64,000 bases of DNA from contig JAYUKW010000013.1 of NCBI GenBank assembly GCA_043764155.1, positions 59,683-123,682 of the forward strand, written 5' to 3'. The DNA comes from Bdellovibrionales bacterium. Its GTDB lineage: Bacteria; Bdellovibrionota; Bdellovibrionia; Bdellovibrionales; UBA1609. The position numbers and the translations under genes are program-made. Position 1 is the stretch's first letter, and each line of letters starts with the position of its first letter. Below, piece after piece: positions 1 to 64,000 of this stretch. A model generated the notes under the pieces. That model worked only from the letters and a program-made list of their open reading frames with translations, made no database searches and was not told where the DNA came from.

Positions 1-42
1 CAACACATATCGTGTTGTTAAATCTTTATTGGGAAAAACAAC

Positions 43-621
43 ATGAAGTATGAAACTATCATATTTGATTTGGATGGAACATTAGTCGACTCAAAAATAA
101 ACTTTTCTGCCATATATCAAAAGTTAAGTCTAAAGCCAGGTAGTTCTATAATAGAACATGTAAATACATTGAACGAGAATGACCGTAAATCTGCATTAGA
201 TATCGTTCATCATCATGAAGACGAAGGGGCAAGGCTTTCGACATTAATCCCTGGAGTCTTTGATTTATTAGCAGAGCTTTTAAATAGAAATATCAACATA
301 GGTGTTTTTACTTTAAATTCTCGCACCATTGCACTTAAGACTTTAGAGATTCATAAAATCAATATCCCTATGTTAATCACAAGAGAAGATGCCAAACCAA
401 AACCAGATCCTGAAGGTTTATTAAAAATCTGTGAGCACTATTCAACTCCCCAAGAAAAAGTACTTTACGTTGGTGACTATAAATACGACCTGATAGCTGG
501 AAAAAACGCTAATATTAAAACGGCGCTGTATTCGGCCGTACCTCCAGATTTTAATACTGAAGATGCCTACCTGAAATTCACACACTACAATGAACTTAAA
601 AAATATTTATTTGAAATTTAG
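43..621 (+). CDS. HAD-superfamily hydrolase (phosphoglycolate phosphatase-like)
   Basis: Motif I FDLDGTL, KPKPDPE and YVGD motifs. Confidence 0.9.
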   Translation: MKYETIIFDLDGTLVDSKINFSAIYQKLSLKPGSSIIEHVNTLNENDRKSALDIVHHHEDEGARLSTLIPGVFDLLAELLNRNINIGVFTLNSRTIALKTLEIHKINIPMLITREDAKPKPDPEGLLKICEHYSTPQEKVLYVGDYKYDLIAGKNANIKTALYSAVPPDFNTEDAYLKFTHYNELKKYLFEI

Positions 622-664
622 TATTTTATGAATCTACAAAAAATAGCTTACTAGGAAGTACACG

Positions 665-874
665 CTATTTCTTTTTGCCTTTCCAAGTCCCACCATACTG
701 ATAACCTATTTCTGCAGCAGATTTTTGACAACATGGCCTACAAACAAAAATCCATTCTTTAGATTTTATTGTTCGAATCCTAAAAGCAACTTGGACGCTG
801 TCGTGACAAAGCTCGCAAGTTTTGTATCTTTCTTGATTTTGTTTTGAAGGATTTGTCATGGTTTGTTGATCCAT
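665..874 (-). CDS. Small putative Zn-binding protein
   Basis: CELC...CRPCC plus YQYGGTWKG C-terminus. ATG at 874 preferred because the longer ORF-track start runs through the inverted repeat. Confidence 0.65.
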   Translation of the reverse strand: MDQQTMTNPSKQNQERYKTCELCHDSVQVAFRIRTIKSKEWIFVCRPCCQKSAAEIGYQYGGTWKGKKK

Positions 875-883
875 TAATTTAAT

Positions 884-1015
884 AGTGCCTACTACCCTTT
901 TCGGATGCGTTGTCACAAAAGACCATTACAACTAAGGTAATTAAATCCAAAAAAAAGTGATTTTTCGAACTTTACTGCTACTGATACAGTGCATCCGAAA
1001 AGGGTACTAGGCACT
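884..1015. repeat. 25-bp inverted repeat pair (family C), REP/MITE-like
   Basis: 884-908 AGTGCCTACTACCCTTTTCGGATGC and 991-1015 GCATCCGAAAAGGGTACTAGGCACT are reverse complements with 1 mismatch. Confidence 0.9.
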
Positions 1016-1018
1016 GCT

Positions 1019-3457
1019 TTAAAAATTCTCGAAGCGATTTAAATCAAGCCATCCTGTTTCGTTGGTTAGTCTGTCTGTGGTTTGCATTGAAAATTGTTTG
1101 TAGATGTCCCAGAAGTTTTTATCAGTTCTAGATATAGAATATTGTTTTAATATATTTTTAACTTTTGCTTCTGAATCAGAATTGATTAATTCATTTAAAA
1201 AAGTTTTAAATTTATCCTCGCTCAGTTCAATGAAAATATTGGCGTATGATGTAGCGATTCCTTCTATCAGGTCTAAACTGTCTTTGCTTGGATTTCGACG
1301 TTCATTTTCAAAGAATATCAATCCAACATTAAAATGATCTTTATTGTGAATTAAAGTGAAGTACTTTTCGTTGTTCTTGCTTTTGATTTTTATTAACAAC
1401 GTATCTGGTAAGTACGACACATTAATCGGTTTAATTTTTTGAATTTGCTTTTTAAAACTTAATATCTGTTTTGAATCTGAATCTGGGAACTGACCTTCAA
1501 TCTGAACTTTAGAAAATCTTTTTTGGATTTTCGTAAGATGGCTCAAGATTATTAGTTTAGATTCATCAACTTTCGAATTTGGGTTTGAGTTAAATTTAGA
1601 GATAGAAGTAAATTTTGAATCTAAATCAGATTCTTTATCTGATCCCTTTTTTAATTTAATACTTTCTATATCTTTTGAATCAATATCCATTCCTTGATAC
1701 TTGTACTCTTCAGACATTTTTTCTTGGACGTCGTTACTGACTAGATCAATTAAATGTTTAAAGACAGACTCTTTCTTTTTAGGTATTTCTTGATTCCACT
1801 CATTTCTAATTTTTATTCTATTTTCTTTAGGCAACAGAGTTAAAAACAAATCCTCTGCCGCTATACGAGAAATATCCATATATAATCTAGAATTAAGCTG
1901 ATGAAGTACAGGACCAAACACATTATATCCTGCAGTTAAATTGTAATAAATTGACTCAAAAACCTGGTAATCTAAAACCCAAAATGTCTTTGGAGCCTCA
2001 CCTTTAAAACCCCGCAACACTTGAGCGCTATCAAAGTGCCTATAGACAGTAAGTGCCGCATTCGTATTGACTTGATCCCCATTCCAAATCCAATCGGTTT
2101 CAATAGTCATATTTTTATTATTATAAAAATTAAATTTTTCTTTAACACCTGACCAATAATCTTTTTTAAATTGAACCATAGGTTTAAAATCATCTTTTAT
2201 TTCAGATGGAAAGGTCATAAGTTTTGATACTTTGCTATATGTTTCTTGGGAGTTCACCAAAGCATCATGTTTAGGATCCATAAACATAACCCAAAAGTTA
2301 TCATTAATGACATTCAAAGCCGTCTGTCCCCTACACACCGGACCCTTGATAAAGGTCATAACAAAGTAACCTGCATCTTTTAGAAAAAACCTATATCTAG
2401 AATTTGGTGGAATCATTTCAAAAGTCGTAAAAGGATTGGCCCCCGCTTTTCCATAATTTGGCATTTTTTTAAAATCTTGAGTCCATTTTGAATTCCAAAA
2501 TAAATCTTTATATTTTTCCAGCCTATCTTTAGAAAAATCAATAGGGATATGATTTTTATGAACGATAGTTTGAATCACTGGGCGAAGACGGTAATAAAAT
2601 TTAGCTTTTGGTTTATCAAAAGGGTAAACCGTTGATGTTTCAAAAATATCACCAGACTTAGTTTCAGACCTAACCATTCTAAAAAACATTTGGGGTTGGT
2701 TTTCAAAAAACACGTTCGCCAAAAAAAAGTGTTCGAAAATATAACGAGCAGAGATTTGAGCTTTAAGATCCTTAGCGTTAAGAAAGTCTTCCCATTCTAA
2801 AACCTGTTTTTTAAAGGCTGAGTGATTAAAAATTTTATTTTCAATATCTTCTGTCTTTGATTCTTTAAATTCGCCACTTTGCCATTTCTCAAAAATATTT
2901 ATTTCATAATCTGTTAACTTTGAAAATCCAAACGGCATCCGTCCTGCAGGATTTTGTTTTGCATAAGTTTTTATATTATCTTCAGCTAATGAACTGATAC
3001 AAATTCTGCTTTTTTCAGATTCATAGGCTTTTTGTTGTCCTGACTCAACGCCTTTTGGTTTTGAAATCAAATAACTCAGTATCGATTTTTTTGAATTCTT
3101 ATCATAAACATTATAGAAGCCTTTTTTTCGCCAGTCCTTTACAGTGTGAGCATCTTCATAAAGTCGTGTTGGCGCACGCCCTTCAAGCTTTGGAAAATCA
3201 TAGATATCAACTTTACTAGCTCCACGAGACAAGCCCTCGAAGCTCGTTAAGTTCAACTGGCATGGAGAATTAAAACAAGAGTGGCAGGCCACACACTTAT
3301 TATTAAATACGGGCTGGACGTCATTAGCGTAAAAATCATTTTTATCATGAAAATCAGCTATTTTTAATTTATTGCTAGTCTTAAACACTCCGTAGCAAGC
3401 ACTTAATCCTAACAAGGTCATACATGTAATTACAAAAAACAATAGTTTAGTTTTCAT
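1019..3457 (-). CDS. cti: Fatty acid cis/trans isomerase (heme c lipoprotein)
   Basis: Lipobox LSAC, CVACHSC heme motif, PCQLNL..EGLSRGASK, FIKGPVCRGQ.ALNVI and ALTVYRHFDSA typical of Cti. Confidence 0.9.
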   Translation of the reverse strand: MKTKLLFFVITCMTLLGLSACYGVFKTSNKLKIADFHDKNDFYANDVQPVFNNKCVACHSCFNSPCQLNLTSFEGLSRGASKVDIYDFPKLEGRAPTRLYEDAHTVKDWRKKGFYNVYDKNSKKSILSYLISKPKGVESGQQKAYESEKSRICISSLAEDNIKTYAKQNPAGRMPFGFSKLTDYEINIFEKWQSGEFKESKTEDIENKIFNHSAFKKQVLEWEDFLNAKDLKAQISARYIFEHFFLANVFFENQPQMFFRMVRSETKSGDIFETSTVYPFDKPKAKFYYRLRPVIQTIVHKNHIPIDFSKDRLEKYKDLFWNSKWTQDFKKMPNYGKAGANPFTTFEMIPPNSRYRFFLKDAGYFVMTFIKGPVCRGQTALNVINDNFWVMFMDPKHDALVNSQETYSKVSKLMTFPSEIKDDFKPMVQFKKDYWSGVKEKFNFYNNKNMTIETDWIWNGDQVNTNAALTVYRHFDSAQVLRGFKGEAPKTFWVLDYQVFESIYYNLTAGYNVFGPVLHQLNSRLYMDISRIAAEDLFLTLLPKENRIKIRNEWNQEIPKKKESVFKHLIDLVSNDVQEKMSEEYKYQGMDIDSKDIESIKLKKGSDKESDLDSKFTSISKFNSNPNSKVDESKLIILSHLTKIQKRFSKVQIEGQFPDSDSKQILSFKKQIQKIKPINVSYLPDTLLIKIKSKNNEKYFTLIHNKDHFNVGLIFFENERRNPSKDSLDLIEGIATSYANIFIELSEDKFKTFLNELINSDSEAKVKNILKQYSISRTDKNFWDIYKQFSMQTTDRLTNETGWLDLNRFENF

Positions 3458-3569
3458 TTTTATCGCCTAATTAAATTTTATTTTTTTAATAAAGTTGTTT
3501 GTCTAAATATAATTTTTAATTATATAGATTGATATCTTATTTGAAATATTTATAATTTTGAATCAAAAC

Positions 3570-3908
3570 TTATAGGGATTTTGGTAAATCCAACCTATTC
3601 CATTCCAGCATTCCACCAATCATATTGCTGACTTTGGTGAAACCAAGATCTTGTGCCATTTGGGTCGCTTGAGCGGACCGACCGCCGCTTCGACAGACAA
3701 ATGTGATTTGAAGTTTTTTGTTTTCATGATTTAAATAGTCCATCAGATCAGGACCTAATGTTCTAAGTTCGGCGCCTTCGATGTGGCCCAGCTCGCCGGT
3801 GAATTCTTCGTCACGACGAACATCAATGATTTTAAAATCTGATTTATTTTTTAGAAGATCTTCACAAATAATTTCGTTGATTCCTAAAGCCGTATTTTTT
3901 TTAAACAT
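3570..3908 (-). CDS. Rhodanese-like sulfurtransferase
   Basis: IIDVR..EF, GHIEGA, active-site CRSGGRS, GGMLEW. Confidence 0.9.
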   Translation of the reverse strand: MFKKNTALGINEIICEDLLKNKSDFKIIDVRRDEEFTGELGHIEGAELRTLGPDLMDYLNHENKKLQITFVCRSGGRSAQATQMAQDLGFTKVSNMIGGMLEWNRLDLPKSL

Positions 3909-3932
3909 TATAGACCATCTCTTTTTTTAAAA

Positions 3933-4313
3933 TTATTTTATTTCTGCTTGAAATCCAGCCGCAGTGATTAATTCTAAAACCGTTTCTTTATCGACTTCAT
4001 CATTGAAATAAATTAAAAAATTTTTACTTTCAGAAGGAATAACTTTATAAATTTTAGTATTATCCTGAAGAACAGATTTGATTTTAAATACGCTATTGGC
4101 ATCTAGTGAATCACTAACAAAGACATTTATGCTTTTTAATTTAGTTAAATCTTTTTCTGTACGATCGACAAAATCAATTTTGTCGTCTTCAGATAACTTC
4201 TCTTCAACGACTGCTTTTTGTTGTACTTTTTTTTCAAATAGTCCTAAAAAAGCTTGTGACGTAGTTAAATAAAAAAATGAAGTGAATACAAAAATTAAAA
4301 TATTAAATCCCAT
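3933..4313 (-). CDS. Secreted hypothetical protein, possible HMA/ferredoxin-like C-terminus
   Basis: Signal-peptide-like N-terminus, GGAG RBS, C-terminal LELITAAGFQA. No CxxC. Confidence 0.55.
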   Translation of the reverse strand: MGFNILIFVFTSFFYLTTSQAFLGLFEKKVQQKAVVEEKLSEDDKIDFVDRTEKDLTKLKSINVFVSDSLDANSVFKIKSVLQDNTKIYKVIPSESKNFLIYFNDEVDKETVLELITAAGFQAEIK

Positions 4314-4446
4314 GTTTATTTACTCCAAACATATACTTTATTAAACTTAACCTAAATTTATAATTATTTTTATTTTCAAAAAATTAAGCCAAATTATTAA
4401 TCTCAAATATATATTCCAGTTTTTAGCTTAATCCATTTAAATTTTA

Positions 4447-5112
4447 TTAAGCGCTAGTGTCTTCAGAAGTTGTCGCTTCAGTGTCGACTTCTTTAGAACC
4501 TAGTTTCGCAGCCGCAGCTTCTTTTTCGTTTAACTTTCTTTCTCTTTCATTTCGCTTTTTAATGTCCTTAATTTTACCTGCATCAGGAGCAATGATCGCA
4601 TACAGCTGACGGCCTTCTTTTTGCGGAGGGACTTCTAAAATCGCGTACTCTTCCAACATTTTTGCGAAGCGGTTTACTAGTTCATAGCCTTGCTCTTGGT
4701 GGGCCATCTCTCGACCAGAAAATCTTAAATTAACTTTAACTTTATCGCCATCAAGTAAAAAGCGTTTGGCGTGTTTAGATTTAGTTTCTAAATCATGATC
4801 TTCAGTTCGTGGACGAAGCTGAATCTCTTTAGTTTGAACAATAACTTGTTTTTTTCTGGCTTCAGTCTGCTTCTTTTTATTTTCATATTTAAAGCGACCG
4901 TAATCCATAATTTTACAAGTAGGAGGTTTTGCAGTAGGAGCAATTTCAATCAGATCTAAACCACGTTCTTGAGCAATTTTAACAGCGTCATTGACTGAAA
5001 ATACACCCAACATTTCACCATCATCAGCGATCACACGAACTTCGGTGGCGCGGATGTCGTAATTCATTTTTAAACCCATATCTCTTTTTTGTGATCCTGT
5101 GCGTTTTTTAAT
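4447..5112 (-). CDS. infC: Translation initiation factor IF-3 (ATT start)
   Basis: IRATEVRVI, PPTCKIMDYG, KEIQLRP, GDKVK motifs. In-frame ATT at 5112-5110 follows AAGGAGG (5124-5118). Confidence 0.95.
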   Translation of the reverse strand: MKKRTGSQKRDMGLKMNYDIRATEVRVIADDGEMLGVFSVNDAVKIAQERGLDLIEIAPTAKPPTCKIMDYGRFKYENKKKQTEARKKQVIVQTKEIQLRPRTEDHDLETKSKHAKRFLLDGDKVKVNLRFSGREMAHQEQGYELVNRFAKMLEEYAILEVPPQKEGRQLYAIIAPDAGKIKDIKKRNERERKLNEKEAAAAKLGSKEVDTEATTSEDTSA

Positions 5113-5152
5113 ATCTTCCTCCTTAAGGAATTATATTTTCTTAAATATTTTT

Positions 5153-7120
5153 TTAAATATTTTCTTTACTACTTTCATTCATGTTTTCTAATAACTTAGT
5201 TTCAAAAATTTTATTTTCAATATCTTGAGTCAATAGGGCTAAGAACTTCATTAAAGTTAAACCTGAACTTTGAATCCCATTTAAATTTCTGACAGAGACT
5301 TCACCGTTCTGCATCTCTTTGTCCCCGATCACTAACATGTAAGGGATTTTATCTAACTGGGCTTGCCTGATTTTAAATCCTAACTTTTCGGCTCTAGAGT
5401 CAAACTCAGCTCGGATATTCATTTCTTTTAAAGATTTTAAAAGCTCTTCACAATACGGCTTCTGTGCGTCCGTTAAATTTAAAATTCTAACTTGTAATGG
5501 CGACATCCAAACCGGCAAGCGACCAGCGGTGTGTTCAAGATAAACCCCTATAAATCGTTCTAAGGATCCAAGGATCGCTCGGTGAAGCATCACAGGTTTT
5601 TCTTCGCTGTTACTTTCACCCGTATAAGATAATTTAAATGCATTCGGTAAATTAAAATCACATTGCAAGGTGCCCAGCTGCCATGGACGATTTAAAGCAT
5701 CCACAAACATAATATCAAGCTTAGGACCATAAAAGGCTCCGTCGCCTTCATTGATTTTGTAAGGTAAACCCAACTGCTCTAAAGCGGCTTTTAATGCCCC
5801 TTCCGCTTGATCCCACACACTTTCATCACCCATTCGTTTTTCAGGACGAGTGGATAGAAAAATATTATAGTTTTGCATTCCAAGTTCTGTGTACACTTCA
5901 TTTAAAAACACCATGAAGTCTTTGATTTCAGATTGAAGCTGTTCCACACGACAAAAAATATGGGCGTCATCTTGGCAAAAAGTTCTGACCCGAGTCAGAC
6001 CATGCATGACCCCACTTCTTTCAAAGCGGTGAAGACGTCCAAAGTCTGCAATTCTTAAGGGAAGATCACGGTAAGATTTTTTTTCACTGGAATACAAAAT
6101 ACAATGTCCAGGGCAATTCATGGGTTTCACTGAAAATTCTTTTTCATCAATTTCAGTGAAGTACATATTTTCTTTATAATTTTCGTAGTGCCCACTGGTA
6201 TGAAAAAGTTCAGTGTCATAAATTTGCGGTGTTATGACTTCTTGATACCCGTACTTAATGTATTTTTCACGCATATAATTTTGAAGCGAATTATAAATGA
6301 TTGTGCCTTTTGGCGTAAAAAACGGAGATCCTGGTGCCAGTGGACTAAATGTAAATAGATTTAAATCTTTACCCAATTTTCTATGATCACGCTTTTTTGC
6401 TTCTTCAAGCATGTCTAAATAATTTTTAAGTTCTTTTGAATTTTCAAAGGCGGTCGCATAAATACGTTGAAGCTGTTCCCTTTTTTCATCCCCGCGCCAG
6501 TAACTTCCGGCAACAGATAAAAGTTTAACCGCTTTGATTTGACCAGTTCTTTGCACATGGGGTCCTCGACATAAATCAAACCAAGTTCCTTGAGTGTAAA
6601 TACCAATAGGTTCAGACACAGGAAATCCATCAATGAGTTCCAATTTATATTTTTCACCTAAATCTTTAAATCTTTTGATGGCGTCACTGCGACTTAAAAT
6701 TTCTTTTTTAATTTCAAGATCATCACTTACAATTTTTGCCATTTTCTTTTCGATCTGTTCTAAATCTTCCGGAGTGAACTTGTGTTCCGAATCAAAATCA
6801 TAGTAAAAGCCATTTTCGATCACAGGACCAATCGTGACTTTGGTGTTGGGCCACAAATCTTGAACAGCTTGGGCCATAATGTGGGCGGCTGAGTGACGTA
6901 GAACCTCACGACCTGATTCTGAATTGTCTGTCACGATCTGAAGCTTAGTGCCGTCTTTTAAGGGGGATCTTAAATCCAGGATATCTTGTGACCCATTAAT
7001 CATTCCACCGACGGTGGATCTTGCTAAGCGCTCGCCGATTGATAAGGCGACTTCTAAGATCGTCGGTTCGTGATCAAATACTTTTTTGCTGTTGTCAGGG
7101 AGGATTATATTAATTTGCAT
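5153..7120 (-). CDS. thrS: Threonine--tRNA ligase
   Basis: TGS domain, RHSAAH, DLCRGPH, RDHRKLG, KPMNCPGH, GAFYGPKLD, HRAILGSLERF. Confidence 0.98.
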   Translation of the reverse strand: MQINIILPDNSKKVFDHEPTILEVALSIGERLARSTVGGMINGSQDILDLRSPLKDGTKLQIVTDNSESGREVLRHSAAHIMAQAVQDLWPNTKVTIGPVIENGFYYDFDSEHKFTPEDLEQIEKKMAKIVSDDLEIKKEILSRSDAIKRFKDLGEKYKLELIDGFPVSEPIGIYTQGTWFDLCRGPHVQRTGQIKAVKLLSVAGSYWRGDEKREQLQRIYATAFENSKELKNYLDMLEEAKKRDHRKLGKDLNLFTFSPLAPGSPFFTPKGTIIYNSLQNYMREKYIKYGYQEVITPQIYDTELFHTSGHYENYKENMYFTEIDEKEFSVKPMNCPGHCILYSSEKKSYRDLPLRIADFGRLHRFERSGVMHGLTRVRTFCQDDAHIFCRVEQLQSEIKDFMVFLNEVYTELGMQNYNIFLSTRPEKRMGDESVWDQAEGALKAALEQLGLPYKINEGDGAFYGPKLDIMFVDALNRPWQLGTLQCDFNLPNAFKLSYTGESNSEEKPVMLHRAILGSLERFIGVYLEHTAGRLPVWMSPLQVRILNLTDAQKPYCEELLKSLKEMNIRAEFDSRAEKLGFKIRQAQLDKIPYMLVIGDKEMQNGEVSVRNLNGIQSSGLTLMKFLALLTQDIENKIFETKLLENMNESSKENI

Positions 7121-7343
7121 TAAAATTATGAGGCTAAGTTAATAGTAGAGTTAATAGAGATGTTCTTGATTACAGCTTTAAAGCCAAAAAGAATTGTTGG
7201 TATAGCTGCTGATGTAACTGTAGCTTGTGATATTGATTTTTTTGGCATGAACCCTAGCATCATAGAGCTATGTTATCACAACCAGTTCATTTAGTGTCAA
7301 CATTAGTTTTATTAAGGATTTAGGGATGAGTGAACTCTTTTGA

Positions 7344-7374
7344 ACCACCGCTACGGTGGTATAAAACTAAGCAT
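7344..7374 (-). repeat. HNH-associated hairpin motif (family A), copy 1
   Basis: + strand ACCACCG-CTA-CGGTGGT-ATAAAA-CTAA-GCAT, perfect 7-bp stem. Confidence 0.85.
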
Positions 7375-7433
7375 CTTGTTTTTAAATTATATGTAAGTTT
7401 TAATTTTTAAAATTGCGGCTTAAGCTTTATCAG

Positions 7434-7967
7434 TTAATTTAAAAGTTGATCTAGGGATTGAAGAACAGACTCTTCAATATCACCGCCATTTTGTTTAAAA
7501 AATTCACATGCTGGTGCTCCTCGAACTTCAACAACCTCTTCCAAGCCCATATTTAAAATAATATGTCCTAAACCATCTTCAGTTGTTGAGGTGAAAACAA
7601 ACGCATGCCCAGGAGCCATAAGCTCGTCCTTCGGAACCAAAATATCTTGATTCACGTTAATTTTTACAGTGGCCACAGGAAAGTCCAGATGATCAAGCTT
7701 AAGCTCAGTCATTAGATTAAGTGTGATTAAAGCCTTTTCCAGTCTTAGTTTATACTTTTCTTTTTTTTCAGAGCCTTCAGGCTGTTTGTTATACATCTTT
7801 AAAGTGAGCTCATAGGTTCGAAGTGAGGATTCTTCTATAGATACAAAATCAAAATATCTTTCGCAGTAGGATTTATCGACAAAAACTTGAATGCCTATAA
7901 CACTATAATCTGCATACGCTAATACGCTTAAAAATTGAAGACTCAAAGTCATAAACAAAATTTTCAT
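7434..7967 (-). CDS. Secreted orphan hypothetical protein
   Basis: 177-aa ORF, signal peptide ending AYA, GGGGGA RBS. Confidence 0.7.
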   Translation of the reverse strand: MKILFMTLSLQFLSVLAYADYSVIGIQVFVDKSYCERYFDFVSIEESSLRTYELTLKMYNKQPEGSEKKEKYKLRLEKALITLNLMTELKLDHLDFPVATVKINVNQDILVPKDELMAPGHAFVFTSTTEDGLGHIILNMGLEEVVEVRGAPACEFFKQNGGDIEESVLQSLDQLLN

Positions 7968-8142
7968 AATCCCCCCGGTTTAAGATTAAAAACATAAGCT
8001 GAAATTTAAATTTACACAAAATATATTCATTCAATCAACTCACTTAAGTGAAACAGGACCTAGAAATAAAAGTTTCTGATTTAAGTTAATTTAAGATTTT
8101 AATACATCACTGCAGAAGTATTATAAGATTATGTAAAAAAAA

Positions 8143-9000
8143 TCAATTTGGCTTCAACTGAAAAGTTCGCATCGAAATAGATCCGTTTTGAATTCCCTCA
8201 TATTCAAAAATCAACTGATCTTGACCGTCACTGGCCCCAAGTATGTAGTGCAAGGGAAGATAATGCTCTAATGTGGGAACACTCAACTTTCCCGCCGGTG
8301 AATTATGAAAGTCGTGCATGACAGATTTAAAATCTTTAGCTTCTAATTTTTGTTTAAACCATTCATCAAATTCTATAGCCCAATCAAAGGGTTTAGCATC
8401 AGCGCCCCAACGGATCTGACTTAAATTATGAACTATATTTCCACTGCCTAAAATTAGAATTCCTTGATCTCTTAAGCTTGAAATTCTTTGACCAATTTGT
8501 TCATGATACTCATAAGGTTTTGATAAATCTAAACTCAGTTGTAAAACTGGAATGTCAGCATTGGGGTACATATGTCTTAGAACTGACCACGAGCCATGAT
8601 CTAAACCCCAAATCTCTTTATCACCATGAACTTCCGAAGATGTGACTGTGTTTAGTGATGAGTTAATAGTCGAGAATTTCTCAGACGTCTTCACTGGTTT
8701 TTTGACTGCATTTTTAACTAAAGTGGCCACGTCCAAACTTCCTGGTGCAGGATATTTAATATCAAACAGAGCTTGTGGAAAACCGTAAAAATCATGAATC
8801 GTTTTTGGGTTTGCCATTTCGGTGACCCAAGTGCCTTCTGTCATCCAATGCGCTGAAACACATAAAATAGCTTTTGGTTTCTGAATTTTTTCGGCCAAAG
8901 TTTTTAAACTTTGAGTGAAGCTATTATCTTCGATTGCATTCATAGGACTGCCATGACCAATAAAAACAACTGGCATTCTTGCAAGTTTAGATGAAGACAT
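8143..9000 (-). CDS. ygiD: DODA-type extradiol ring-cleavage dioxygenase (YgiD/LigB family)
   Basis: FIGHGSPMNA, SAHW, TIHDFYGFP, WGLDHG, GSGNIVHNL, PTLEHYLP. Confidence 0.9.
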   Translation of the reverse strand: MSSSKLARMPVVFIGHGSPMNAIEDNSFTQSLKTLAEKIQKPKAILCVSAHWMTEGTWVTEMANPKTIHDFYGFPQALFDIKYPAPGSLDVATLVKNAVKKPVKTSEKFSTINSSLNTVTSSEVHGDKEIWGLDHGSWSVLRHMYPNADIPVLQLSLDLSKPYEYHEQIGQRISSLRDQGILILGSGNIVHNLSQIRWGADAKPFDWAIEFDEWFKQKLEAKDFKSVMHDFHNSPAGKLSVPTLEHYLPLHYILGASDGQDQLIFEYEGIQNGSISMRTFQLKPN

Positions 9001-9254
9001 TTAATCCTTCCTTAAGAAATTAGCTTATTTCTCTGCTATTTCTATTTTTTTATAAAAACAAATATTGATTAAATTTAAATGCAACACCAATCAGGAAGTC
9101 TAGGTCGCGATTGATCCCGTCTAAGTCTTCAAGGTCTTCTTGAATAGCCACTGATGTGGACATCGATAAAGCTTCCAAAGAGGCCGTGGCAGCCGTGTCT
9201 TTATCTTCCCCATCAAGATCCATGGTCTGCACCGGCAACAGTAGAAATATTTTA

Positions 9255-9773
9255 TTAATTTACAGTAATTAAACCAGAAAAATTAATTACAGCTTTACAC
9301 GTAGGATCATCACAACCCTTAATGTTTTGAATATCATTAGAAACCTTTTTTGCATCAATCACGAATTTCTTATTTTTAAGGCCTTCATCAAGCACTACAA
9401 CTTCATAAATACCTGGTTTAAAACGTTTTGCGGATACAAACGAATATCCAGTGGTGATTTTAAAGGTGACATCTACACTGTAGAGCTCACCCTTAGAGTA
9501 CATAGTTAAGTATATGACCTGAGTCAGCGAGACATCCGAGGCCCCGCCCAGATCCTCAACAACAATATTGACAATCAAACTATGCTGCTCTTTATCCAAC
9601 AAATTAATAACTTTTATAATTCGGGCTATATTAATTTTAGCATTTTCGTCAGAGATACTTTTTATTTTTTCTGCAAAAACGAAAGTATTAAAAAATAATA
9701 AAATAATAAAAATATAATATTTTATATTTACCATCAAATTAAAAAAACAAAAAACCAAATTTTTAATAAACAA
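9255..9773 (-). CDS. Secreted hypothetical protein
   Basis: Hydrophobic N-terminus ending VFA, VEDLGGASDVS core. Start uncertain. Confidence 0.65.
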   Translation of the reverse strand: MFIKNLVFCFFNLMVNIKYYIFIILLFFNTFVFAEKIKSISDENAKINIARIIKVINLLDKEQHSLIVNIVVEDLGGASDVSLTQVIYLTMYSKGELYSVDVTFKITTGYSFVSAKRFKPGIYEVVVLDEGLKNKKFVIDAKKVSNDIQNIKGCDDPTCKAVINFSGLITVN

Positions 9774-10962
9774 CTTGGTGATCAGCTGATTCTTGCAAGA
9801 ACGGATCGTTCATCGGCACCAAAGAGTTTTGGGATAAAAATCTTGTGACAATTAAACCAAAGCCGCCTGCGAATCCAGCAAAAATTCCGATCTCCCAGAA
9901 GGACATTAAATATTCGTGGTCGTTGAAGTTAGGGTAAATTAACCAATGCAGATCCACGTACTGTGTGATCAAAATTAAAACACAAATCACGGTTAAGAAA
10001 TTATAATCACGTTTAGTCCATCTTGGCAGTAAAGCTAAGAAAGGAACAACAAATTTTAAGATCATCAACATCACAGATGCTAAAGCCCAAGCCCCTTCCA
10101 TGCGGTGTTTAAAAAATATAGTCTCTTCAGGCATGTTGGCGTACCAAATTAACATAAATTGTGAAAACGCAATATAGGCCCAAAATACTGTGAACCCCAA
10201 CATGAATTTTGATAAATCATGGATGTGATTTTCATTCACTAATCCATTATAAAATCCAGCTTTAGATAAATATATCGCCATTAGAATCACAAGGGCAAAA
10301 AAGGCCTGTGAAGTGCCGCCAAATAAATAGACCCCGAAGATTGTACTGAACCAATGGGGATCTAAGCTCATGATCACATCCACTGTGAATAGCGAATAAC
10401 TTAAAGCAAAAAACACAATATAAGCCACGCATTTTGGAACAATGGAGTTGACAATATTTTTGTCGCCGTTTTTATCTTGCAACAGTGAGCTTCCAACGAT
10501 TAATTTTTGAAATAAAATCCATGCTCCAAAAAATAAAGCAATACGAACTCCGAAAAAAGTAGGATTTAAGTACGACTGTTTATGTTGAAGTAGAGCGTCT
10601 TGTAAGACGTAATCTGGATTCAACCATGTATACAAAGTCTTTCCACCAAAAAGTGCCATTAATGCGGTTAAGACTCCTGCCGCAGGTAAAAAAGCTGTGA
10701 AACTTTCAAAAAGTCTACGAACTAAAACAGACCATCCGGCTTTTGTTAAAAACTGAATTGAAACATAAAATAAGGCTACAAGAGCTAGTGATGTAAAATA
10801 AAAAAGTCCTGCGAGATACGCATGCCAAGTTCTTTGAGCGTCAGTCATTAGGCCTATAACAAAAACTAAGACTCCAATAAAAATCATAGCTGATAAAATT
10901 GATTTTAATTTTAAGGAAGGCTCGAAAGGTTTAGGTGCGGTGACTTTTACGTGATGATGCAT
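9763..10962 (-). CDS. actF: Alternative complex III membrane subunit ActF
   Basis: Multi-TM, AGWS..VRR, DVIMSLDPHWFSTIFG, FSQFMLIWYANMPEE, operon position. Confidence 0.9.
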   Translation of the reverse strand: MHHHVKVTAPKPFEPSLKLKSILSAMIFIGVLVFVIGLMTDAQRTWHAYLAGLFYFTSLALVALFYVSIQFLTKAGWSVLVRRLFESFTAFLPAAGVLTALMALFGGKTLYTWLNPDYVLQDALLQHKQSYLNPTFFGVRIALFFGAWILFQKLIVGSSLLQDKNGDKNIVNSIVPKCVAYIVFFALSYSLFTVDVIMSLDPHWFSTIFGVYLFGGTSQAFFALVILMAIYLSKAGFYNGLVNENHIHDLSKFMLGFTVFWAYIAFSQFMLIWYANMPEETIFFKHRMEGAWALASVMLMILKFVVPFLALLPRWTKRDYNFLTVICVLILITQYVDLHWLIYPNFNDHEYLMSFWEIGIFAGFAGGFGLIVTRFLSQNSLVPMNDPFLQESADHQVVY

Positions 10963-10967
10963 AAATA

Positions 10968-11576
10968 TTATTCTCCAACTTTAAGCGGCTTAGCCTGATT
11001 TTGTTTTTGAAGCTCGCGAACGTAATTTACAACGGCCCATCTTTCATTATCATCTGTGATTTGAGTTCCGTAATTGCCCATCAAACCCCAACCGTACGTG
11101 ATGACATAATAAATTCTAGCATCAGAATACTTTTGATATGTTTCAGATAAAAGACTTGGTGGTTTTTTAAGTAAAAGGTCACCCTTTTTCTGAACTAAAA
11201 TACCTAGCCCGTCCCCTTTAACACCGTGACAAACGGCACAGTTGATCGTGTATCGTTCTTGTCCTGAGTTTTCATATTTCAAAGACATTTCAGTCGTCAT
11301 TTCACCAGACTTTAGTGGATTTGAAAGTTTTTCTGCGTCCTCTAACTTCATGTCTTCAGGTGTATGCTGACCCCTACGAACGGTTCCTTCTGGTGGAACT
11401 CTGACTGTTTTGCCACCTGTTTCAGAACCTTCCTGAGATTTAATTTGGGGACCTGCCATCATGTCTTGAAGTAATTCAATGTTGGGTTGCGAAGATCTGT
11501 AGTCTTTCCCTCGCCCACAAGAACTCAAAACTAATAGAGAAGATAAAAGAGTCATCGCGATTTTAATTTCTTTCAT
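10968..11576 (-). CDS. actE: Alternative complex III monoheme cytochrome c lipoprotein ActE
   Basis: Lipobox LSSC, DM motif, CAVCHG, GWGLM, ERWAVV.YVR. Start placed at MKEIK. Confidence 0.88.
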   Translation of the reverse strand: MKEIKIAMTLLSSLLVLSSCGRGKDYRSSQPNIELLQDMMAGPQIKSQEGSETGGKTVRVPPEGTVRRGQHTPEDMKLEDAEKLSNPLKSGEMTTEMSLKYENSGQERYTINCAVCHGVKGDGLGILVQKKGDLLLKKPPSLLSETYQKYSDARIYYVITYGWGLMGNYGTQITDDNERWAVVNYVRELQKQNQAKPLKVGE

Positions 11577-11580
11577 AACT

Positions 11581-12102
11581 TTAATACTCCGAAACTTTAT
11601 GGACAGCGTCTGCACCAGATTGTTTAAACATGGATTCGATATCGATTGAGTTGTAGTTAGAATCTGTTTCGTAAATAATAAGACCAAATTTGTGACTAGT
11701 TAAATCAGGATCAATCACTGGTGGATCAATTTTAGGAAGACCACAGGCCGCAAACAGAGTGCCTACACTAGCAAGAGCAGCAAATAAAATTGTTAATTCG
11801 AATATGACAGGAACAAAGGCCGGCAAAGACCACATTGGTTTTCCGCCGACGTTAATAGGCCAACTGACAGCAGATGTCCACCAAGTAAACCAAAGACCAA
11901 AGAGACAGCCCGTCAACCCGGCAAAGAAAGTCACCCATGGTATCCAAGATCGTTCTATCCCACATGCGTCCTCCATTCCGTGAACAGGGTAAGGTGTAAT
12001 GGCATCAAAATTTTTGTAGCCAGCATTTTTTACTTTTTCAGCGACGTTTAAAATCGACTCTTCAGTCAACCAAACGCCCATCACTCCGCCTGTTTTAGCC
12101 AT
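11581..12102 (-). CDS. actD: Alternative complex III subunit ActD (DUF3341)
   Basis: [31 protein letters not shown]. Start placed at MAKTGG. Confidence 0.9.
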
Positions 12103-13468
12103 GGTGAGAGCCTCCATTGTGGTGGTCATTCTTACCAAAATTTAACACAGGTTTAATCTCTGCTATTGCTATCGCAGGAATGGCCCTGATGTAAAGTAAG
12201 AATAGAGTAAAGAACATACCAAAGCTTCCGATTAGGACTCCAAAATCATAGAAAGTCATATCAAACATACCCCAGTTCGAAGGTAGGAAGTCGCGGTGTA
12301 AAGACGTGACCGTAATCACGTACCTTTCGAACCACATTCCAATATTTACAAATATAGAAACTACAAACATAACTGGGATACTTCGTCTGGCCCATTTCAT
12401 CCAAAAGATCTGAGGAATCATCACGTTACACGTGATCATCGTCCAATAGGCCCACCAGTAAGGACCAAAAGCTCTGTTCACGAAAGCGTAAACTTCATAT
12501 TTTGAACCGGAATACCAAGCAATAAAAAACTCGGTTCCATAGGCATAACCCACGATCATCCCCGTAGTCATAATCACTTTATTCATCAATTCCATGTGAT
12601 CTAAGGTGATGTACTTTTTAAATTCTGGAATCGCGATACGAACCAAAGTCATCAAGGTCACAACCATGGCAAACCCAGAAAAGATGGCCCCAGCGACGAA
12701 GTAAGGAGGGAAAATTGTAGTGTGCCAACCTGGAAGCTGAGACACCGCAAAGTCAAAAGAGACAATGCTGTGAACTGACAAAACAAGAGGTGTAGATAGA
12801 CCTGCTAAAAGTAAGTAAACAATTTCGTAGTGACTCCAATCTCTGGCACGTCCGCGCCAACCCAATGAAAAAGCCCCGTAAATGTGACGACGAAGACCTG
12901 TCGCACGATCACGAATAGTTGCAAGATCTGGAACCATCCCTACATACCAAAAAGTAATTGAAACAATCGCATAAGTCGAAATTGCAAAGACGTCCCAAAC
13001 AAGGGGCGATCTAAAGTTCACCCAAAGTGGTCCACGTTGGTTCGGGTAAGGAAATAGCCAAAAGGCAAGCCACGGTCGACCCGTGTGAATGATTGGAAAA
13101 ATACCCGCAGTCGCGACCGCAAACACAGTCATGGCCTCTGCGGATCTAGCAATAGATGTTCTCCATTTTTGTCTGAACAAATATAAAACCGCAGAGATTA
13201 ATGTTCCCGCGTGTCCAATACCAACCCAAAATACGAAGGTCACAATGTCTGTTCCCCATCCTACCGGATGGTTCACACCCATCAGACCCATACCTGTACC
13301 AACGATAATTCCGATCACAATGATGTAAAATAAAAAAACAGATGACGATGCTAAAATCATCGCCAGCCAGCCAAGACCCGGCGGTGTTTCAACTAAACGT
13401 GCGATATCATCAGTGACATCTTTTAAAGTTTTGTTCCCTTGAATAAGCGGCTTTCTAAAATTTTCCAT
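12095..13468 (-). CDS. actC: Alternative complex III NrfD-type quinol-oxidising subunit ActC
   Basis: [52 protein letters not shown]. Confidence 0.95.
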
Positions 13469-16400
13469 TAATGAGCCTCACCTTTTTGATGGCTGTGATC
13501 TTCATTATGAGTTTTTGACTCATCGGCTTTATGATCATGTCCATGTTCATCTGTTTTTAAAGCTTCACCAGGTTTGTGTCCTTCGTCTTTTGGTCCACCC
13601 GAGTTGTGATGATCGGCCCCAGGCTTGTGATCCCCACCATGAGATTTTAACTGATCGACATTTCTAACCTTAGTCATGTATTTAACTGCCGGCATAACTG
13701 CCAACTCTTCAAGTAAACCATAGGATCTTAAGCTTCTTTGCATTTTACTGACTTCACTGCTTGGATCATTTAAGTCACCAAAAACCAAAGCCTCTGCTGG
13801 ACATGTTTGCTGACAGGCAGTTTTGATTTCTTGATCTTTAAGTTTTCTGTCCCCAAGTTTAGCTTCCGTTTTTTTAGCTTTGACTCTTTGAACACAGAAA
13901 GTACATTTTTCCATGACCCCTCTGGATCTAACAGTCACTTCAGGATTAAGAACCATTTTAAGTGGGCTTTCAATTTTTGAATAATTAAACCAATTGAAAC
14001 GTCTAACTTTATACGGACAGTTGTTGGCACAGTATCTTGTTCCCACACAACGGTTATAAACCATGTCGTTCGTACCTTCGTCCGAGTGAACCGTCGCTAA
14101 TACAGGACACACTGTTTCACAAGGCGCATTATCACAGTGCATGCACATTAAAGGTTGAAAAACCACATCAGGGTTTTCTGGAGTTCCAGTGTAATATCTG
14201 TCAATTCTAATCCAGTGCATTTCTCTGCCGTTTAAAACGTGTCGCTTACCTACAACTGGAATATTATTTTCAGCTTGGCAGGCAATCATACACGCCCCGC
14301 AGCCATTACACTTACTTAAATCAACAGCCATGCCCCACTTGTGTCCTTTGTATTTGTGCTCGGACCATAATGAAAACACTTTATGTTTATGTTGACCTGA
14401 TTGTGGATTTTCTAAAATATCTTTAAATGTAGATTCAACGACAATTTGTCGTCCTTCCATGGAATGGTGACCTTGAACGTTGGCCAACTGCATGTGTTGG
14501 CCTGTCTTTTTCATTTTAGCACTCATGCCTGAAAAAACGATCTGCTCTTTTTCTAAAACAGCGAATTGAAACGCGTTAACTCCAACGCCGTCAGCGACTT
14601 TACCCGCACCTTTTCTTCCGTATCCTAGAGCTAAAGCTAAAACTTTATCATTTAAACCGGGCTGGATGTGAATTGGAATTTCGGCCTTAGCTGTTGATGT
14701 TTCAAGAACAACAATGTCCCCTTGCATCAAACTATTTTTTTGAGCTGTGTTTGGACTTAAACATAAATAATTATCCCAACAGATTTTAGTTATTGGGTCT
14801 GGAAACTCTTGAAGCCAAGACACATTAGATAATGTTCCGTCTTTCATTCCAATAGTGGTGTAAAGTACTAATTCAAAATCTAAAGCTTCATCAAATTTAA
14901 TATTAAGGGCATTTGATGAATATGACCTAGACCCCTTAACTGAATGATCTAATGTTCCGTGAACACCTTTTTGTAAAAAACCAGTCCAAGCTTTTTCAGT
15001 GCCACCAATTTTTGCTACAGTCGTCGATTTTAAAGTGTTAAACCAATTTTGTGTAGATCCCATCACTTTCAAAAGAACATCTTCAAACGCCTGAGTATCG
15101 TAAAGGGGCTGGATTGTCGGCTGGGATAAACTTAAAACACCTGCTGCAAATTCAATATCCATCCACTTTTCTAAAGGATGATGATCTGGAATAATATAGT
15201 TACTTCCCACTCCTGTTTCGTCCACACGGTCCCCTGTGTAAAAAACAGTATTCACTTTGGATAGGGCCTCTCTGAAACCAGAGGATTCTGGTAAAGTGTA
15301 AAGTGGATTTGAATTATGAATGATTAAAGTTTTAACTTTTCCATCGTTCATCAAGCCAATTAATTTTTGTAAAGCTTCAATTGATCCGCGTGCCGATGTG
15401 ATGCCAGCAGAGTATTTAACAATCTTACCGTCATTTCCAAGAAGACCATTTAAATATTGAATCACTTCAAAAACAGCCAACTGATTTTGTGATAACGAGC
15501 TTTCTGCTCCGCTAACCACAAGTGAACGACCCTTCGCTTTAATAAGCGCATCGGCCACTTTGTCTAATCTATCTTCTTTGAATGTTAATGTTTTTAAAGT
15601 TTCAGTGAACGATCCAAAAATTTCACGCCACGGGGTGGGGAAACTTGTATTTGTTTTTAAACACACCAGCTGAGTCAACTTCATGGCGATCGCCAGCTGT
15701 TCACTCGGCTTGATGGCAAATCTTTCGTCGGCATTTGTTCCTGTTAAGGACATCATGGATTCAAACTGAACTACATAATTCATTTTAGAATTTGGATCGC
15801 GGCGTTTGGCAAAAGCCCTTTGATAGGCCAGTGAATTCACAGAGGTCCCTAAATAGTCAGCATCAATACCTACAATCACATCTGCATTTTCTAAATCATA
15901 AGTAGGCAATACGGATTGGCCTGACACTTTGGCTTGGCTTTTCTTCATCGATGAATTGTCTAAAACATCAAATTCAAAATATTCACCTTGGGCCTGAGCC
16001 ACATACTTTTCAATGACCTGTCTTGATGTAGGCGATGGATTTGATGAAGACAAAACATAAACACCACCACTTTGTGATGCCGTCTTTAGCGCCGCAATCG
16101 CTTTGTCCCAAGTCGTTGAAATGGTGTCTTTGTTAGTTCTTTTTGCATTTACTAAATTCTGAACAGGACCTGGTAAACGATCGGGATCATACAAGCTTAA
16201 AACCTGAGCTTGCCCGCGAGCATTTAGGGCTTCACCTGATCCAGGATAAAATTCGTTACCTTCAATTTTAATTGGTCGTCCTTCACGAGTTCTAACAACA
16301 GTTCCAACAACATCGACTCCGTCGACAAAAGTTGAAGCGTAATAGTTTGGAAGACCTGGAATAATATCTTTAGGACGCTTAACGTAAGGAACAATTTTTT

Positions 16401-16683
16401 CGACAGGACGTCGAATACAACCAAAAGTTGAAAGTGCAAGACTCGCACCCATAAGCTGTAAAAACTCACGACGTGCCCAGCCCCCGGCAGGAGTTTTGTT
16501 ATCTTCAGCTAGAGGGGAAGCTAAAAATTCTTTTTGAACGAGCTCTTTAAAACCTTCGTCATCTCTCCACTGCTCTAAGCTAAGCCAATATTTAGGACTA
16601 CTCGTGTTGCTTGTATTTTGTTGAGCTTTACTTTGGATTTTGTTTTGGGTTTCTTTTTGCATCCCTGATCCTCTATTTAACAT
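13468..16683 (-). CDS. actB: Alternative complex III ActB (molybdopterin-oxidoreductase-like + Fe-S domain)
   Basis: YWLSLE..RREFL TAT-like signal, [44 protein letters not shown]. Confidence 0.95.
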
Positions 16684-16725
16684 ATTTGCTTGGGCCTAAG
16701 TTTATTTTTAGCGTTAATGACGTAA

Positions 16726-17499
16726 TTAATAGTGACACGTTGAACAGTTGATAATTGACGGCGTCCATTTTTCATCTTTCGAAGAACTTGAAGATTCAGT
16801 GTAATCTGTCATTCCTCCAGACTGTCCGCCGTGTGTACTAATATTAGAATTTTTACTTGAAGGATTTAGAATATCCAAACTCGAATTCGTCGACGCATCT
16901 AAAGCAGGCTCTTTCAAATAAGAACCATGAGACGACTCCATTGTTTCTCTGTGACAGTTAATACACCAACCCATAGATAAATCTGAATACTGGTACACTT
17001 TTTCCATATTTTGAACAGGCCCGTGACACGTCTGACAGTCTTTGCCAGCTTTAATGTGATTCGCGTGAGGAAATTTAACATGATCTGGGAGCATGTGAAT
17101 TTTAACCCAAGAGATTGAATCCCCAGAATTATAAGCTTCCTTTAACTGGTCTAAATATTTACTTTGTTTGTTTAAGTTGATGTGACAATTCATACACACA
17201 TTCAAACTTGGGATCGCGGAGTGACGGGACACTTCAGCCGATGCGTGACAGTACTTGCAATCCAATTCCAATTCACCTGAGTGAAATTTATGAGAAAAGG
17301 GAAGGGGTTGATCGGGCTGGTACCCTTTATTGTAACCAATACTTAATTTATTATTTACTAAAAGATGAAAGAAAAACCACACTCCAAAAAGTATGGATAG
17401 ACCCACAACAGCACCGATGAGCTTTTTGATCATAAGCAGAGACCCTAACGTTGTTCGATTTAAAAGTTTAGTTATGAGATAAGATATAATTGAATCCAT
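16726..17499 (-). CDS. actA: Alternative complex III pentaheme cytochrome c ActA
   Basis: Five CxxCH motifs (CKYCH, CMNCH, CQTCH, CINCH, CSTCH), QPLPFSHK, N-terminal TM. Confidence 0.93.
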   Translation of the reverse strand: MDSIISYLITKLLNRTTLGSLLMIKKLIGAVVGLSILFGVWFFFHLLVNNKLSIGYNKGYQPDQPLPFSHKFHSGELELDCKYCHASAEVSRHSAIPSLNVCMNCHINLNKQSKYLDQLKEAYNSGDSISWVKIHMLPDHVKFPHANHIKAGKDCQTCHGPVQNMEKVYQYSDLSMGWCINCHRETMESSHGSYLKEPALDASTNSSLDILNPSSKNSNISTHGGQSGGMTDYTESSSSSKDEKWTPSIINCSTCHY

Positions 17500-17826
17500 A
17501 GAATTATCAAATGGTTTTCAATTTTAGTCTGCATAAATTTGGCGCAACTAGACACGCTTAATTATAAACTCTTTGAGCCTTAAATTATAAATTATGAGAA
17601 TCAATCACAAAAAAAAATCTGAAATTTATATTTTACATTTGCAATTAAATTAATCAAATTTGATCTTCACCTAAATATATGAGTTGAAGATAAGTAAAGG
17701 ATAAGTTGAGTACAAATCTCAGTCCAAGAATCAGTCAAAAGCCGAATTTTGTCACCTGTTTTAGCCCTATAAGCCTTCATTTCGAATCTGAACTTAATAG
17801 TTTTGGCTTTTAAATTGCGTTAGAAA

Positions 17827-18570
17827 TTGGCTATGAAACGAAAGGGTTTTACTTTCACCTTTATTATTTTACTTACGACTATTTTAGCCGTCGAGTTAGT
17901 TTATTTATATCAAGATTTAACAGCACCAAAATCTATCAGCCTTGATGATAAAATTGAAAAACCTGAACTGATAGAATTAAATAAACCTAATTCAAAGCAA
18001 GATTTTAAATATACGTCATCTAAATATAATACTAAATCAATTAAGCCAAAAACAACCAAGCAATCTATTACAAAACCTTTGCCTGAAGTTAAATTTTTAA
18101 AAGTCATGAAACTCAGCCAAGACGAATTTCAATTTTCTAAAGAAGATTATTTGTCTAAAACCAAAAAAACAAAATCAAATGATTCGGTTAATCCCTCATC
18201 TAGCTCTTCAACCCAACTTATTTCCAACTGGGAGAAAAAAATTCTAGAGCCAGAAAGTGTTGTTGAAAAATCACTAACTCAGGCCTCAAAGCACATTCAA
18301 GAGTATGAGTCTAAATTAAATACACAGTCTCATTTTAATACATCAAAAGAGATGGAACGATTTGCAATTAAAATTGAACTTCCAGATATGAATGACGGCG
18401 CAAAATTTAAACTTCAGTACAGGGAACCCCCTGATTTTGGACGATCAAACATCCCTGAGGCCGCTTTAGCTGCACCTCGAAATCCTGAGCCCACGGCGGC
18501 TTTTTCTATAGAAAAAACAAAAGCCTATGACTCGCCCTGGGATAACTTTTCTGGACCAAGAAATCCATAA
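17827..18570 (+). CDS. Membrane-anchored hypothetical protein
   Basis: N-terminal TM, Lys/Ser-rich body. Confidence 0.6.
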   Translation: MAMKRKGFTFTFIILLTTILAVELVYLYQDLTAPKSISLDDKIEKPELIELNKPNSKQDFKYTSSKYNTKSIKPKTTKQSITKPLPEVKFLKVMKLSQDEFQFSKEDYLSKTKKTKSNDSVNPSSSSSTQLISNWEKKILEPESVVEKSLTQASKHIQEYESKLNTQSHFNTSKEMERFAIKIELPDMNDGAKFKLQYREPPDFGRSNIPEAALAAPRNPEPTAAFSIEKTKAYDSPWDNFSGPRNP

Positions 18571-18575
18571 TTAAT

Positions 18576-20279
18576 CTATTTGATCTTTAATTTTCTTTCT
18601 TTAATTAAATACGCCATTCCAATAAATAACAAGTGAATGACAACAAAGCCCGTCACGTATTCAACCCCACCAGCACCGAAGCCGTAAGAATGAAGACCTG
18701 CTCCAAGAACATAATTAACCCCGTACCAGGCCATGATCACAAGTGAAAATGAAGCCACGGCAGTAGCCGACATTCCAAACTGCTTCACCCATCCCACAAG
18801 GCGAGCATGTAAAACAGCAATATAACCTAATAAGGCAATCAAAGCCCAAGTCTCTTTTGGATCCCAACCCCAAAATCGCCCCCAAGAGTAATCGGCCCAA
18901 ATTCCACCTAAAACAATTCCAATGCCCAAAAGTAAAATACCAATTTGAATCGCACGGTAAATAGAATCGTTAATTGTTCTAATTTGTTTGGCCCATTTTT
19001 TTGGATCTAAAATAAAATACACTAAGTTGATATCACCCAACACGAAAGCTAAGAAAAAAGCGGCGTAGCTAATCACGATGATTGTCACGTGGGTCGATAG
19101 CCAAAAATTACTTCTTAAAACTGCTTCTAAGGGCTGAATCGTCGGATCTAAAACGGCGGGGGCCATGTCTGCTAAAAGCAAACATAAAAATGCACCGAAG
19201 TTGGCACCCAATAAAGTAAACTTATTTTTTTTGAAGTACTCAATACCAATACCGAAGATAATCGCCCCTAGGGGCACCCACACCACGGTTTCATACATAT
19301 TCGTGACCGGAGCTCGGCCTGAAATAATGGATCTTAAAATAAAACCATAAATATGCATGCCAAGACCTAAAAAAGTAAAAGACCAGCACAAAGTTACAAA
19401 TTTAGTTTGCGAAAAAACCCAAAACAAAGTCATCGATAAAAAAGCTAAAAAATAGAATAGAGCAGCCCAAAAAAATGGTTTTAAAAATGAGTAATGAAGT
19501 TCTGTTTTAATAGTTTTAATATTAGCGTAAGAACTTGGATTTTCATTTTTAGCTAATTCTATGAAAGCTAAAACCTGTTGATTTAAATCGGTTTCATTTA
19601 ACTTGTTAGCTTCAGATTTTTTATTTTCAGAACTCATTTTATCTGAAATAACTTTAATCAAAGACTTCAAAACATCCGTGAATTTATCTTTCACTGGGCC
19701 TTCAAGCTGATTGACCGAAAGCCAAGTGCTTTCAGTTTTTGAGGGCACTAGTCTTAGCGCGTCCCCAGACTGTAAAAGCCGTACATAACCCAACTGAGAT
19801 TCAAGTTTTTGAACGGCTTGATCAAAAGGATTTAGCTTCTCTTTTCTTTCTACTTTAGTCGCCATCTGCTGCATCAAGGTTCCAAGAGATGTGGATTTAA
19901 AAAGATCTTGAACAGAAAAAAACTTATCTTCGGATTTAAAACCTAATGCTTTTTTAAGTTCTAAATGATCCAACCGAATCAGAGGAGTGGACTCCCATTG
20001 TTCTGGCGCCAGCATAAATGTCAAAATAACTTCAGAGGCTTCGCGTTTTACTTTTTTTGTTTTATCTTTACTATCAGGAAGCTTAATATTTTTGCTGCCA
20101 TGGATAAGATACAAGGTCTCGTGGGCAAAGCTAATGAAAGGTTTAACTCGGCCACGATCTTGAATCGGAATTTGATCTAGCGGACTTGAAGCCAAAGCAA
20201 AATTTGAAAACATATAAAGAATTGCAAGATAAAAACTGCTCATTTTAAACAGCCCAATTTCTTTCGTGTCGTTTTTCAT
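18576..20279 (-). CDS. ccsA: Cytochrome c biogenesis protein CcsA/ResC (system II)
   Basis: RAPVTNMYE, NFWLSTHV, WWD domain WADYSWGRFWGWDPKETW, GLHSYG. Confidence 0.93.
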   Translation of the reverse strand: MKNDTKEIGLFKMSSFYLAILYMFSNFALASSPLDQIPIQDRGRVKPFISFAHETLYLIHGSKNIKLPDSKDKTKKVKREASEVILTFMLAPEQWESTPLIRLDHLELKKALGFKSEDKFFSVQDLFKSTSLGTLMQQMATKVERKEKLNPFDQAVQKLESQLGYVRLLQSGDALRLVPSKTESTWLSVNQLEGPVKDKFTDVLKSLIKVISDKMSSENKKSEANKLNETDLNQQVLAFIELAKNENPSSYANIKTIKTELHYSFLKPFFWAALFYFLAFLSMTLFWVFSQTKFVTLCWSFTFLGLGMHIYGFILRSIISGRAPVTNMYETVVWVPLGAIIFGIGIEYFKKNKFTLLGANFGAFLCLLLADMAPAVLDPTIQPLEAVLRSNFWLSTHVTIIVISYAAFFLAFVLGDINLVYFILDPKKWAKQIRTINDSIYRAIQIGILLLGIGIVLGGIWADYSWGRFWGWDPKETWALIALLGYIAVLHARLVGWVKQFGMSATAVASFSLVIMAWYGVNYVLGAGLHSYGFGAGGVEYVTGFVVIHLLFIGMAYLIKERKLKIK

Positions 20280-21700
20280 AAATCTGTAGTTCCTGTGTCT
20301 GTAAATCTTTTTTTATATTTTTCTCTGTAAATATCTTTAAAGTAAAAAAGCATAAATATTCCTAAAAAAATCAATAATGAACCTAAATACTTTAAAAAAC
20401 GCCCTGGATCTTTATTCACCGAAAAAATTGAATGGGTAGGATTCCCGGCCTCATCTTCTTGGAAACTCGATTGGTAAAAAGTAAGTCCTGCTTTTTTCAT
20501 AGGCTCGTTCATTGATATAATAACAGGGTCTTTTTGTCCTTCAACTTTAACTTTACTTTCGTAGGTCATAGCTCTTTGTGTGCCCTGATACTTTCCGACC
20601 TTAAAATCAACCACTTGCATATCAAAACCAATGTCATAACGAATGGACCCATAAGACACAACGTTGACCCTATCCGATTCAAAAATTTTTAATGGGCGAT
20701 TGTGACCTACATCATAAATCTTGCCTTTGTAATTTACTTTTAAAGCCGTGGTCGTTTGGGCCGACGGAAGATCTTTGGCTACAAATGTGATTTTCTCTTC
20801 CGCTTGAGGATAAAAATTTAAAACTCTGACTTTAAAATCCATCCATCCCGTAGTGATCACATCACCGCGCGTCCAAACCCCTTGAATGTGAGGATTATCT
20901 TGTCCTTTTTTAAAGACTTCATATTTAAGTTCATTATTTATAACCTTAAAAACCAATTCATTTCCATCGACTCTTTTGTAGTCTGCACCAGCTAGAGTGA
21001 ACGAAGCAGGTCCCATTTGAAAATTGTCAAAAAGTTTAGACTTGTCTTTAAATAACCAAGATGACTGATTCGCACGACTACCTTCAATCAGGAACTGTAT
21101 AGCGGGGCTTTCAGTTATGTCTTGAGATTCTACTAATTTTTGATCTGGTAAACCAAAATTTATATAATCTACAACTTTTAAATCCCCGTCTTTAAGTTTC
21201 ACTTTTACCGGATTTGATTTTAAATCACGATTAAAAAAATCAATTTTTTCTTGGAATATTGTTCTGTACTTCTGGCCATCAAGTGATGTGTAAACAACGA
21301 ATTCATCTTCTTGAATCTGAACAAATCTATTACTGCCACCAATTTCAAATACCATGCTGCCGTCAAGACCGGAAATAAAGGTGACAACAGATCCTGCTAA
21401 TAAAAATAGAATTCCGATATGAGCTAAAATAAATGAAAGATGATGTTTCTTCCACGGAAGACGATCGATCATCACAGCCGTGATATTAATGGCTAAAGCC
21501 GCCATTATCATCCACATCCAAAGTGAATGATAAACCAACTTTTGAGCGTAGACCCTATCATACATGGACTCATAAATAGTGCCGACGGCAGATACAATAC
21601 CTAAAGAAATAATAACTATTACAGCGAGTTTAAGAGAGGCCATAAAATCAAAAGACTTTTCGATAAATTTTAAAAATTTATTATTTTCTAAATCTTTCAT
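20276..21700 (-). CDS. resB: Cytochrome c biogenesis protein ResB/CcsB-like
   Basis: ASLKLA..GT N-terminal TMs, AHIG, ISMNEP..FYQSS, DPG..KYLG. Overlaps ccsA. Confidence 0.85.
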   Translation of the reverse strand: MKDLENNKFLKFIEKSFDFMASLKLAVIVIISLGIVSAVGTIYESMYDRVYAQKLVYHSLWMWMIMAALAINITAVMIDRLPWKKHHLSFILAHIGILFLLAGSVVTFISGLDGSMVFEIGGSNRFVQIQEDEFVVYTSLDGQKYRTIFQEKIDFFNRDLKSNPVKVKLKDGDLKVVDYINFGLPDQKLVESQDITESPAIQFLIEGSRANQSSWLFKDKSKLFDNFQMGPASFTLAGADYKRVDGNELVFKVINNELKYEVFKKGQDNPHIQGVWTRGDVITTGWMDFKVRVLNFYPQAEEKITFVAKDLPSAQTTTALKVNYKGKIYDVGHNRPLKIFESDRVNVVSYGSIRYDIGFDMQVVDFKVGKYQGTQRAMTYESKVKVEGQKDPVIISMNEPMKKAGLTFYQSSFQEDEAGNPTHSIFSVNKDPGRFLKYLGSLLIFLGIFMLFYFKDIYREKYKKRFTDTGTTDL

Positions 21701-21794
21701 TTAATAAATTATCCCACGTCTCTAATTTTTTGTAAATCTAACTTAATTCTTTCTTAAATGACTTATGATTATCACTTTCGATTCACATATCTTG

Positions 21795-22751
21795 CTACTC
21801 AATTTGATACAGATGATCGTAGATGAAATGAATAGCTTTGGATAATCTGATTTTTAAATTTAAAAACTCATTTTCATTTTTTTGCTTAGTCACTTCATTC
21901 ATGTAAAGGTCTCGCCTCAGTTCAACCTGCACACAGTGTTGATTTTTGGAAGGCAAGCCGTAGGTCTCAGTGACACGACCACCAATGTAGGGCCAGTTGT
22001 ATGCTATTTTAAATCCTGAGTCTTCATAGGCTTTTTTGACCAAGTCGACATACGCTTTAGACGCGCTTTTTCCGTTTTGATCACTGATTACGATTTCGGC
22101 TCTTTTTTCACCAGGATCACGATGAATACTTGTCCCCACTGAAGGCATACTATGAAGGTCCAGCTGATACACTGGATTTTGATTTATACTAAAATACGTA
22201 GAGTATTTAGCTTGTACCAGATAGTGGAACTCTTTGTAGTACTTTTGGATTAAAACTTCATATAGCTGTGCAGAAATTGGATCTTTTAGTAAAACATGAT
22301 CCTGGCTGGTCTTCTGCCAGATTAAACCCGTCAAAAACTTTCCTTTAGCATGTTTAGAGCCTACAACGCTGCCTTGATCGACATCATCAGGTAATCGATT
22401 GGCGTCAGAAAAGTATCTATGCCACTGGGATTTAATAAACGGAACTTTTAATTCTTGTGCTGTAGACTGATAGAGCTGGTCTACAAAACGGTCGACATCA
22501 AACATTAAAATGTGTTCTGGCAAATCTTTGAGCCAATAGACGTCATCAGGGACTTTTTCACCAGAATGTGGACTTGTTAAAAAAAATCTTTCTTTATTAT
22601 TTTTCAAAAAGGTCCTTGAAGTAAGCCTTTTAGTTTTTAGACTTAAAGACTTATTTTTTTTTAAATTTAATGTTACTATTTTATTATAAGTAATAAAGCC
22701 AACAATACCAAGAAGATTAGCAAAGGCCTCTAAAAATGAAAATTTACACAA
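21795..22751 (-). CDS. N-formylglutamate amidohydrolase family protein (true start probably downstream)
   Basis: SPHSG, D.D.FVD, DANR, DLHSMPS, NWPYIGG, HCVQVELRRDLYMNE. Confidence 0.88.
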   Translation of the reverse strand: MCKFSFLEAFANLLGIVGFITYNKIVTLNLKKNKSLSLKTKRLTSRTFLKNNKERFFLTSPHSGEKVPDDVYWLKDLPEHILMFDVDRFVDQLYQSTAQELKVPFIKSQWHRYFSDANRLPDDVDQGSVVGSKHAKGKFLTGLIWQKTSQDHVLLKDPISAQLYEVLIQKYYKEFHYLVQAKYSTYFSINQNPVYQLDLHSMPSVGTSIHRDPGEKRAEIVISDQNGKSASKAYVDLVKKAYEDSGFKIAYNWPYIGGRVTETYGLPSKNQHCVQVELRRDLYMNEVTKQKNENEFLNLKIRLSKAIHFIYDHLYQIE

Positions 22752-23293
22752 AAACAGGCGACAAAGGTCACACGTCTCTTCTTGGGGGACAGCGGGTTAA
22801 AAAAAATCACCCTAAACTTAAAGCTTACGGTACAGTAGATGAATTAAACTCCCATATCGGTCTTTTGATTGTTCAAGTTCAAATATCTTCACCGGAGTTA
22901 ACGTCTACCATCGCAATTCTATTAAAAGTCCAAACTCAACTGTTTTTGCTTGGAAGTCATATCGCATGCTTTGAGGATTCGGATCGTAAAATGTTTAAAC
23001 TTTCAGAATTTGGTGAAGACAAAATAAAACTGATTGAAGACTCTATTGATGATTTTGAAAAAAGCTTAGCACCTTTAAAAAATTTCATTTTACCCGGAGG
23101 AAGCCTGCCTTCAGCCCAAGCCCATATTTGCAGAACTGTTTGCCGTCGGGCAGAAAGATTAATCTCTACCTTGACCGACCATGATTCCGCTTGGCTAGTT
23201 TATTTGAATCGTTTAAGTGATTTCTTTTTTGTCATTGCACGGCACTTAAATTTGGCCCAGGGCATACCCGATGTCATCTGGGTTCAAGACTAA
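22736..23293 (+). CDS. PduO-type ATP:cob(I)alamin adenosyltransferase
   Basis: MKIYTKTGDKG.TSL, AYGTVDELNS, FILPGG, RTVCRRAER, YLNRLSD. Confidence 0.93.
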   Translation: MKIYTKTGDKGHTSLLGGQRVKKNHPKLKAYGTVDELNSHIGLLIVQVQISSPELTSTIAILLKVQTQLFLLGSHIACFEDSDRKMFKLSEFGEDKIKLIEDSIDDFEKSLAPLKNFILPGGSLPSAQAHICRTVCRRAERLISTLTDHDSAWLVYLNRLSDFFFVIARHLNLAQGIPDVIWVQD

Positions 23294-24415
23294 ATGAAGA
23301 TCACTCACTGCACGACCAAGGCGGATTTTGATAAAGCCGAAGACTTTTTAGACAACCAAACTTTGCCCTCGCCGCCGGTGGAGCTTAAATTTAAGTTTCC
23401 AAAAGGATTTAAATATTATTCTGATCAGTTCAGCGAAGAAAATGACACTTGGATTTTTTCTTCTGATAATGAAACTTTAGCCGCTGGATCTTTGATTTAT
23501 AAAAATATGACCATTGAAGGCCAACCGCAAAAAATTGCGATGACCAGCTTTATGAAAATCAAACCTGATGCAAAAGCGACTTTGCTATGGGCGAAACATT
23601 TACTTCCAAAAATTCACGAACGTTTAAAAGAAAAAAACTGTGATTATATTTTTTCTTTTGTATTCCAATCCGAAAGACAAAAGATAAGAGATTTTCGGCA
23701 AGCCGTAAAACTAAAAGATAAAATGCCAAGGTACTTTCTGATTCGAAAAGCCTCTTTTATTTTAATTCACGGACGACTGCCCTGGAGGTCCCATGCTTTG
23801 AAAAGTGTGACCATAAGACGGGCTTTAACTTTTGATATCGCAGAAATTTTAAATTTTTTGGGCCCCCAGCAAGATTTAAAGAAAATTAAAAAAGTATGGA
23901 CCGAAGTGGAACTCAAAGCCTTGATCTTAAAAGGCCAAAACAATAAAAACCGTGAACAGCTTTACATTGGGGTGGATCACAATAATAAAGTTGTGGGGAT
24001 GTTCCTGCCCCAAGAGATCAACGAGATCAGACAAGACATCATGCTCTCTGCGTCCCCTGAAACCTTTAGTTACTTTCAGTTCCAACGGCTTTTATCATTT
24101 ATTGGTTTAACCAACAGCCCACCAAGGATGAAACATCCCGTCAGCCAGCTTTACATTTCCATGATTGAAGCGACCAATCCCGATGTTTTTGAATCTTTAC
24201 TAAGGTTTGTTTATAAAACTTTAAGACAGCGCTATGAAATCATATCCTACACACATTTTTCGGGAAATTTAATTTCAAAACCGCCTTCAAGTTTTATTGT
24301 TGGTTCATTACCAATGGATTTATATTTAATTTTACCTCAAGACAAAAACCCACCTGAGTTTTTAAAATCCTACTGGATGGCCCCGACCCCAGATTTGGAA
24401 TCGATTACGTTCTAA
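23294..24415 (+). CDS. Hypothetical protein, possibly tandem GNAT-like fold
   Basis: 373-aa ORF abutting the upstream gene. Fold is only a guess. Confidence 0.6.
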   Translation: MKITHCTTKADFDKAEDFLDNQTLPSPPVELKFKFPKGFKYYSDQFSEENDTWIFSSDNETLAAGSLIYKNMTIEGQPQKIAMTSFMKIKPDAKATLLWAKHLLPKIHERLKEKNCDYIFSFVFQSERQKIRDFRQAVKLKDKMPRYFLIRKASFILIHGRLPWRSHALKSVTIRRALTFDIAEILNFLGPQQDLKKIKKVWTEVELKALILKGQNNKNREQLYIGVDHNNKVVGMFLPQEINEIRQDIMLSASPETFSYFQFQRLLSFIGLTNSPPRMKHPVSQLYISMIEATNPDVFESLLRFVYKTLRQRYEIISYTHFSGNLISKPPSSFIVGSLPMDLYLILPQDKNPPEFLKSYWMAPTPDLESITF

Positions 24416-24423
24416 AATTTAAT

Positions 24424-25113
24424 TTACGCTAGGACTTCAGAGTTTTCGAAATACGAAAATCCGGTATCATAAAAAACAGCGTGAAGCCTTTCATCCAAAG
24501 AAATAGAATCTAAAATATTCAGGCGTAATTTCAGCATTTCTAGTTTTTGCCCAATACCTAAATTCAAAACTACAAACTTTTCATCTGCGCTTTCGATTTC
24601 ATGAAATATTTCAATGAGTTCTGACGAAGTCTTAATAGTTTTTATACCACAACTTGTGGGCCTGAAAAGACTGTATTTAGACTGAGCATGAACAGAATGT
24701 AAAGAACGTAAGGTTTTAGGCTCTTTATTAAAACTTCGAACAGCGGGATGCTTTAAGACAAATTCTTTTAAATTTTGTAATTTTAAAACTAACATGTGAA
24801 CTCGAGTGGCATTCACGTTAGACAAAATATTTTTGATCTCAAAATTATTTTGATTTTGAAGCCGAATAAAAAGACCATACTGAACCAAATCATTTAATAA
24901 ATTTTTAAACTCGGGATGAATATGAAAAAACTCATCTGGTCTGTAAAATGAATTACTTAAAACTAAAGACTTCACTCCAAGTAAACTATCCCAATGCACT
25001 TGGGCTTGTTGAACGACATCAATGACTTCAGGGATTCGAATTAAATTTTGACGTAAAGAAGCAAAATCCATAAATGAACTTTCACCTAAAATAATTACGG
25101 CATTTTGTCTCAT
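24424..25113 (-). CDS. Hypothetical protein
   Basis: 229-aa ORF with GGGGGA RBS. No recognised catalytic motif. Confidence 0.6.
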   Translation of the reverse strand: MRQNAVIILGESSFMDFASLRQNLIRIPEVIDVVQQAQVHWDSLLGVKSLVLSNSFYRPDEFFHIHPEFKNLLNDLVQYGLFIRLQNQNNFEIKNILSNVNATRVHMLVLKLQNLKEFVLKHPAVRSFNKEPKTLRSLHSVHAQSKYSLFRPTSCGIKTIKTSSELIEIFHEIESADEKFVVLNLGIGQKLEMLKLRLNILDSISLDERLHAVFYDTGFSYFENSEVLA

Positions 25114-25504
25114 TGAAAAATCCCCCCGGACTTAACAAGTATTTAATGCTGAAGTTGTTAAAAAGTGAAGTTAAAAAAACGTTTCTATGTTTGGAGTATA
25201 TTTTTTTTAAATCACTTTGAAACAGATTCTTAAAATGAGTGTTAAAAAACTTTCTGCTCAGTGTTATTTTCAGTTTGATTAGCACGGCCCATCTCCGGCA
25301 GATTTCAATTATATTCGACCACAAGACCTTGCAAGACTTAGGTCGACTATGAATAAAAACTTCTTCTTCTAGCATAATATTGATATTCTATTTGCTGCAC
25401 TAAAGTGAGTGACGTTTTAATTCGCCACTCTGAGAATTTAACTTAAACGACTTTAGGCAAGACGAACTAACGCAACTGAATTTAGCAACTGGGGTTTTAC
25501 AACA

Positions 25505-26464
25505 TTGAGCAAAAAAAACCGACCGCCTTTAGAAGGTCTTTACATTTATGCCCTATTGACGCTGGTGGCCTTCATTCTTTCGGACTTAGCAATCTTAAAA
25601 ACTCAGTTATTTCTAGAAGGCCAAGCCCCATCAAAAACTATGGCCCCTCCGTTTCGCCCCCCACTGTTTGCCAGTGGCTTAATCGTGAGGTCTATGATCT
25701 CAAATGAAAAATATCAAAGCATCATCGACAGAAATTTATTCAACTCTGACGGTTTAATTCCACCTCCTTTTGGTGGCGACGGCGAAGGCGCCGTGGACGA
25801 CGACTCGGTCCCAGTTAAAACAGATTTGCCGATTCAAGTTGTAGGCACCATTGTTCATGCCAACCCCTACCGATCTATTGCCAGCCTTTCTTTACAAGGC
25901 GAAGAGATGCCTGCGGCCTTGAAAGTCGGTGGCATGTTAAAAGATTTAGCCGAAATCCTAGCTGTGTTTCGTAGACGAGTTATTTTTAGAAACTTAAAAA
26001 GCCAAAGACTGGAATATGTTGAAATCCCAGAAGAACCTGAAGTGGCTAAGCGAAAACAATCGAATTTACAAATTCCAAAATTTCAAAGGCCCGGCGCAGG
26101 TGACCCACAAATTCAAGCCGTTGGGAATAACTTTACGGTGTCACGCGCTGACGTGAAAGAACAATTAAATAACTATCAGTCTTTGCTTAAAACAGCGCGC
26201 GCGATCCCCTACACCGATCCCAAAACTGGTGAGCTGGTGGGATTTAAAGTCACTCAACTTCAACCTGGAAGCTTATTTCAAAAATTAGGAATACAACCTG
26301 GTGACGTGATCAAGGGTGTCAACGGCGAACCCATCAACAGTGTGAACAGAGCATTAGAAGTTTTTGCAAATTTAAAAGGTTCGGTCGACGACATCGACAG
26401 CGTTAACATCAGTGTTGAGCGCGGCGGAAGTGATCAGGCTTTAAATTATAACATGACTGAATAA
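25505..26464 (+). CDS. gspC: T2SS protein C with PDZ domain
   Basis: N-terminal TM, RNLF, C-terminal PDZ (GFKV..PGSLFQKLGIQPGDVIKGVNG). First gene of the gsp cluster. Confidence 0.9.
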   Translation: MSKKNRPPLEGLYIYALLTLVAFILSDLAILKTQLFLEGQAPSKTMAPPFRPPLFASGLIVRSMISNEKYQSIIDRNLFNSDGLIPPPFGGDGEGAVDDDSVPVKTDLPIQVVGTIVHANPYRSIASLSLQGEEMPAALKVGGMLKDLAEILAVFRRRVIFRNLKSQRLEYVEIPEEPEVAKRKQSNLQIPKFQRPGAGDPQIQAVGNNFTVSRADVKEQLNNYQSLLKTARAIPYTDPKTGELVGFKVTQLQPGSLFQKLGIQPGDVIKGVNGEPINSVNRALEVFANLKGSVDDIDSVNISVERGGSDQALNYNMTE

Positions 26465-26576
26465 AATTAAAAAATATTTTTATTTTTTAATTAGATATTA
26501 AAAACTTAGAAATTAAAAATTAATTTAAGTAGAAATTTATATTTAGAATTTAGATACCAAGACAGGGAGTAAATTT

Positions 26577-28937
26577 ATGATTTTAAAGGCTCAATTCTTA
26601 ACAGCCATGGCCAAAATTAAACTGAAGCTTAAAACTACACTCGGCGCTTCATTTAAAGTTTTAATTATTTACGGACTTATTTTATCCACACCCACTCAAG
26701 CCCAGTTTGACCCCAACCGCTTTAAGCCTGAAGGTGAAGAAAAACCAATTCCAGTGTCACCAAGTGGAATCCCTTTTAGTGAAGCGAATCCTGAAGACAT
26801 TAATGACAAAAATTATCCCGACAAGATCGAAAATTTTGATTACCCTGACGTGGACATTCGCGATTTAGTCGATGTGATGAGCGAACTGACGGGCAAAAAC
26901 TTTATCGTTGATCCCACAGTTAAAAGTAAGCGAATCACCATCATCGCCCGAAGCCCCATTACCGTTGCTCAAGCCTATAAAGCGTTTTTGTCGGCCTTAG
27001 CTGTGAATGGAATCACGGTCGTTAAAAGTGGTGCGTTTTTAAAGATTATAAATTCTAAAGACGCCTTAAAAGACAGTATTGAAATTTATTCGGGCGATTA
27101 CTACCCGACGACTGACCAACTGATTACTAAAATTATAAAATTAAAATACATCTCGGCCGTGGAACTAGAAAAAAGCTTAAGGTCCCTGTACTCAAGAGAC
27201 GGAGACTTAAAAGCGTACGAGCCCACAAATTCTTTAATTATTTCTGACTACGGATCGAACGTCGATAGAATCGTTAAGATCGCCAACCAGCTAGACGTTC
27301 CAGGCTTTGAAGAGAAAATGGAAGTCTTACCTATTTTGTATGCGGCAGCGAAAGACATTGCGGACTTGATCAATGATGTGATCACCAAAGGTGAGGGCGG
27401 GGCCAACAACAGATTTGGAGCTGTGCCACGATTTCGTAGAACCGATGGATCAGAAGGTGGGACAGCCAAAGAGAATTTATCTTTTGTGTCGGCCGATCCA
27501 AGGACCAATTCTTTAATTGTGTTAGGAAATGACGCTGGAATTGAAAAAGCAAAAAGACTTGTTAAGCAACTGGATTTTAAAGTCAGTGCCGACGCCCAAG
27601 GCGGAGTTTACGTTTACTATGTTAAACACGCTAACGCCGAAGAGATTCAAAAAACCTTATCAGGCCTAGCGGATGAATCTAAAAAAGCGAATCAAGATTC
27701 ATCCAAGACAGGCGCGGGCGCTAACCCCTCAGCCCTTCCTGAAACTGCGAAAGCCAAGTCAGTTGCGGCAGCCTTCGGGGATGACGTTGTTATTCAGTTT
27801 GATAAAAATACAAACAGTTTAATCATAACGGCTAGTAAAACGGACTACGAAAAAATCATAAATATTTTAAACAAAATTGATATCGCCCGCGACCAAGTTT
27901 TTGTTGAAACGGTGATTATGGAAATTGATATTAAGAAAGCCCGCGAGGTGGGTTTAAGTATCTTCAACTTAGTTCCTGGACCTTTAAATCAAACAGGCAC
28001 ACAAGATATTATTGCAAGACAGGGCTTTATAGGTTCAAAAGACGCCTTAACCCAAATTACGAATCCGTTAGCTAACCCCGAAGGCGGTGGTATTTTTACT
28101 TTTGGTGCTGGAGAAAAATTTAGAACCACAGTCGGCGGAGCACAAGCGACCATTACGTCCATTTTGGGTTTATTAAAACTCGTCGAACAAAATAGTATTG
28201 GACATGTGCTTTCAACACCAAAAATCGTAGCTATGGACAATGAAAAGTCCATCATTGAAGTTGGGGATGAAATTTCAGTTCAAACAGGATCTGCTGTGGC
28301 TGCCGGTGGTGTTCAACAGAATACGTTTGCGACTAAAAACGTAACCATTAAACTAGAAATCACTCCGTCTATTAATCCTGGAACTGAAAAAGTAAGGCTT
28401 AAATTGGTTCAAGATGTGAAGCAATTAGGTGGAGCTGTAATCAATAATAACCCTGTCATTTCAACTAAAAATATTGATACTAACATTGTGGTCACAAGTG
28501 GTGATACGGCTGTTCTAGGTGGATTGATTAACGATCGTGAAACTGTCACTACAAGAAAGGTTCCACTTCTTGGAGATATCCCCATTTTAGGTTGGTTATT
28601 TAGATCCAGAGATGTATCAAAAGAGAAGCGAAATTTAGTTGTGTTTTTAACTCCAAAAATTATTCGTAATTCAGAAACCATGAATAAGATCACTCAAGGC
28701 GAAATTGATAAACGTTTATCATTTATTAAAAAAGAAGCCCAAGGAATTGATCCTTATGGATACAAGATAGACGAGATTTCTAAAATACCAGATCCCCTAA
28801 AATCAAATGACAATTGGGACGGCGACATTCAACAGGATCAAGACCAAGAATTCAGAAAACCAATTGAAAACGACGAAGAGTTCGGCGAAGACCTAGAAGA
28901 TTTTTTATCCGAATCCCCTAGCAAAGATAGTTTGTAG
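26577..28937 (+). CDS. gspD: T2SS secretin D
   Basis: N0-N3 domains (TGKNFIVD, TNSLII), secretin core QVFVE, LSTPKI, KVPLLGDIPILGWLF. Confidence 0.95.
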   Translation: MILKAQFLTAMAKIKLKLKTTLGASFKVLIIYGLILSTPTQAQFDPNRFKPEGEEKPIPVSPSGIPFSEANPEDINDKNYPDKIENFDYPDVDIRDLVDVMSELTGKNFIVDPTVKSKRITIIARSPITVAQAYKAFLSALAVNGITVVKSGAFLKIINSKDALKDSIEIYSGDYYPTTDQLITKIIKLKYISAVELEKSLRSLYSRDGDLKAYEPTNSLIISDYGSNVDRIVKIANQLDVPGFEEKMEVLPILYAAAKDIADLINDVITKGEGGANNRFGAVPRFRRTDGSEGGTAKENLSFVSADPRTNSLIVLGNDAGIEKAKRLVKQLDFKVSADAQGGVYVYYVKHANAEEIQKTLSGLADESKKANQDSSKTGAGANPSALPETAKAKSVAAAFGDDVVIQFDKNTNSLIITASKTDYEKIINILNKIDIARDQVFVETVIMEIDIKKAREVGLSIFNLVPGPLNQTGTQDIIARQGFIGSKDALTQITNPLANPEGGGIFTFGAGEKFRTTVGGAQATITSILGLLKLVEQNSIGHVLSTPKIVAMDNEKSIIEVGDEISVQTGSAVAAGGVQQNTFATKNVTIKLEITPSINPGTEKVRLKLVQDVKQLGGAVINNNPVISTKNIDTNIVVTSGDTAVLGGLINDRETVTTRKVPLLGDIPILGWLFRSRDVSKEKRNLVVFLTPKIIRNSETMNKITQGEIDKRLSFIKKEAQGIDPYGYKIDEISKIPDPLKSNDNWDGDIQQDQDQEFRKPIENDEEFGEDLEDFLSESPSKDSL

Positions 28938-28966
28938 GAAATAAATAAAATTTATATATTTTAAAA

Positions 28967-28997
28967 ATACCTACTTTTATACCTCCGTTACGGAGGT
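28967..28997 (+). repeat. Family A motif, copy 2 (may double as gspD terminator)
   Basis: ATAC-CTAC-TTTTAT-ACCTCCG-TTA-CGGAGGT, perfect stem followed by a T run. Confidence 0.85.
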
Positions 28998-29313
28998 TTT
29001 TAAAGTGAGTCTTACGTTTTATTGGTGCTAAACAAATTGAATCTCGACTGAAAAGTGGCTTTAGGGTGACTAAGCCTAGATTTTGGATGTGAAATCTAAG
29101 TTTGAAGCCAGAATTTGATTTTGAACCAGAGAGCTAAAACTGACAATTTTTGTAATCTTACAACCCTAAATTTGTCCTTTTTGATTTGTCGTTGTTACTT
29201 TTAAATGTGTCTTTGTGAGTTTAATTGGAGTTAAAAAATTTGGTTATAATTAATCATTTAATTTACCAATTTGGCATATAAAATGCTTTATCGTAAAAGC
29301 TTGGAGATTTATC

Positions 29314-30471
29314 ATGAAAAAAATCTTAACTCATTGTTCGTTTTTAATCTTATTTGCTTTGCTAAACTTTAGTCATTTCACAAATGCAAATTCTCAATCC
29401 TGTAGCGTGTTTTTAATGAATCACACGATGAATCATACATTGTTATCAACTTTAAATAAACTAGCTCTAGACTTTTCGATTCGGAAAGAAGCACTTCTTT
29501 CTTATATTGAGAAAGCTAAAGGAAGAATAACTTCACAAGAATTTTTTAGCTTTTTTAACACTTTTACTTCAATCGAACAGATGAAAATCGCAGAAGAATT
29601 ATTGGATTGGCCTCATGACCGAGGAAAAGGCTGGGGCGGCTGGGAGAATTACCAGGCTATCTTTTTAAGATCAGTCAGTCAGATTTTAGTTACTGGGACA
29701 GAAAAAGAATTGTTAGCTATACTTAAAGGGCCAATGGGAAAAGTTCTATACACAGACCCAGGAGACTATAATAGCTCTTCTACAAGAGCCGCTTATGATA
29801 AACGCCGTTACAACTCGTCAAACTTACCTCTAGGATCTCAGTCTGAAGGATTCACAACATTAATGTATGCCTCTCAAAAAGGTTATCTCAATGTTGTAAA
29901 ACTTTTAGTCGAAGAATTTAAAGTAAATATTAATCTTATAAAACCCATACACAATTATGGACTTCAACCAAACACTGCTCTTAGCTACGCTATATTTTTC
30001 AATAAAGATAATCAAAATGACCAAGTTATATCTTACCTCTTAAAAATGGGAGCCAATTTGAGTTCTCAAAATACTTACTACCCAGGTCCTCTTTATTATG
30101 CCGCCGCAATTGATGATGTAGAGATGCTTAAATTATTGTTAGAATATGGTGCTGACATAAATGATCAGACAAAAATTCATGAAACAGCGCTTTTTGCAGT
30201 AGCAAAATATGGTCAAACCAACGCTGCAAAGTTTTTACTTGAAGCTGGAATTGATTATAACGCAAGACTTGTGGAATTGGAAAAAAATGATTTTGGAAAG
30301 ACAGTAGAAGTTGATCGCTTATTTAAAGACACAGCTTCAGCTGTGGCAAAGCAAGGTGGCTATATTGAAGTTGCAGACTTAATTCTTGAATTCGATAAAG
30401 CTTCTAAGGGAAAAACTTATAATCCATCTAAATTTCCAGATCGAATTTGGAGATTCTTTAAAACCTTATAA
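29314..30471 (+). CDS. Secreted ankyrin-repeat protein
   Basis: Signal peptide. Ankyrin repeats GFTTLMYASQKGYLNVVKLL, PLYYAA..D.EMLKLLLEYGADIN, ETALFAV..G..AAKFLLEAGID. Confidence 0.9.
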   Translation: MKKILTHCSFLILFALLNFSHFTNANSQSCSVFLMNHTMNHTLLSTLNKLALDFSIRKEALLSYIEKAKGRITSQEFFSFFNTFTSIEQMKIAEELLDWPHDRGKGWGGWENYQAIFLRSVSQILVTGTEKELLAILKGPMGKVLYTDPGDYNSSSTRAAYDKRRYNSSNLPLGSQSEGFTTLMYASQKGYLNVVKLLVEEFKVNINLIKPIHNYGLQPNTALSYAIFFNKDNQNDQVISYLLKMGANLSSQNTYYPGPLYYAAAIDDVEMLKLLLEYGADINDQTKIHETALFAVAKYGQTNAAKFLLEAGIDYNARLVELEKNDFGKTVEVDRLFKDTASAVAKQGGYIEVADLILEFDKASKGKTYNPSKFPDRIWRFFKTL

Positions 30472-30911
30472 ATTTATAATTAAGTGGGAATTTCTAATCT
30501 ATAATTTTTTTCAAACCCAATTAGAATTTGAAACTAGAATTCAGTTGGTCATCTTTCTTAAAGGGCGAATTTGCGCCTAGCCAAAACCCCTTGATTTTAG
30601 CATAGAAAATCATCCTTCTTTTGTGTTTTTTTGTATCAGTCAAAAGACACAAACTAAAAATTTAGAAATACTTTAAATTTCTAGTTTTTAATCAAATTTT
30701 ATAAAAAGTTTAAAGCATTTTTTCAATAAAATATTTGAATTTATTAAAAAAATAAATACATCAGAAAGTATTTATTTTTTTCCACAGAAATAACACGTTC
30801 GAAATAAATAATTTTTTTCCAATGATTTTTATTTATCATCGCACCATTAATTTATTGTTTATAAAGACTTCAAGTCATTATTTAATATTGCATAAGTAAA
30901 ATTCTTAAACA

Positions 30912-30942
30912 TAGCTTAAATTTATACCACCGTAATGGAGGT
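30912..30942 (+). repeat. Family A motif, copy 3
   Basis: TAGC-TTAA-ATTTAT-ACCACCG-TAA-TGGAGGT. 30921-30946 is the exact reverse complement of 37509-37534. Confidence 0.9.
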
Positions 30943-31369
30943 TAATTTTGACCTTTTGTGTTTAAAAAAGTCTTAAAGCTAATATTTGTTTCGCCGTGAT
31001 ATAAAATTTCGATTCATACTTTTTCATATTTAAAAAACTAATTTTGATTTTAGTTATTTATCAAAATACGAACCCCTATGGTTGTTTTTCTTATTTGTTT
31101 TTCTTATTTATTTTTCATTGGATTAAGACTTCAATTTAATTAGGGTACCAGGAACAGGTTCAATCTTAAATGAATGAATGAATTATTAATTATTTTTATA
31201 TTTACAAAAAAACTGTCCGAAATAAATATTATTATACCAATAATAATTATTTAATATTGCATCATTGGTTTATTTAAAACCTATTACTTGTTATGTTGTT
31301 TTTACTAAACAAAGATTTTTAAATTTAATATTTTTTCACAACATTTGAATTAAATATTATATAAGGATT

Positions 31370-32683
31370 ATGATTATGAACTTTAATCAAATAAGTAAAA
31401 ATCCCAAATCAAATAAAATGCTAAATGAAATCTTAAGCGATAATTTAAATTGCAATTCTGCATTTGTTAACAAATCAAATAATCCATCTGATTTAAATCT
31501 AAAGAAAAACCACAGTTCCTTCACTACTTCAGATAAAATTTCGAATCCAAAACTGGCTAACAGAATATTAATTCGTGAGCATACAAACACAAGTCTGCAC
31601 GAACGATTAAAATATTTAGTTTTATCAGAAAGAAAATTACTAACGACAATTATTGATTACTTGGCAGAAGTTAAACGTAGACGACTTTACGCAGAGCTAG
31701 GTTATAGCTCTTTATTTAACTATTGTGTTAAGGAATTAGGTTATTCTGAATCGGCGACACTAAGAAGACTAAATGCCATTAAACTTGTTTCCGAATGTCC
31801 TGAAATTAAAGAAAAATTAAAATCTGGAGTTTTAAACTTAACGACAGTGTCTATGGCCCAAACATTTTTTCAAAAAGAGAAGAATTTATTCCAAAAAAAT
31901 AATTTATATTTAAATCCTGATTCGAGGTTACAAACGCAAGTGAATTTAAATTTTGGAATCAATGATAATAATTCAATCGACAGATCAAGTGTAAATGCGA
32001 ACTCAAATTCGTTCTTGACTAAAAACAACACAAATTCAAGCATCACAAATCTAGCCCAAAGAACTTCAATTTTTAACTCCCCTGCCGCTAAAATTAATTT
32101 TCTAGAAACCTTAGAGAACAAAACGATTCAACAAGTTCAAAATGAATTCGTCAAAATTTCACCATATGTAGCCAAATTCAATGAACAGCAAAAGCCCCTT
32201 ACCGAAAATCTTACGGAATTAAAAATTACTCTTAATAAAACCCAACTTCAAAAATTAAAGCGTTTGAAAGAACTTAGACCTGATTTTAAATCCACCGCTG
32301 AACTTCTAGAATGGTCCCTGGACCAAAGTTTAAAAAAATTGGATCCATTAATAAATGCTCAAGTTCATACCACCGTAACGGAGGTCATAACGACAACCTC
32401 AAACCCTGTTAATCCGAATTCAAAATCTAAACCCAGTCTATTAAATAAAAAAATCTCTTTAAAATCTCATGTTCATCTTAAATCTAATAGCCAGTGTAGT
32501 TTTGTTTCCGAATCAGGTCAAAAATGTCTTGAAACCTATGGCCTTGAGGTTGATCACATTCATCCAAAAGCCAAAGGCGGATCGAATAGTCCAAACAATT
32601 TGCGACTACTTTGCAAAGCCCATAATCAGTTTGAAGCCGTAAAACATTTTGGAGCTAAACAAATGGGATTTTATTTGAAATAA
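31370..32683 (+). CDS. HNH endonuclease with DUF222-like N-terminal domain
   Basis: N-terminal ER..L.EV..RRLYAELGYSSLFNYCVKELGYSE..RR. C-terminal C...C..LEVDHIHPKAKGGSNSPNNLRLLCKAHN. Confidence 0.88.
   Translation: MIMNFNQISKNPKSNKMLNEILSDNLNCNSAFVNKSNNPSDLNLKKNHSSFTTSDKISNPKLANRILIREHTNTSLHERLKYLVLSERKLLTTIIDYLAEVKRRRLYAELGYSSLFNYCVKELGYSESATLRRLNAIKLVSECPEIKEKLKSGVLNLTTVSMAQTFFQKEKNLFQKNNLYLNPDSRLQTQVNLNFGINDNNSIDRSSVNANSNSFLTKNNTNSSITNLAQRTSIFNSPAAKINFLETLENKTIQQVQNEFVKISPYVAKFNEQQKPLTENLTELKITLNKTQLQKLKRLKELRPDFKSTAELLEWSLDQSLKKLDPLINAQVHTTVTEVITTTSNPVNPNSKSKPSLLNKKISLKSHVHLKSNSQCSFVSESGQKCLETYGLEVDHIHPKAKGGSNSPNNLRLLCKAHNQFEAVKHFGAKQMGFYLK
32355..32385 (+). repeat. Family A motif, copy 4, in-frame within the HNH gene
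   Basis: ATGC-TCAA-GTTCAT-ACCACCG-TAA-CGGAGGT, encoding NAQVHTTVTEV. Confidence 0.85.
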
Positions 32684-32818
32684 AAATTTAATTTTTATTT
32701 CTGCGCTTCTAATCATGTTGTGATTTTATCCATGCCATATTGTAGCGCACCTTAGTTCCAATTTGGGTAAACAATGGGGACCTTCTGCAGTCTCATTTTG
32801 GCTGCTCTCGTGCAGCGT

Positions 32819-32867
32819 CTGTTTAGTTCACTCGTGGTGCTCTTTCAGCGCAATTCGTTGGCTCTTC
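32819..32867 (-). repeat. Degenerate family B element
   Basis: CTGTTTAGTTCACTCG matches the family B end (CTGTCTAGTTCACTCG) at 15/16. TCGTTGG...CTCTTC resembles the other end. Confidence 0.5.
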
Positions 32868-32986
32868 ACCCAACTCATAAAAACCTATTTCAGACTTCAT
32901 CTCTGCAAAGGTATTCTAGCCTCATCTACAGATATTCAAGTTTCATCCTGCTGGACTTACACCTTCACTCACGCTTACAATAAATT

Positions 32987-34678
32987 ATGGCGGTAAAACA
33001 TTCTATAGATAGTTTGATCTTAAAAAGTACAAGTTTGAATAAAGCAGAACTTCAATCTTTATTTCAAACGCGGATTTCTGGTGGGGCGACAATTCAGGTG
33101 CTACTTGAAAATTCCACCGCGAAAGCGCCGGATCAGTTGGTAAAACAACTTTGTGATATTCTTGGAATGGAATTTATGGCAGACATTCCAATTGGGGACA
33201 TCACGCCAGATTTAGTCAGAGACATCCCCATCAACTACGCCAAAAGCCAAGAAGTTCTGCCTTTTAAAGACGAGCGCACTCATATTAAAGTTTTAGTATC
33301 AAACCCATTAAATTACCGAGCGCTAGATGACTTAAAAGTTATTTTTGGCAAACCCGTTCACGCGATTGTGTCCACCACTCAAAATCTAAAAGACGCCATT
33401 AACCGCGTTTATGAAAAAAGCACCTCTAACTTTAAAGGCATCGAAGAGATCGGCGAAGAAGAGTACGACCTTGATGACCCCGTCATCGATTTACTTGATG
33501 CCGACGAAGGCGACGCCCCGGTCATTAAACTTGTGAATTCCCTTTTATTCAGGGCAGTAAAAGAAAAGGCGTCTGACATTCACATCGAACCCTATGAAAA
33601 AGATATGGCTGTTCGATTTCGTGTGGACGGAATTCTATTTGATATTTTTAAGCCACCGAAGAAATTACAAAACGCCATCACGTCCAGAATTAAAGTCATG
33701 GGCAATTTAAACATCGCCGAAAAACGTTTACCCCAAGATGGCCGAATTCCGCTGAAGCTTGCAGGTAAAGACATTGACGTTCGTCTGAGCACGTTGCCGA
33801 CGGCCCACGGCGAACGCATTGTTATGCGTCTTCAAGACAGATCCAATGTGATTTTAGATTTGGCCCAACTTGGATTTTCTAAAGAGTCCTTAGTTAAAAT
33901 CGACAAAGTGTTAACTAAAACTTACGGCATTATGCTGGTCACTGGACCTACGGGTTCTGGTAAATCTACGACGCTATACTCTTGCTTACAAAAAATAAAT
34001 TCCATCGATAGAAATATTTTAACGGTTGAAGAACCAGTGGAACAACGTATTCACGGCATTGGTCAAATTCAAGTGAATCATAAAATCGGCCTTACTTTTG
34101 CGGCTGGTTTAAGATCTATTCTGCGTCAAGATCCAAACGTGGTCATGGTTGGAGAGATTCGTGATTTAGAGACCGCGGAGATCTCAATCAATGCCTCACT
34201 GACGGGTCACATCGTACTATCCACCATTCACACCAATGACTCTTCAGGCGTGTTTCCTCGTTTGATAGACATGGGATGCGAGCCCTTTTTAATTGCGACA
34301 TCTTTACTTGGTGTTGTCGCCCAACGTTTGATTCGGGTTTTGTGTCCGATGTGCAAGCAAGTCTATGTGCCAACCACTCAAGAGCTTCAAACCATTGGCC
34401 TAAGTCCAAAAGATATTTCCAAGGCAAAATTCTGCAAGCCCGTGGGTTGTAACGAGTGCAATCAAAAAGGCTATTTAGGTCGAACGCTGATCGAAGAATT
34501 TCTAGATGTGACTGACGAGATCAGATCCTTAATCATGAAGCGAGAAGACGGCGGCACATTAAGAAAAATGGCCATCAAGCAAGGAATGCAAACCTTCAGA
34601 GAGCACGGAATTAAAAAAGCCATGCTAGGCACTACATCCATTCAGGAAATCTTAGCCAATACGCAAGTGGATTCTTAA
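32987..34678 (+). CDS. gspE: T2SS ATPase E
   Basis: ASDIHIEP, AEKRLPQDG, Walker A GPTGSGKST, LRQDP, tetracysteine motif. Confidence 0.96.
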   Translation: MAVKHSIDSLILKSTSLNKAELQSLFQTRISGGATIQVLLENSTAKAPDQLVKQLCDILGMEFMADIPIGDITPDLVRDIPINYAKSQEVLPFKDERTHIKVLVSNPLNYRALDDLKVIFGKPVHAIVSTTQNLKDAINRVYEKSTSNFKGIEEIGEEEYDLDDPVIDLLDADEGDAPVIKLVNSLLFRAVKEKASDIHIEPYEKDMAVRFRVDGILFDIFKPPKKLQNAITSRIKVMGNLNIAEKRLPQDGRIPLKLAGKDIDVRLSTLPTAHGERIVMRLQDRSNVILDLAQLGFSKESLVKIDKVLTKTYGIMLVTGPTGSGKSTTLYSCLQKINSIDRNILTVEEPVEQRIHGIGQIQVNHKIGLTFAAGLRSILRQDPNVVMVGEIRDLETAEISINASLTGHIVLSTIHTNDSSGVFPRLIDMGCEPFLIATSLLGVVAQRLIRVLCPMCKQVYVPTTQELQTIGLSPKDISKAKFCKPVGCNECNQKGYLGRTLIEEFLDVTDEIRSLIMKREDGGTLRKMAIKQGMQTFREHGIKKAMLGTTSIQEILANTQVDS

Positions 34679-34681
34679 ACC

Positions 34682-35899
34682 ATGTCAATTTATGAATACA
34701 AAGGTTTCACTAAGCAGGGAAAATCCGTCAAGGGTCAGGTGGACTCTGACAGTCAAAGAAATGCTAGAGTTAAATTAAAAAAAGACGGCATTTTTGTCAG
34801 TGAATTAAAAGATAAAGCGAAAGCCAAATCAGCTTCTGGTAAAAAAGTTGGAGCTAATAATTCAAAAGTAAATATTCAAGATTTATCACAAGTGACAAGG
34901 CAACTTGCAACCCTAGTTAAAGCCAATATTCCCCTTGTTGAATCTTTAGGGGCTATTTCCGAACAGACTGAAAATGCGGTTTTAAAAGAGGCTTTTTCAG
35001 ATCTAAGAAATGCGGTCAATGAAGGAAGCACCTTGCACAAGGGACTTCTTAAATATCCCAAAGTCTTTACCAATATTTACATCACCATGGTTGAAGCCGG
35101 TGAAGTCTCTGGAACCTTAGATATTATTTTAATTCGTTTGGCGGAATTTCTAGAAGCTCAACATGAACTTTCCAGCCGTGTCAGGTCTGCGATGATTTAT
35201 CCAGCCGTCATGATCACGTTTACGTTTTTAATTTTAATTGCCCTGTTTGTTTTTCTAGTACCAACAATGCGAGATATTTTTGAAGGTGAAGGCCAAGAAC
35301 TTCCCGCTTTATCTAAAGCCGTTTTTGGCATGAGTGATTTTATAACGACCTATTACATTCCTCTAATCATTGGAATCGTGGCTCTAGTGTTTATGTTTAT
35401 CTCTTGGAAGCGAAGTCCCGCGGGAAGTTTAGCATGGGATGGCCTTATACTTTCGTTTCCAATTGTGGGACGACTTGCACGACTAATTGCAGTCAGTCGA
35501 TTCACAAGAACTTTATCGACTTTACTTGCTGGTGGAGTTCAGATTATTGACGCCTTAAAAATTGTTCAGAACGTCGTGAATAATCAGGTCTTGGCGATTG
35601 CTATTGAAAATGCGGCCAACAACATTCGCGAAGGGGAAACCATTGCGGGTCCATTAAAAAAATCAGGCCAATTTCCACCCATCGTGATTCACATGATTCA
35701 TGTGGGTGAAAAGACCGGTGAGCTTGAAACTATGCTCACCCAAGTCAGTGAGTCCTACGACTTCCAAGTCAAAAATGACATCGATGGTTTGACGTCACTT
35801 CTCGAGCCCATACTGCTGGTCATGATGGGCGGCGTTATCGCCATCATTATTTTTGCGATCCTTATGCCTATGTTCGAAATGCAAAACTTCGCTGGGTAA
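34682..35899 (+). CDS. gspF: T2SS inner-membrane platform protein F
   Basis: TRQLATLV, MVEAGEVSGTL, AMIYP, GEKTGELE, LLEP. Confidence 0.95.
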   Translation: MSIYEYKGFTKQGKSVKGQVDSDSQRNARVKLKKDGIFVSELKDKAKAKSASGKKVGANNSKVNIQDLSQVTRQLATLVKANIPLVESLGAISEQTENAVLKEAFSDLRNAVNEGSTLHKGLLKYPKVFTNIYITMVEAGEVSGTLDIILIRLAEFLEAQHELSSRVRSAMIYPAVMITFTFLILIALFVFLVPTMRDIFEGEGQELPALSKAVFGMSDFITTYYIPLIIGIVALVFMFISWKRSPAGSLAWDGLILSFPIVGRLARLIAVSRFTRTLSTLLAGGVQIIDALKIVQNVVNNQVLAIAIENAANNIREGETIAGPLKKSGQFPPIVIHMIHVGEKTGELETMLTQVSESYDFQVKNDIDGLTSLLEPILLVMMGGVIAIIIFAILMPMFEMQNFAG

Positions 35900-35913
35900 G
35901 CTCACCGCAGGTG

Positions 35914-35985
35914 GAAAAGTTCCAGCGAGTTGGCAGAGGGTGCGAAGCCCCTCGAAAAGCCAACGAGTGAACTAGACAGCAAAAG
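35914..35985 (+). repeat. Family B nested-hairpin element (GCGAAGC core)
   Basis: GAAAAGTTCCAGCGAGTTGGCAGAGGGTGCGAAGCCCCTCGAAAAGCCAACGAGTGAACTAGACAGCAAAAG. Confidence 0.9.
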
Positions 35986-36088
35986 CAAGCCTGGCTAAAT
36001 TATTTTGTCACCAGATATTTGCCACAAATTTTATTTCAATGTAAGTTAATTACTTATAAAATTAAATTCTAAATCCAGGAGTTCTGCT

Positions 36089-36523
36089 TTGAAAAATACT
36101 ACTTTAATGACTGCCAAATCTCAAAAAGGTTTTACACTTGTTGAAATTATGATCGTGCTTGTGATTTTGGGCGGACTTTTTGCCTTGATCGGACCAAGTA
36201 TTTTTGGTCAAAAAGATCGCGCGAACCAAAGTATGGCTAAAATTCAAATCAGTAAATTATCAAGCGCAGTTGAATTATTTTATAATGACTGTGATCAGTA
36301 CCCTGCTGACTTAACTCAATTGGCCCAAAAACCAAGTGAAGATGTGTGTGAAAACTGGCAGCCGAAAGGATATGTCAAAAGCGAAAAAGAACTTAAAGAT
36401 CCTTGGAAAAAAGATTTCATTTACGAAGTTGAAGGCGGAGGATTTATCATTCGCTCCCTAGGAAAAGATGGCCAAGACGGCGGCGCCGAATACAACAAAG
36501 ACATCAGCTCCGAAGATTTGTAG
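36089..36523 (+). CDS. gspG: T2SS major pseudopilin G
   Basis: Prepilin site KG/FTLVE, YP, DPW, RSLGKDGQDGG..DI. Confidence 0.93.
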   Translation: MKNTTLMTAKSQKGFTLVEIMIVLVILGGLFALIGPSIFGQKDRANQSMAKIQISKLSSAVELFYNDCDQYPADLTQLAQKPSEDVCENWQPKGYVKSEKELKDPWKKDFIYEVEGGGFIIRSLGKDGQDGGAEYNKDISSEDL

Positions 36524-36527
36524 TAAA

Positions 36528-36638
36528 GAAAAATTCCAGCGAAGGCTTGCGAGGGTGCGAAGCCCCTCGTCAGCAAGCCGAGTGAACTAGACAGGGTAGC
36601 TGGAAAAGCGCAAGCGAAGCGCGCTAGACAGCAAAAGG
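36528..36638 (+). repeat. Family B elements (one full, one minimal)
   Basis: 36528-36593 full copy with GGCTTGC/GCAAGCC stem. 36602-36638 GGAAAAGCGCAAGCGAAGCGCGCTAGACAGCAAAAGG. Confidence 0.88.
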
Positions 36639-36646
36639 AATACTTT

Positions 36647-37486
36647 ATGCGTTTAGTTTTTTTTATATTTATTTTTTGTTGGTTAAATCCCAGTTTACTA
36701 TTCGCCAATCCAAATACAAAAAACTTAGTTGAGCCTTTAAAAAAAACAAATCCAGTTCAAGCTGAAAAAGTTTTACAACCACAAAATGTCGAAGTGAAAT
36801 TAAATCAGAACAGTTATGTTGAAAAAATAAATAATGGTTTTAAAAAAACTATTGCAATAGGTAAAAAGGGATTCTCACAAATAAATTCAATTCAAATGCT
36901 TACAGCTCAACGACGAGCAAAAAGACCACACAATATTATGGCATCCTACACTGGAGTTGCAACCTGGATTCCAAGTAAAATAGGACTAAGCTATACTTAC
37001 AGTCCAACGGCTATTGGAAGTTGGGAGCTTTCCTATTCCAGAGGTAAAATTTCTGCCCCATTTTTTATTTCAGATATAGGAACTGTTTCTGATTCGCATT
37101 TATCTTTACTGTACAGATCATATTCAAGAAGAAATACTTTTGCTGTTATTTATGGTCTTAATTATTATAAGTTTGATGCTCATCTGAGTAGTGAATTTCT
37201 GTCTTCAATTTCTAGTGGACCAGTATCAGATTACAATATACTTGCCGTTGAATCATTGGGTGCAACCATCGGATTTGGAAATCGCTGGCAATTAAAAAAT
37301 GGAATGTCCCTTGGGGTGGATTGGTTTCAATTAAACATTCCTCTTCATGTCTTTAAAACAGAAGCTAATTACTTATCTTCAAATGCAGATCCAGAAGACA
37401 AAAAAGATATAGAAAATGTATTAGATATTTTAAAACGAGTACCTACATTTTCGTTTTTGAAGCTCCAAGCTGGCTATACATTCTGA
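36647..37486 (+). CDS. Putative outer-membrane beta-barrel protein inserted in the T2SS operon
   Basis: Signal peptide, amphipathic beta strands, C-terminal AGYTF. Confidence 0.7.
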   Translation: MRLVFFIFIFCWLNPSLLFANPNTKNLVEPLKKTNPVQAEKVLQPQNVEVKLNQNSYVEKINNGFKKTIAIGKKGFSQINSIQMLTAQRRAKRPHNIMASYTGVATWIPSKIGLSYTYSPTAIGSWELSYSRGKISAPFFISDIGTVSDSHLSLLYRSYSRRNTFAVIYGLNYYKFDAHLSSEFLSSISSGPVSDYNILAVESLGATIGFGNRWQLKNGMSLGVDWFQLNIPLHVFKTEANYLSSNADPEDKKDIENVLDILKRVPTFSFLKLQAGYTF

Positions 37487-37512
37487 TTCATATAAGTTAG
37501 CAATAAATATTA

Positions 37513-37543
37513 ACCTCCATTACGGTGGTATAAAAACAAGCAA
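37513..37543 (-). repeat. Family A motif, copy 5
   Basis: + strand ACCTCCA-TTA-CGGTGGT-ATAAAA-ACAA-GCAA. Confidence 0.9.
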
Positions 37544-37598
37544 AATAATCACTCTACCACCATTGGACTCTACTTCAGAGTTCACTTAATATAAATTT

Positions 37599-38252
37599 GT
37601 GATCAATAAATTAAAATCTAAACCTACTTACACTTACAATTCAGGCTTCACTCTGATTGAAATTCTAATTGTTGTAGTTATTATTGCCGGGGTCTTTGCT
37701 ATTTTTGCTCCCAATTTTTTTACTAAGTCAGATCGTGAACTTCGTAGCGAAATCCGCCGGATGAGTTTACTTGCCAGGGACGTTAGAAACAGAGCCTTGA
37801 TAACAAAAAACACCCATAGAATTGTTTTTAACATTCAAAAAGACAGTGTGACTTTTGTCGTCGAAGAGGCCCAGGGCCGAGTTTTGTTAGATGACCCCGA
37901 TGATCGACTTAAATTTATTAACAGTAAGAAAAACTTTACCGATGCAGAGCTTGAAGCCTACATGAAATCCAATCCCTTTAAACCGGTAGAACGATTTTCC
38001 AAAAAAGGACCTTTAAAATTAGCTCCTGAACTCACAATCAAACAGATCGAACTTCAGGGCATTAAAGAGCAATTTAAATCCGGCGAAATCCAAATTTATT
38101 TTATGCCGGAGGGCTTTGTTGAACTTGCCGTCATTCAGGTCCAAACTAGAGACGAGGCGCTGAAATGGACTTTGGTGACCTCACCTTTAACTGGTTTAAT
38201 GGATGTGTTTGAAGGTCACATAAATATGCAAGCCGTTGAAGATAGGGAATAA
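37599..38252 (+). CDS. gspH: T2SS minor pseudopilin H
   Basis: SG/FTLIE prepilin site, F.PEG motif, operon position. Confidence 0.85.
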   Translation: MINKLKSKPTYTYNSGFTLIEILIVVVIIAGVFAIFAPNFFTKSDRELRSEIRRMSLLARDVRNRALITKNTHRIVFNIQKDSVTFVVEEAQGRVLLDDPDDRLKFINSKKNFTDAELEAYMKSNPFKPVERFSKKGPLKLAPELTIKQIELQGIKEQFKSGEIQIYFMPEGFVELAVIQVQTRDEALKWTLVTSPLTGLMDVFEGHINMQAVEDRE

Positions 38253-38352
38253 AATAATTTTTTCACTTAATTGTTTTATACAAACGAAGCCGAATTATTT
38301 CACTGCTTTTAATGAAGTCTATTATAACTTCATAAGTAGTAAGGATTTTAGA

Positions 38353-38970
38353 TTGAGAATAGACAATAAAAAAACAAACCTAAAAACTGAAACTCAGTTT
38401 TTTACTTTAGGCTTCACTCTTATAGAAGTTTTAATTGCCATTAGTATTCTAGCCACATTGGCTGTTATTATTCAAAGTTCTTGGAGTGGGAATTTAATTC
38501 GGTTTAAAAGCTCACAAATTAAAACTGAAGCCGTAGAGTTATTGCAAAAAAAAATCATCGAAATAGAAACAGAATATAAAGACAAGATAGAATCTTTGCC
38601 CGAGGAATTACAAACGGGTCAATTTGAAGAAGATGAGTATAAGAAATATAAATGGGAATGGAAAGCCCAAGACCTTAGTCTTCCTGATATCTCTTCGCTG
38701 GTTGCGACTGACGGGCAAGACACCATGGTTGTGACTGTCTTAGAAAATTTTAGAAAATACTTAAACGAATCCATCAAAGAAGTTCAAGTAGTTGTCACTT
38801 ATCAAACAGGTAAAGAGCGGCCCTATAAATTTACAGTTCCATTTTACATGGTGAATTACGACAACCAAATATCTTTGGGAATTACAGGCCCCGGTGGTCA
38901 ATCTATTGATAGCCTTCAAAATCAAGGGACTGGTGGTGGTAACACAACTGGCTCAGGACAACCCAAATGA
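38353..38970 (+). CDS. gspI: T2SS minor pseudopilin I
   Basis: LG/FTLIEV prepilin site. TTG at 38353 after AAGGA chosen over the longer ORF-track start. Confidence 0.82.
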   Translation: MRIDNKKTNLKTETQFFTLGFTLIEVLIAISILATLAVIIQSSWSGNLIRFKSSQIKTEAVELLQKKIIEIETEYKDKIESLPEELQTGQFEEDEYKKYKWEWKAQDLSLPDISSLVATDGQDTMVVTVLENFRKYLNESIKEVQVVVTYQTGKERPYKFTVPFYMVNYDNQISLGITGPGGQSIDSLQNQGTGGGNTTGSGQPK

Positions 38971-39983
38971 AAGGCTTTACTCTCTTAGAACTTTTAATTG
39001 CGTTAACTTTAATGGCTTTTGTTAGTTTTTTTACCGCACAAACAATGAAGTCTACAATGAACACCAGTAAAAAAATCCAAAAAGACATTGATGTGATCTC
39101 TGAACTTAAATCAGCCGTGAACCTAATCAAAGCGGATATCAGCCGCGCCTATAATTCTAGAGATTTGTATATCGCTATTTACAACGAAGCCCAGCGAGAA
39201 CACATCCGTCGTTGGCAAGAAGCGAAAACAAATCCTGCAGGTCAAAATCAAAAGCCCGTAGATCCTAATAATCCTAACGTCCCGGCCAATCCAACTCAGC
39301 CTGTATCACCAACCCAAGCCGCTCAAGATCAGTTGAATGCCCAGGCCCAACAGACCCCACCAGAATATAAACCCAGAGTGGATCTAGTTAAAACCCAATT
39401 TATTGGTGAAAAAGATAAACTTAATTTTACGTCTATCAACGGCAATGCGATTAGAAAAAGCTCTAACGCCAGCGAGCTGGTTGAAGTGGGTTACGAGATT
39501 AAAAAGTGTAAGCGTCGTGGTAAAGATCAAAAAGATACAGAATGTTTATGGCGAAGACTGTCTTATTATTTAGACGGCGAAGTTTTAGAAGGTGGCCAAG
39601 ATTCTGTTTTGATCGAAGATGTGACTCAGTTCGAACTTAAATATTTAAGAAAAATAAATTCTGATGAAACAGAATGGCGAGATAACTGGCCCTTAGAAGC
39701 CCCCGAAACCCAAAACCAATTGCCGATCGCTGTTGAATTAAAAATTGAAGTCACAAAATTATTAAGTAAAGACGGCGAAGAAAAAAAGAAAAAACGCACA
39801 GTAGCTTATATCCCAATTGATTTTGTTAATAACGAAAACATAAAAAATATCATCCAAATGAACACCCAGGGCAATCCCCTGGCTCCTCAAGACCCAAATC
39901 AAGCGCAACCAGGACAACAACAAGGCGGTGGTTTTAATAATGGCTTCGACAACGGCGGAGGTCAAATTGATGACGGATTTTAG
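38967..39983 (+). CDS. gspJ: T2SS minor pseudopilin J
   Basis: MKG/FTLLE, VGY, LWRR, W..NW, LP.AVEL motifs. Confidence 0.85.
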   Translation: MKGFTLLELLIALTLMAFVSFFTAQTMKSTMNTSKKIQKDIDVISELKSAVNLIKADISRAYNSRDLYIAIYNEAQREHIRRWQEAKTNPAGQNQKPVDPNNPNVPANPTQPVSPTQAAQDQLNAQAQQTPPEYKPRVDLVKTQFIGEKDKLNFTSINGNAIRKSSNASELVEVGYEIKKCKRRGKDQKDTECLWRRLSYYLDGEVLEGGQDSVLIEDVTQFELKYLRKINSDETEWRDNWPLEAPETQNQLPIAVELKIEVTKLLSKDGEEKKKKRTVAYIPIDFVNNENIKNIIQMNTQGNPLAPQDPNQAQPGQQQGGGFNNGFDNGGGQIDDGF

Positions 39984-41286
39984 AAAAAACTTAAATACAT
40001 TTTATGTTTTAAGTTCTGCGAAAAGGATTAGATTAAATTTGAAGAAATCACAGAATCAAACTGGCGTAGCTTTATTAATGGCCATTTTTTTTACAACCCT
40101 CATGAGCTTTCTTTTATTTGAAATCTCTAAAGAGACTTTATACGAAGCGATCTCTTCAACACAAAATGTTCACGAGCTTCGGGCTTATTATGCAGCCAAA
40201 GCAGGACAGGATTTAAGTTTGTTAAGAATCAAAGCCTTCCAGCAAATCAAACAACAAATTGAAGGTGCGGGCGATATGGCAGCCCCTTTTGTTGATAAGG
40301 CGAATATCATTTGGGAGTTTCCTTTTGTGTGGCCCCCTATTCTGCCCGATGAGGCGCAGTTAAATTCCAAAAATGAGCTTAAAGTCACATTGGCTGAAAC
40401 TTTTTTTAAAAAAGTAAATTACGCCCCACAGATCATTGATATGGGGGGACTAATTGATATTAACAATTTAGATTCGCCGTCTAAGGCTTTAAGGGATTCC
40501 ACCAAAAGTTTGATCATGGAGCTGTATCGAAAAAAAATTGAATTTGATGATGTTTTTTCTAAAGAATATAATCTAGATGAAGTTGAAATTGTTGTAAACA
40601 ATATGATTGATTGGATGGACGAAGATGTTGAATCCTTAAATGGTGGGTCAGAATCTACGCTTTATTCTTCAAGACAACTTAAAAACATTCCACCCAACGA
40701 GCACTTTAAAGTTTTAAGTGAAATCATGTTAGTCGAAGGAATGAACCCACAACTTTTTGAAGTCATTGAAAAGTCGATCACCACTTTAGGTAATCCAGGA
40801 ATCAATGTGAACACCGCAGAAAAAAATGTACTGATGTCGCTTGATCCACGAATGACCGATGAAATCGTAGATGAGCTGATCCGCCTCAGACAAGATATCG
40901 AGCACGGCCCCTTTAATGAATCTTTATTTAAAGATTTAATCCAATTGAAGCTTGGTGACTACGCTGAATTTAATCCTAGTAAAATTCCAATCCTATACAC
41001 AGCCGTCGCTAATTTTAGAATTGAAAGTGTGGGCGTATCTGGAAAAATCACAAAAACCATAATCGCCCACGTCTACGACCAAACAGAACTTTTAGAGTCT
41101 ATGGTGACGGGACTTAAAACGTCTTATGATGAAAAAAACCCGCCAGCAGTTCCAGCCACTCCGGCGGCAAACACAAACACCGATCCGAATGCCACTGGGG
41201 CTCCAAAAGCCACACCTGCTGCGAAAAAAACTCCACGGGTGATTCCAGCGGGACCACCGCCAGTGGTTTATAGAAAAGTATTTTAA
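39970..41286 (+). CDS. gspK: T2SS minor pseudopilin K
   Basis: G/VALL site, G.IDINNL, IDWMDED, INVNTA. Start placed at MTDFRK. Confidence 0.88.
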   Translation: MTDFRKNLNTFYVLSSAKRIRLNLKKSQNQTGVALLMAIFFTTLMSFLLFEISKETLYEAISSTQNVHELRAYYAAKAGQDLSLLRIKAFQQIKQQIEGAGDMAAPFVDKANIIWEFPFVWPPILPDEAQLNSKNELKVTLAETFFKKVNYAPQIIDMGGLIDINNLDSPSKALRDSTKSLIMELYRKKIEFDDVFSKEYNLDEVEIVVNNMIDWMDEDVESLNGGSESTLYSSRQLKNIPPNEHFKVLSEIMLVEGMNPQLFEVIEKSITTLGNPGINVNTAEKNVLMSLDPRMTDEIVDELIRLRQDIEHGPFNESLFKDLIQLKLGDYAEFNPSKIPILYTAVANFRIESVGVSGKITKTIIAHVYDQTELLESMVTGLKTSYDEKNPPAVPATPAANTNTDPNATGAPKATPAAKKTPRVIPAGPPPVVYRKVF

Positions 41287-41487
41287 TTTAAAAAATTAAA
41301 TCCTAGTAAGCCAGCCACCCATCTTTAGTCTAGGTTTGTTATATCCAAAATAACGAATTCACTAATGAAAATTTGATTTATTTGTATATACTTAAGACTG
41401 GTTAGTTTACGATCGCATTAATTTAAATCATTGTGCTCATAAATTTAGATACATATTTAAATTAATTTATATATTATTGGAGTCGAC

Positions 41488-43170
41488 TTGAAATCTATTG
41501 GTATCGATATTGGAACATACAGCATCAAAGTTGCTGAAGTGAATTACAATGCCAAGTCTTTTCAACTTGCAGGATTTAAAGAGTATCACTTAAGTCTTGA
41601 TCCCACGATCGACAAAGACATCGAAATCCTAGAAATTTTACGACAAATATATGAGCAAAATAAACTGACATCTGACATAATTTATGTGGCAGGTCTTCCC
41701 ACTCTAAAAACCAGTTTGCACCGTCTGGCTCAACCGCCGGCGCTAAAGTTCAAGTTACTAGAAAGTTTACCTTTTGTGCTTTCTGATATCTCGCCCATTG
41801 ATCCAGACGACGCTGTTTATGATTTAAAAATTCTTAAATCTCATCCCAATGGATTTGATGTGCTGGCTGTAGCCGCAAAAAAAGCAGTGATTAAAAAAAG
41901 ACTTCAAATTTTTAAGGATGCTGGCATTGATCCTAAAATTTTAAGTGTCGAGGGCGTGGCCTTAAATAACGTCTTCGAAAATATTTTTGGAAATATCGAC
42001 AAGACTTTGCTTCCGATTGCATTTGATGATGATTTTATTGATAGCAAAGACGAATCCCTGTCTCAGAATTTTATTCAAGGTGAAGCTTTACTTGAAATCG
42101 GACACACCTCTTCGATTTTATTAGTCAGAAGCTTAGGTGGATTATGTGAACTCCGCGAACTGAGTTTTGGGGGCCACGACTTGATCGATAGCATTTGTAA
42201 AGAGTACCGCATCCACTACAAAGAAGCGGCTGCTGTTTTAATGAACTCAGGCGTTATCGCTTTAACTAAGAATGATGTTTCAACAGAAGCTTTAAGATTA
42301 TCGAACACTCTTAAATCCGCCATTGAACCCTTTTCAACTCAACTTAAACTTTCGCTTCTTGAAATAAAAAGCAAAAGAAAAGTTCATGTTGTAGGTCTTG
42401 GACTTTTAGGTGGTGGTTCGCAACTCAAAAACCTTGGGCCTTATTTAACTCAGCAATTGCAAATCGCAGTGAATACGATCTCAGGTCTTCATCATTTTCC
42501 GGAATTAAATTTTCAGGGCGACAGCAGTAAACAATTAAATGTGATAGTGGCGTTAGGTTTGGCTTTAGAAGGAGCTAAAAAACCTAAAAATCCGGCTTTG
42601 AATTTAAGACGAAAAGAATTTGCTATTAAAAATAAAAATTTACAGGCTTTTGTTGAAAAATGGGCCTTCGCTATGCAGATTGCAGCCGCAGCATTTGTAC
42701 TTGTTATGGGTTGGACTTATTTTAGAAATCAGTGGGCGGTTCAGCTGTCTGATATAGCTTTAGACCAAATGAAAAAAGAAGGCGCTTTAGTGACTGGACT
42801 TAAACCAGTTCAAATTAGCACCTCTAGACTCGAAAAATATATTCGTTCCGCTGAAGAAAAAGCCCAGATCATTGAAAAATTAAAAGAGCTTAAAAACTTT
42901 AAACAAGCCGCTCATTACATTCGTCAGCTTCACGATTTAGCGCCCACAAAAAGCCGTCTTAGCTTAGACATTGATGTGTTAGATATTTCAAATCAAAAAC
43001 TGACTTTAAAAGGCAGAACAGGATCAACATCGCAACTTTTAGCCTTAGAAGAATTACTTAAATCCTTATCTGTTAGAGGCGCTCTAGATGAAAGAAAAGT
43101 TTTTGAACCCAACACCACGGGCGAAACTCCGTTTAATTATCAAATCCGAATCCATCCTTTAAAAAATTAG
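41488..43170 (+). CDS. gspL: T2SS GspL / PilM-like actin-fold protein with TM and periplasmic tail
   Basis: IGIDIGTYSIKV, GGGS, NLR before the TM, operon position. Confidence 0.8.
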   Translation: MKSIGIDIGTYSIKVAEVNYNAKSFQLAGFKEYHLSLDPTIDKDIEILEILRQIYEQNKLTSDIIYVAGLPTLKTSLHRLAQPPALKFKLLESLPFVLSDISPIDPDDAVYDLKILKSHPNGFDVLAVAAKKAVIKKRLQIFKDAGIDPKILSVEGVALNNVFENIFGNIDKTLLPIAFDDDFIDSKDESLSQNFIQGEALLEIGHTSSILLVRSLGGLCELRELSFGGHDLIDSICKEYRIHYKEAAAVLMNSGVIALTKNDVSTEALRLSNTLKSAIEPFSTQLKLSLLEIKSKRKVHVVGLGLLGGGSQLKNLGPYLTQQLQIAVNTISGLHHFPELNFQGDSSKQLNVIVALGLALEGAKKPKNPALNLRRKEFAIKNKNLQAFVEKWAFAMQIAAAAFVLVMGWTYFRNQWAVQLSDIALDQMKKEGALVTGLKPVQISTSRLEKYIRSAEEKAQIIEKLKELKNFKQAAHYIRQLHDLAPTKSRLSLDIDVLDISNQKLTLKGRTGSTSQLLALEELLKSLSVRGALDERKVFEPNTTGETPFNYQIRIHPLKN

Positions 43171-43200
43171 ATTAAACATCACCAGAGAGACTTAAAACTT

Positions 43201-43854
43201 ATGGCCTTTGAAAATTTATCAGAACAGATCAAAGAATCTTTACAATCTCTGAAGTCTAGAATCACAGAAACAGAATCTTTTAATAGGCTGGAAGAGTCCT
43301 ACAATAATCTTCCCCCTAGACAACAAAAACTAATTTTAGTTTTAGGAAGTTTTATTGTTTTAGTTTTATTAATTAATATTCCTATCCAGTCTTTTTTACT
43401 GTCTAAGGAAAACCTAACGACTTACAAAGATCAAAAACAAATTGTTCAACGCTTAAATCAAGCGGTTAGACTGAATAATCAATCTGACTTTAAACCTCAA
43501 AGCTATAGTCTGTCCCAACTTCAAGGGGATTTATTAAACAGAATGACAGCCTTTCAAGTCACTGACAGCCAGTTTAAAATAGACATGGGAACACCTGATA
43601 TCACCGGCATACCTAAGAAAGTTCAGACCGCAGGATTTAGTCTTAAGCTGACTAATCTAAACGTCAGACAGATTTCTAAAATAGCAAATATGCTAGAAAA
43701 TTTTAGTGACTCGATCTTAGTCACTGGATTTAAAACCACGGCCAGTGAACAAGATCCCCATTACTTTAATACAGATATTGAGCTGCTAAATTTTTCTATT
43801 CAAGACGACCAGCCCTCAGACGGAATTAACGCCGCCCCATTTAGAGGCCGATAA
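43201..43854 (+). CDS. gspM: T2SS GspM-like protein
   Basis: L.PRQQ followed by a TM, located after gspL. Confidence 0.7.
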   Translation: MAFENLSEQIKESLQSLKSRITETESFNRLEESYNNLPPRQQKLILVLGSFIVLVLLINIPIQSFLLSKENLTTYKDQKQIVQRLNQAVRLNNQSDFKPQSYSLSQLQGDLLNRMTAFQVTDSQFKIDMGTPDITGIPKKVQTAGFSLKLTNLNVRQISKIANMLENFSDSILVTGFKTTASEQDPHYFNTDIELLNFSIQDDQPSDGINAAPFRGR

Positions 43855-44859
43855 ATGGAGGCCTTACGCACGTACCTAATCAATCCTATTTTAAATGTTT
43901 TAAAATTTCATAAATTTAAAATATTTTTTGTTTTTTTCTTAACACTTATTTTTTATATTGTACTTTTCCCCTATTATCAGCTTTCAGGATTAATTGAATC
44001 CCAGATCAGTAAAGCCAGCCGCGGGCAGACCCAGGTGTCTTTTAGCGATTTAAGCTTAAGTGTGATTCCCTTTGGAATTTCCGCAAACAATATTTCAATC
44101 TTTACACCCCAAATGCCGTCGGCTTTATTTATAAAAAAAGCTGTGATCCGTCCTTCGATTGGCGCCCTTTTAAGATTTAAAAAAGGCGGGGTTTTACAAG
44201 CTGAAAATATTTTTGGTGGTGATTTAATTTTAAACTTTTCAGATCTTGGACAAGGGACTTCAAAAAATAAAGAGTCTGAAATGGTTCAAATCACGTCACA
44301 ATTTAAAAACATTAATTTAAATAAACTAGCCACTTGGTACAAAGCGCCTTTTTCAACATCTGGTTTGTTATCTGGAAATTTTGATTTTAAATTAGACTTG
44401 AAAGCGTTCGAGCAGCCTTTGGGCGCATTTCAAATGCTAGGTCAAAAAGTTCAACTGCCCTCTTCAATTAAATTAGGCCAAATGGATTTACTTCTGCCTG
44501 AAGGGGAAATGAAAAAGATTGATTTCAAAGGCAAACTGGCTAACGGCCAACTGACTGTTTTAGAAAGTATTTTAGGGGCCCCAAGTGATGTCATAAATGG
44601 CAAAGTAAAAGGTTCTATGGGTCTGACTCTGGTGTCTTCTGGGGGGCGACTTCAACCTCGCCCCTCACAGTATGATTATTCTTTAGACTTAAATTTAGAT
44701 AAAAAAACTGAGCAAAAAATTGGAACACTTTTAACTACTGTTCTTTTAAATGGCAAAGGCGGAAAATCCCCTACGGTTGACGGGGGCGCGCGTTACCTTT
44801 TAAGTATTAAAGGATTTCCGGGATCTGCTCCGAATATTGAACCCTTGTCTTCCTTTTAA
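43855..44859 (+). CDS. gspN: T2SS GspN-like protein
   Basis: N-terminal TM ending LFP, beta-rich body, last gene of the cluster. Confidence 0.7.
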   Translation: MEALRTYLINPILNVLKFHKFKIFFVFFLTLIFYIVLFPYYQLSGLIESQISKASRGQTQVSFSDLSLSVIPFGISANNISIFTPQMPSALFIKKAVIRPSIGALLRFKKGGVLQAENIFGGDLILNFSDLGQGTSKNKESEMVQITSQFKNINLNKLATWYKAPFSTSGLLSGNFDFKLDLKAFEQPLGAFQMLGQKVQLPSSIKLGQMDLLLPEGEMKKIDFKGKLANGQLTVLESILGAPSDVINGKVKGSMGLTLVSSGGRLQPRPSQYDYSLDLNLDKKTEQKIGTLLTTVLLNGKGGKSPTVDGGARYLLSIKGFPGSAPNIEPLSSF

Positions 44860-44952
44860 GGCTTGATGCGGCGTTGAGAGCTTTTAATAGTGTTTGCTAT
44901 ATCACTTCCTGTGAATAGAATAAGTCTTTAAATCAAAAAGGGAGTCACGCAC

Positions 44953-45402
44953 ATGTCTGGAATTAATAAAGTTATTATCATTGGCCGTTTAGGATCTGAT
45001 CCTGAAGTTAAAACTATTTCTACTGGTAACACAGTGACACGTTTGAGTCTTGCGACAAGCGAAACATGGTTGGATAAAGAAGGTCAAAAACAGGAACGCA
45101 CAGAATGGCACCGCGTGGTTGTCTGGGGCAAGCTAGCAGAACTTTGTGGAAAGTATTTAGCCAAAGGTCGCCAAGCTTATGTTGAAGGTCGCCTTCAAAC
45201 TCGTTCATGGGAAGATCAGCAAGGACAAAAAAAATACACAACTGAAGTTGTAGCGACATCTGTGCAGTTTTTGGGTTCAACTCAAGGCGCTTCACAAGAT
45301 GGGGGTTACGCCCAATCTTCTGGTGGTGGATCTTCATCAAATCCGTTTGATGATTTTGGACCAGAGCCTTCTTTTAATAGCTCAGAAGAAATTCCATTTT
45401 AA
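44953..45402 (+). CDS. ssb: Single-stranded DNA-binding protein
   Basis: [32 protein letters not shown]-terminal EIPF. Confidence 0.97.
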
Positions 45403-45583
45403 TTTATAAAATAAATTAAGGGTCTGCTGATTTTCATCAACTCACACACAGATCCTTATTATTGGGTCCAGTTTTTATGTCTTAAATGCTTAGAACTTGG
45501 ACCAGATTATTTAACGAAATTGATATCTTAAATCTTTTCTGATTCAATGAAGTAAGAGTTGACTAGCCTGGGGGCTTTACTTC

Positions 45584-46555
45584 ATGAACGTATCATCAAA
45601 ATTTATACTCGCACTTATTTTCGTATTTTTCTTTAACGCCTTTAGCGATGCGTTTGCAGCCCAAGTGGCCGCTGTCAAAGGTAAACAGGTTTTAATTATC
45701 GGAGACAACCTTGAAAAAGGGTCTCTTTATTTTGTTGTTATTGCAGGTAAGAAAAAAGGAATCGTAAAAGTCCTAAATATTAAAGGCAGAAAGGCTTTAG
45801 CTAACCTTTTAAAAGGAACGGCAGCAAAAGGGGCCACTTTAGTTTTTAGACCTTCAAAATCAAAAGCCAGTTCGCAGGTCGGGTCCACCAGATCTACCGC
45901 ACCTGAAAGCTCTAGTGAAAAATCAACTGAGGACTCAACTCAAAATTCAACTCAAGATTACGGCGCTTACAGTGACGATTCAAAACCTAAGTATTCAAAT
46001 GAGTCCGGGGGCTATAAAGCGAGTAATAAAAAAATGCGCGGAGTTGGTCTTATGTTAGCTTACCAAATGAATAAAGCGGACATCGACTTTGCTCCGCCAG
46101 CAGGGTCTGGATCTTTATCTGGTTCTGGTATTGGGTTTAAACTTCTTGGGGATTACGAATTCACTAAAACGATTCACTTAAGAGGCGAATTCGGAACTGT
46201 TCCTTTTAACGCTGAAGGTGGAAATCAGTGCGCAGGTGGTTGTAAAATGGCCATCAACTATTTGGGTGGAACCCTTTGGGCTAGATATATGTTCGGGGAT
46301 TCATCTCAGAAAACTCGTTTTTGGGGCGGAGCAAATGCAAGTTTGATCTTTCCTTTAGGCACCGGTAACACGAATGCCGTCAATGTAGATGACGTTGGAA
46401 GCACACTTATTTTTGGCTTTGGCGGCGGCTTTGATTACAGAATTAATGATAAATATTATATTCCTTTCAGCGCTGAATACACAATGTTTCCTCCGAATGA
46501 TGAAGTCTCTGCCAGTATCATCCAAGTTAAAGCTGGCCTTGGAATGCGCCTCTAG
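45584..46555 (+). CDS. Outer-membrane beta-barrel protein with N-terminal soluble domain and Ser-rich linker
   Basis: Signal peptide, Gly/aromatic beta strands in the C-terminal half. Confidence 0.7.
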   Translation: MNVSSKFILALIFVFFFNAFSDAFAAQVAAVKGKQVLIIGDNLEKGSLYFVVIAGKKKGIVKVLNIKGRKALANLLKGTAAKGATLVFRPSKSKASSQVGSTRSTAPESSSEKSTEDSTQNSTQDYGAYSDDSKPKYSNESGGYKASNKKMRGVGLMLAYQMNKADIDFAPPAGSGSLSGSGIGFKLLGDYEFTKTIHLRGEFGTVPFNAEGGNQCAGGCKMAINYLGGTLWARYMFGDSSQKTRFWGGANASLIFPLGTGNTNAVNVDDVGSTLIFGFGGGFDYRINDKYYIPFSAEYTMFPPNDEVSASIIQVKAGLGMRL

Positions 46556-46623
46556 AAACGCTAAGATAGGTTTGTCTTAACATAATGTTGGGACGACTAA
46601 ATTTAAAAGGTATTAGACTTTAA

Positions 46624-47490
46624 ATGAGACTTAAATCTAAAAATCTATTTTTATCTCTAAGCTTAGTTTTAACTTTTCAAGGCTTGTCACAAAAACTTCA
46701 AGCTCAAACCAATGAAGTCGGCGACGGGTTAGAATCTTCAATTCGCCCAAGACCTAGACCGACTCCTCCGCCTTTGGCTCCTGATAAATCCGCGTCCCCA
46801 CTCGCCCGACCAATTCCTTTTCGAGAATTAATACCCCCCGAGATCGCCAAATTAAAATCACAGTCCTGTCCTGGGACAGAATACTGCCCTGGTTTACCCA
46901 GCAGAGCTTACAGTCCACTATGCTCTGAGTACATCGACGCCAATGGAAACTACGGCGAGACAGGATTACAGATGCTTGAAGCGATGCAAGATATTGAAAA
47001 GGCCCATAGTGCCGATCCTGCAGGATCAAAGACAGCCCAATGTTCTTTTTTTGAAAATATAGATTTAGGTTCTGCGTGTCCTAACTACAAATATTTAACT
47101 GCTCTTCAAAAGCAACATGTTTGGGTTTGGATGTGGGCGACAATTGCTCAGACAGAATCAAGTTGTGATCCAAATGTCGATGCCCGAGGAATTTTTAATG
47201 AAAAACTTGGAAGGTACGAAGTGGCTGACGGGCTTAACGGTTTAGAGCAGCACTTTGATTCACGCGTATCTAATGCACGTGACGCTAGATTTTGTCCTCA
47301 TGATGAAGTCAAAGATACAAAAAATCTTTACTTTCAAACTCGGTGTTCAGCTTCAATAATGTTTGATACGAATTGCAATACAAAAACGAGTATTGTGAAT
47401 GATGAAAGCTATTGGCAGCAATTACAGTATTCAACAAGAAAAGTTCCACAATTCATGCAAAGGCACCCCTTATGCAAAATAATACCATAA
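46624..47490 (+). CDS. Secreted Cys-rich protein, probable lytic transglycosylase/SLT-like domain
   Basis: Signal peptide, Pro-rich linker, WATIAQTESSCDP resembling the SLT catalytic-Glu motif. Confidence 0.55.
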   Translation: MRLKSKNLFLSLSLVLTFQGLSQKLQAQTNEVGDGLESSIRPRPRPTPPPLAPDKSASPLARPIPFRELIPPEIAKLKSQSCPGTEYCPGLPSRAYSPLCSEYIDANGNYGETGLQMLEAMQDIEKAHSADPAGSKTAQCSFFENIDLGSACPNYKYLTALQKQHVWVWMWATIAQTESSCDPNVDARGIFNEKLGRYEVADGLNGLEQHFDSRVSNARDARFCPHDEVKDTKNLYFQTRCSASIMFDTNCNTKTSIVNDESYWQQLQYSTRKVPQFMQRHPLCKIIP

Positions 47491-48080
47491 TCCATTTATT
47501 TAACTTTTTATTTAGTCTTTTATTTACTTTAAAGAATTCAAAAAATCTTTTTGTTAAGATTTTAAATTTTAAATTTATGCGCCTAAATATTATCTTTTTA
47601 ATTTTAGTATTTATGTATTCAAATTCTTTTGCAAAAAAAAATCCTGCGAACAAAGTAGAAATTCCAAATTTATCTATTGGAAACTTGGAGTATCTAAAAT
47701 TAAAAGTATCCAAAGGGATTTATAAAAAAGAGACAGGACCTGACAACTGCATCGAAGGTGAATACAGGCTCATGAAAGATCCAAAATCTGGACGCGTATT
47801 TTTAATGGCAGATGGACAGATTTTTATCAATCACCTAGATCAAAAAGTTGTAAATGCAGGCGACAACGAATGCTTTTTTAGTTACTTTAATACTATAAAT
47901 GAATTGAACGAACTTGAAAGCACAGAAATCCAAAGCTGCTCCCAACCAATTAATATTTCAAGTATTAGGACCCTGAAAATTAAGTTTGAGCCTGAAAAAA
48001 TTCAATATGTTTTTATATTTAAAGATCCTGTCAATAATACAACTAAAAAAACAACCTGCGAGCTTCTAAAAGCCATCTAA
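47412..48080 (+). CDS. Secreted hypothetical protein (start probably MRLNII)
   Basis: Signal peptide ending SFA, paired Cys. Confidence 0.6.
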   Translation: MAAITVFNKKSSTIHAKAPLMQNNTIIHLFNFLFSLLFTLKNSKNLFVKILNFKFMRLNIIFLILVFMYSNSFAKKNPANKVEIPNLSIGNLEYLKLKVSKGIYKKETGPDNCIEGEYRLMKDPKSGRVFLMADGQIFINHLDQKVVNAGDNECFFSYFNTINELNELESTEIQSCSQPINISSIRTLKIKFEPEKIQYVFIFKDPVNNTTKKTTCELLKAI

Positions 48081-48161
48081 TTAAAAAATGACTTAACATG
48101 TTTTGTTTAGTCTGTTTAAGTGCTTTATCAAAACCTATGATTTAAGCACAGGAGCTTTAAA

Positions 48162-49103
48162 ATGGCAGACTTTTCAAGACATATTAATATAAAATTAACC
48201 AAACTTATTTTAGTATTAACTCTGGGATTTTTTTCAATCTCATCAACAGCGGCTGTTTACACCGGAATTACATTCACCGATCAGGAAAAAGCATTACACC
48301 TTTCTAGGATTGATGCTCTGACAACTGAAGCCTCTAAATGTTTAAATGAAACTTACAATGAACATGTTCGCTTTTTTAGAGCCAATAAGGTCAGTAAATA
48401 TTATGGCAATCGAAAATACACTAAGGGTTGGGACTATAAAGTTGCAAATGGGCGACGCCTAACCCCTATCCGTCAGTCTTTGAAAGATAAAGGTTATGAT
48501 CCTAATCTTGAAGATCAAATGGAAAACATGAGCTGTGTGGATTTTGCCAGAAAGTGTTTGGGCCAAGGTTTTAAAAATGTAGGCTTAAGCGACCAGTGGC
48601 AAAAGATCGAACAGTTTAATCCAGATAAGATTGGAAACCGAATGCAGCATGGGCTTCAAGCCCTTGGATGGAAACTTCTTTACTGGAACCCAGACCCTTC
48701 AAAAAACAAAGCGTGGGATCTTGATGACCAAAAAATTGCACCAGGAAATCCATCGAATGTATGGGGTCAAAATGAGGCCCGATATGAAACTGTTCTTAGA
48801 AGTGGAACTTACCTTTATAACCGTGTTGATGATGCAAGAAGCTTAGTGGGCTTTGGAGCTGACCAGCCTCGATTTTTAGAAACCATGAATTTTGGCGTTG
48901 GAACCGCTAACGGCGGATATCATGTGTTCTTAGTCAATAAAACTAATGCGATCGAAGCCCATAGTTCAAGGTCATTATTTTCAATAGATAATTTAGAATT
49001 TAGTCCTTTTAACCCGCTTGCTGACGGCGGCGGTCCACGTTGGACTCCATCAGAAAAATACCGTTCTGGTCTTGTGGTGGTTCCACCAAATACAGAGCTA
49101 TAA
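48162..49103 (+). CDS. Secreted hypothetical protein, possible Cys-His-Glu hydrolase
   Basis: Signal peptide, SCVDF, GYHV, IEAHS. Confidence 0.65.
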   Translation: MADFSRHINIKLTKLILVLTLGFFSISSTAAVYTGITFTDQEKALHLSRIDALTTEASKCLNETYNEHVRFFRANKVSKYYGNRKYTKGWDYKVANGRRLTPIRQSLKDKGYDPNLEDQMENMSCVDFARKCLGQGFKNVGLSDQWQKIEQFNPDKIGNRMQHGLQALGWKLLYWNPDPSKNKAWDLDDQKIAPGNPSNVWGQNEARYETVLRSGTYLYNRVDDARSLVGFGADQPRFLETMNFGVGTANGGYHVFLVNKTNAIEAHSSRSLFSIDNLEFSPFNPLADGGGPRWTPSEKYRSGLVVVPPNTEL

Positions 49104-49152
49104 GTTCTATTCACATATCTACCATCTTAAACATAAATTTATGTTTATATTT

Positions 49153-49183
49153 ACATTCGTTACGGTGGTATAAAAACGGGCAT
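49153..49183 (-). repeat. Family A motif, copy 6 (one arm degenerate)
   Basis: + strand ACATTCG-TTA-CGGTGGT-ATAAAA-ACGG-GCAT. Confidence 0.8.
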
Positions 49184-49256
49184 TCAGCTTAAGGCATTGA
49201 CGTAAAATATCTATCATCATATTTTATTTAAAATTTAAATCTACGAGGGGTGGTTT

Positions 49257-49649
49257 ATGAAATCAATAATTTCTTTTTTAGTATTAATCTTTTCTTCATT
49301 AGCTTTTGCTAAACCAGCAGATATCATTTGCTCAGGATCAAACAGTGGTCAGGCTGTAGAACTTAAAATTGGCATAGATAGTTATGACCAAATTGTTCCT
49401 TCAATAATAGAAATAACACTTGCGAATCAAATTGTTTTTGAATCTTCGGTCATTCTAGAATCTATGGTTAATGTTGGTACAAATGCAGATCCATCTATGA
49501 ATTTAATTTGGACTGCGAATGACGAAGAGTCTAATTTGATCGTTAAATTTCCTGAACAAGACTTCGGAGATGATTTAAAAATAAATATCACTTTAGAAAC
49601 AGATGTTGTTGTTAATAAAATTTCAGAGTTAGAGTTGCTTTGTAATTAA
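49257..49649 (+). CDS. Small acidic secreted orphan protein
   Basis: Signal peptide ending AFA, Cys near both ends, GAGGGG RBS. Confidence 0.7.
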   Translation: MKSIISFLVLIFSSLAFAKPADIICSGSNSGQAVELKIGIDSYDQIVPSIIEITLANQIVFESSVILESMVNVGTNADPSMNLIWTANDEESNLIVKFPEQDFGDDLKINITLETDVVVNKISELELLCN

Positions 49650-49661
49650 ATATTTTTTAAT

Positions 49662-51914
49662 TTAAGATAATGAAATTCTTGTCACACCAATAACTTCAGG
49701 GATTTTTTGAAGGTCTTGCATAACTAAAGCTAAGTGAGACGTGTCTTTTACACTGACGTCAAATAAACAGATGGCTTTATTATCCCTGGTTGTCCGTATT
49801 TGGGCGTTATGAATATTTATACCTTTCGCATGAAACACTTCGCTGAATTTAATCAATAAACCCCGCGTGTCAGTGCTGATGACTCGCACCCTGACCATAC
49901 GGTCCACTTGAGATTTAGCAACGCTCCACTGCACATCTACACGACGCTGCTCATCCATCTCGAACGTGCGGGCACAGTCAGCTCTATGGATTACAATCCC
50001 TCGCCCTAAAGTCACAAATCCAATAATGCTATCACCCGGAATTGGATTACAGCACTTGGCGTAGTGAACTAAAAATTCAGACATTCCGTCAACAATAACG
50101 AGTGATGATGATTTTTTCTTTTTTTCAACAGCCGCTTTAAATGCTTTTTTAAGGTAGCTTGTTTCTTCTTCTTCGGTAGTCACTGTTTTATTTAAGTCTG
50201 GAAACAAATCAATTAAATTTTGTGGAGTGATTTTGCCGTAACCGACTTGCACGCGAAGATCATCTACGGCATTACATCCGCGGTCTTTCATAAACTTTTC
50301 AAGCTCTGGGGATTTGGTGTATTTCGCAAAACTAGAGCCGACTTTTCTAAAGGCCTTATCAATTAAAATCACACCGACTTCAAAAGCTTTTTGTCTTTCT
50401 TCAGTTTTGATGTAAGCACGGATTTTAGTTTTAGCTCGGGACGTGACACATATCTTCAGCCAATCTTTAGATGGTTTTTGTGTGTTTTGCGTGATGATCT
50501 CAACGAAGTCGCCGTTTTTAAGTAAATATCTTAAGGGTACACCCTTGCCATTGATCTTCGCGCCCACGCACTTAATCCCCACCTCTGTATGAACAGAAAA
50601 TGCAAAATCAATTGGAGTCGCCCCATCTGGAAAAGCCTTAACTTCCCCTTTTGGTGTGAAGACATAAATATCACTTTCAAATAAATCAGACTTCACATTT
50701 TCTAAGAACTCATCCGAGTCCCCTGTCTGTTGATGTAGATTAACTAATTCCCGAAGCCAATTAAATTCCTGAGCTGACACCTCACCCGTGTCTTTTCGAC
50801 CGACGGATTCGGTCTCTTTGTACTTCCAGTGAGCGGCAATCCCCTGCTCTGCAACCAAATCCATTTCATCTGTACGAATTTGAATTTCAATACGCTTTAA
50901 TCCTGGCCCAATCACTGTTGTGTGAAGACTTTGATAGTTGTTGGACTTCGGCATTGCAATAAAATCTTTAAATCGTCCTGGAATAGGTCGCCAGACCGAA
51001 TGGATATGTCCTAGCACCTCGTAGCATTCAGACACGGTTGGTAGCACCACCCGAAATGCCAAAACATCATTGACCTGATCGTAATCAATTCCATCACTGA
51101 TCATTTTTTTATGAATGGAATATAAATGTTTTGGACGCCCCTTCACTCTAAATTTTGCTTTCACTCTTTGGGCTAACTCTTTAGAGATATCTCGCTTCAC
51201 ATCTTCAATATATTTTTCACGCTCATTTTTTTTACTTTGAACACGCTGACTTAGATCATAAAAAGCTTCTGGATTCGAAAAACGAAAACTTAAATCTTCA
51301 AGTTCTACCTTAAGCCAGTTAATACCAAGACGACTAGCCAGAGGGGCATAAATGTCTAAGGTTTCAGTGGCAATACGTTCTTGTTTTTCAAAAGGCATAT
51401 GATCTAGGGTGCGCATGTTGTGAAGACGGTCTGCCAATTTTACTAAGACCACTCGAACGTCTTTGCCCATGGCGACGATCATCTTTCTAATATTTTCACC
51501 TTGTTTTTCATGAGTGTGACGAAAGCGCATTTGCGAAATCTTTGTTACCCCATCAACTAAGTGGGCGACTGATGGACCAAATTTAGTTTTGATTTCTTCT
51601 AATGTAGCTTCAGTGTCTTCAACTGTGTCGTGAAGCAAGCCTGTTGCAATAGTATCAACGTCTAGCCTTAGGTGGGCTAGAATAGCGGCAACGCCAAGGG
51701 GGTGGGAAATATAGGGCTCTCCGCTTCGACGTATTTGACCTGTATGAGCTTTTTCTGAGTACTGATAAATTTCTTTTAATCGATCGCAACTAGCTTTGGG
51801 ATTGTAATGCAAAACAATTTCACACAACTCTTCGATGGTTTCAGGAGAATAAGTTTTGTCGAAAAGTTTTTCTTGCATATCCGTAAAGATAACCTCTTTG
51901 TGTAAATATAACAC
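49662..51914 (-). CDS. spoT: Bifunctional (p)ppGpp synthetase/hydrolase (RelA/SpoT)
   Basis: HD domain LLHDTVED, KLADRLHNMRT, YQSLHT, EIQIRT, TGS, CCNP, ACT. Confidence 0.96.
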   Translation of the reverse strand: MLYLHKEVIFTDMQEKLFDKTYSPETIEELCEIVLHYNPKASCDRLKEIYQYSEKAHTGQIRRSGEPYISHPLGVAAILAHLRLDVDTIATGLLHDTVEDTEATLEEIKTKFGPSVAHLVDGVTKISQMRFRHTHEKQGENIRKMIVAMGKDVRVVLVKLADRLHNMRTLDHMPFEKQERIATETLDIYAPLASRLGINWLKVELEDLSFRFSNPEAFYDLSQRVQSKKNEREKYIEDVKRDISKELAQRVKAKFRVKGRPKHLYSIHKKMISDGIDYDQVNDVLAFRVVLPTVSECYEVLGHIHSVWRPIPGRFKDFIAMPKSNNYQSLHTTVIGPGLKRIEIQIRTDEMDLVAEQGIAAHWKYKETESVGRKDTGEVSAQEFNWLRELVNLHQQTGDSDEFLENVKSDLFESDIYVFTPKGEVKAFPDGATPIDFAFSVHTEVGIKCVGAKINGKGVPLRYLLKNGDFVEIITQNTQKPSKDWLKICVTSRAKTKIRAYIKTEERQKAFEVGVILIDKAFRKVGSSFAKYTKSPELEKFMKDRGCNAVDDLRVQVGYGKITPQNLIDLFPDLNKTVTTEEEETSYLKKAFKAAVEKKKKSSSLVIVDGMSEFLVHYAKCCNPIPGDSIIGFVTLGRGIVIHRADCARTFEMDEQRRVDVQWSVAKSQVDRMVRVRVISTDTRGLLIKFSEVFHAKGINIHNAQIRTTRDNKAICLFDVSVKDTSHLALVMQDLQKIPEVIGVTRISLS

Positions 51915-51940
51915 AAAGAATGATTATATGAAATAAGAAC

Positions 51941-52192
51941 TTACTTAAGACCTCGAAGAAGATCTTTTTGAATTTCAGATGCAGGTGTAGATTCTAAAAA
52001 TTGGTTTCTATCAAAAGAAACAGTTCCTGCAGACACTTCACGTAACGCATTTACGATATGTTTATTGTTGCCTTTTGAAATTGTAAGATTAGAGCCTTTA
52101 ATTAATTGTTTGGCTCTTTTAGCTACTAACAGGACAAGTGCAAATCTGTTTTCTACTTTTTCAAGACAATCTTCAACCGTTACGCGAGCCAT
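51941..52192 (-). CDS. rpoZ: RNA polymerase omega subunit
   Basis: [21 protein letters not shown]. Confidence 0.96.
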
Positions 52193-52247
52193 ACTAAGAC
52201 CTCCAAAGGACTTATTGTTATAGCGCCATCACGGATGACCTACAAGC

Positions 52248-52811
52248 CTAATCTTGATTCAAGTACACAGAAATGACTTTTTTGAACTCTTGGAAGGCCT
52301 TATCGAAGTCATCATTGATAATTTTAACGTCGAATTCATCAGCCCGCTTCATTTCCATTTCAGCACTTTTCATTCGAACATCTATATCTACAGGAAGCTT
52401 GCCTTCCCTATTTATGATTCTCTTCTTTAGGACCTCTAGGGTCGGAGGCTGAATAAAAATAGTTAAACACTGAGGGAATTTTTCTCTGAAAGTTTGGGCC
52501 CCTTGAACATCTAAATCCATGATCACAGCTCGCCCACGAGCCCAATTCCAACGAAGCTCGTCCCACGGGGTCCCATAGTAATAAACATGAACATTGGCCC
52601 ATTCGACAAAAAACCCATCTTCAATTAATCTTTTAAATTTTTTTTCATCAACAAAATGATAAGGGTCACCTTCTATTTCACCATGGCGCATGTCTCTAGT
52701 GGTGAACGTGGTGACATCCCGTAAACTTGAAAATTCTTTTAAGGCTTGGTCTATGAATGTGTTTTTACCAGCACCACTTGGGGCGGCAAGGATGATCATT
52801 TTTTCTGTCAT
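52248..52811 (-). CDS. gmk: Guanylate kinase
   Basis: APSGAGK, TTR..R.GE, EWA.V..YYGT, DVQGA. Confidence 0.95.
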   Translation of the reverse strand: MTEKMIILAAPSGAGKNTFIDQALKEFSSLRDVTTFTTRDMRHGEIEGDPYHFVDEKKFKRLIEDGFFVEWANVHVYYYGTPWDELRWNWARGRAVIMDLDVQGAQTFREKFPQCLTIFIQPPTLEVLKKRIINREGKLPVDIDVRMKSAEMEMKRADEFDVKIINDDFDKAFQEFKKVISVYLNQD

Positions 52812-52822
52812 GGCGACTCTCC

Positions 52823-52996
52823 TTGCTGTCTAGTTCACTTGCTGGAACTTTTCCTGCTGCTGTCTAGTTCACTCTCTGGCTTTTGGAGGGGCTTCGCACC
52901 CTCCGCCAGCTCGTTGGAACTTTTCTTTTACTGTCTAGTTCACTCTCTGGCTTTTGGAGGGGCTTCGCACCCTCCGCCAGCTCGCTGGAACTTTTC
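52823..52996 (-). repeat. Tandem family B cluster (one minimal + two near-identical full copies)
   Basis: Units at ~52823-52853, 52858-52925 and 52931-52996, reverse complements of the 35914 element type. Confidence 0.92.
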
Positions 52997-53902
52997 TTAC
53001 TCAATATTCTGAACTTGTTGCCTTATTTTTTCTATTATAGCTTTAGCTTGCATCACTTCCCCAGTGATTTTCACAGAACTCGACTTTGAACCAATGGTAT
53101 TCACTTCGCGAAATAGCTCTTGGGCATAAAAATCTAATTTTTTACCTTCGGCAGCTGGACTGGAAAGTAATTTTTGACAGGCTTTGATGTGCTCTTTCAG
53201 TCGAACGACTTCTTCTTTGATGTCGGATTTATCAATCAACAGCAATAATTCTTGGTTTAATCGCTCAGAATCAAATTCTTCTTTTAAGCTTTTCTTCCAA
53301 GTTTTGATTTTTTCTTTAATTTTTAATTCTAGCTCTGAAGGGTAATCTTCGGCCAAAACGTCAATGACTGTTCGCACTTTTTCTAAACTAACGAGTAAAC
53401 CCTTAATCTCATCAGCTAAAGCTTTACCTTCACGGATTCTTTCGGCTTGAAAGTCTTTAAGTAAAACATCTATTGATTTTAAAAAGTCTGTTTTTTTGAA
53501 AGAGCTGTTTTCAACAAGTGTATTTTTTGAATTTAAATGGGACGTGTCGTCTGAAGTAAATACATCTCCAAATTTTAAAATTAATTTTAAATCTTCGTTT
53601 AATTCTAATTTTAAAGTTGAAGATAGTTTTTTTAAATCTTTGTGAAAAGCTTTGGCTTTATTTAAATCTAAAATTTTGGATTGTGCTATTTTTTGCGATT
53701 GTGGTTGCGGCTGAATTTGAACAAACAAATCTAAACTTCCCCTGGACACCACTTGGTTTATTTTTTGGCGCACTTCTTTTTCTAGAATTAAAAGTTCATG
53801 GGGCGCGTGAAATCTAAAATCAAAAAATCGGTGATTTACACTTTTAATTTTTATACTGATATCGTCATCGGTTTTTGATGCAAATCCGGTCATGCTTTTC
53901 AT
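52997..53902 (-). CDS. yicC: YicC/YloC family endoribonuclease
   Basis: MKSMTGF, KSVNHRF, DIKEEVVRL..H, GKKLDF..QE..REVNTIGSK, QVQNIE. Confidence 0.93.
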   Translation of the reverse strand: MKSMTGFASKTDDDISIKIKSVNHRFFDFRFHAPHELLILEKEVRQKINQVVSRGSLDLFVQIQPQPQSQKIAQSKILDLNKAKAFHKDLKKLSSTLKLELNEDLKLILKFGDVFTSDDTSHLNSKNTLVENSSFKKTDFLKSIDVLLKDFQAERIREGKALADEIKGLLVSLEKVRTVIDVLAEDYPSELELKIKEKIKTWKKSLKEEFDSERLNQELLLLIDKSDIKEEVVRLKEHIKACQKLLSSPAAEGKKLDFYAQELFREVNTIGSKSSSVKITGEVMQAKAIIEKIRQQVQNIE

Positions 53903-54822
53903 TAGGGTTTCTCCATATTACTTTTATCTATAACCCAACTTAAAGCTTTGGATTTTTCTTTTTCAGCATGAAACCAAACCACTTTGGGATCAGCTCTAAA
54001 CCATGTCATCTGACGTTTGGCCAAATGCATCGTGTTTTTAATAATCATCGACGTCATCTGATCTTTCGAGATTTGGTCTTCAAGATACATCTGAACTTCT
54101 TTGTATCCCACACTTTGAAGTGGCTTCCAATCAGATAAACCCTTTTTTATTAAGCCTTGAACTTCTTCAATCAGCCCAAGATTAAGCATGCGGTCCACCC
54201 GATCACTTATTTTTTTTAATAATTCGTCACGATCCAAGTACAAACCAAGCTTTGCATGTCTAGACGTCGCAGATTTTTTTTTAACCTCAGACATTTTTTT
54301 ATCTTGGCTAAAAAAAACGTCTAAAGCCCGATGAATCCGGTACTCATCATGGATATGAATATTTTTTAAACTTTCAGGATCGACATCTTTTAATTTCTGA
54401 ATTTTTTCTTTCAATGAAAGCTGATTCAAAAAAGAAATCTTATGTTTCATCTCTGGCGTTAAAGTTTCAATCTCTTCCATTCCCGTTTCTAAAGCCTGAA
54501 TGTAAAAGCCGCTGCCACCCACAATTAAAAACATTTGGTTTTTGTAAAGGTCGTGTTGTCTTAAGATTTCAAACTGTCTGACAAACTCGCCAGCCGTAAA
54601 AGCCGTTCCAGCCATAGCCACACCATAAAGTAAATGCGTGGCTTTAGAAAAATCATCATCAGACGGATAAGCAGTTCCAATCTTTAGATCTGAAAAAAAC
54701 TGTAGGCTATCGCAATTGACAATAGGGCACTGAAGTTTGTGGGCCAAAGTCAAAGACAAATCTGACTTTCCACAGCCCGTAGGTCCCACAATAAAAAGAT
54801 CTTTAGAAATTATAGAACTCAA
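53902..54822 (-). CDS. miaA: tRNA dimethylallyltransferase
   Basis: GPTGCGKS, DSLQ, IGTA, VGGSGFY, SVGYKE, AKRQMTWF. Confidence 0.95.
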   Translation of the reverse strand: MSSIISKDLFIVGPTGCGKSDLSLTLAHKLQCPIVNCDSLQFFSDLKIGTAYPSDDDFSKATHLLYGVAMAGTAFTAGEFVRQFEILRQHDLYKNQMFLIVGGSGFYIQALETGMEEIETLTPEMKHKISFLNQLSLKEKIQKLKDVDPESLKNIHIHDEYRIHRALDVFFSQDKKMSEVKKKSATSRHAKLGLYLDRDELLKKISDRVDRMLNLGLIEEVQGLIKKGLSDWKPLQSVGYKEVQMYLEDQISKDQMTSMIIKNTMHLAKRQMTWFRADPKVVWFHAEKEKSKALSWVIDKSNMEKP

Positions 54823-54825
54823 AGT

Positions 54826-56841
54826 TTAGACTTTCCTACAAAATTCTTTTTCTAATTGATTAAAAGAATGTCGAACAAACACAGGTCGACCGTGGGGACA
54901 ATAGCTTGTGGTCGAATAGTCGTCCATTAAATCCAACAACTCTTCCATCTCTGGCACGGTGAGGATTTGTCCTGCACGAATGGCCGAGTGACAAGCCATG
55001 GTGGCAAAAATATCACTGACTACATCTTCAAAAATAAAACTCTGACCCAGTTCTAAAATTTGCTCTGACATAAGAGTTAAGGATTTAAGAATGGCACTGT
55101 CTTTAATTATGGCTGGTGTTTCAGTGATTTCAATTTGGGTCGGACCACTTTGTTCAAATAAAATTCCCAATTTTTCTAATGACGTGGCATTTTTTAAAAA
55201 AGCTTCAATCAAAGATTCATCATCCACTTTAAATGTTAAAGGCAGTAAATGCCTTTGAGTTTCTAATGCAGATCCTTTTTTAAATCTTTGCCATAGTTTT
55301 TCAAATAAACAGCGTTCATGAGCGGCGTGCTGATCTATATAAATAATTTCAGCTTGATTTTGTGTAACTATATATGTTTTTGCCACTTGGCCAATTACTA
55401 ATAAATTGGACCATAAGCTTTGATCTAAGGGTGCGTAAGCCTGACTTCGGCCTGAGGGTGCGTAAGCCTGACTGCTGTCGTGGTTCTGTGCAGCAGAATC
55501 AGTGTTCAGCACTGAAAATTCGGAACCAAATTTTGAATCTGTAAAATTATTTAAAGATTTATTCTGAGACCTAAAAGCTTTAAGTTCAAAACCGGTTTGT
55601 TGATTTACAGGATTATCGTCGTTTGAGCTGACATTATGAAAATAATTTTTTATTTGTGATTTATTATTTAAACTTCCATCTGAAGTTTTAGAATTAATAT
55701 ATCCATTTGTATTTAAATAATCTGAGTACGTGTTGTATTCAGATTCTTTTAAAGAGCTTTCAGAATTTAAAAACCCGTGTCGCCACGGACTTTTTTCAAC
55801 AAAATCCATAATTGTATTTCTGACGGCGCGGTAAATAACGGATGAATCTTTAAACTTCACTTTACTTTTCGTCGGGTGCACATTCACGTCTACAAAATCT
55901 TTAGCCACAGACACAAACACAGCCCCCATGGGATACTCATGGGGTAGAAGTGAATTTTGAAATCCGTCCCTGATGGCAGATAAGATCATAGGTTCTTGGA
56001 CCCAGCGATTTTGCACAAAAACCCAAAGCTTTCGATTAGACTTGGCTGTTTCATGGGGCGGGGCCAAATGAACTTCAACTTGAATATCGCCGTAATCTTT
56101 TTTGTGAATAAAAAGCTCATTCGTTTTTAAAATATTTTGATTCCGTCGCTTTAAAGCATCCAAGTTCAAATCATTTTCAATTTTTGGCCAGTAATATTCT
56201 AACTGATCTCTAAAGAACAATTTAATTCCGACATGGGGCTGACATAATCCAAAAGCAAATAAAACTTTTTTGATCTCCATGACTTCGGCGGCATCGGTTT
56301 TTAAAAATTTAAGCCTTGCTGGGGTGTTTTGATAAAGGTCTGAAATTTCAATTTGGGTTCCAAAATCTAAATTGGAATCTATAATTGAATCAACAACGCC
56401 AAAATGACTTTTAAGCTCTACACACTTTTCACCACGTCTATGTGTTCTAATATTCATATTAGACACGGCAGAAATACTGGCTAAGGCTTCCCCGCGAAAA
56501 CCGTAAGTTGAGAGCTGCCATAAGTCGTTTGAAGATTTTAATTTACTTGTGGTGTGCCTTTGAAGGGCTAACTTTAAATCTTCGGGATTAAATCCAAAGC
56601 CGTTATCAATTAAAGTTAAGCTTCGCCCCCCCTCACCTAAACGTAGTTCGATGTCTGTGCTGCCAGCATCAATTGCATTTTCAATTAACTCTTTAATCAT
56701 ATGAGCTGGGCGCTCAAGAACTTCCCCAGCTGCAATTTGGTCAATCACATGGCTATCCAGAGATAGAACTCGCGGGTTTTCCAAAGCGTTTAAATTCAAA
56801 TCTGTGCTGAAATTTTGATTTTGGTTTTTATCAGATGACAT
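54826..56841 (-). CDS. mutL: DNA mismatch repair endonuclease MutL
   Basis: IAAGEV.ERP, GFRGEAL, DVNVHP.K, endonuclease DQHAAHER, ACH, CPHGRP. Confidence 0.97.
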   Translation of the reverse strand: MSSDKNQNQNFSTDLNLNALENPRVLSLDSHVIDQIAAGEVLERPAHMIKELIENAIDAGSTDIELRLGEGGRSLTLIDNGFGFNPEDLKLALQRHTTSKLKSSNDLWQLSTYGFRGEALASISAVSNMNIRTHRRGEKCVELKSHFGVVDSIIDSNLDFGTQIEISDLYQNTPARLKFLKTDAAEVMEIKKVLFAFGLCQPHVGIKLFFRDQLEYYWPKIENDLNLDALKRRNQNILKTNELFIHKKDYGDIQVEVHLAPPHETAKSNRKLWVFVQNRWVQEPMILSAIRDGFQNSLLPHEYPMGAVFVSVAKDFVDVNVHPTKSKVKFKDSSVIYRAVRNTIMDFVEKSPWRHGFLNSESSLKESEYNTYSDYLNTNGYINSKTSDGSLNNKSQIKNYFHNVSSNDDNPVNQQTGFELKAFRSQNKSLNNFTDSKFGSEFSVLNTDSAAQNHDSSQAYAPSGRSQAYAPLDQSLWSNLLVIGQVAKTYIVTQNQAEIIYIDQHAAHERCLFEKLWQRFKKGSALETQRHLLPLTFKVDDESLIEAFLKNATSLEKLGILFEQSGPTQIEITETPAIIKDSAILKSLTLMSEQILELGQSFIFEDVVSDIFATMACHSAIRAGQILTVPEMEELLDLMDDYSTTSYCPHGRPVFVRHSFNQLEKEFCRKV

Positions 56842-56850
56842 GCCATGAAC

Positions 56851-57939
56851 TTAAAATCTTTTTTGTAATCCCGCAAGCACACCCCAGTAACTAGAGCTTT
56901 CAAAGTAGTATTTGGGCTCAACTTTTAAAGCCCAATCCCCCATCTCATAAATAACACCCAGGGTCGCAACGCCACCCAGGCTTAAATTTTTATTTGATTC
57001 TGATTGCCCTGAAATCACAAAGTCAAAAAAAGAAGCATTCAGCACCGGCCCAATTGCAGCATACACAAAACTCGATTGGGATCGTCCTAATATGAAGGGA
57101 AAACTAAGTTCGGTAAGAATAAAAAAGCCAGAAGCGTCTAAAGAAAAATCATCAAAAAACTGTGGCGCCCCATAATGAAAAGACACAGACAAGTCGGCAA
57201 GTAAATTTCTAAATAACCAGTTAGGACCTGTAAGTTTAAATCCAAGCAGCCATTCATTGGAACTTTTTTTACCGCTGGCCACATCTTCGGTGTAATTGAT
57301 AAATCCAACTTGCCCACCAATAAGGTCTTCAAAAATAAGGGGACCTGTCGATCTGGCTTTCTTTTTTTGGTTTTGACCATCCAACCTTGGACCAAAATAA
57401 AGACCCGGCGTTGAATTATCGGTCAAGCTCTTAGCTGAATTTTTAGCCGCTTTTTTTTTTGCTGCTACTGAGTCTGTTTTAGGTTTCTCTGAAATTTCGC
57501 TATTGATTTTATCAATAAAAGTATTGTCTGAGCTATCTTCTAAATCATTATCCTGGTCAAAAACTTGTTCTGGCTTCGAATTGTCCTTGAGTGAGGAGCT
57601 TCCTTTAGAAGATGTTGGATTTTTTATTTTTTTTTTAGACGTGCTTTGTGCTTTTTGACCTAAGATTTTAATTTCAGTGTCTAACATGTAGCCAAAGGTT
57701 TTAGAATTTAGTTTTACTTTATGAAATAAACCCAAACCATTTAAGCCTTCCGTCGTGCTTTTTGTGGCATACACTTTTTTTGATTTAGGTAATAAATAAA
57801 TAATTTTAGCATCAAAATCGGGTTTTTGATAAATAGCAGCTTGATCCCTGACAGGTTGAATAACAACAATACTTTGGGCTGAAGCCATTTTAGGAACTAC
57901 ATAAAGAAACACTAGAAGTAATACATTTTTGATTTTCAT
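56851..57939 (-). CDS. SH3-like N-terminus + outer-membrane beta-barrel protein
   Basis: Signal peptide, IYQKPDFDA...GYM SH3b-like segment, Lys/Ser linker, C-terminal F. Confidence 0.6.
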   Translation of the reverse strand: MKIKNVLLLVFLYVVPKMASAQSIVVIQPVRDQAAIYQKPDFDAKIIYLLPKSKKVYATKSTTEGLNGLGLFHKVKLNSKTFGYMLDTEIKILGQKAQSTSKKKIKNPTSSKGSSSLKDNSKPEQVFDQDNDLEDSSDNTFIDKINSEISEKPKTDSVAAKKKAAKNSAKSLTDNSTPGLYFGPRLDGQNQKKKARSTGPLIFEDLIGGQVGFINYTEDVASGKKSSNEWLLGFKLTGPNWLFRNLLADLSVSFHYGAPQFFDDFSLDASGFFILTELSFPFILGRSQSSFVYAAIGPVLNASFFDFVISGQSESNKNLSLGGVATLGVIYEMGDWALKVEPKYYFESSSYWGVLAGLQKRF

Positions 57940-57991
57940 TCTTAAATAAATTATCTAATTCTTAAAACTGAGGGTCAATCTATGTTTTAAT

Positions 57992-58026
57992 AAAAAAAGA
58001 CGAACCTTTTAAGTGGTTCGTCTTTT
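57992..58026 (-). terminator. Rho-independent terminator of the 58064-58579 gene
   Basis: AAAAGACGAACC/GGTTCGTCTTTT stem. The A7 tract gives a U tail on the minus strand. Confidence 0.8.
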
Positions 58027-58063
58027 AATTTTTTTAAGATTTTTAAGCTTATAGGCTTAAAAA

Positions 58064-58579
58064 CTAATCCATGAATCCTGAGAATGAAATCAAGTTAAGA
58101 GCAATAGTGCTACCTTCGTCAATATCGCCACCAACTGCAAATCTAACTGCAACGTTTGGAGTCCAAGTTAAAGTTTCAGAAATAGCATATCTCTTACCGA
58201 TTGAAGCATGAAGGTTGATCTGATCAGCTGCACCTAAGTCAGCATAAGAAAGTCCACCACCAACAAACATTGAATCTCTTAATTCTGGAGCAAAGTTATA
58301 TCTAACTAAAGCACCAAGACCCAAAGCTGCATCAGCTCCAGAAACACCAGTGTCAGCATATGAAAATACGCCACCGATTTGAAGAGTTTCAGACATACCG
58401 AAATACACTTCACCAGTTACACCGAAAGAAGTTGTTGTATCGCCACCGAAACCAGGATCGTTCATGCTGATATTAGCACCAGTTCCAAGAAATGAATTGC
58501 TGATTTGAATTTCGTAAGCCGCGTTAGCAGAAACTGCAAAACTCAACCCCATTAATAATGCAAATATATTTTTCAACAT
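58064..58579 (-). CDS. Small outer-membrane beta-barrel protein, paralog 1
   Basis: Signal peptide, Gly/aromatic strands, AAGGAG RBS. Confidence 0.8.
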   Translation of the reverse strand: MLKNIFALLMGLSFAVSANAAYEIQISNSFLGTGANISMNDPGFGGDTTTSFGVTGEVYFGMSETLQIGGVFSYADTGVSGADAALGLGALVRYNFAPELRDSMFVGGGLSYADLGAADQINLHASIGKRYAISETLTWTPNVAVRFAVGGDIDEGSTIALNLISFSGFMD

Positions 58580-59302
58580 AAAGTATCTCCTTATAGTTAG
58601 TTCTTTTGTTGTTTGTTTACTTCTAAATGTTAGCTGAACTGTAAAATTTTAGTCAATAGCCTTTTTTTAGTTTAAACGCAGATTGTCTTTGATTATTTTT
58701 TTTTGAATAAAAAATGCAGATTAAATTTTTAAAATCTAGAAAGTTTATTTCTAATAAATTGATCATTAAAAAGAATTCCAAAAAGCAATTAAAGCCTTAG
58801 CCCTATTCAAAAAGAACACTAAGACTGATCACATTAAAACTTGTTTTAAACATCTAAGCGCAATCCCTACTTGTTGTTTTTTTGACGTTTTTAAATGACG
58901 GCTGTTATTAAAATTCTTAAATAATAGCAATAAACACTTGTTGTTTTTAAACATGACTCTTGCTTTTTATAAAAATGCTTAGTCAAAAAAGTCATCAAAT
59001 CTTTAGGATTTATTAAAGATAAGTTAAAATCAGTTCACACTACTTTATATATGGTAAACCATGGCTTAGATCCAGTTCGGCTCTTGCTAGGCTCTACTTA
59101 GGATTAAAATATTACGACTAAAAACTTATTTTGCTTGGATCAGTAACACCTTTTAATCTCTGAATGACCTCTTAGAGAGCTTAACAATTTAAGTCTTATT
59201 GCGTTTAAGCTGTTAATAATTTGACACTTTTTTTTACACACACTACTTGTGATGACTTCAAAACTACAAATTTTTAAACACCTAATAATTGGAGCAAATT
59301 TT

Positions 59303-59833
59303 ATGACAAAGGGTATTTTAGCAACATTAATGATTCTAAGTTTTGGTTTTTCCTCCTTTGCAACTTATGAAATTCAAATTAATGGAACGTATGCTTTACC
59401 ATTAGTAGGGACATCTGGCGGAACAGGCGCAGGAATTTTAATCTCGAACACCGATGGCCTCGATTCTACGGATCTGACACTAGCTGGGGAAGTTTACATG
59501 GATTACACCTCACAGCTCCAATTCGGTGGCTTATTTTTATTCAGCGACCAAGAAATTCTTGCTGAATCAGTATTTGGTTTTGGTGCTTTGGCTAGATATA
59601 ATTTAGAAACAGACCTAAGAAATTCAATTTTTGTGGGTGGCGGTCTTAGATATATTGATTTTGTTAATGATAGCAATTTTGCTCTTTTATTATCTGCTGG
59701 AAAAAGATTTCCTATTTCAAACACATTAACTTGGACACCAAATGCAACTTTAGCTCTTAATTTTGCAGGTGATATAGACAGCGGGTCTTTCTTAGCTCTT
59801 AACTTTATTTCGTTTTCTGGATTCATGGATTAA
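59303..59833 (+). CDS. Small outer-membrane beta-barrel protein, paralog 2
   Basis: ATG at 59303 after GGAG. Shares YEIQI, GEVY, FVGGGL, TLTWTPN and ISFSGFMD with paralog 1. Confidence 0.8.
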   Translation: MTKGILATLMILSFGFSSFATYEIQINGTYALPLVGTSGGTGAGILISNTDGLDSTDLTLAGEVYMDYTSQLQFGGLFLFSDQEILAESVFGFGALARYNLETDLRNSIFVGGGLRYIDFVNDSNFALLLSAGKRFPISNTLTWTPNATLALNFAGDIDSGSFLALNFISFSGFMD

Positions 59834-59851
59834 GACTTAAAAGGATCAATT

Positions 59852-60535
59852 ATGAAAAATCTGAACGTTGCTGTTGTTGGTTCAAATCGTGGAATCGGAC
59901 TTGAGCTGACCAAACAATTATCTCAATACGGAAACACAGTTTATGCCTTTTGCCGCAAGTCGTCTTCTGAACTGAATGATCTTAAAAATATTAAGATCAA
60001 TGTTAAAATTATAGATCAGTTTGAAGTCACCGACTTAAGAGCTATGTCTCTAGCTATTCAGACGGCAGGACTTAAAAATATTGATATTTTAATTCATGTT
60101 TCAGGCATCCTTAGGGAAGACGACCTTAATGACATTAACGAAGACGGAATTTTAGAGCAATTCAAAGTCAACGCACTTGCCCCTATTCTATCGGTGAAAG
60201 CTTTTTTACCTTTGATGAGTGAAGGCTCAAAAGTGGGCTTGATCACAAGTCGAATGGGCTCTGTGGCGGATAATACAAGTGGCGGGATGTACGGCTACCG
60301 CATGTCTAAATCAGCTCTAAACATGGCTGGAAAATCTTTAAGCGAAGACTTAAAAGATCAAGACATCACAGTTCTTTTACTCCATCCAGGTTATGTCAAA
60401 ACCGACATGACAGGACATCAAGGTCACATCACCCCTAAAGAATCCGCTGCCGGCTTAATTAAAATTCTAGATGAAAAAACAATAGATCAAACCGGAACGT
60501 TTTGGCACGTTAACGGTGAAGCTCTGCCTTGGTAA
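59852..60535 (+). CDS. Short-chain dehydrogenase/reductase (CsgA/C-factor-like)
   Basis: GSNRGIG, YRMSK, LHPGYVKTDM. Confidence 0.92.
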   Translation: MKNLNVAVVGSNRGIGLELTKQLSQYGNTVYAFCRKSSSELNDLKNIKINVKIIDQFEVTDLRAMSLAIQTAGLKNIDILIHVSGILREDDLNDINEDGILEQFKVNALAPILSVKAFLPLMSEGSKVGLITSRMGSVADNTSGGMYGYRMSKSALNMAGKSLSEDLKDQDITVLLLHPGYVKTDMTGHQGHITPKESAAGLIKILDEKTIDQTGTFWHVNGEALPW

Positions 60536-61380
60536 CTCCAAAAGTAATTGTTTATAAAAATCCAAAAGATTTTTGGTTTGAGATTTCACCTCATTTAAAA
60601 ATAGAAGAAGCAAAAAATAGCCTGATACTTGGCATATCCTTTCTTTTTTTATCCGATCCTAAAAATTGTATTTATCAAAGTGCATTTTTTGATGGTTCAA
60701 ATTTTTTAGGATCTCTAAGTTGCAGTCAGCATAGACAAAGTATGAACTTACTTCCATCTCCTGTAAACAACTCAAGTCATGCCAAAACACTGTTTGATGA
60801 GTTTCTAAAATCTAATATTAACCTGACAGGAATTGTTGCAGAAACAAAAAAAGCTGAAATTTATAAAAGCACTATTGATAGTCTTGGACTGAAAACAAGA
60901 TTGAATATGTCACAAGGAATTTACAAATGTTCAAAGGTTTTAATACCAGCAACAAAGGACAAAATTAATTTTAGATTGGCCGATATTAAGGATCTAAAAA
61001 CTATTGGTGAATGGATTGTAGACTTTCATAGAGAAGCCGTTCCACACGATCCCCCAGTAAATGGTGAAGTCGAAGCCAAAGTCCGAATAGGAAATGAAAT
61101 GATTTATGTTTTAGAAAAAGAAAATCAGCTTTTATCCATGGCCGCATGGAGCAGAGACTTGAAATCTTCATGCTCTATCAATTTAGTTTTTACTCCAGAA
61201 AAATATAGAAAAAAAGGTTATGCTAGCTTAGTCACTGCTTTGTTGACTCAACATATGCTACTTCAAGGAAAAAAAGGAACTAAACTCTACACTGACACGA
61301 AGAACCCAACGTCCAATAAAATCTACCAACAGATAGGCTACGAATTCGTCTGTAATTCATTACACATTGGTCTAGTCTAA
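60529..61380 (+). CDS. GNAT family N-acetyltransferase
   Basis: VFTPEKYRKKGYA, LYTD..NPTSNKIY..IGY. Confidence 0.9.
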   Translation: MVTPKVIVYKNPKDFWFEISPHLKIEEAKNSLILGISFLFLSDPKNCIYQSAFFDGSNFLGSLSCSQHRQSMNLLPSPVNNSSHAKTLFDEFLKSNINLTGIVAETKKAEIYKSTIDSLGLKTRLNMSQGIYKCSKVLIPATKDKINFRLADIKDLKTIGEWIVDFHREAVPHDPPVNGEVEAKVRIGNEMIYVLEKENQLLSMAAWSRDLKSSCSINLVFTPEKYRKKGYASLVTALLTQHMLLQGKKGTKLYTDTKNPTSNKIYQQIGYEFVCNSLHIGLV

Positions 61381-61384
61381 TTTA

Positions 61385-61414
61385 TTGCAATTGTATATAC
61401 ATGTATATACAATT
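61385..61414 (+). promoter_or_regulatory. Sigma70-type promoter overlapped by a 26-bp palindromic operator
   Basis: TTGCAA (61385-90), 17 bp, TACAAT (61408-13). Palindrome AATTGTATATACATGTATATACAATT at 61389-61414. Confidence 0.8.
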
Positions 61415-61420
61415 TAGATT

Positions 61421-61885
61421 ATGTTCTTGTTTGAAGTTGTACGATGTCTAGATAAAGCTAAGGTCAAGTACGCTATTGTTGGCGGCTATGCTTTGGCCTT
61501 ACATGGTATTGTTAGGGCCACTATAGATGTGGATTTAGTGATTCAAATCAGCAAATCTCAACTTAATTTCTTAGAAAAGGCATTGAATTCCATAAATTTA
61601 ACTAGTCGTATTCCAGTTGGGGCTAACGAGATTTTTGAATTTCGAGAAGAGTATATTAAAACCAGAAATTTAATTGCTTGGTCTTTTGTTGATTATAAAG
61701 ATCCGTCGAGAGTCGTAGATGTACTTCTAACAGAAAACCTAAAGGCGTTAAAAGTTCAAAAAATCACGGTTTCAGGACAAAAAATAACAGTTGCAAGCTT
61801 AAAAGATCTTTTGAGAATGAAAGAGCTGGCCCATAGACCTAAAGATTTATTGGATATTGAATCCATAAAGGCGAAACTCAAATGA
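61421..61885 (+). CDS. Nucleotidyltransferase-fold protein (putative toxin)
   Basis: YAIVGGYAL..HG..RAT.DVD, L..MK...RPKD..D. Confidence 0.82.
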   Translation: MFLFEVVRCLDKAKVKYAIVGGYALALHGIVRATIDVDLVIQISKSQLNFLEKALNSINLTSRIPVGANEIFEFREEYIKTRNLIAWSFVDYKDPSRVVDVLLTENLKALKVQKITVSGQKITVASLKDLLRMKELAHRPKDLLDIESIKAKLK

Positions 61886-62127
61886 AAAAACTAAAATCTA
61901 AAAATAAAATCTCAGAGAACATTAAACCTGCCGACGCATTAAAATTTTTGGAAGACTTCCGATTATTGGGATCAAACATAGATGGTCCAAAAAAAATGAT
62001 TAGTATCCGCTTACCTGAAAATTTAATTCGTAATTTAAAAAACAAAGCTAAAATTGAAAATAAAAAATATCAGGCTTTGATTATAGAAAGCATTCGAAGT
62101 TATCTAAAAAAAAATAAGGTCACTTAA
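61882..62127 (+). CDS. CopG/BrnA-like ribbon-helix-helix protein (putative antitoxin)
   Basis: ISIRLPE..I..LK.KA......YQ.LI. ATGA overlap with the upstream gene. Confidence 0.78.
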   Translation: MKKLKSKNKISENIKPADALKFLEDFRLLGSNIDGPKKMISIRLPENLIRNLKNKAKIENKKYQALIIESIRSYLKKNKVT

Positions 62128-62174
62128 AGTGCACGACGACCAATGTCCATATCGTCGTAGAAATTTAATAATTT

Positions 62175-62420
62175 CTATTTATTTTTAAGTAGGTAGTAAC
62201 AATAATTGATCGACCCTAGGTCTTCGATTTTTTTATCAATGATGTCTGAACAAATGTCTTCAGCCACTTTAGGGTTCATTCCCCGATTTTTATCTAAGAT
62301 CTCATCGACACAAGCTAAAAACTCACGGTAATCACTATTTGCAAATACAGATGAGGCACTACAAAATACACAAAACAAAAAAACCACAGTTTTAGATTGA
62401 GTCATATCTTTAAATACCAC
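62175..62420 (-). CDS. Small secreted Cys-containing hypothetical protein
   Basis: Signal-like N-terminus. Short ORF. Confidence 0.45.
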   Translation of the reverse strand: MVFKDMTQSKTVVFLFCVFCSASSVFANSDYREFLACVDEILDKNRGMNPKVAEDICSDIIDKKIEDLGSINYCYYLLKNK

Positions 62421-62465
62421 TCTAAGGTGATAACTGGTGAATAGTTCCTTTTGAAATGAAAAAAA

Positions 62466-62840
62466 TTACATAATAATCAGATAAATAATCAAGATATGCG
62501 TCAAATGATGGGCCATCTGATCTAAACCTAAAATATTCCAAAAACTATTTTGAGTTAAATCGTTGAATCGACCTAAATATTTTGGGCCTGATTTTATTCG
62601 ATCAATAAGAAAGTGAACGCTAAAATCAAATAGTGAAAGCCACCAAAGTTCTGGGGCAAAATAAAGACAAATGAAAAGTGTAAAAAATCCGTGAACTAAA
62701 CAGTGGCTCGCCAATGGCAAAATAAAACCCCAATCTGGTTTACTTTTTTTAAGCATGTAACTATTTTGAAATAAAAAATCACTTAAAAAATGTTTGATGT
62801 GATAAATAATTAAAAGTTTAAAAATTAATATTTCATTCAT
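62466..62840 (-). CDS. DUF3307-like membrane protein
   Basis: HFLSDFLFQ, L..H..VH, HFLID..K, GLDQMAH. Confidence 0.82.
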   Translation of the reverse strand: MNEILIFKLLIIYHIKHFLSDFLFQNSYMLKKSKPDWGFILPLASHCLVHGFFTLFICLYFAPELWWLSLFDFSVHFLIDRIKSGPKYLGRFNDLTQNSFWNILGLDQMAHHLTHILIIYLIIM

Positions 62841-62845
62841 TTTAT

Positions 62846-63517
62846 TTAATGCGACCCCGTACTCCCAAACCCACCTTCGCCTCGATCTGTCTCAGTCAAA
62901 TCATCAACCAGAATCAATTGGGCTTTAACCACAGGACAAATCACTAACTGCGCTATTCTTTCTTGATCTTCGATCACCACATCGTCTTGGCCTAAATTGA
63001 TCATAATCATTTTGATTTCACCACGGTAATCGGCATCAATGGTTCCAGGGGTATTCACTAAGGTCAGACCTTTTTTTAATGACAGGCCACTTCTTGGACG
63101 AGCTTGAATTTCGTACTCTTTAGGAATTTCTAAAGTAAGCCCCGTGGGCACTAATAAACGCTCAAAAGGCTTAATTGTGATTGGCTTGTCTAACTGAGCA
63201 CGGACATCTAGGCCGCTTGCCCCTGCTGATTCATACTGCGGAATGCTGCCTTTAAAGTGAGGCCAAACTTTAACTTTCACTTCAATCTTTGAATGAAAGT
63301 CCATATACTTTTTTACGTAATCTGAAATAATAGGATCAACATACTCAGTGAAGATCTGTTCTGCAGTGGAAACAAATTGTTGAACATCAAGGCCACTATT
63401 TTTTTTGCCGTTAGGCCTAACAGCTTGTTCAAATTTTTCTTTAGCCATTAAAAAAATAGTCTCTGCATTTTCTGCTAACAACTTTATTCTTAAACTCATT
63501 TTTTCAACATCAATCAT
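62846..63517 (-). CDS. dut: Trimeric dUTPase with long N-terminal extension
   Basis: ASGLD, RPRSGL, NTPGTIDADYRGE, RIAQL, RGEGGFGSTG. Confidence 0.95.
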   Translation of the reverse strand: MIDVEKMSLRIKLLAENAETIFLMAKEKFEQAVRPNGKKNSGLDVQQFVSTAEQIFTEYVDPIISDYVKKYMDFHSKIEVKVKVWPHFKGSIPQYESAGASGLDVRAQLDKPITIKPFERLLVPTGLTLEIPKEYEIQARPRSGLSLKKGLTLVNTPGTIDADYRGEIKMIMINLGQDDVVIEDQERIAQLVICPVVKAQLILVDDLTETDRGEGGFGSTGSH

Positions 63518-63530
63518 AAAACCTCTATTT

Positions 63531-64000
63531 TTAAAACGTCCACTTGAAATCTTTAAAGCTAGTCATTGAATTTGGGGCTAACCTATTAGTTTCCCCCATA
63601 CATAAAATCGACATTTTATCTTGAATCAAACTGTTTGGAAGCATTTTGTTAAACGACTCTATTGATATTTTATCTAAGTCTTCAATGACAGCTTCAGCAC
63701 TTCGATACTTTTTAAAAATCATTTCATTGACGCCAATGGAATTCATTCGACTTTCCAAATCATCCATACCCATCACAATGCTGGCCTTCACTTGAGTTTT
63801 ATATAAATTTAAATCATCAATAGAAATTCCATCTTTTAGCAAAAGCTTAAACTCTTGGTCTAATAATTCTAAAATAGCATTCACATTTTCAGACGCTGCA
63901 CCTATATAAATAGATAGGCTGCCCCCTTCTAAAAAAGATTGCAGATAAGTATAAACATTATAGGCCCAGCCCTTTTGCTCACGGACCACTTGGTAAAGTC
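63531..64000 (-). CDS. M16 (pitrilysin) family peptidase, C-terminal part, truncated by the window edge
   Basis: VREQKG.AY.V motif, located upstream of dut. Confidence 0.8.
   Translation of the reverse strand, partial: LYQVVREQKGWAYNVYTYLQSFLEGGSLSIYIGAASENVNAILELLDQEFKLLLKDGISIDDLNLYKTQVKASIVMGMDDLESRMNSIGVNEMIFKKYRSAEAVIEDLDKISIESFNKMLPNSLIQDKMSILCMGETNRLAPNSMTSFKDFKWTF

Follow-up and report, generated by a model that had tools for sequence, protein, structure and literature searches.

Analyses of a 31-bp DNA word in a Bdellovibrionales genome (G000) identified it both within the reading frame of an HNH nuclease gene and at 15 intergenic places, about half of them near that gene, while other genes of the same family were found to have words of their own. 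Together, these findings indicate that the enzyme likely binds the word and probably spreads it locally. The reading we favor, at a probability of roughly 0.55 judged from sequence comparisons, is that the word is the cognate double-stranded site of this DUF222-like/ribbon-helix-helix (RHH)/HNH protein, which would seed copies near its own gene by nicking and repair copying.

All six copies that the first-pass annotation had placed in the window (the whole 64,000-nucleotide stretch of DNA analysed) were recovered, with the same positions and strands (Table 1). The in-frame location of one of them, in the linker that precedes the nuclease domain, was likewise verified, and comparison by eye agreed with the 26 identical bases claimed for the copies at 30912 and 37513.

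Table 1. Coordinates of the nuclease gene, the word copies and associated features within the window.
Feature	Position	Strand	Details
Family nuclease gene	31370..32683	+	437 aa; from ORF translation, domain searches and structure model
In-gene word copy	32355..32385	+	In frame, read as N-A-Q-V-H-T-T-V-T-E-V, between RHH and HNH
Upstream word copy	30912..30942	+	~430 bp 5' of the start codon; also a copy at the corresponding position in G004
Extragenic word copy	28967..28997	+	Just 3' of gspD; T run after the copy; with 30912 brackets the ankyrin gene in direct orientation
Extragenic word copy	37513..37543	-	At the right end of an insert of one gene (36647-37486) that separates gspG from gspH
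Extragenic word copy	7344..7374	-	~30 bp in from the left end of a 1.76-kb insert located 5' of thrS; insert absent in G003
Extragenic word copy	49153..49183	-	Right arm decayed; between two genes absent from the syntenic G004 region
Upstream block common with G004	31209..31278	+	75% across 71 nt; probably promoter region or left end of the element
Ankyrin-repeat accessory gene	29314..30471	+	Between two same-orientation word copies

A matrix built from the six copies gave 23 strand matches in the 2.73-Mb assembly, at 16 distinct places, and no match in three block shuffles, which puts the word above background. With a left-half matrix, these 16 places all scored at least 24 bits and the next match 19. 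Although the assembly is ~89% coding, all 15 copies outside the gene were intergenic. Eight of these 15 were no more than 51 kb from the gene, in a region that makes up 4% of the assembly (binomial P 3.5e-8), and a ninth was on contig C24, which G004 synteny places ~135 kb from the gene. The nearest two copies were 1.1 kb apart in direct orientation. On contig C13, site-bearing spacers bordered an accessory gene in 8/8 cases versus 29/49 spacers. Many copies were directly downstream of genes, several of them 23–60 bp past the stop codon. The in-gene copy resembled nearby copies no more than distant ones (24–27 of 36), and it departs from the consensus of the extragenic copies at T positions that are conserved, indicating that these copies were not freshly printed from the present-day gene.

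Comparison of filled and empty loci with the congeners showed the word sites to be variable spacers, at gspD, gspG-H, thrS, spoT, dnaX and asnS. The gspD-gspE site was empty in G001 and held different cargo in G003, G004 and G000, with junctions too diverged to read. No counterpart of the ankyrin gene was found at its site in G001, in G004 or in the assembled contig ends of G003, and gspG and gspH adjoin each other, with no 36647-37486 insert, in all three genomes. The comparisons yielded no precise insertion junction or target duplication, the congeners being too diverged at the base level.

The distribution of the word among genomes followed that of the gene. Searches of 109 family genomes found more than one match only in G000 (12) and G004 (2); single matches in 7 of the 109 were at the level of the reversed control. 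The word was absent from congeners G001-G003 (97–99% complete), even though G001 and G003 have family genes. The counterpart gene in G004 is 52–63% identical, occupies the same gspD-gspE site and has the word in its linker and upstream; within the genus, the word follows this counterpart. The loop starts with T in 13 of the 16 G000 copies versus A in the three G004 copies. An AQ[SN]YTT peptide (AQVHTTVTEV in the query) was kept in 4/4 other close homologues seen, with a shifting position in the linker, and a quick tree placed the three intact close homologues and the query in one clade.

Another congener, G002, has a different paralogue and had its own word at seven places at one mismatch, a word that at the same stringency was found nowhere in G000, G001, G003 or G004. 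At two mismatches, the 140 kb examined contained nine G002 copies: two in linkers, two upstream and five within 29 kb of a carrier. The co-variation between gene and repeat for which the first-pass annotation had proposed a check was therefore seen, as a different linker word that also recurs upstream and clusters around its gene. At least ~170 kb separates the G002 cluster from the gsp operon, which indicates that the cluster follows the gene and not chromosome position.

These comparisons bear on whether the word could be a host feature, such as a host transcription factor site, parS, a sigma-54 promoter or a terminator. The copies shortly past stop codons, the T run after 28967 and the regional clustering, which is typical of parS, are compatible with such a role, and mycobacterial 13E12 genes are described as LexA-bound in the available text of PMC3381160. 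However, the absence of the word from nearly complete congeners, the turnover of words within the genus and the distance of the G002 cluster from the gsp operon contradict it. In addition, a canonical parS pair was found by parB at the skew minimum on contig C12, apart from the word cluster, the GG-to-GC spacing is 11 as opposed to 10 for sigma-54, and the in-gene copy has no T tail. A promoter and terminator scan was at background level. We consider a host feature highly improbable.

Gene-word pairing was seen again in G019, G317, G328 and G180. The G019 word was found at nine places, all on the two contigs with carrier genes. A third word occurred exactly in 9/384 genomes and was in a family linker in seven of those nine; the loci read in G017 and G122 contained no linker copy. 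Of the sampled genes, 14/96 had a match to their own linker word in the 800 bp upstream, with control values of 1/94 downstream, 0/89 farther upstream and 7/297 in the flanks of other genes; these counts are not independent, since the sampled genomes are kin. The 96 genes are 99 less L136 and L117 (slicing artefacts) and L119 (a tandem gene fragment), whose removal reduced the pairs from 17 to 14; the three N-terminal control rows scoring at least 30 were taken as these same three. Two individual pairs were atypical: L145 is not a dyad, and L073 looks like what we take to be a foreign REP-type repeat that entered the linker. The remaining 82/96 sampled genes and the other five long paralogues in G000 had no linker-upstream pair, and so multiplication of the family does not require the pair. 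Linkers could not be told apart from N-terminal controls by a plain palindrome score (31 versus 30 of 94), and linker words were not enriched in pooled flanks of 8–425 kb from about 27 genomes; their dispersal was visible only in whole-genome searches. A comparison of recognition-helix sequence with word type was confounded with phylogeny, as judged from a quick tree. Viral contigs contained no family gene and 12 pattern matches, which we read as chance because none had a full right arm.

The existence of repeats such as that in L073 raises the alternative that the word belongs to another enzyme, such as a Y1/RAYT transposase, as its REP or MITE, and happened to land in a permissive linker. 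G000 has five Y1-family genes, two of them on C13, and 20/21 word copies in G180 are away from listed family genes. Yet no copy of the G000 word, at up to three mismatches, was within 2.5 kb of any of the five Y1 genes, whereas REPs adjoin their RAYT gene according to the accessible portion of PMC3116915. The copies here are also singlets with weak hairpins, and independent words occupy the same linker and upstream positions in several lineages. Based on these observations, the foreign-repeat explanation is largely refuted already and very unlikely.

Analyses of the paralogues also showed how sites are arranged around the genes. Upstream copies in G317 had 42–44 bp in common with paralogue linkers at 89–90%, and site-bearing units were tandemly repeated beside the gene in this genome. 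Some genes in G317, G019, G328 and G017 have the site on both sides. This arrangement, the two G000 accessory genes that lie between direct copies (the ankyrin gene and C13:41747-42670) and the multi-copy, mobile nature of the family (nine loci in G000, fragments counted in, and up to 50 matches per genome in relatives) would be expected if extragenic copies were scars, marking past local hops of a site-gene-site element that was lost by inter-site recombination, sometimes leaving its cargo. We regard this as improbable, since no gene remnants were found beside the dispersed G000 copies, the G000 gene has no close downstream copy, and paralogue homology begins 90–360 bp inside the upstream site rather than at it.

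The structure of the word itself indicated a duplex site. While the first-pass annotation was right to tie the dispersed motif to the HNH gene, as the tracking, the clustering and the separate words of other paralogues indicate, its REP-like single-stranded hairpin, with a 7-bp stem under compensatory change, did not hold. Stem position 4 was A-T in six of the 16 copies, T-A in three and unpaired in seven, leaving the stem imperfect in most copies, that in the gene included. The in-gene copy and 3/5 other window copies folded no better than shuffles (z -0.4 to -0.9). An A.A mismatch occupied position 4 in the in-gene copy and five others, and T.T occurred in none. As a single change from A.A is enough to give either the A-T or the T-A stem, no two-sided compensatory change is indicated, and on the position 4 counts and the folding we reject a compensatory hairpin; the pair with perfect but different stems fits one-step symmetrisation. 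In most copies the outer TGC box is confined to one side, as had been claimed for all, but two copies (C33:37142 and C17:29564) also have it on the right, mirrored in register; the mirrored box of C13:129902 carries one mismatch, and that of C24:24518 is out of register by one base. From these features, the word looks like a putative duplex binding site and not a hairpin.

The encoded protein has a helical, DUF222-like (weakly ParB/KorB-like) N-terminal domain followed by an RHH, a low-confidence linker and an HNH domain with the conserved C/D-H/N/C-H-N residues of the family. Domain searches identified a C-terminal PF01844 (HNH) match above cut-off (E 1.9e-8). A match to NF040563 (IscB) was limited to the HNH stretch (E 2.8e-7; 30 bits versus a cut-off of 175; Z 6.2). 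The structure model predicted the RHH at residues 277–322 (NikR Z 5.7, rmsd 1.4, 43 aligned) and the HNH at residues 360–430. Structure comparison of the N-terminal domain returned KorB (Z 5.9, 99 aligned, rmsd 3.3), ParB (Z 5.8) and Spo0J (Z 4.9), all weak and amid unrelated rows. Its ParB likeness was also weak in Foldseek (E 1.9 or more), and hhalign gave a probability of 29% (score 29.8 versus at most 16.5 in 30 shuffles). There was no Pfam match to a ParB CTPase domain, and the gene neighbors are gsp genes with no parA partner. The DUF222 assignment of the first-pass annotation stood only indirectly: the query has no Pfam match to PF02720, which was matched by 23/119 homologues at E<=0.01 (best 3.1e-6), and DUF222 was carried by 12–21% of the members of Atlas neighbors. 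On this sequence evidence, the protein is DUF222-like only through its homologues and is not a RAYT. PADLOC and a PDB sequence search returned nothing useful, and a single-protein scan of the genome contigs found nothing.

These folds and the word's design, in which conserved blocks are separated by free positions, a pattern seen in protein-binding sites, are also what would be expected if the word were an operator only. The protein would then repress its own gene through upstream and intragenic operators with looping, and extragenic copies would have arisen by ordinary duplication or conversion and been kept where they regulate accessory genes, with the nuclease uninvolved in their spread. 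RHH and HTH folds are typical of repressors, a dyad resembling linker dyads abuts a -35 box upstream of the gene in a Spirochaetia genome, and the bias of C13 sites toward accessory genes points the same way. There is also a precedent in I-TevI, where a site in the enzyme's own DNA serves autorepression, as far as the available part of PMC2988022 describes. We nonetheless think this explanation unlikely. Upstream copies vary in distance (about -50 to -1500 bp) and orientation, many copies are directly downstream of genes, and a regulon would not be expected to thin with distance or to be rebuilt with a new word for each paralogue.

Returning to local seeding by the enzyme, we propose that a protein dimer would read the inner 7-3-7 dyad and an outer TGCY box one helical turn away, the candidate readers being the ParB-like helix-turn-helix and the RHH. 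RHH proteins are dimers. The HNH, on its flexible tether, would nick near the bound site, and repair templated by the linker copy or a neighboring copy would write tracts of about 16–45 bp into spacers close by, or produce tandem duplications of them. A preference for action in cis would produce the word cluster around the gene. The linker and upstream copies may in addition throttle expression of their own gene, as the I-TevI operator does, and extragenic copies may act as landing pads when, more rarely, the whole gene moves. More tentatively, and with some doubt, these genes could form a class of selfish element in its own right: an HTH-RHH-HNH nickase with its own recognition word in its reading frame, printing 16–45-bp copies in cis into neighboring intergenic DNA with no transposase, recombinase or RNA guide. 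The copies would then act as landing pads and hot spots of accessory-gene turnover, with each paralogue lineage having its own word.

Several known systems have individual features in common with this one. DUF222-HNH/REP13E12 genes (PF02720 plus PF01844) are, like those here, multi-copy and encode a helical domain and an HNH, but the query lacks the DUF222 match and its branch has an RHH. The accessible text on them (PMC3381160, PMC13157036) describes repeated, LexA-bound elements and recombination hot spots, and does not mention a cognate palindrome in or around the genes; nor was one for the family found in the literature searched, which consisted of main texts mostly outside subscription journals. 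RAYT-REP systems resemble the present case in a nuclease gene with adjoining, lineage-specific short palindromes that flank it, are dispersed in intergenic DNA and change with the enzyme lineage (PMC3116915, in the portion available). Here, however, the enzyme is HNH and not HUH/Y1, the site is also inside coding sequence, the gene family is itself multi-copy, and the 16 copies are weak-hairpin singlets, strongly clustered in cis, instead of inverted doublets (REPINs). I-TevI likewise joins a DNA-binding module to a nuclease through a linker (PMC2988022), an arrangement predicted here from sequence and model. In contrast to I-TevI and free-standing HNH homing endonucleases, no intron or allelic homing site was identified, the site is a dyad with many non-allelic copies, and a second copy is inside the ORF. 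ParB-parS, KorB-OB and Noc-NBS have 16–17-bp dyad sites and a weak structural and profile likeness to the N-terminal domain, which here is fused to RHH and HNH with no CTPase domain or parA partner; the host's own parB/parS is elsewhere, on C12. The HNH domain resembles that of IscB/HEARO, whose HNH has an upstream RNA, but only this stretch matches, without PLMP or RuvC, and the window contained no Rfam match.

In Bdellovibrionota and other phyla, DUF222-like HNH genes can reach dozens of copies, and to our knowledge their mode of spread and binding target have been shown by nobody. The locus described here supplies a named candidate substrate for a named protein and, together with the natural swap of specificity within one genus (the G000 word versus the G002 word), makes binding and nicking directly testable. 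If the seeding proposed here is correct, REP-like repeats would arise by a second route in addition to RAYT, and the family would provide compact, sequence-specific nickases covering many natural specificities.

A genome scan of G000, the source Bdellovibrionales genome (2.73 Mb, 35% GC), for the ~31-bp dyad motif with an in-frame copy in the HNH gene (the word) identified 16 places and none in shuffled sequence. All six copies that the first-pass annotation had reported in the window, which spans C13:59683-123682, were present as described. The word reads TGCYT-N3-TTTATACCWCCG, three free bases, then CGGWGG(T). Its left half, in which one turn separates the outer TGC box from the inner one, was strongly conserved, and its right half was looser; in four G000 copies the outer box was mirrored on the right, exactly or nearly. 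The 15 extragenic copies in G000 were all intergenic, and eight lay within 51 kb of the HNH gene, a region that makes up 4% of the assembly (P 3.5e-8). Based on crude ORF calls, all eight site-bearing spacers on contig C13 bordered a gene absent from the congener G004, compared to 29 of 49 spacers, and seven of the eight were core/accessory junctions, compared to 16 of 49.

The proposal that the word is a hairpin was weakened by folding analyses, as four of the six window copies folded no better than shuffles; the in-gene copy gave -3.7 kcal/mol (z -0.9). Stem position 4 across 16 copies was A-T in six, T-A in three and unpaired in seven, a pattern consistent with single-step symmetrisation that may have started from the A.A of the in-gene copy.

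Coordinates of the HNH gene and of other features in G000 and its congeners (G002-G004); gsp and other core-gene names were assigned by reading sequences
Feature	Location	Setting
HNH gene	window 31370-32683	between gspD and gspE of the type II secretion operon, alongside an ankyrin gene
In-frame word copy	window 32355-32385	HNH gene
Presumed sigma-54-like -24/-12 box (GG-N10-GC)	window 29271-29287	upstream of the ankyrin gene
~19-kb stretch including the his operon	G000:C13:43800-63100 (to window 3457)	between rpmI/rplT and infC regions; almost without counterpart in the syntenic G004 region
Second, unrelated REP-like repeat, core GGGTGCGAAGCCCC	window 35906-35981, 36535-36600, 52850-52991	17 core matches in G000, not beside any of its five Y1 genes; related copies: dozens in G003, a few in G001
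Long inverted-repeat element of G003	G003:C46:1-978 (L217)	directly after gspD, where G000 has a site
7-bp tandem expansion, ~50 units	L016:160-510 (G004)	separates the broken counterpart gene from the upstream site
Three G002-word copies, spacing 65-68 bp, unrelated spacers	L361:13860-14030 (G002)	5 kb upstream of the gene

Pfam analysis identified HNH as the sole domain of the query protein; DUF222 matches came from homologues, 23 of 119, and none from the query itself. The structure model (pLDDT 81) had a helical N-terminal domain, a ribbon-helix-helix (RHH) and an HNH domain, the linker before the HNH domain being modelled with low confidence. The RHH matched NikR (Z 5.7, rmsd 1.4, 43 aligned), with many other RHH proteins among the matches, and the HNH domain matched those of IscB (Z 6.2) and GVE2 (Z 5.9). 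Modelled alone, the N-terminal domain gave repeated but weak matches to KorB, ParB, Spo0J, SopB, Noc and VirB, and hhalign against 24 Bdellovibrionota ParB domains gave a probability of 29% and a score of 29.8 (30 column shuffles, 16.5 at most). Family members are widely distributed, occurring in 24 of 41 relatives, and are present in multiple copies, with as many as 50 matches; paralogues have upstream blocks of ~200 bp or more in common. The literature describes 13E12 genes as LexA-bound recombination hot spots (PMC3381160, PMC13157036) and names REP13E12/HNH/DUF222 as repetitive (PMC10589994).

Within the genus, the word tracked the gene. Among 109 family genomes, the exact left-half pattern had 12 matches in G000 and two in G004, none in the congeners G001-G003, and a single match in seven others, the level of the reversed control. 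The genes gspD and gspE adjoin directly in G001 and have other cargo between them in G003 and G004; G004 alone among the congeners has a counterpart HNH gene at this site, broken, and its word places were the linker of that gene, ~460 bp upstream, and one more. The left-half peptide AQ[SN]YTT was kept in four close homologues, shifting position within an otherwise unalignable linker. In G040, a genome with 32 family matches, contig C2 had two sites 38 kb apart (L032, L035) that nearly matched the G000 pattern and are possibly another word of the same kind. Were the word a host feature, either a host factor site or parS, it would be expected to recur across the congeners, but G001-G003 gave no match, which disfavours this explanation; in addition, the host's parB lies with a canonical pair of parS sites on C12, at the skew minimum.

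Co-variation, a check set by the first-pass annotation, was borne out: linker words were matched upstream of the same gene and differed by lineage. In 96 genes (99 non-redundant, less three artefact rows), the linker word was matched within 800 bp upstream in 14. The corresponding counts were 1 of 94 for downstream sequence, 0 of 89 for sequence farther upstream and 7 of 297 for the flanks of other genes; all of these come from related genomes, and a second comparison agreed. Twelve of the 14 words were dyads of the G000 kind. The G002 word occurred at seven places in G002 and at none in the four other genomes of the genus; 140 kb of G002 held nine copies, two in linkers, two upstream and five within 29 kb. 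The nine places of the G019 word were all on two contigs holding carrier genes, and G317, G328 and G017 had one further word in common, in linkers, upstream, downstream and elsewhere. The exact G019-type word was present in 9 of 384 order genomes, and in a family linker in seven of these, including G052, G085 and G180, in which detection of the word preceded the check for the gene; G180 had one carrier gene and 20 other places. No G019-type linker copy was found in the loci read from G017 and G122.

Short G019-type arrays (L299 of G235, period ~157 bp; L301 of G017, ~70 bp) lay in loci with no family gene. A constant, lineage-specific spacing separated the dyad from an outer TGAYGC box that echoes the G000 TGC box (L367, L370, L371, L333 (G328); L007, L106, L278). 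The Spirochaetia genomes OZ241863.1 and OZ241907.1 (L134-L170) carried at least 20 and at least 7 family copies, respectively; many in OZ241863.1 were bounded by inverted ends terminating in TTGGAARTGCGCC, and one Spirochaetia gene examined in detail had six linker dyads and one abutting the -35 box.

The word is real and gene-linked, as seen in its sequence, distribution, co-variation and the domain content of its partner. Judging from sequence, we consider it probable (roughly 0.8) that the word is the cognate duplex DNA site of the HNH-family protein, and we lean slightly towards the view that templated copying, initiated by a nick, has seeded it in cis. Evidence of copying came from G317, in which upstream copies and paralogue linkers had 42-44 bp in common at 89-90% and site-bearing units of 144-170 bp were tandemly repeated beside the gene, and from the small subfamilies of G000 copies (31-32 of 36 identical). 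Counting against seeding, 82 of the 96 genes had no linker-upstream pair. The five other long G000 paralogues had none, the in-gene copy was no nearer in sequence to neighbouring copies than to distant ones, and locus comparisons with congeners yielded no clean insertion junction. A role as operator only is a less probable alternative; an operator function may also coexist with seeding, by analogy with I-TevI and its operator (PMC2988022).

It is unlikely that the word is the repeat of a Y1 transposase: REPINs adjoin RAYTs, as doublets (PMC3116915), and none of the five Y1 genes of G000 had a word copy nearby. Apparently, the pairing of such a nuclease gene with a cognate word is undescribed in the literature found. 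Distinctive of this locus are the exchange of words inside a single genus, the clustering in cis, the site built of two boxes and the RHH domain. The system is a nuclease plus cognate repeat, not a RAYT system. In the seeded cognate-site reading, the protein would bind the site as a dimer, the HNH domain would nick DNA and templated repair would copy the site in; the sites would also serve autorepression of the gene, and the extragenic copies may be used as landing pads.
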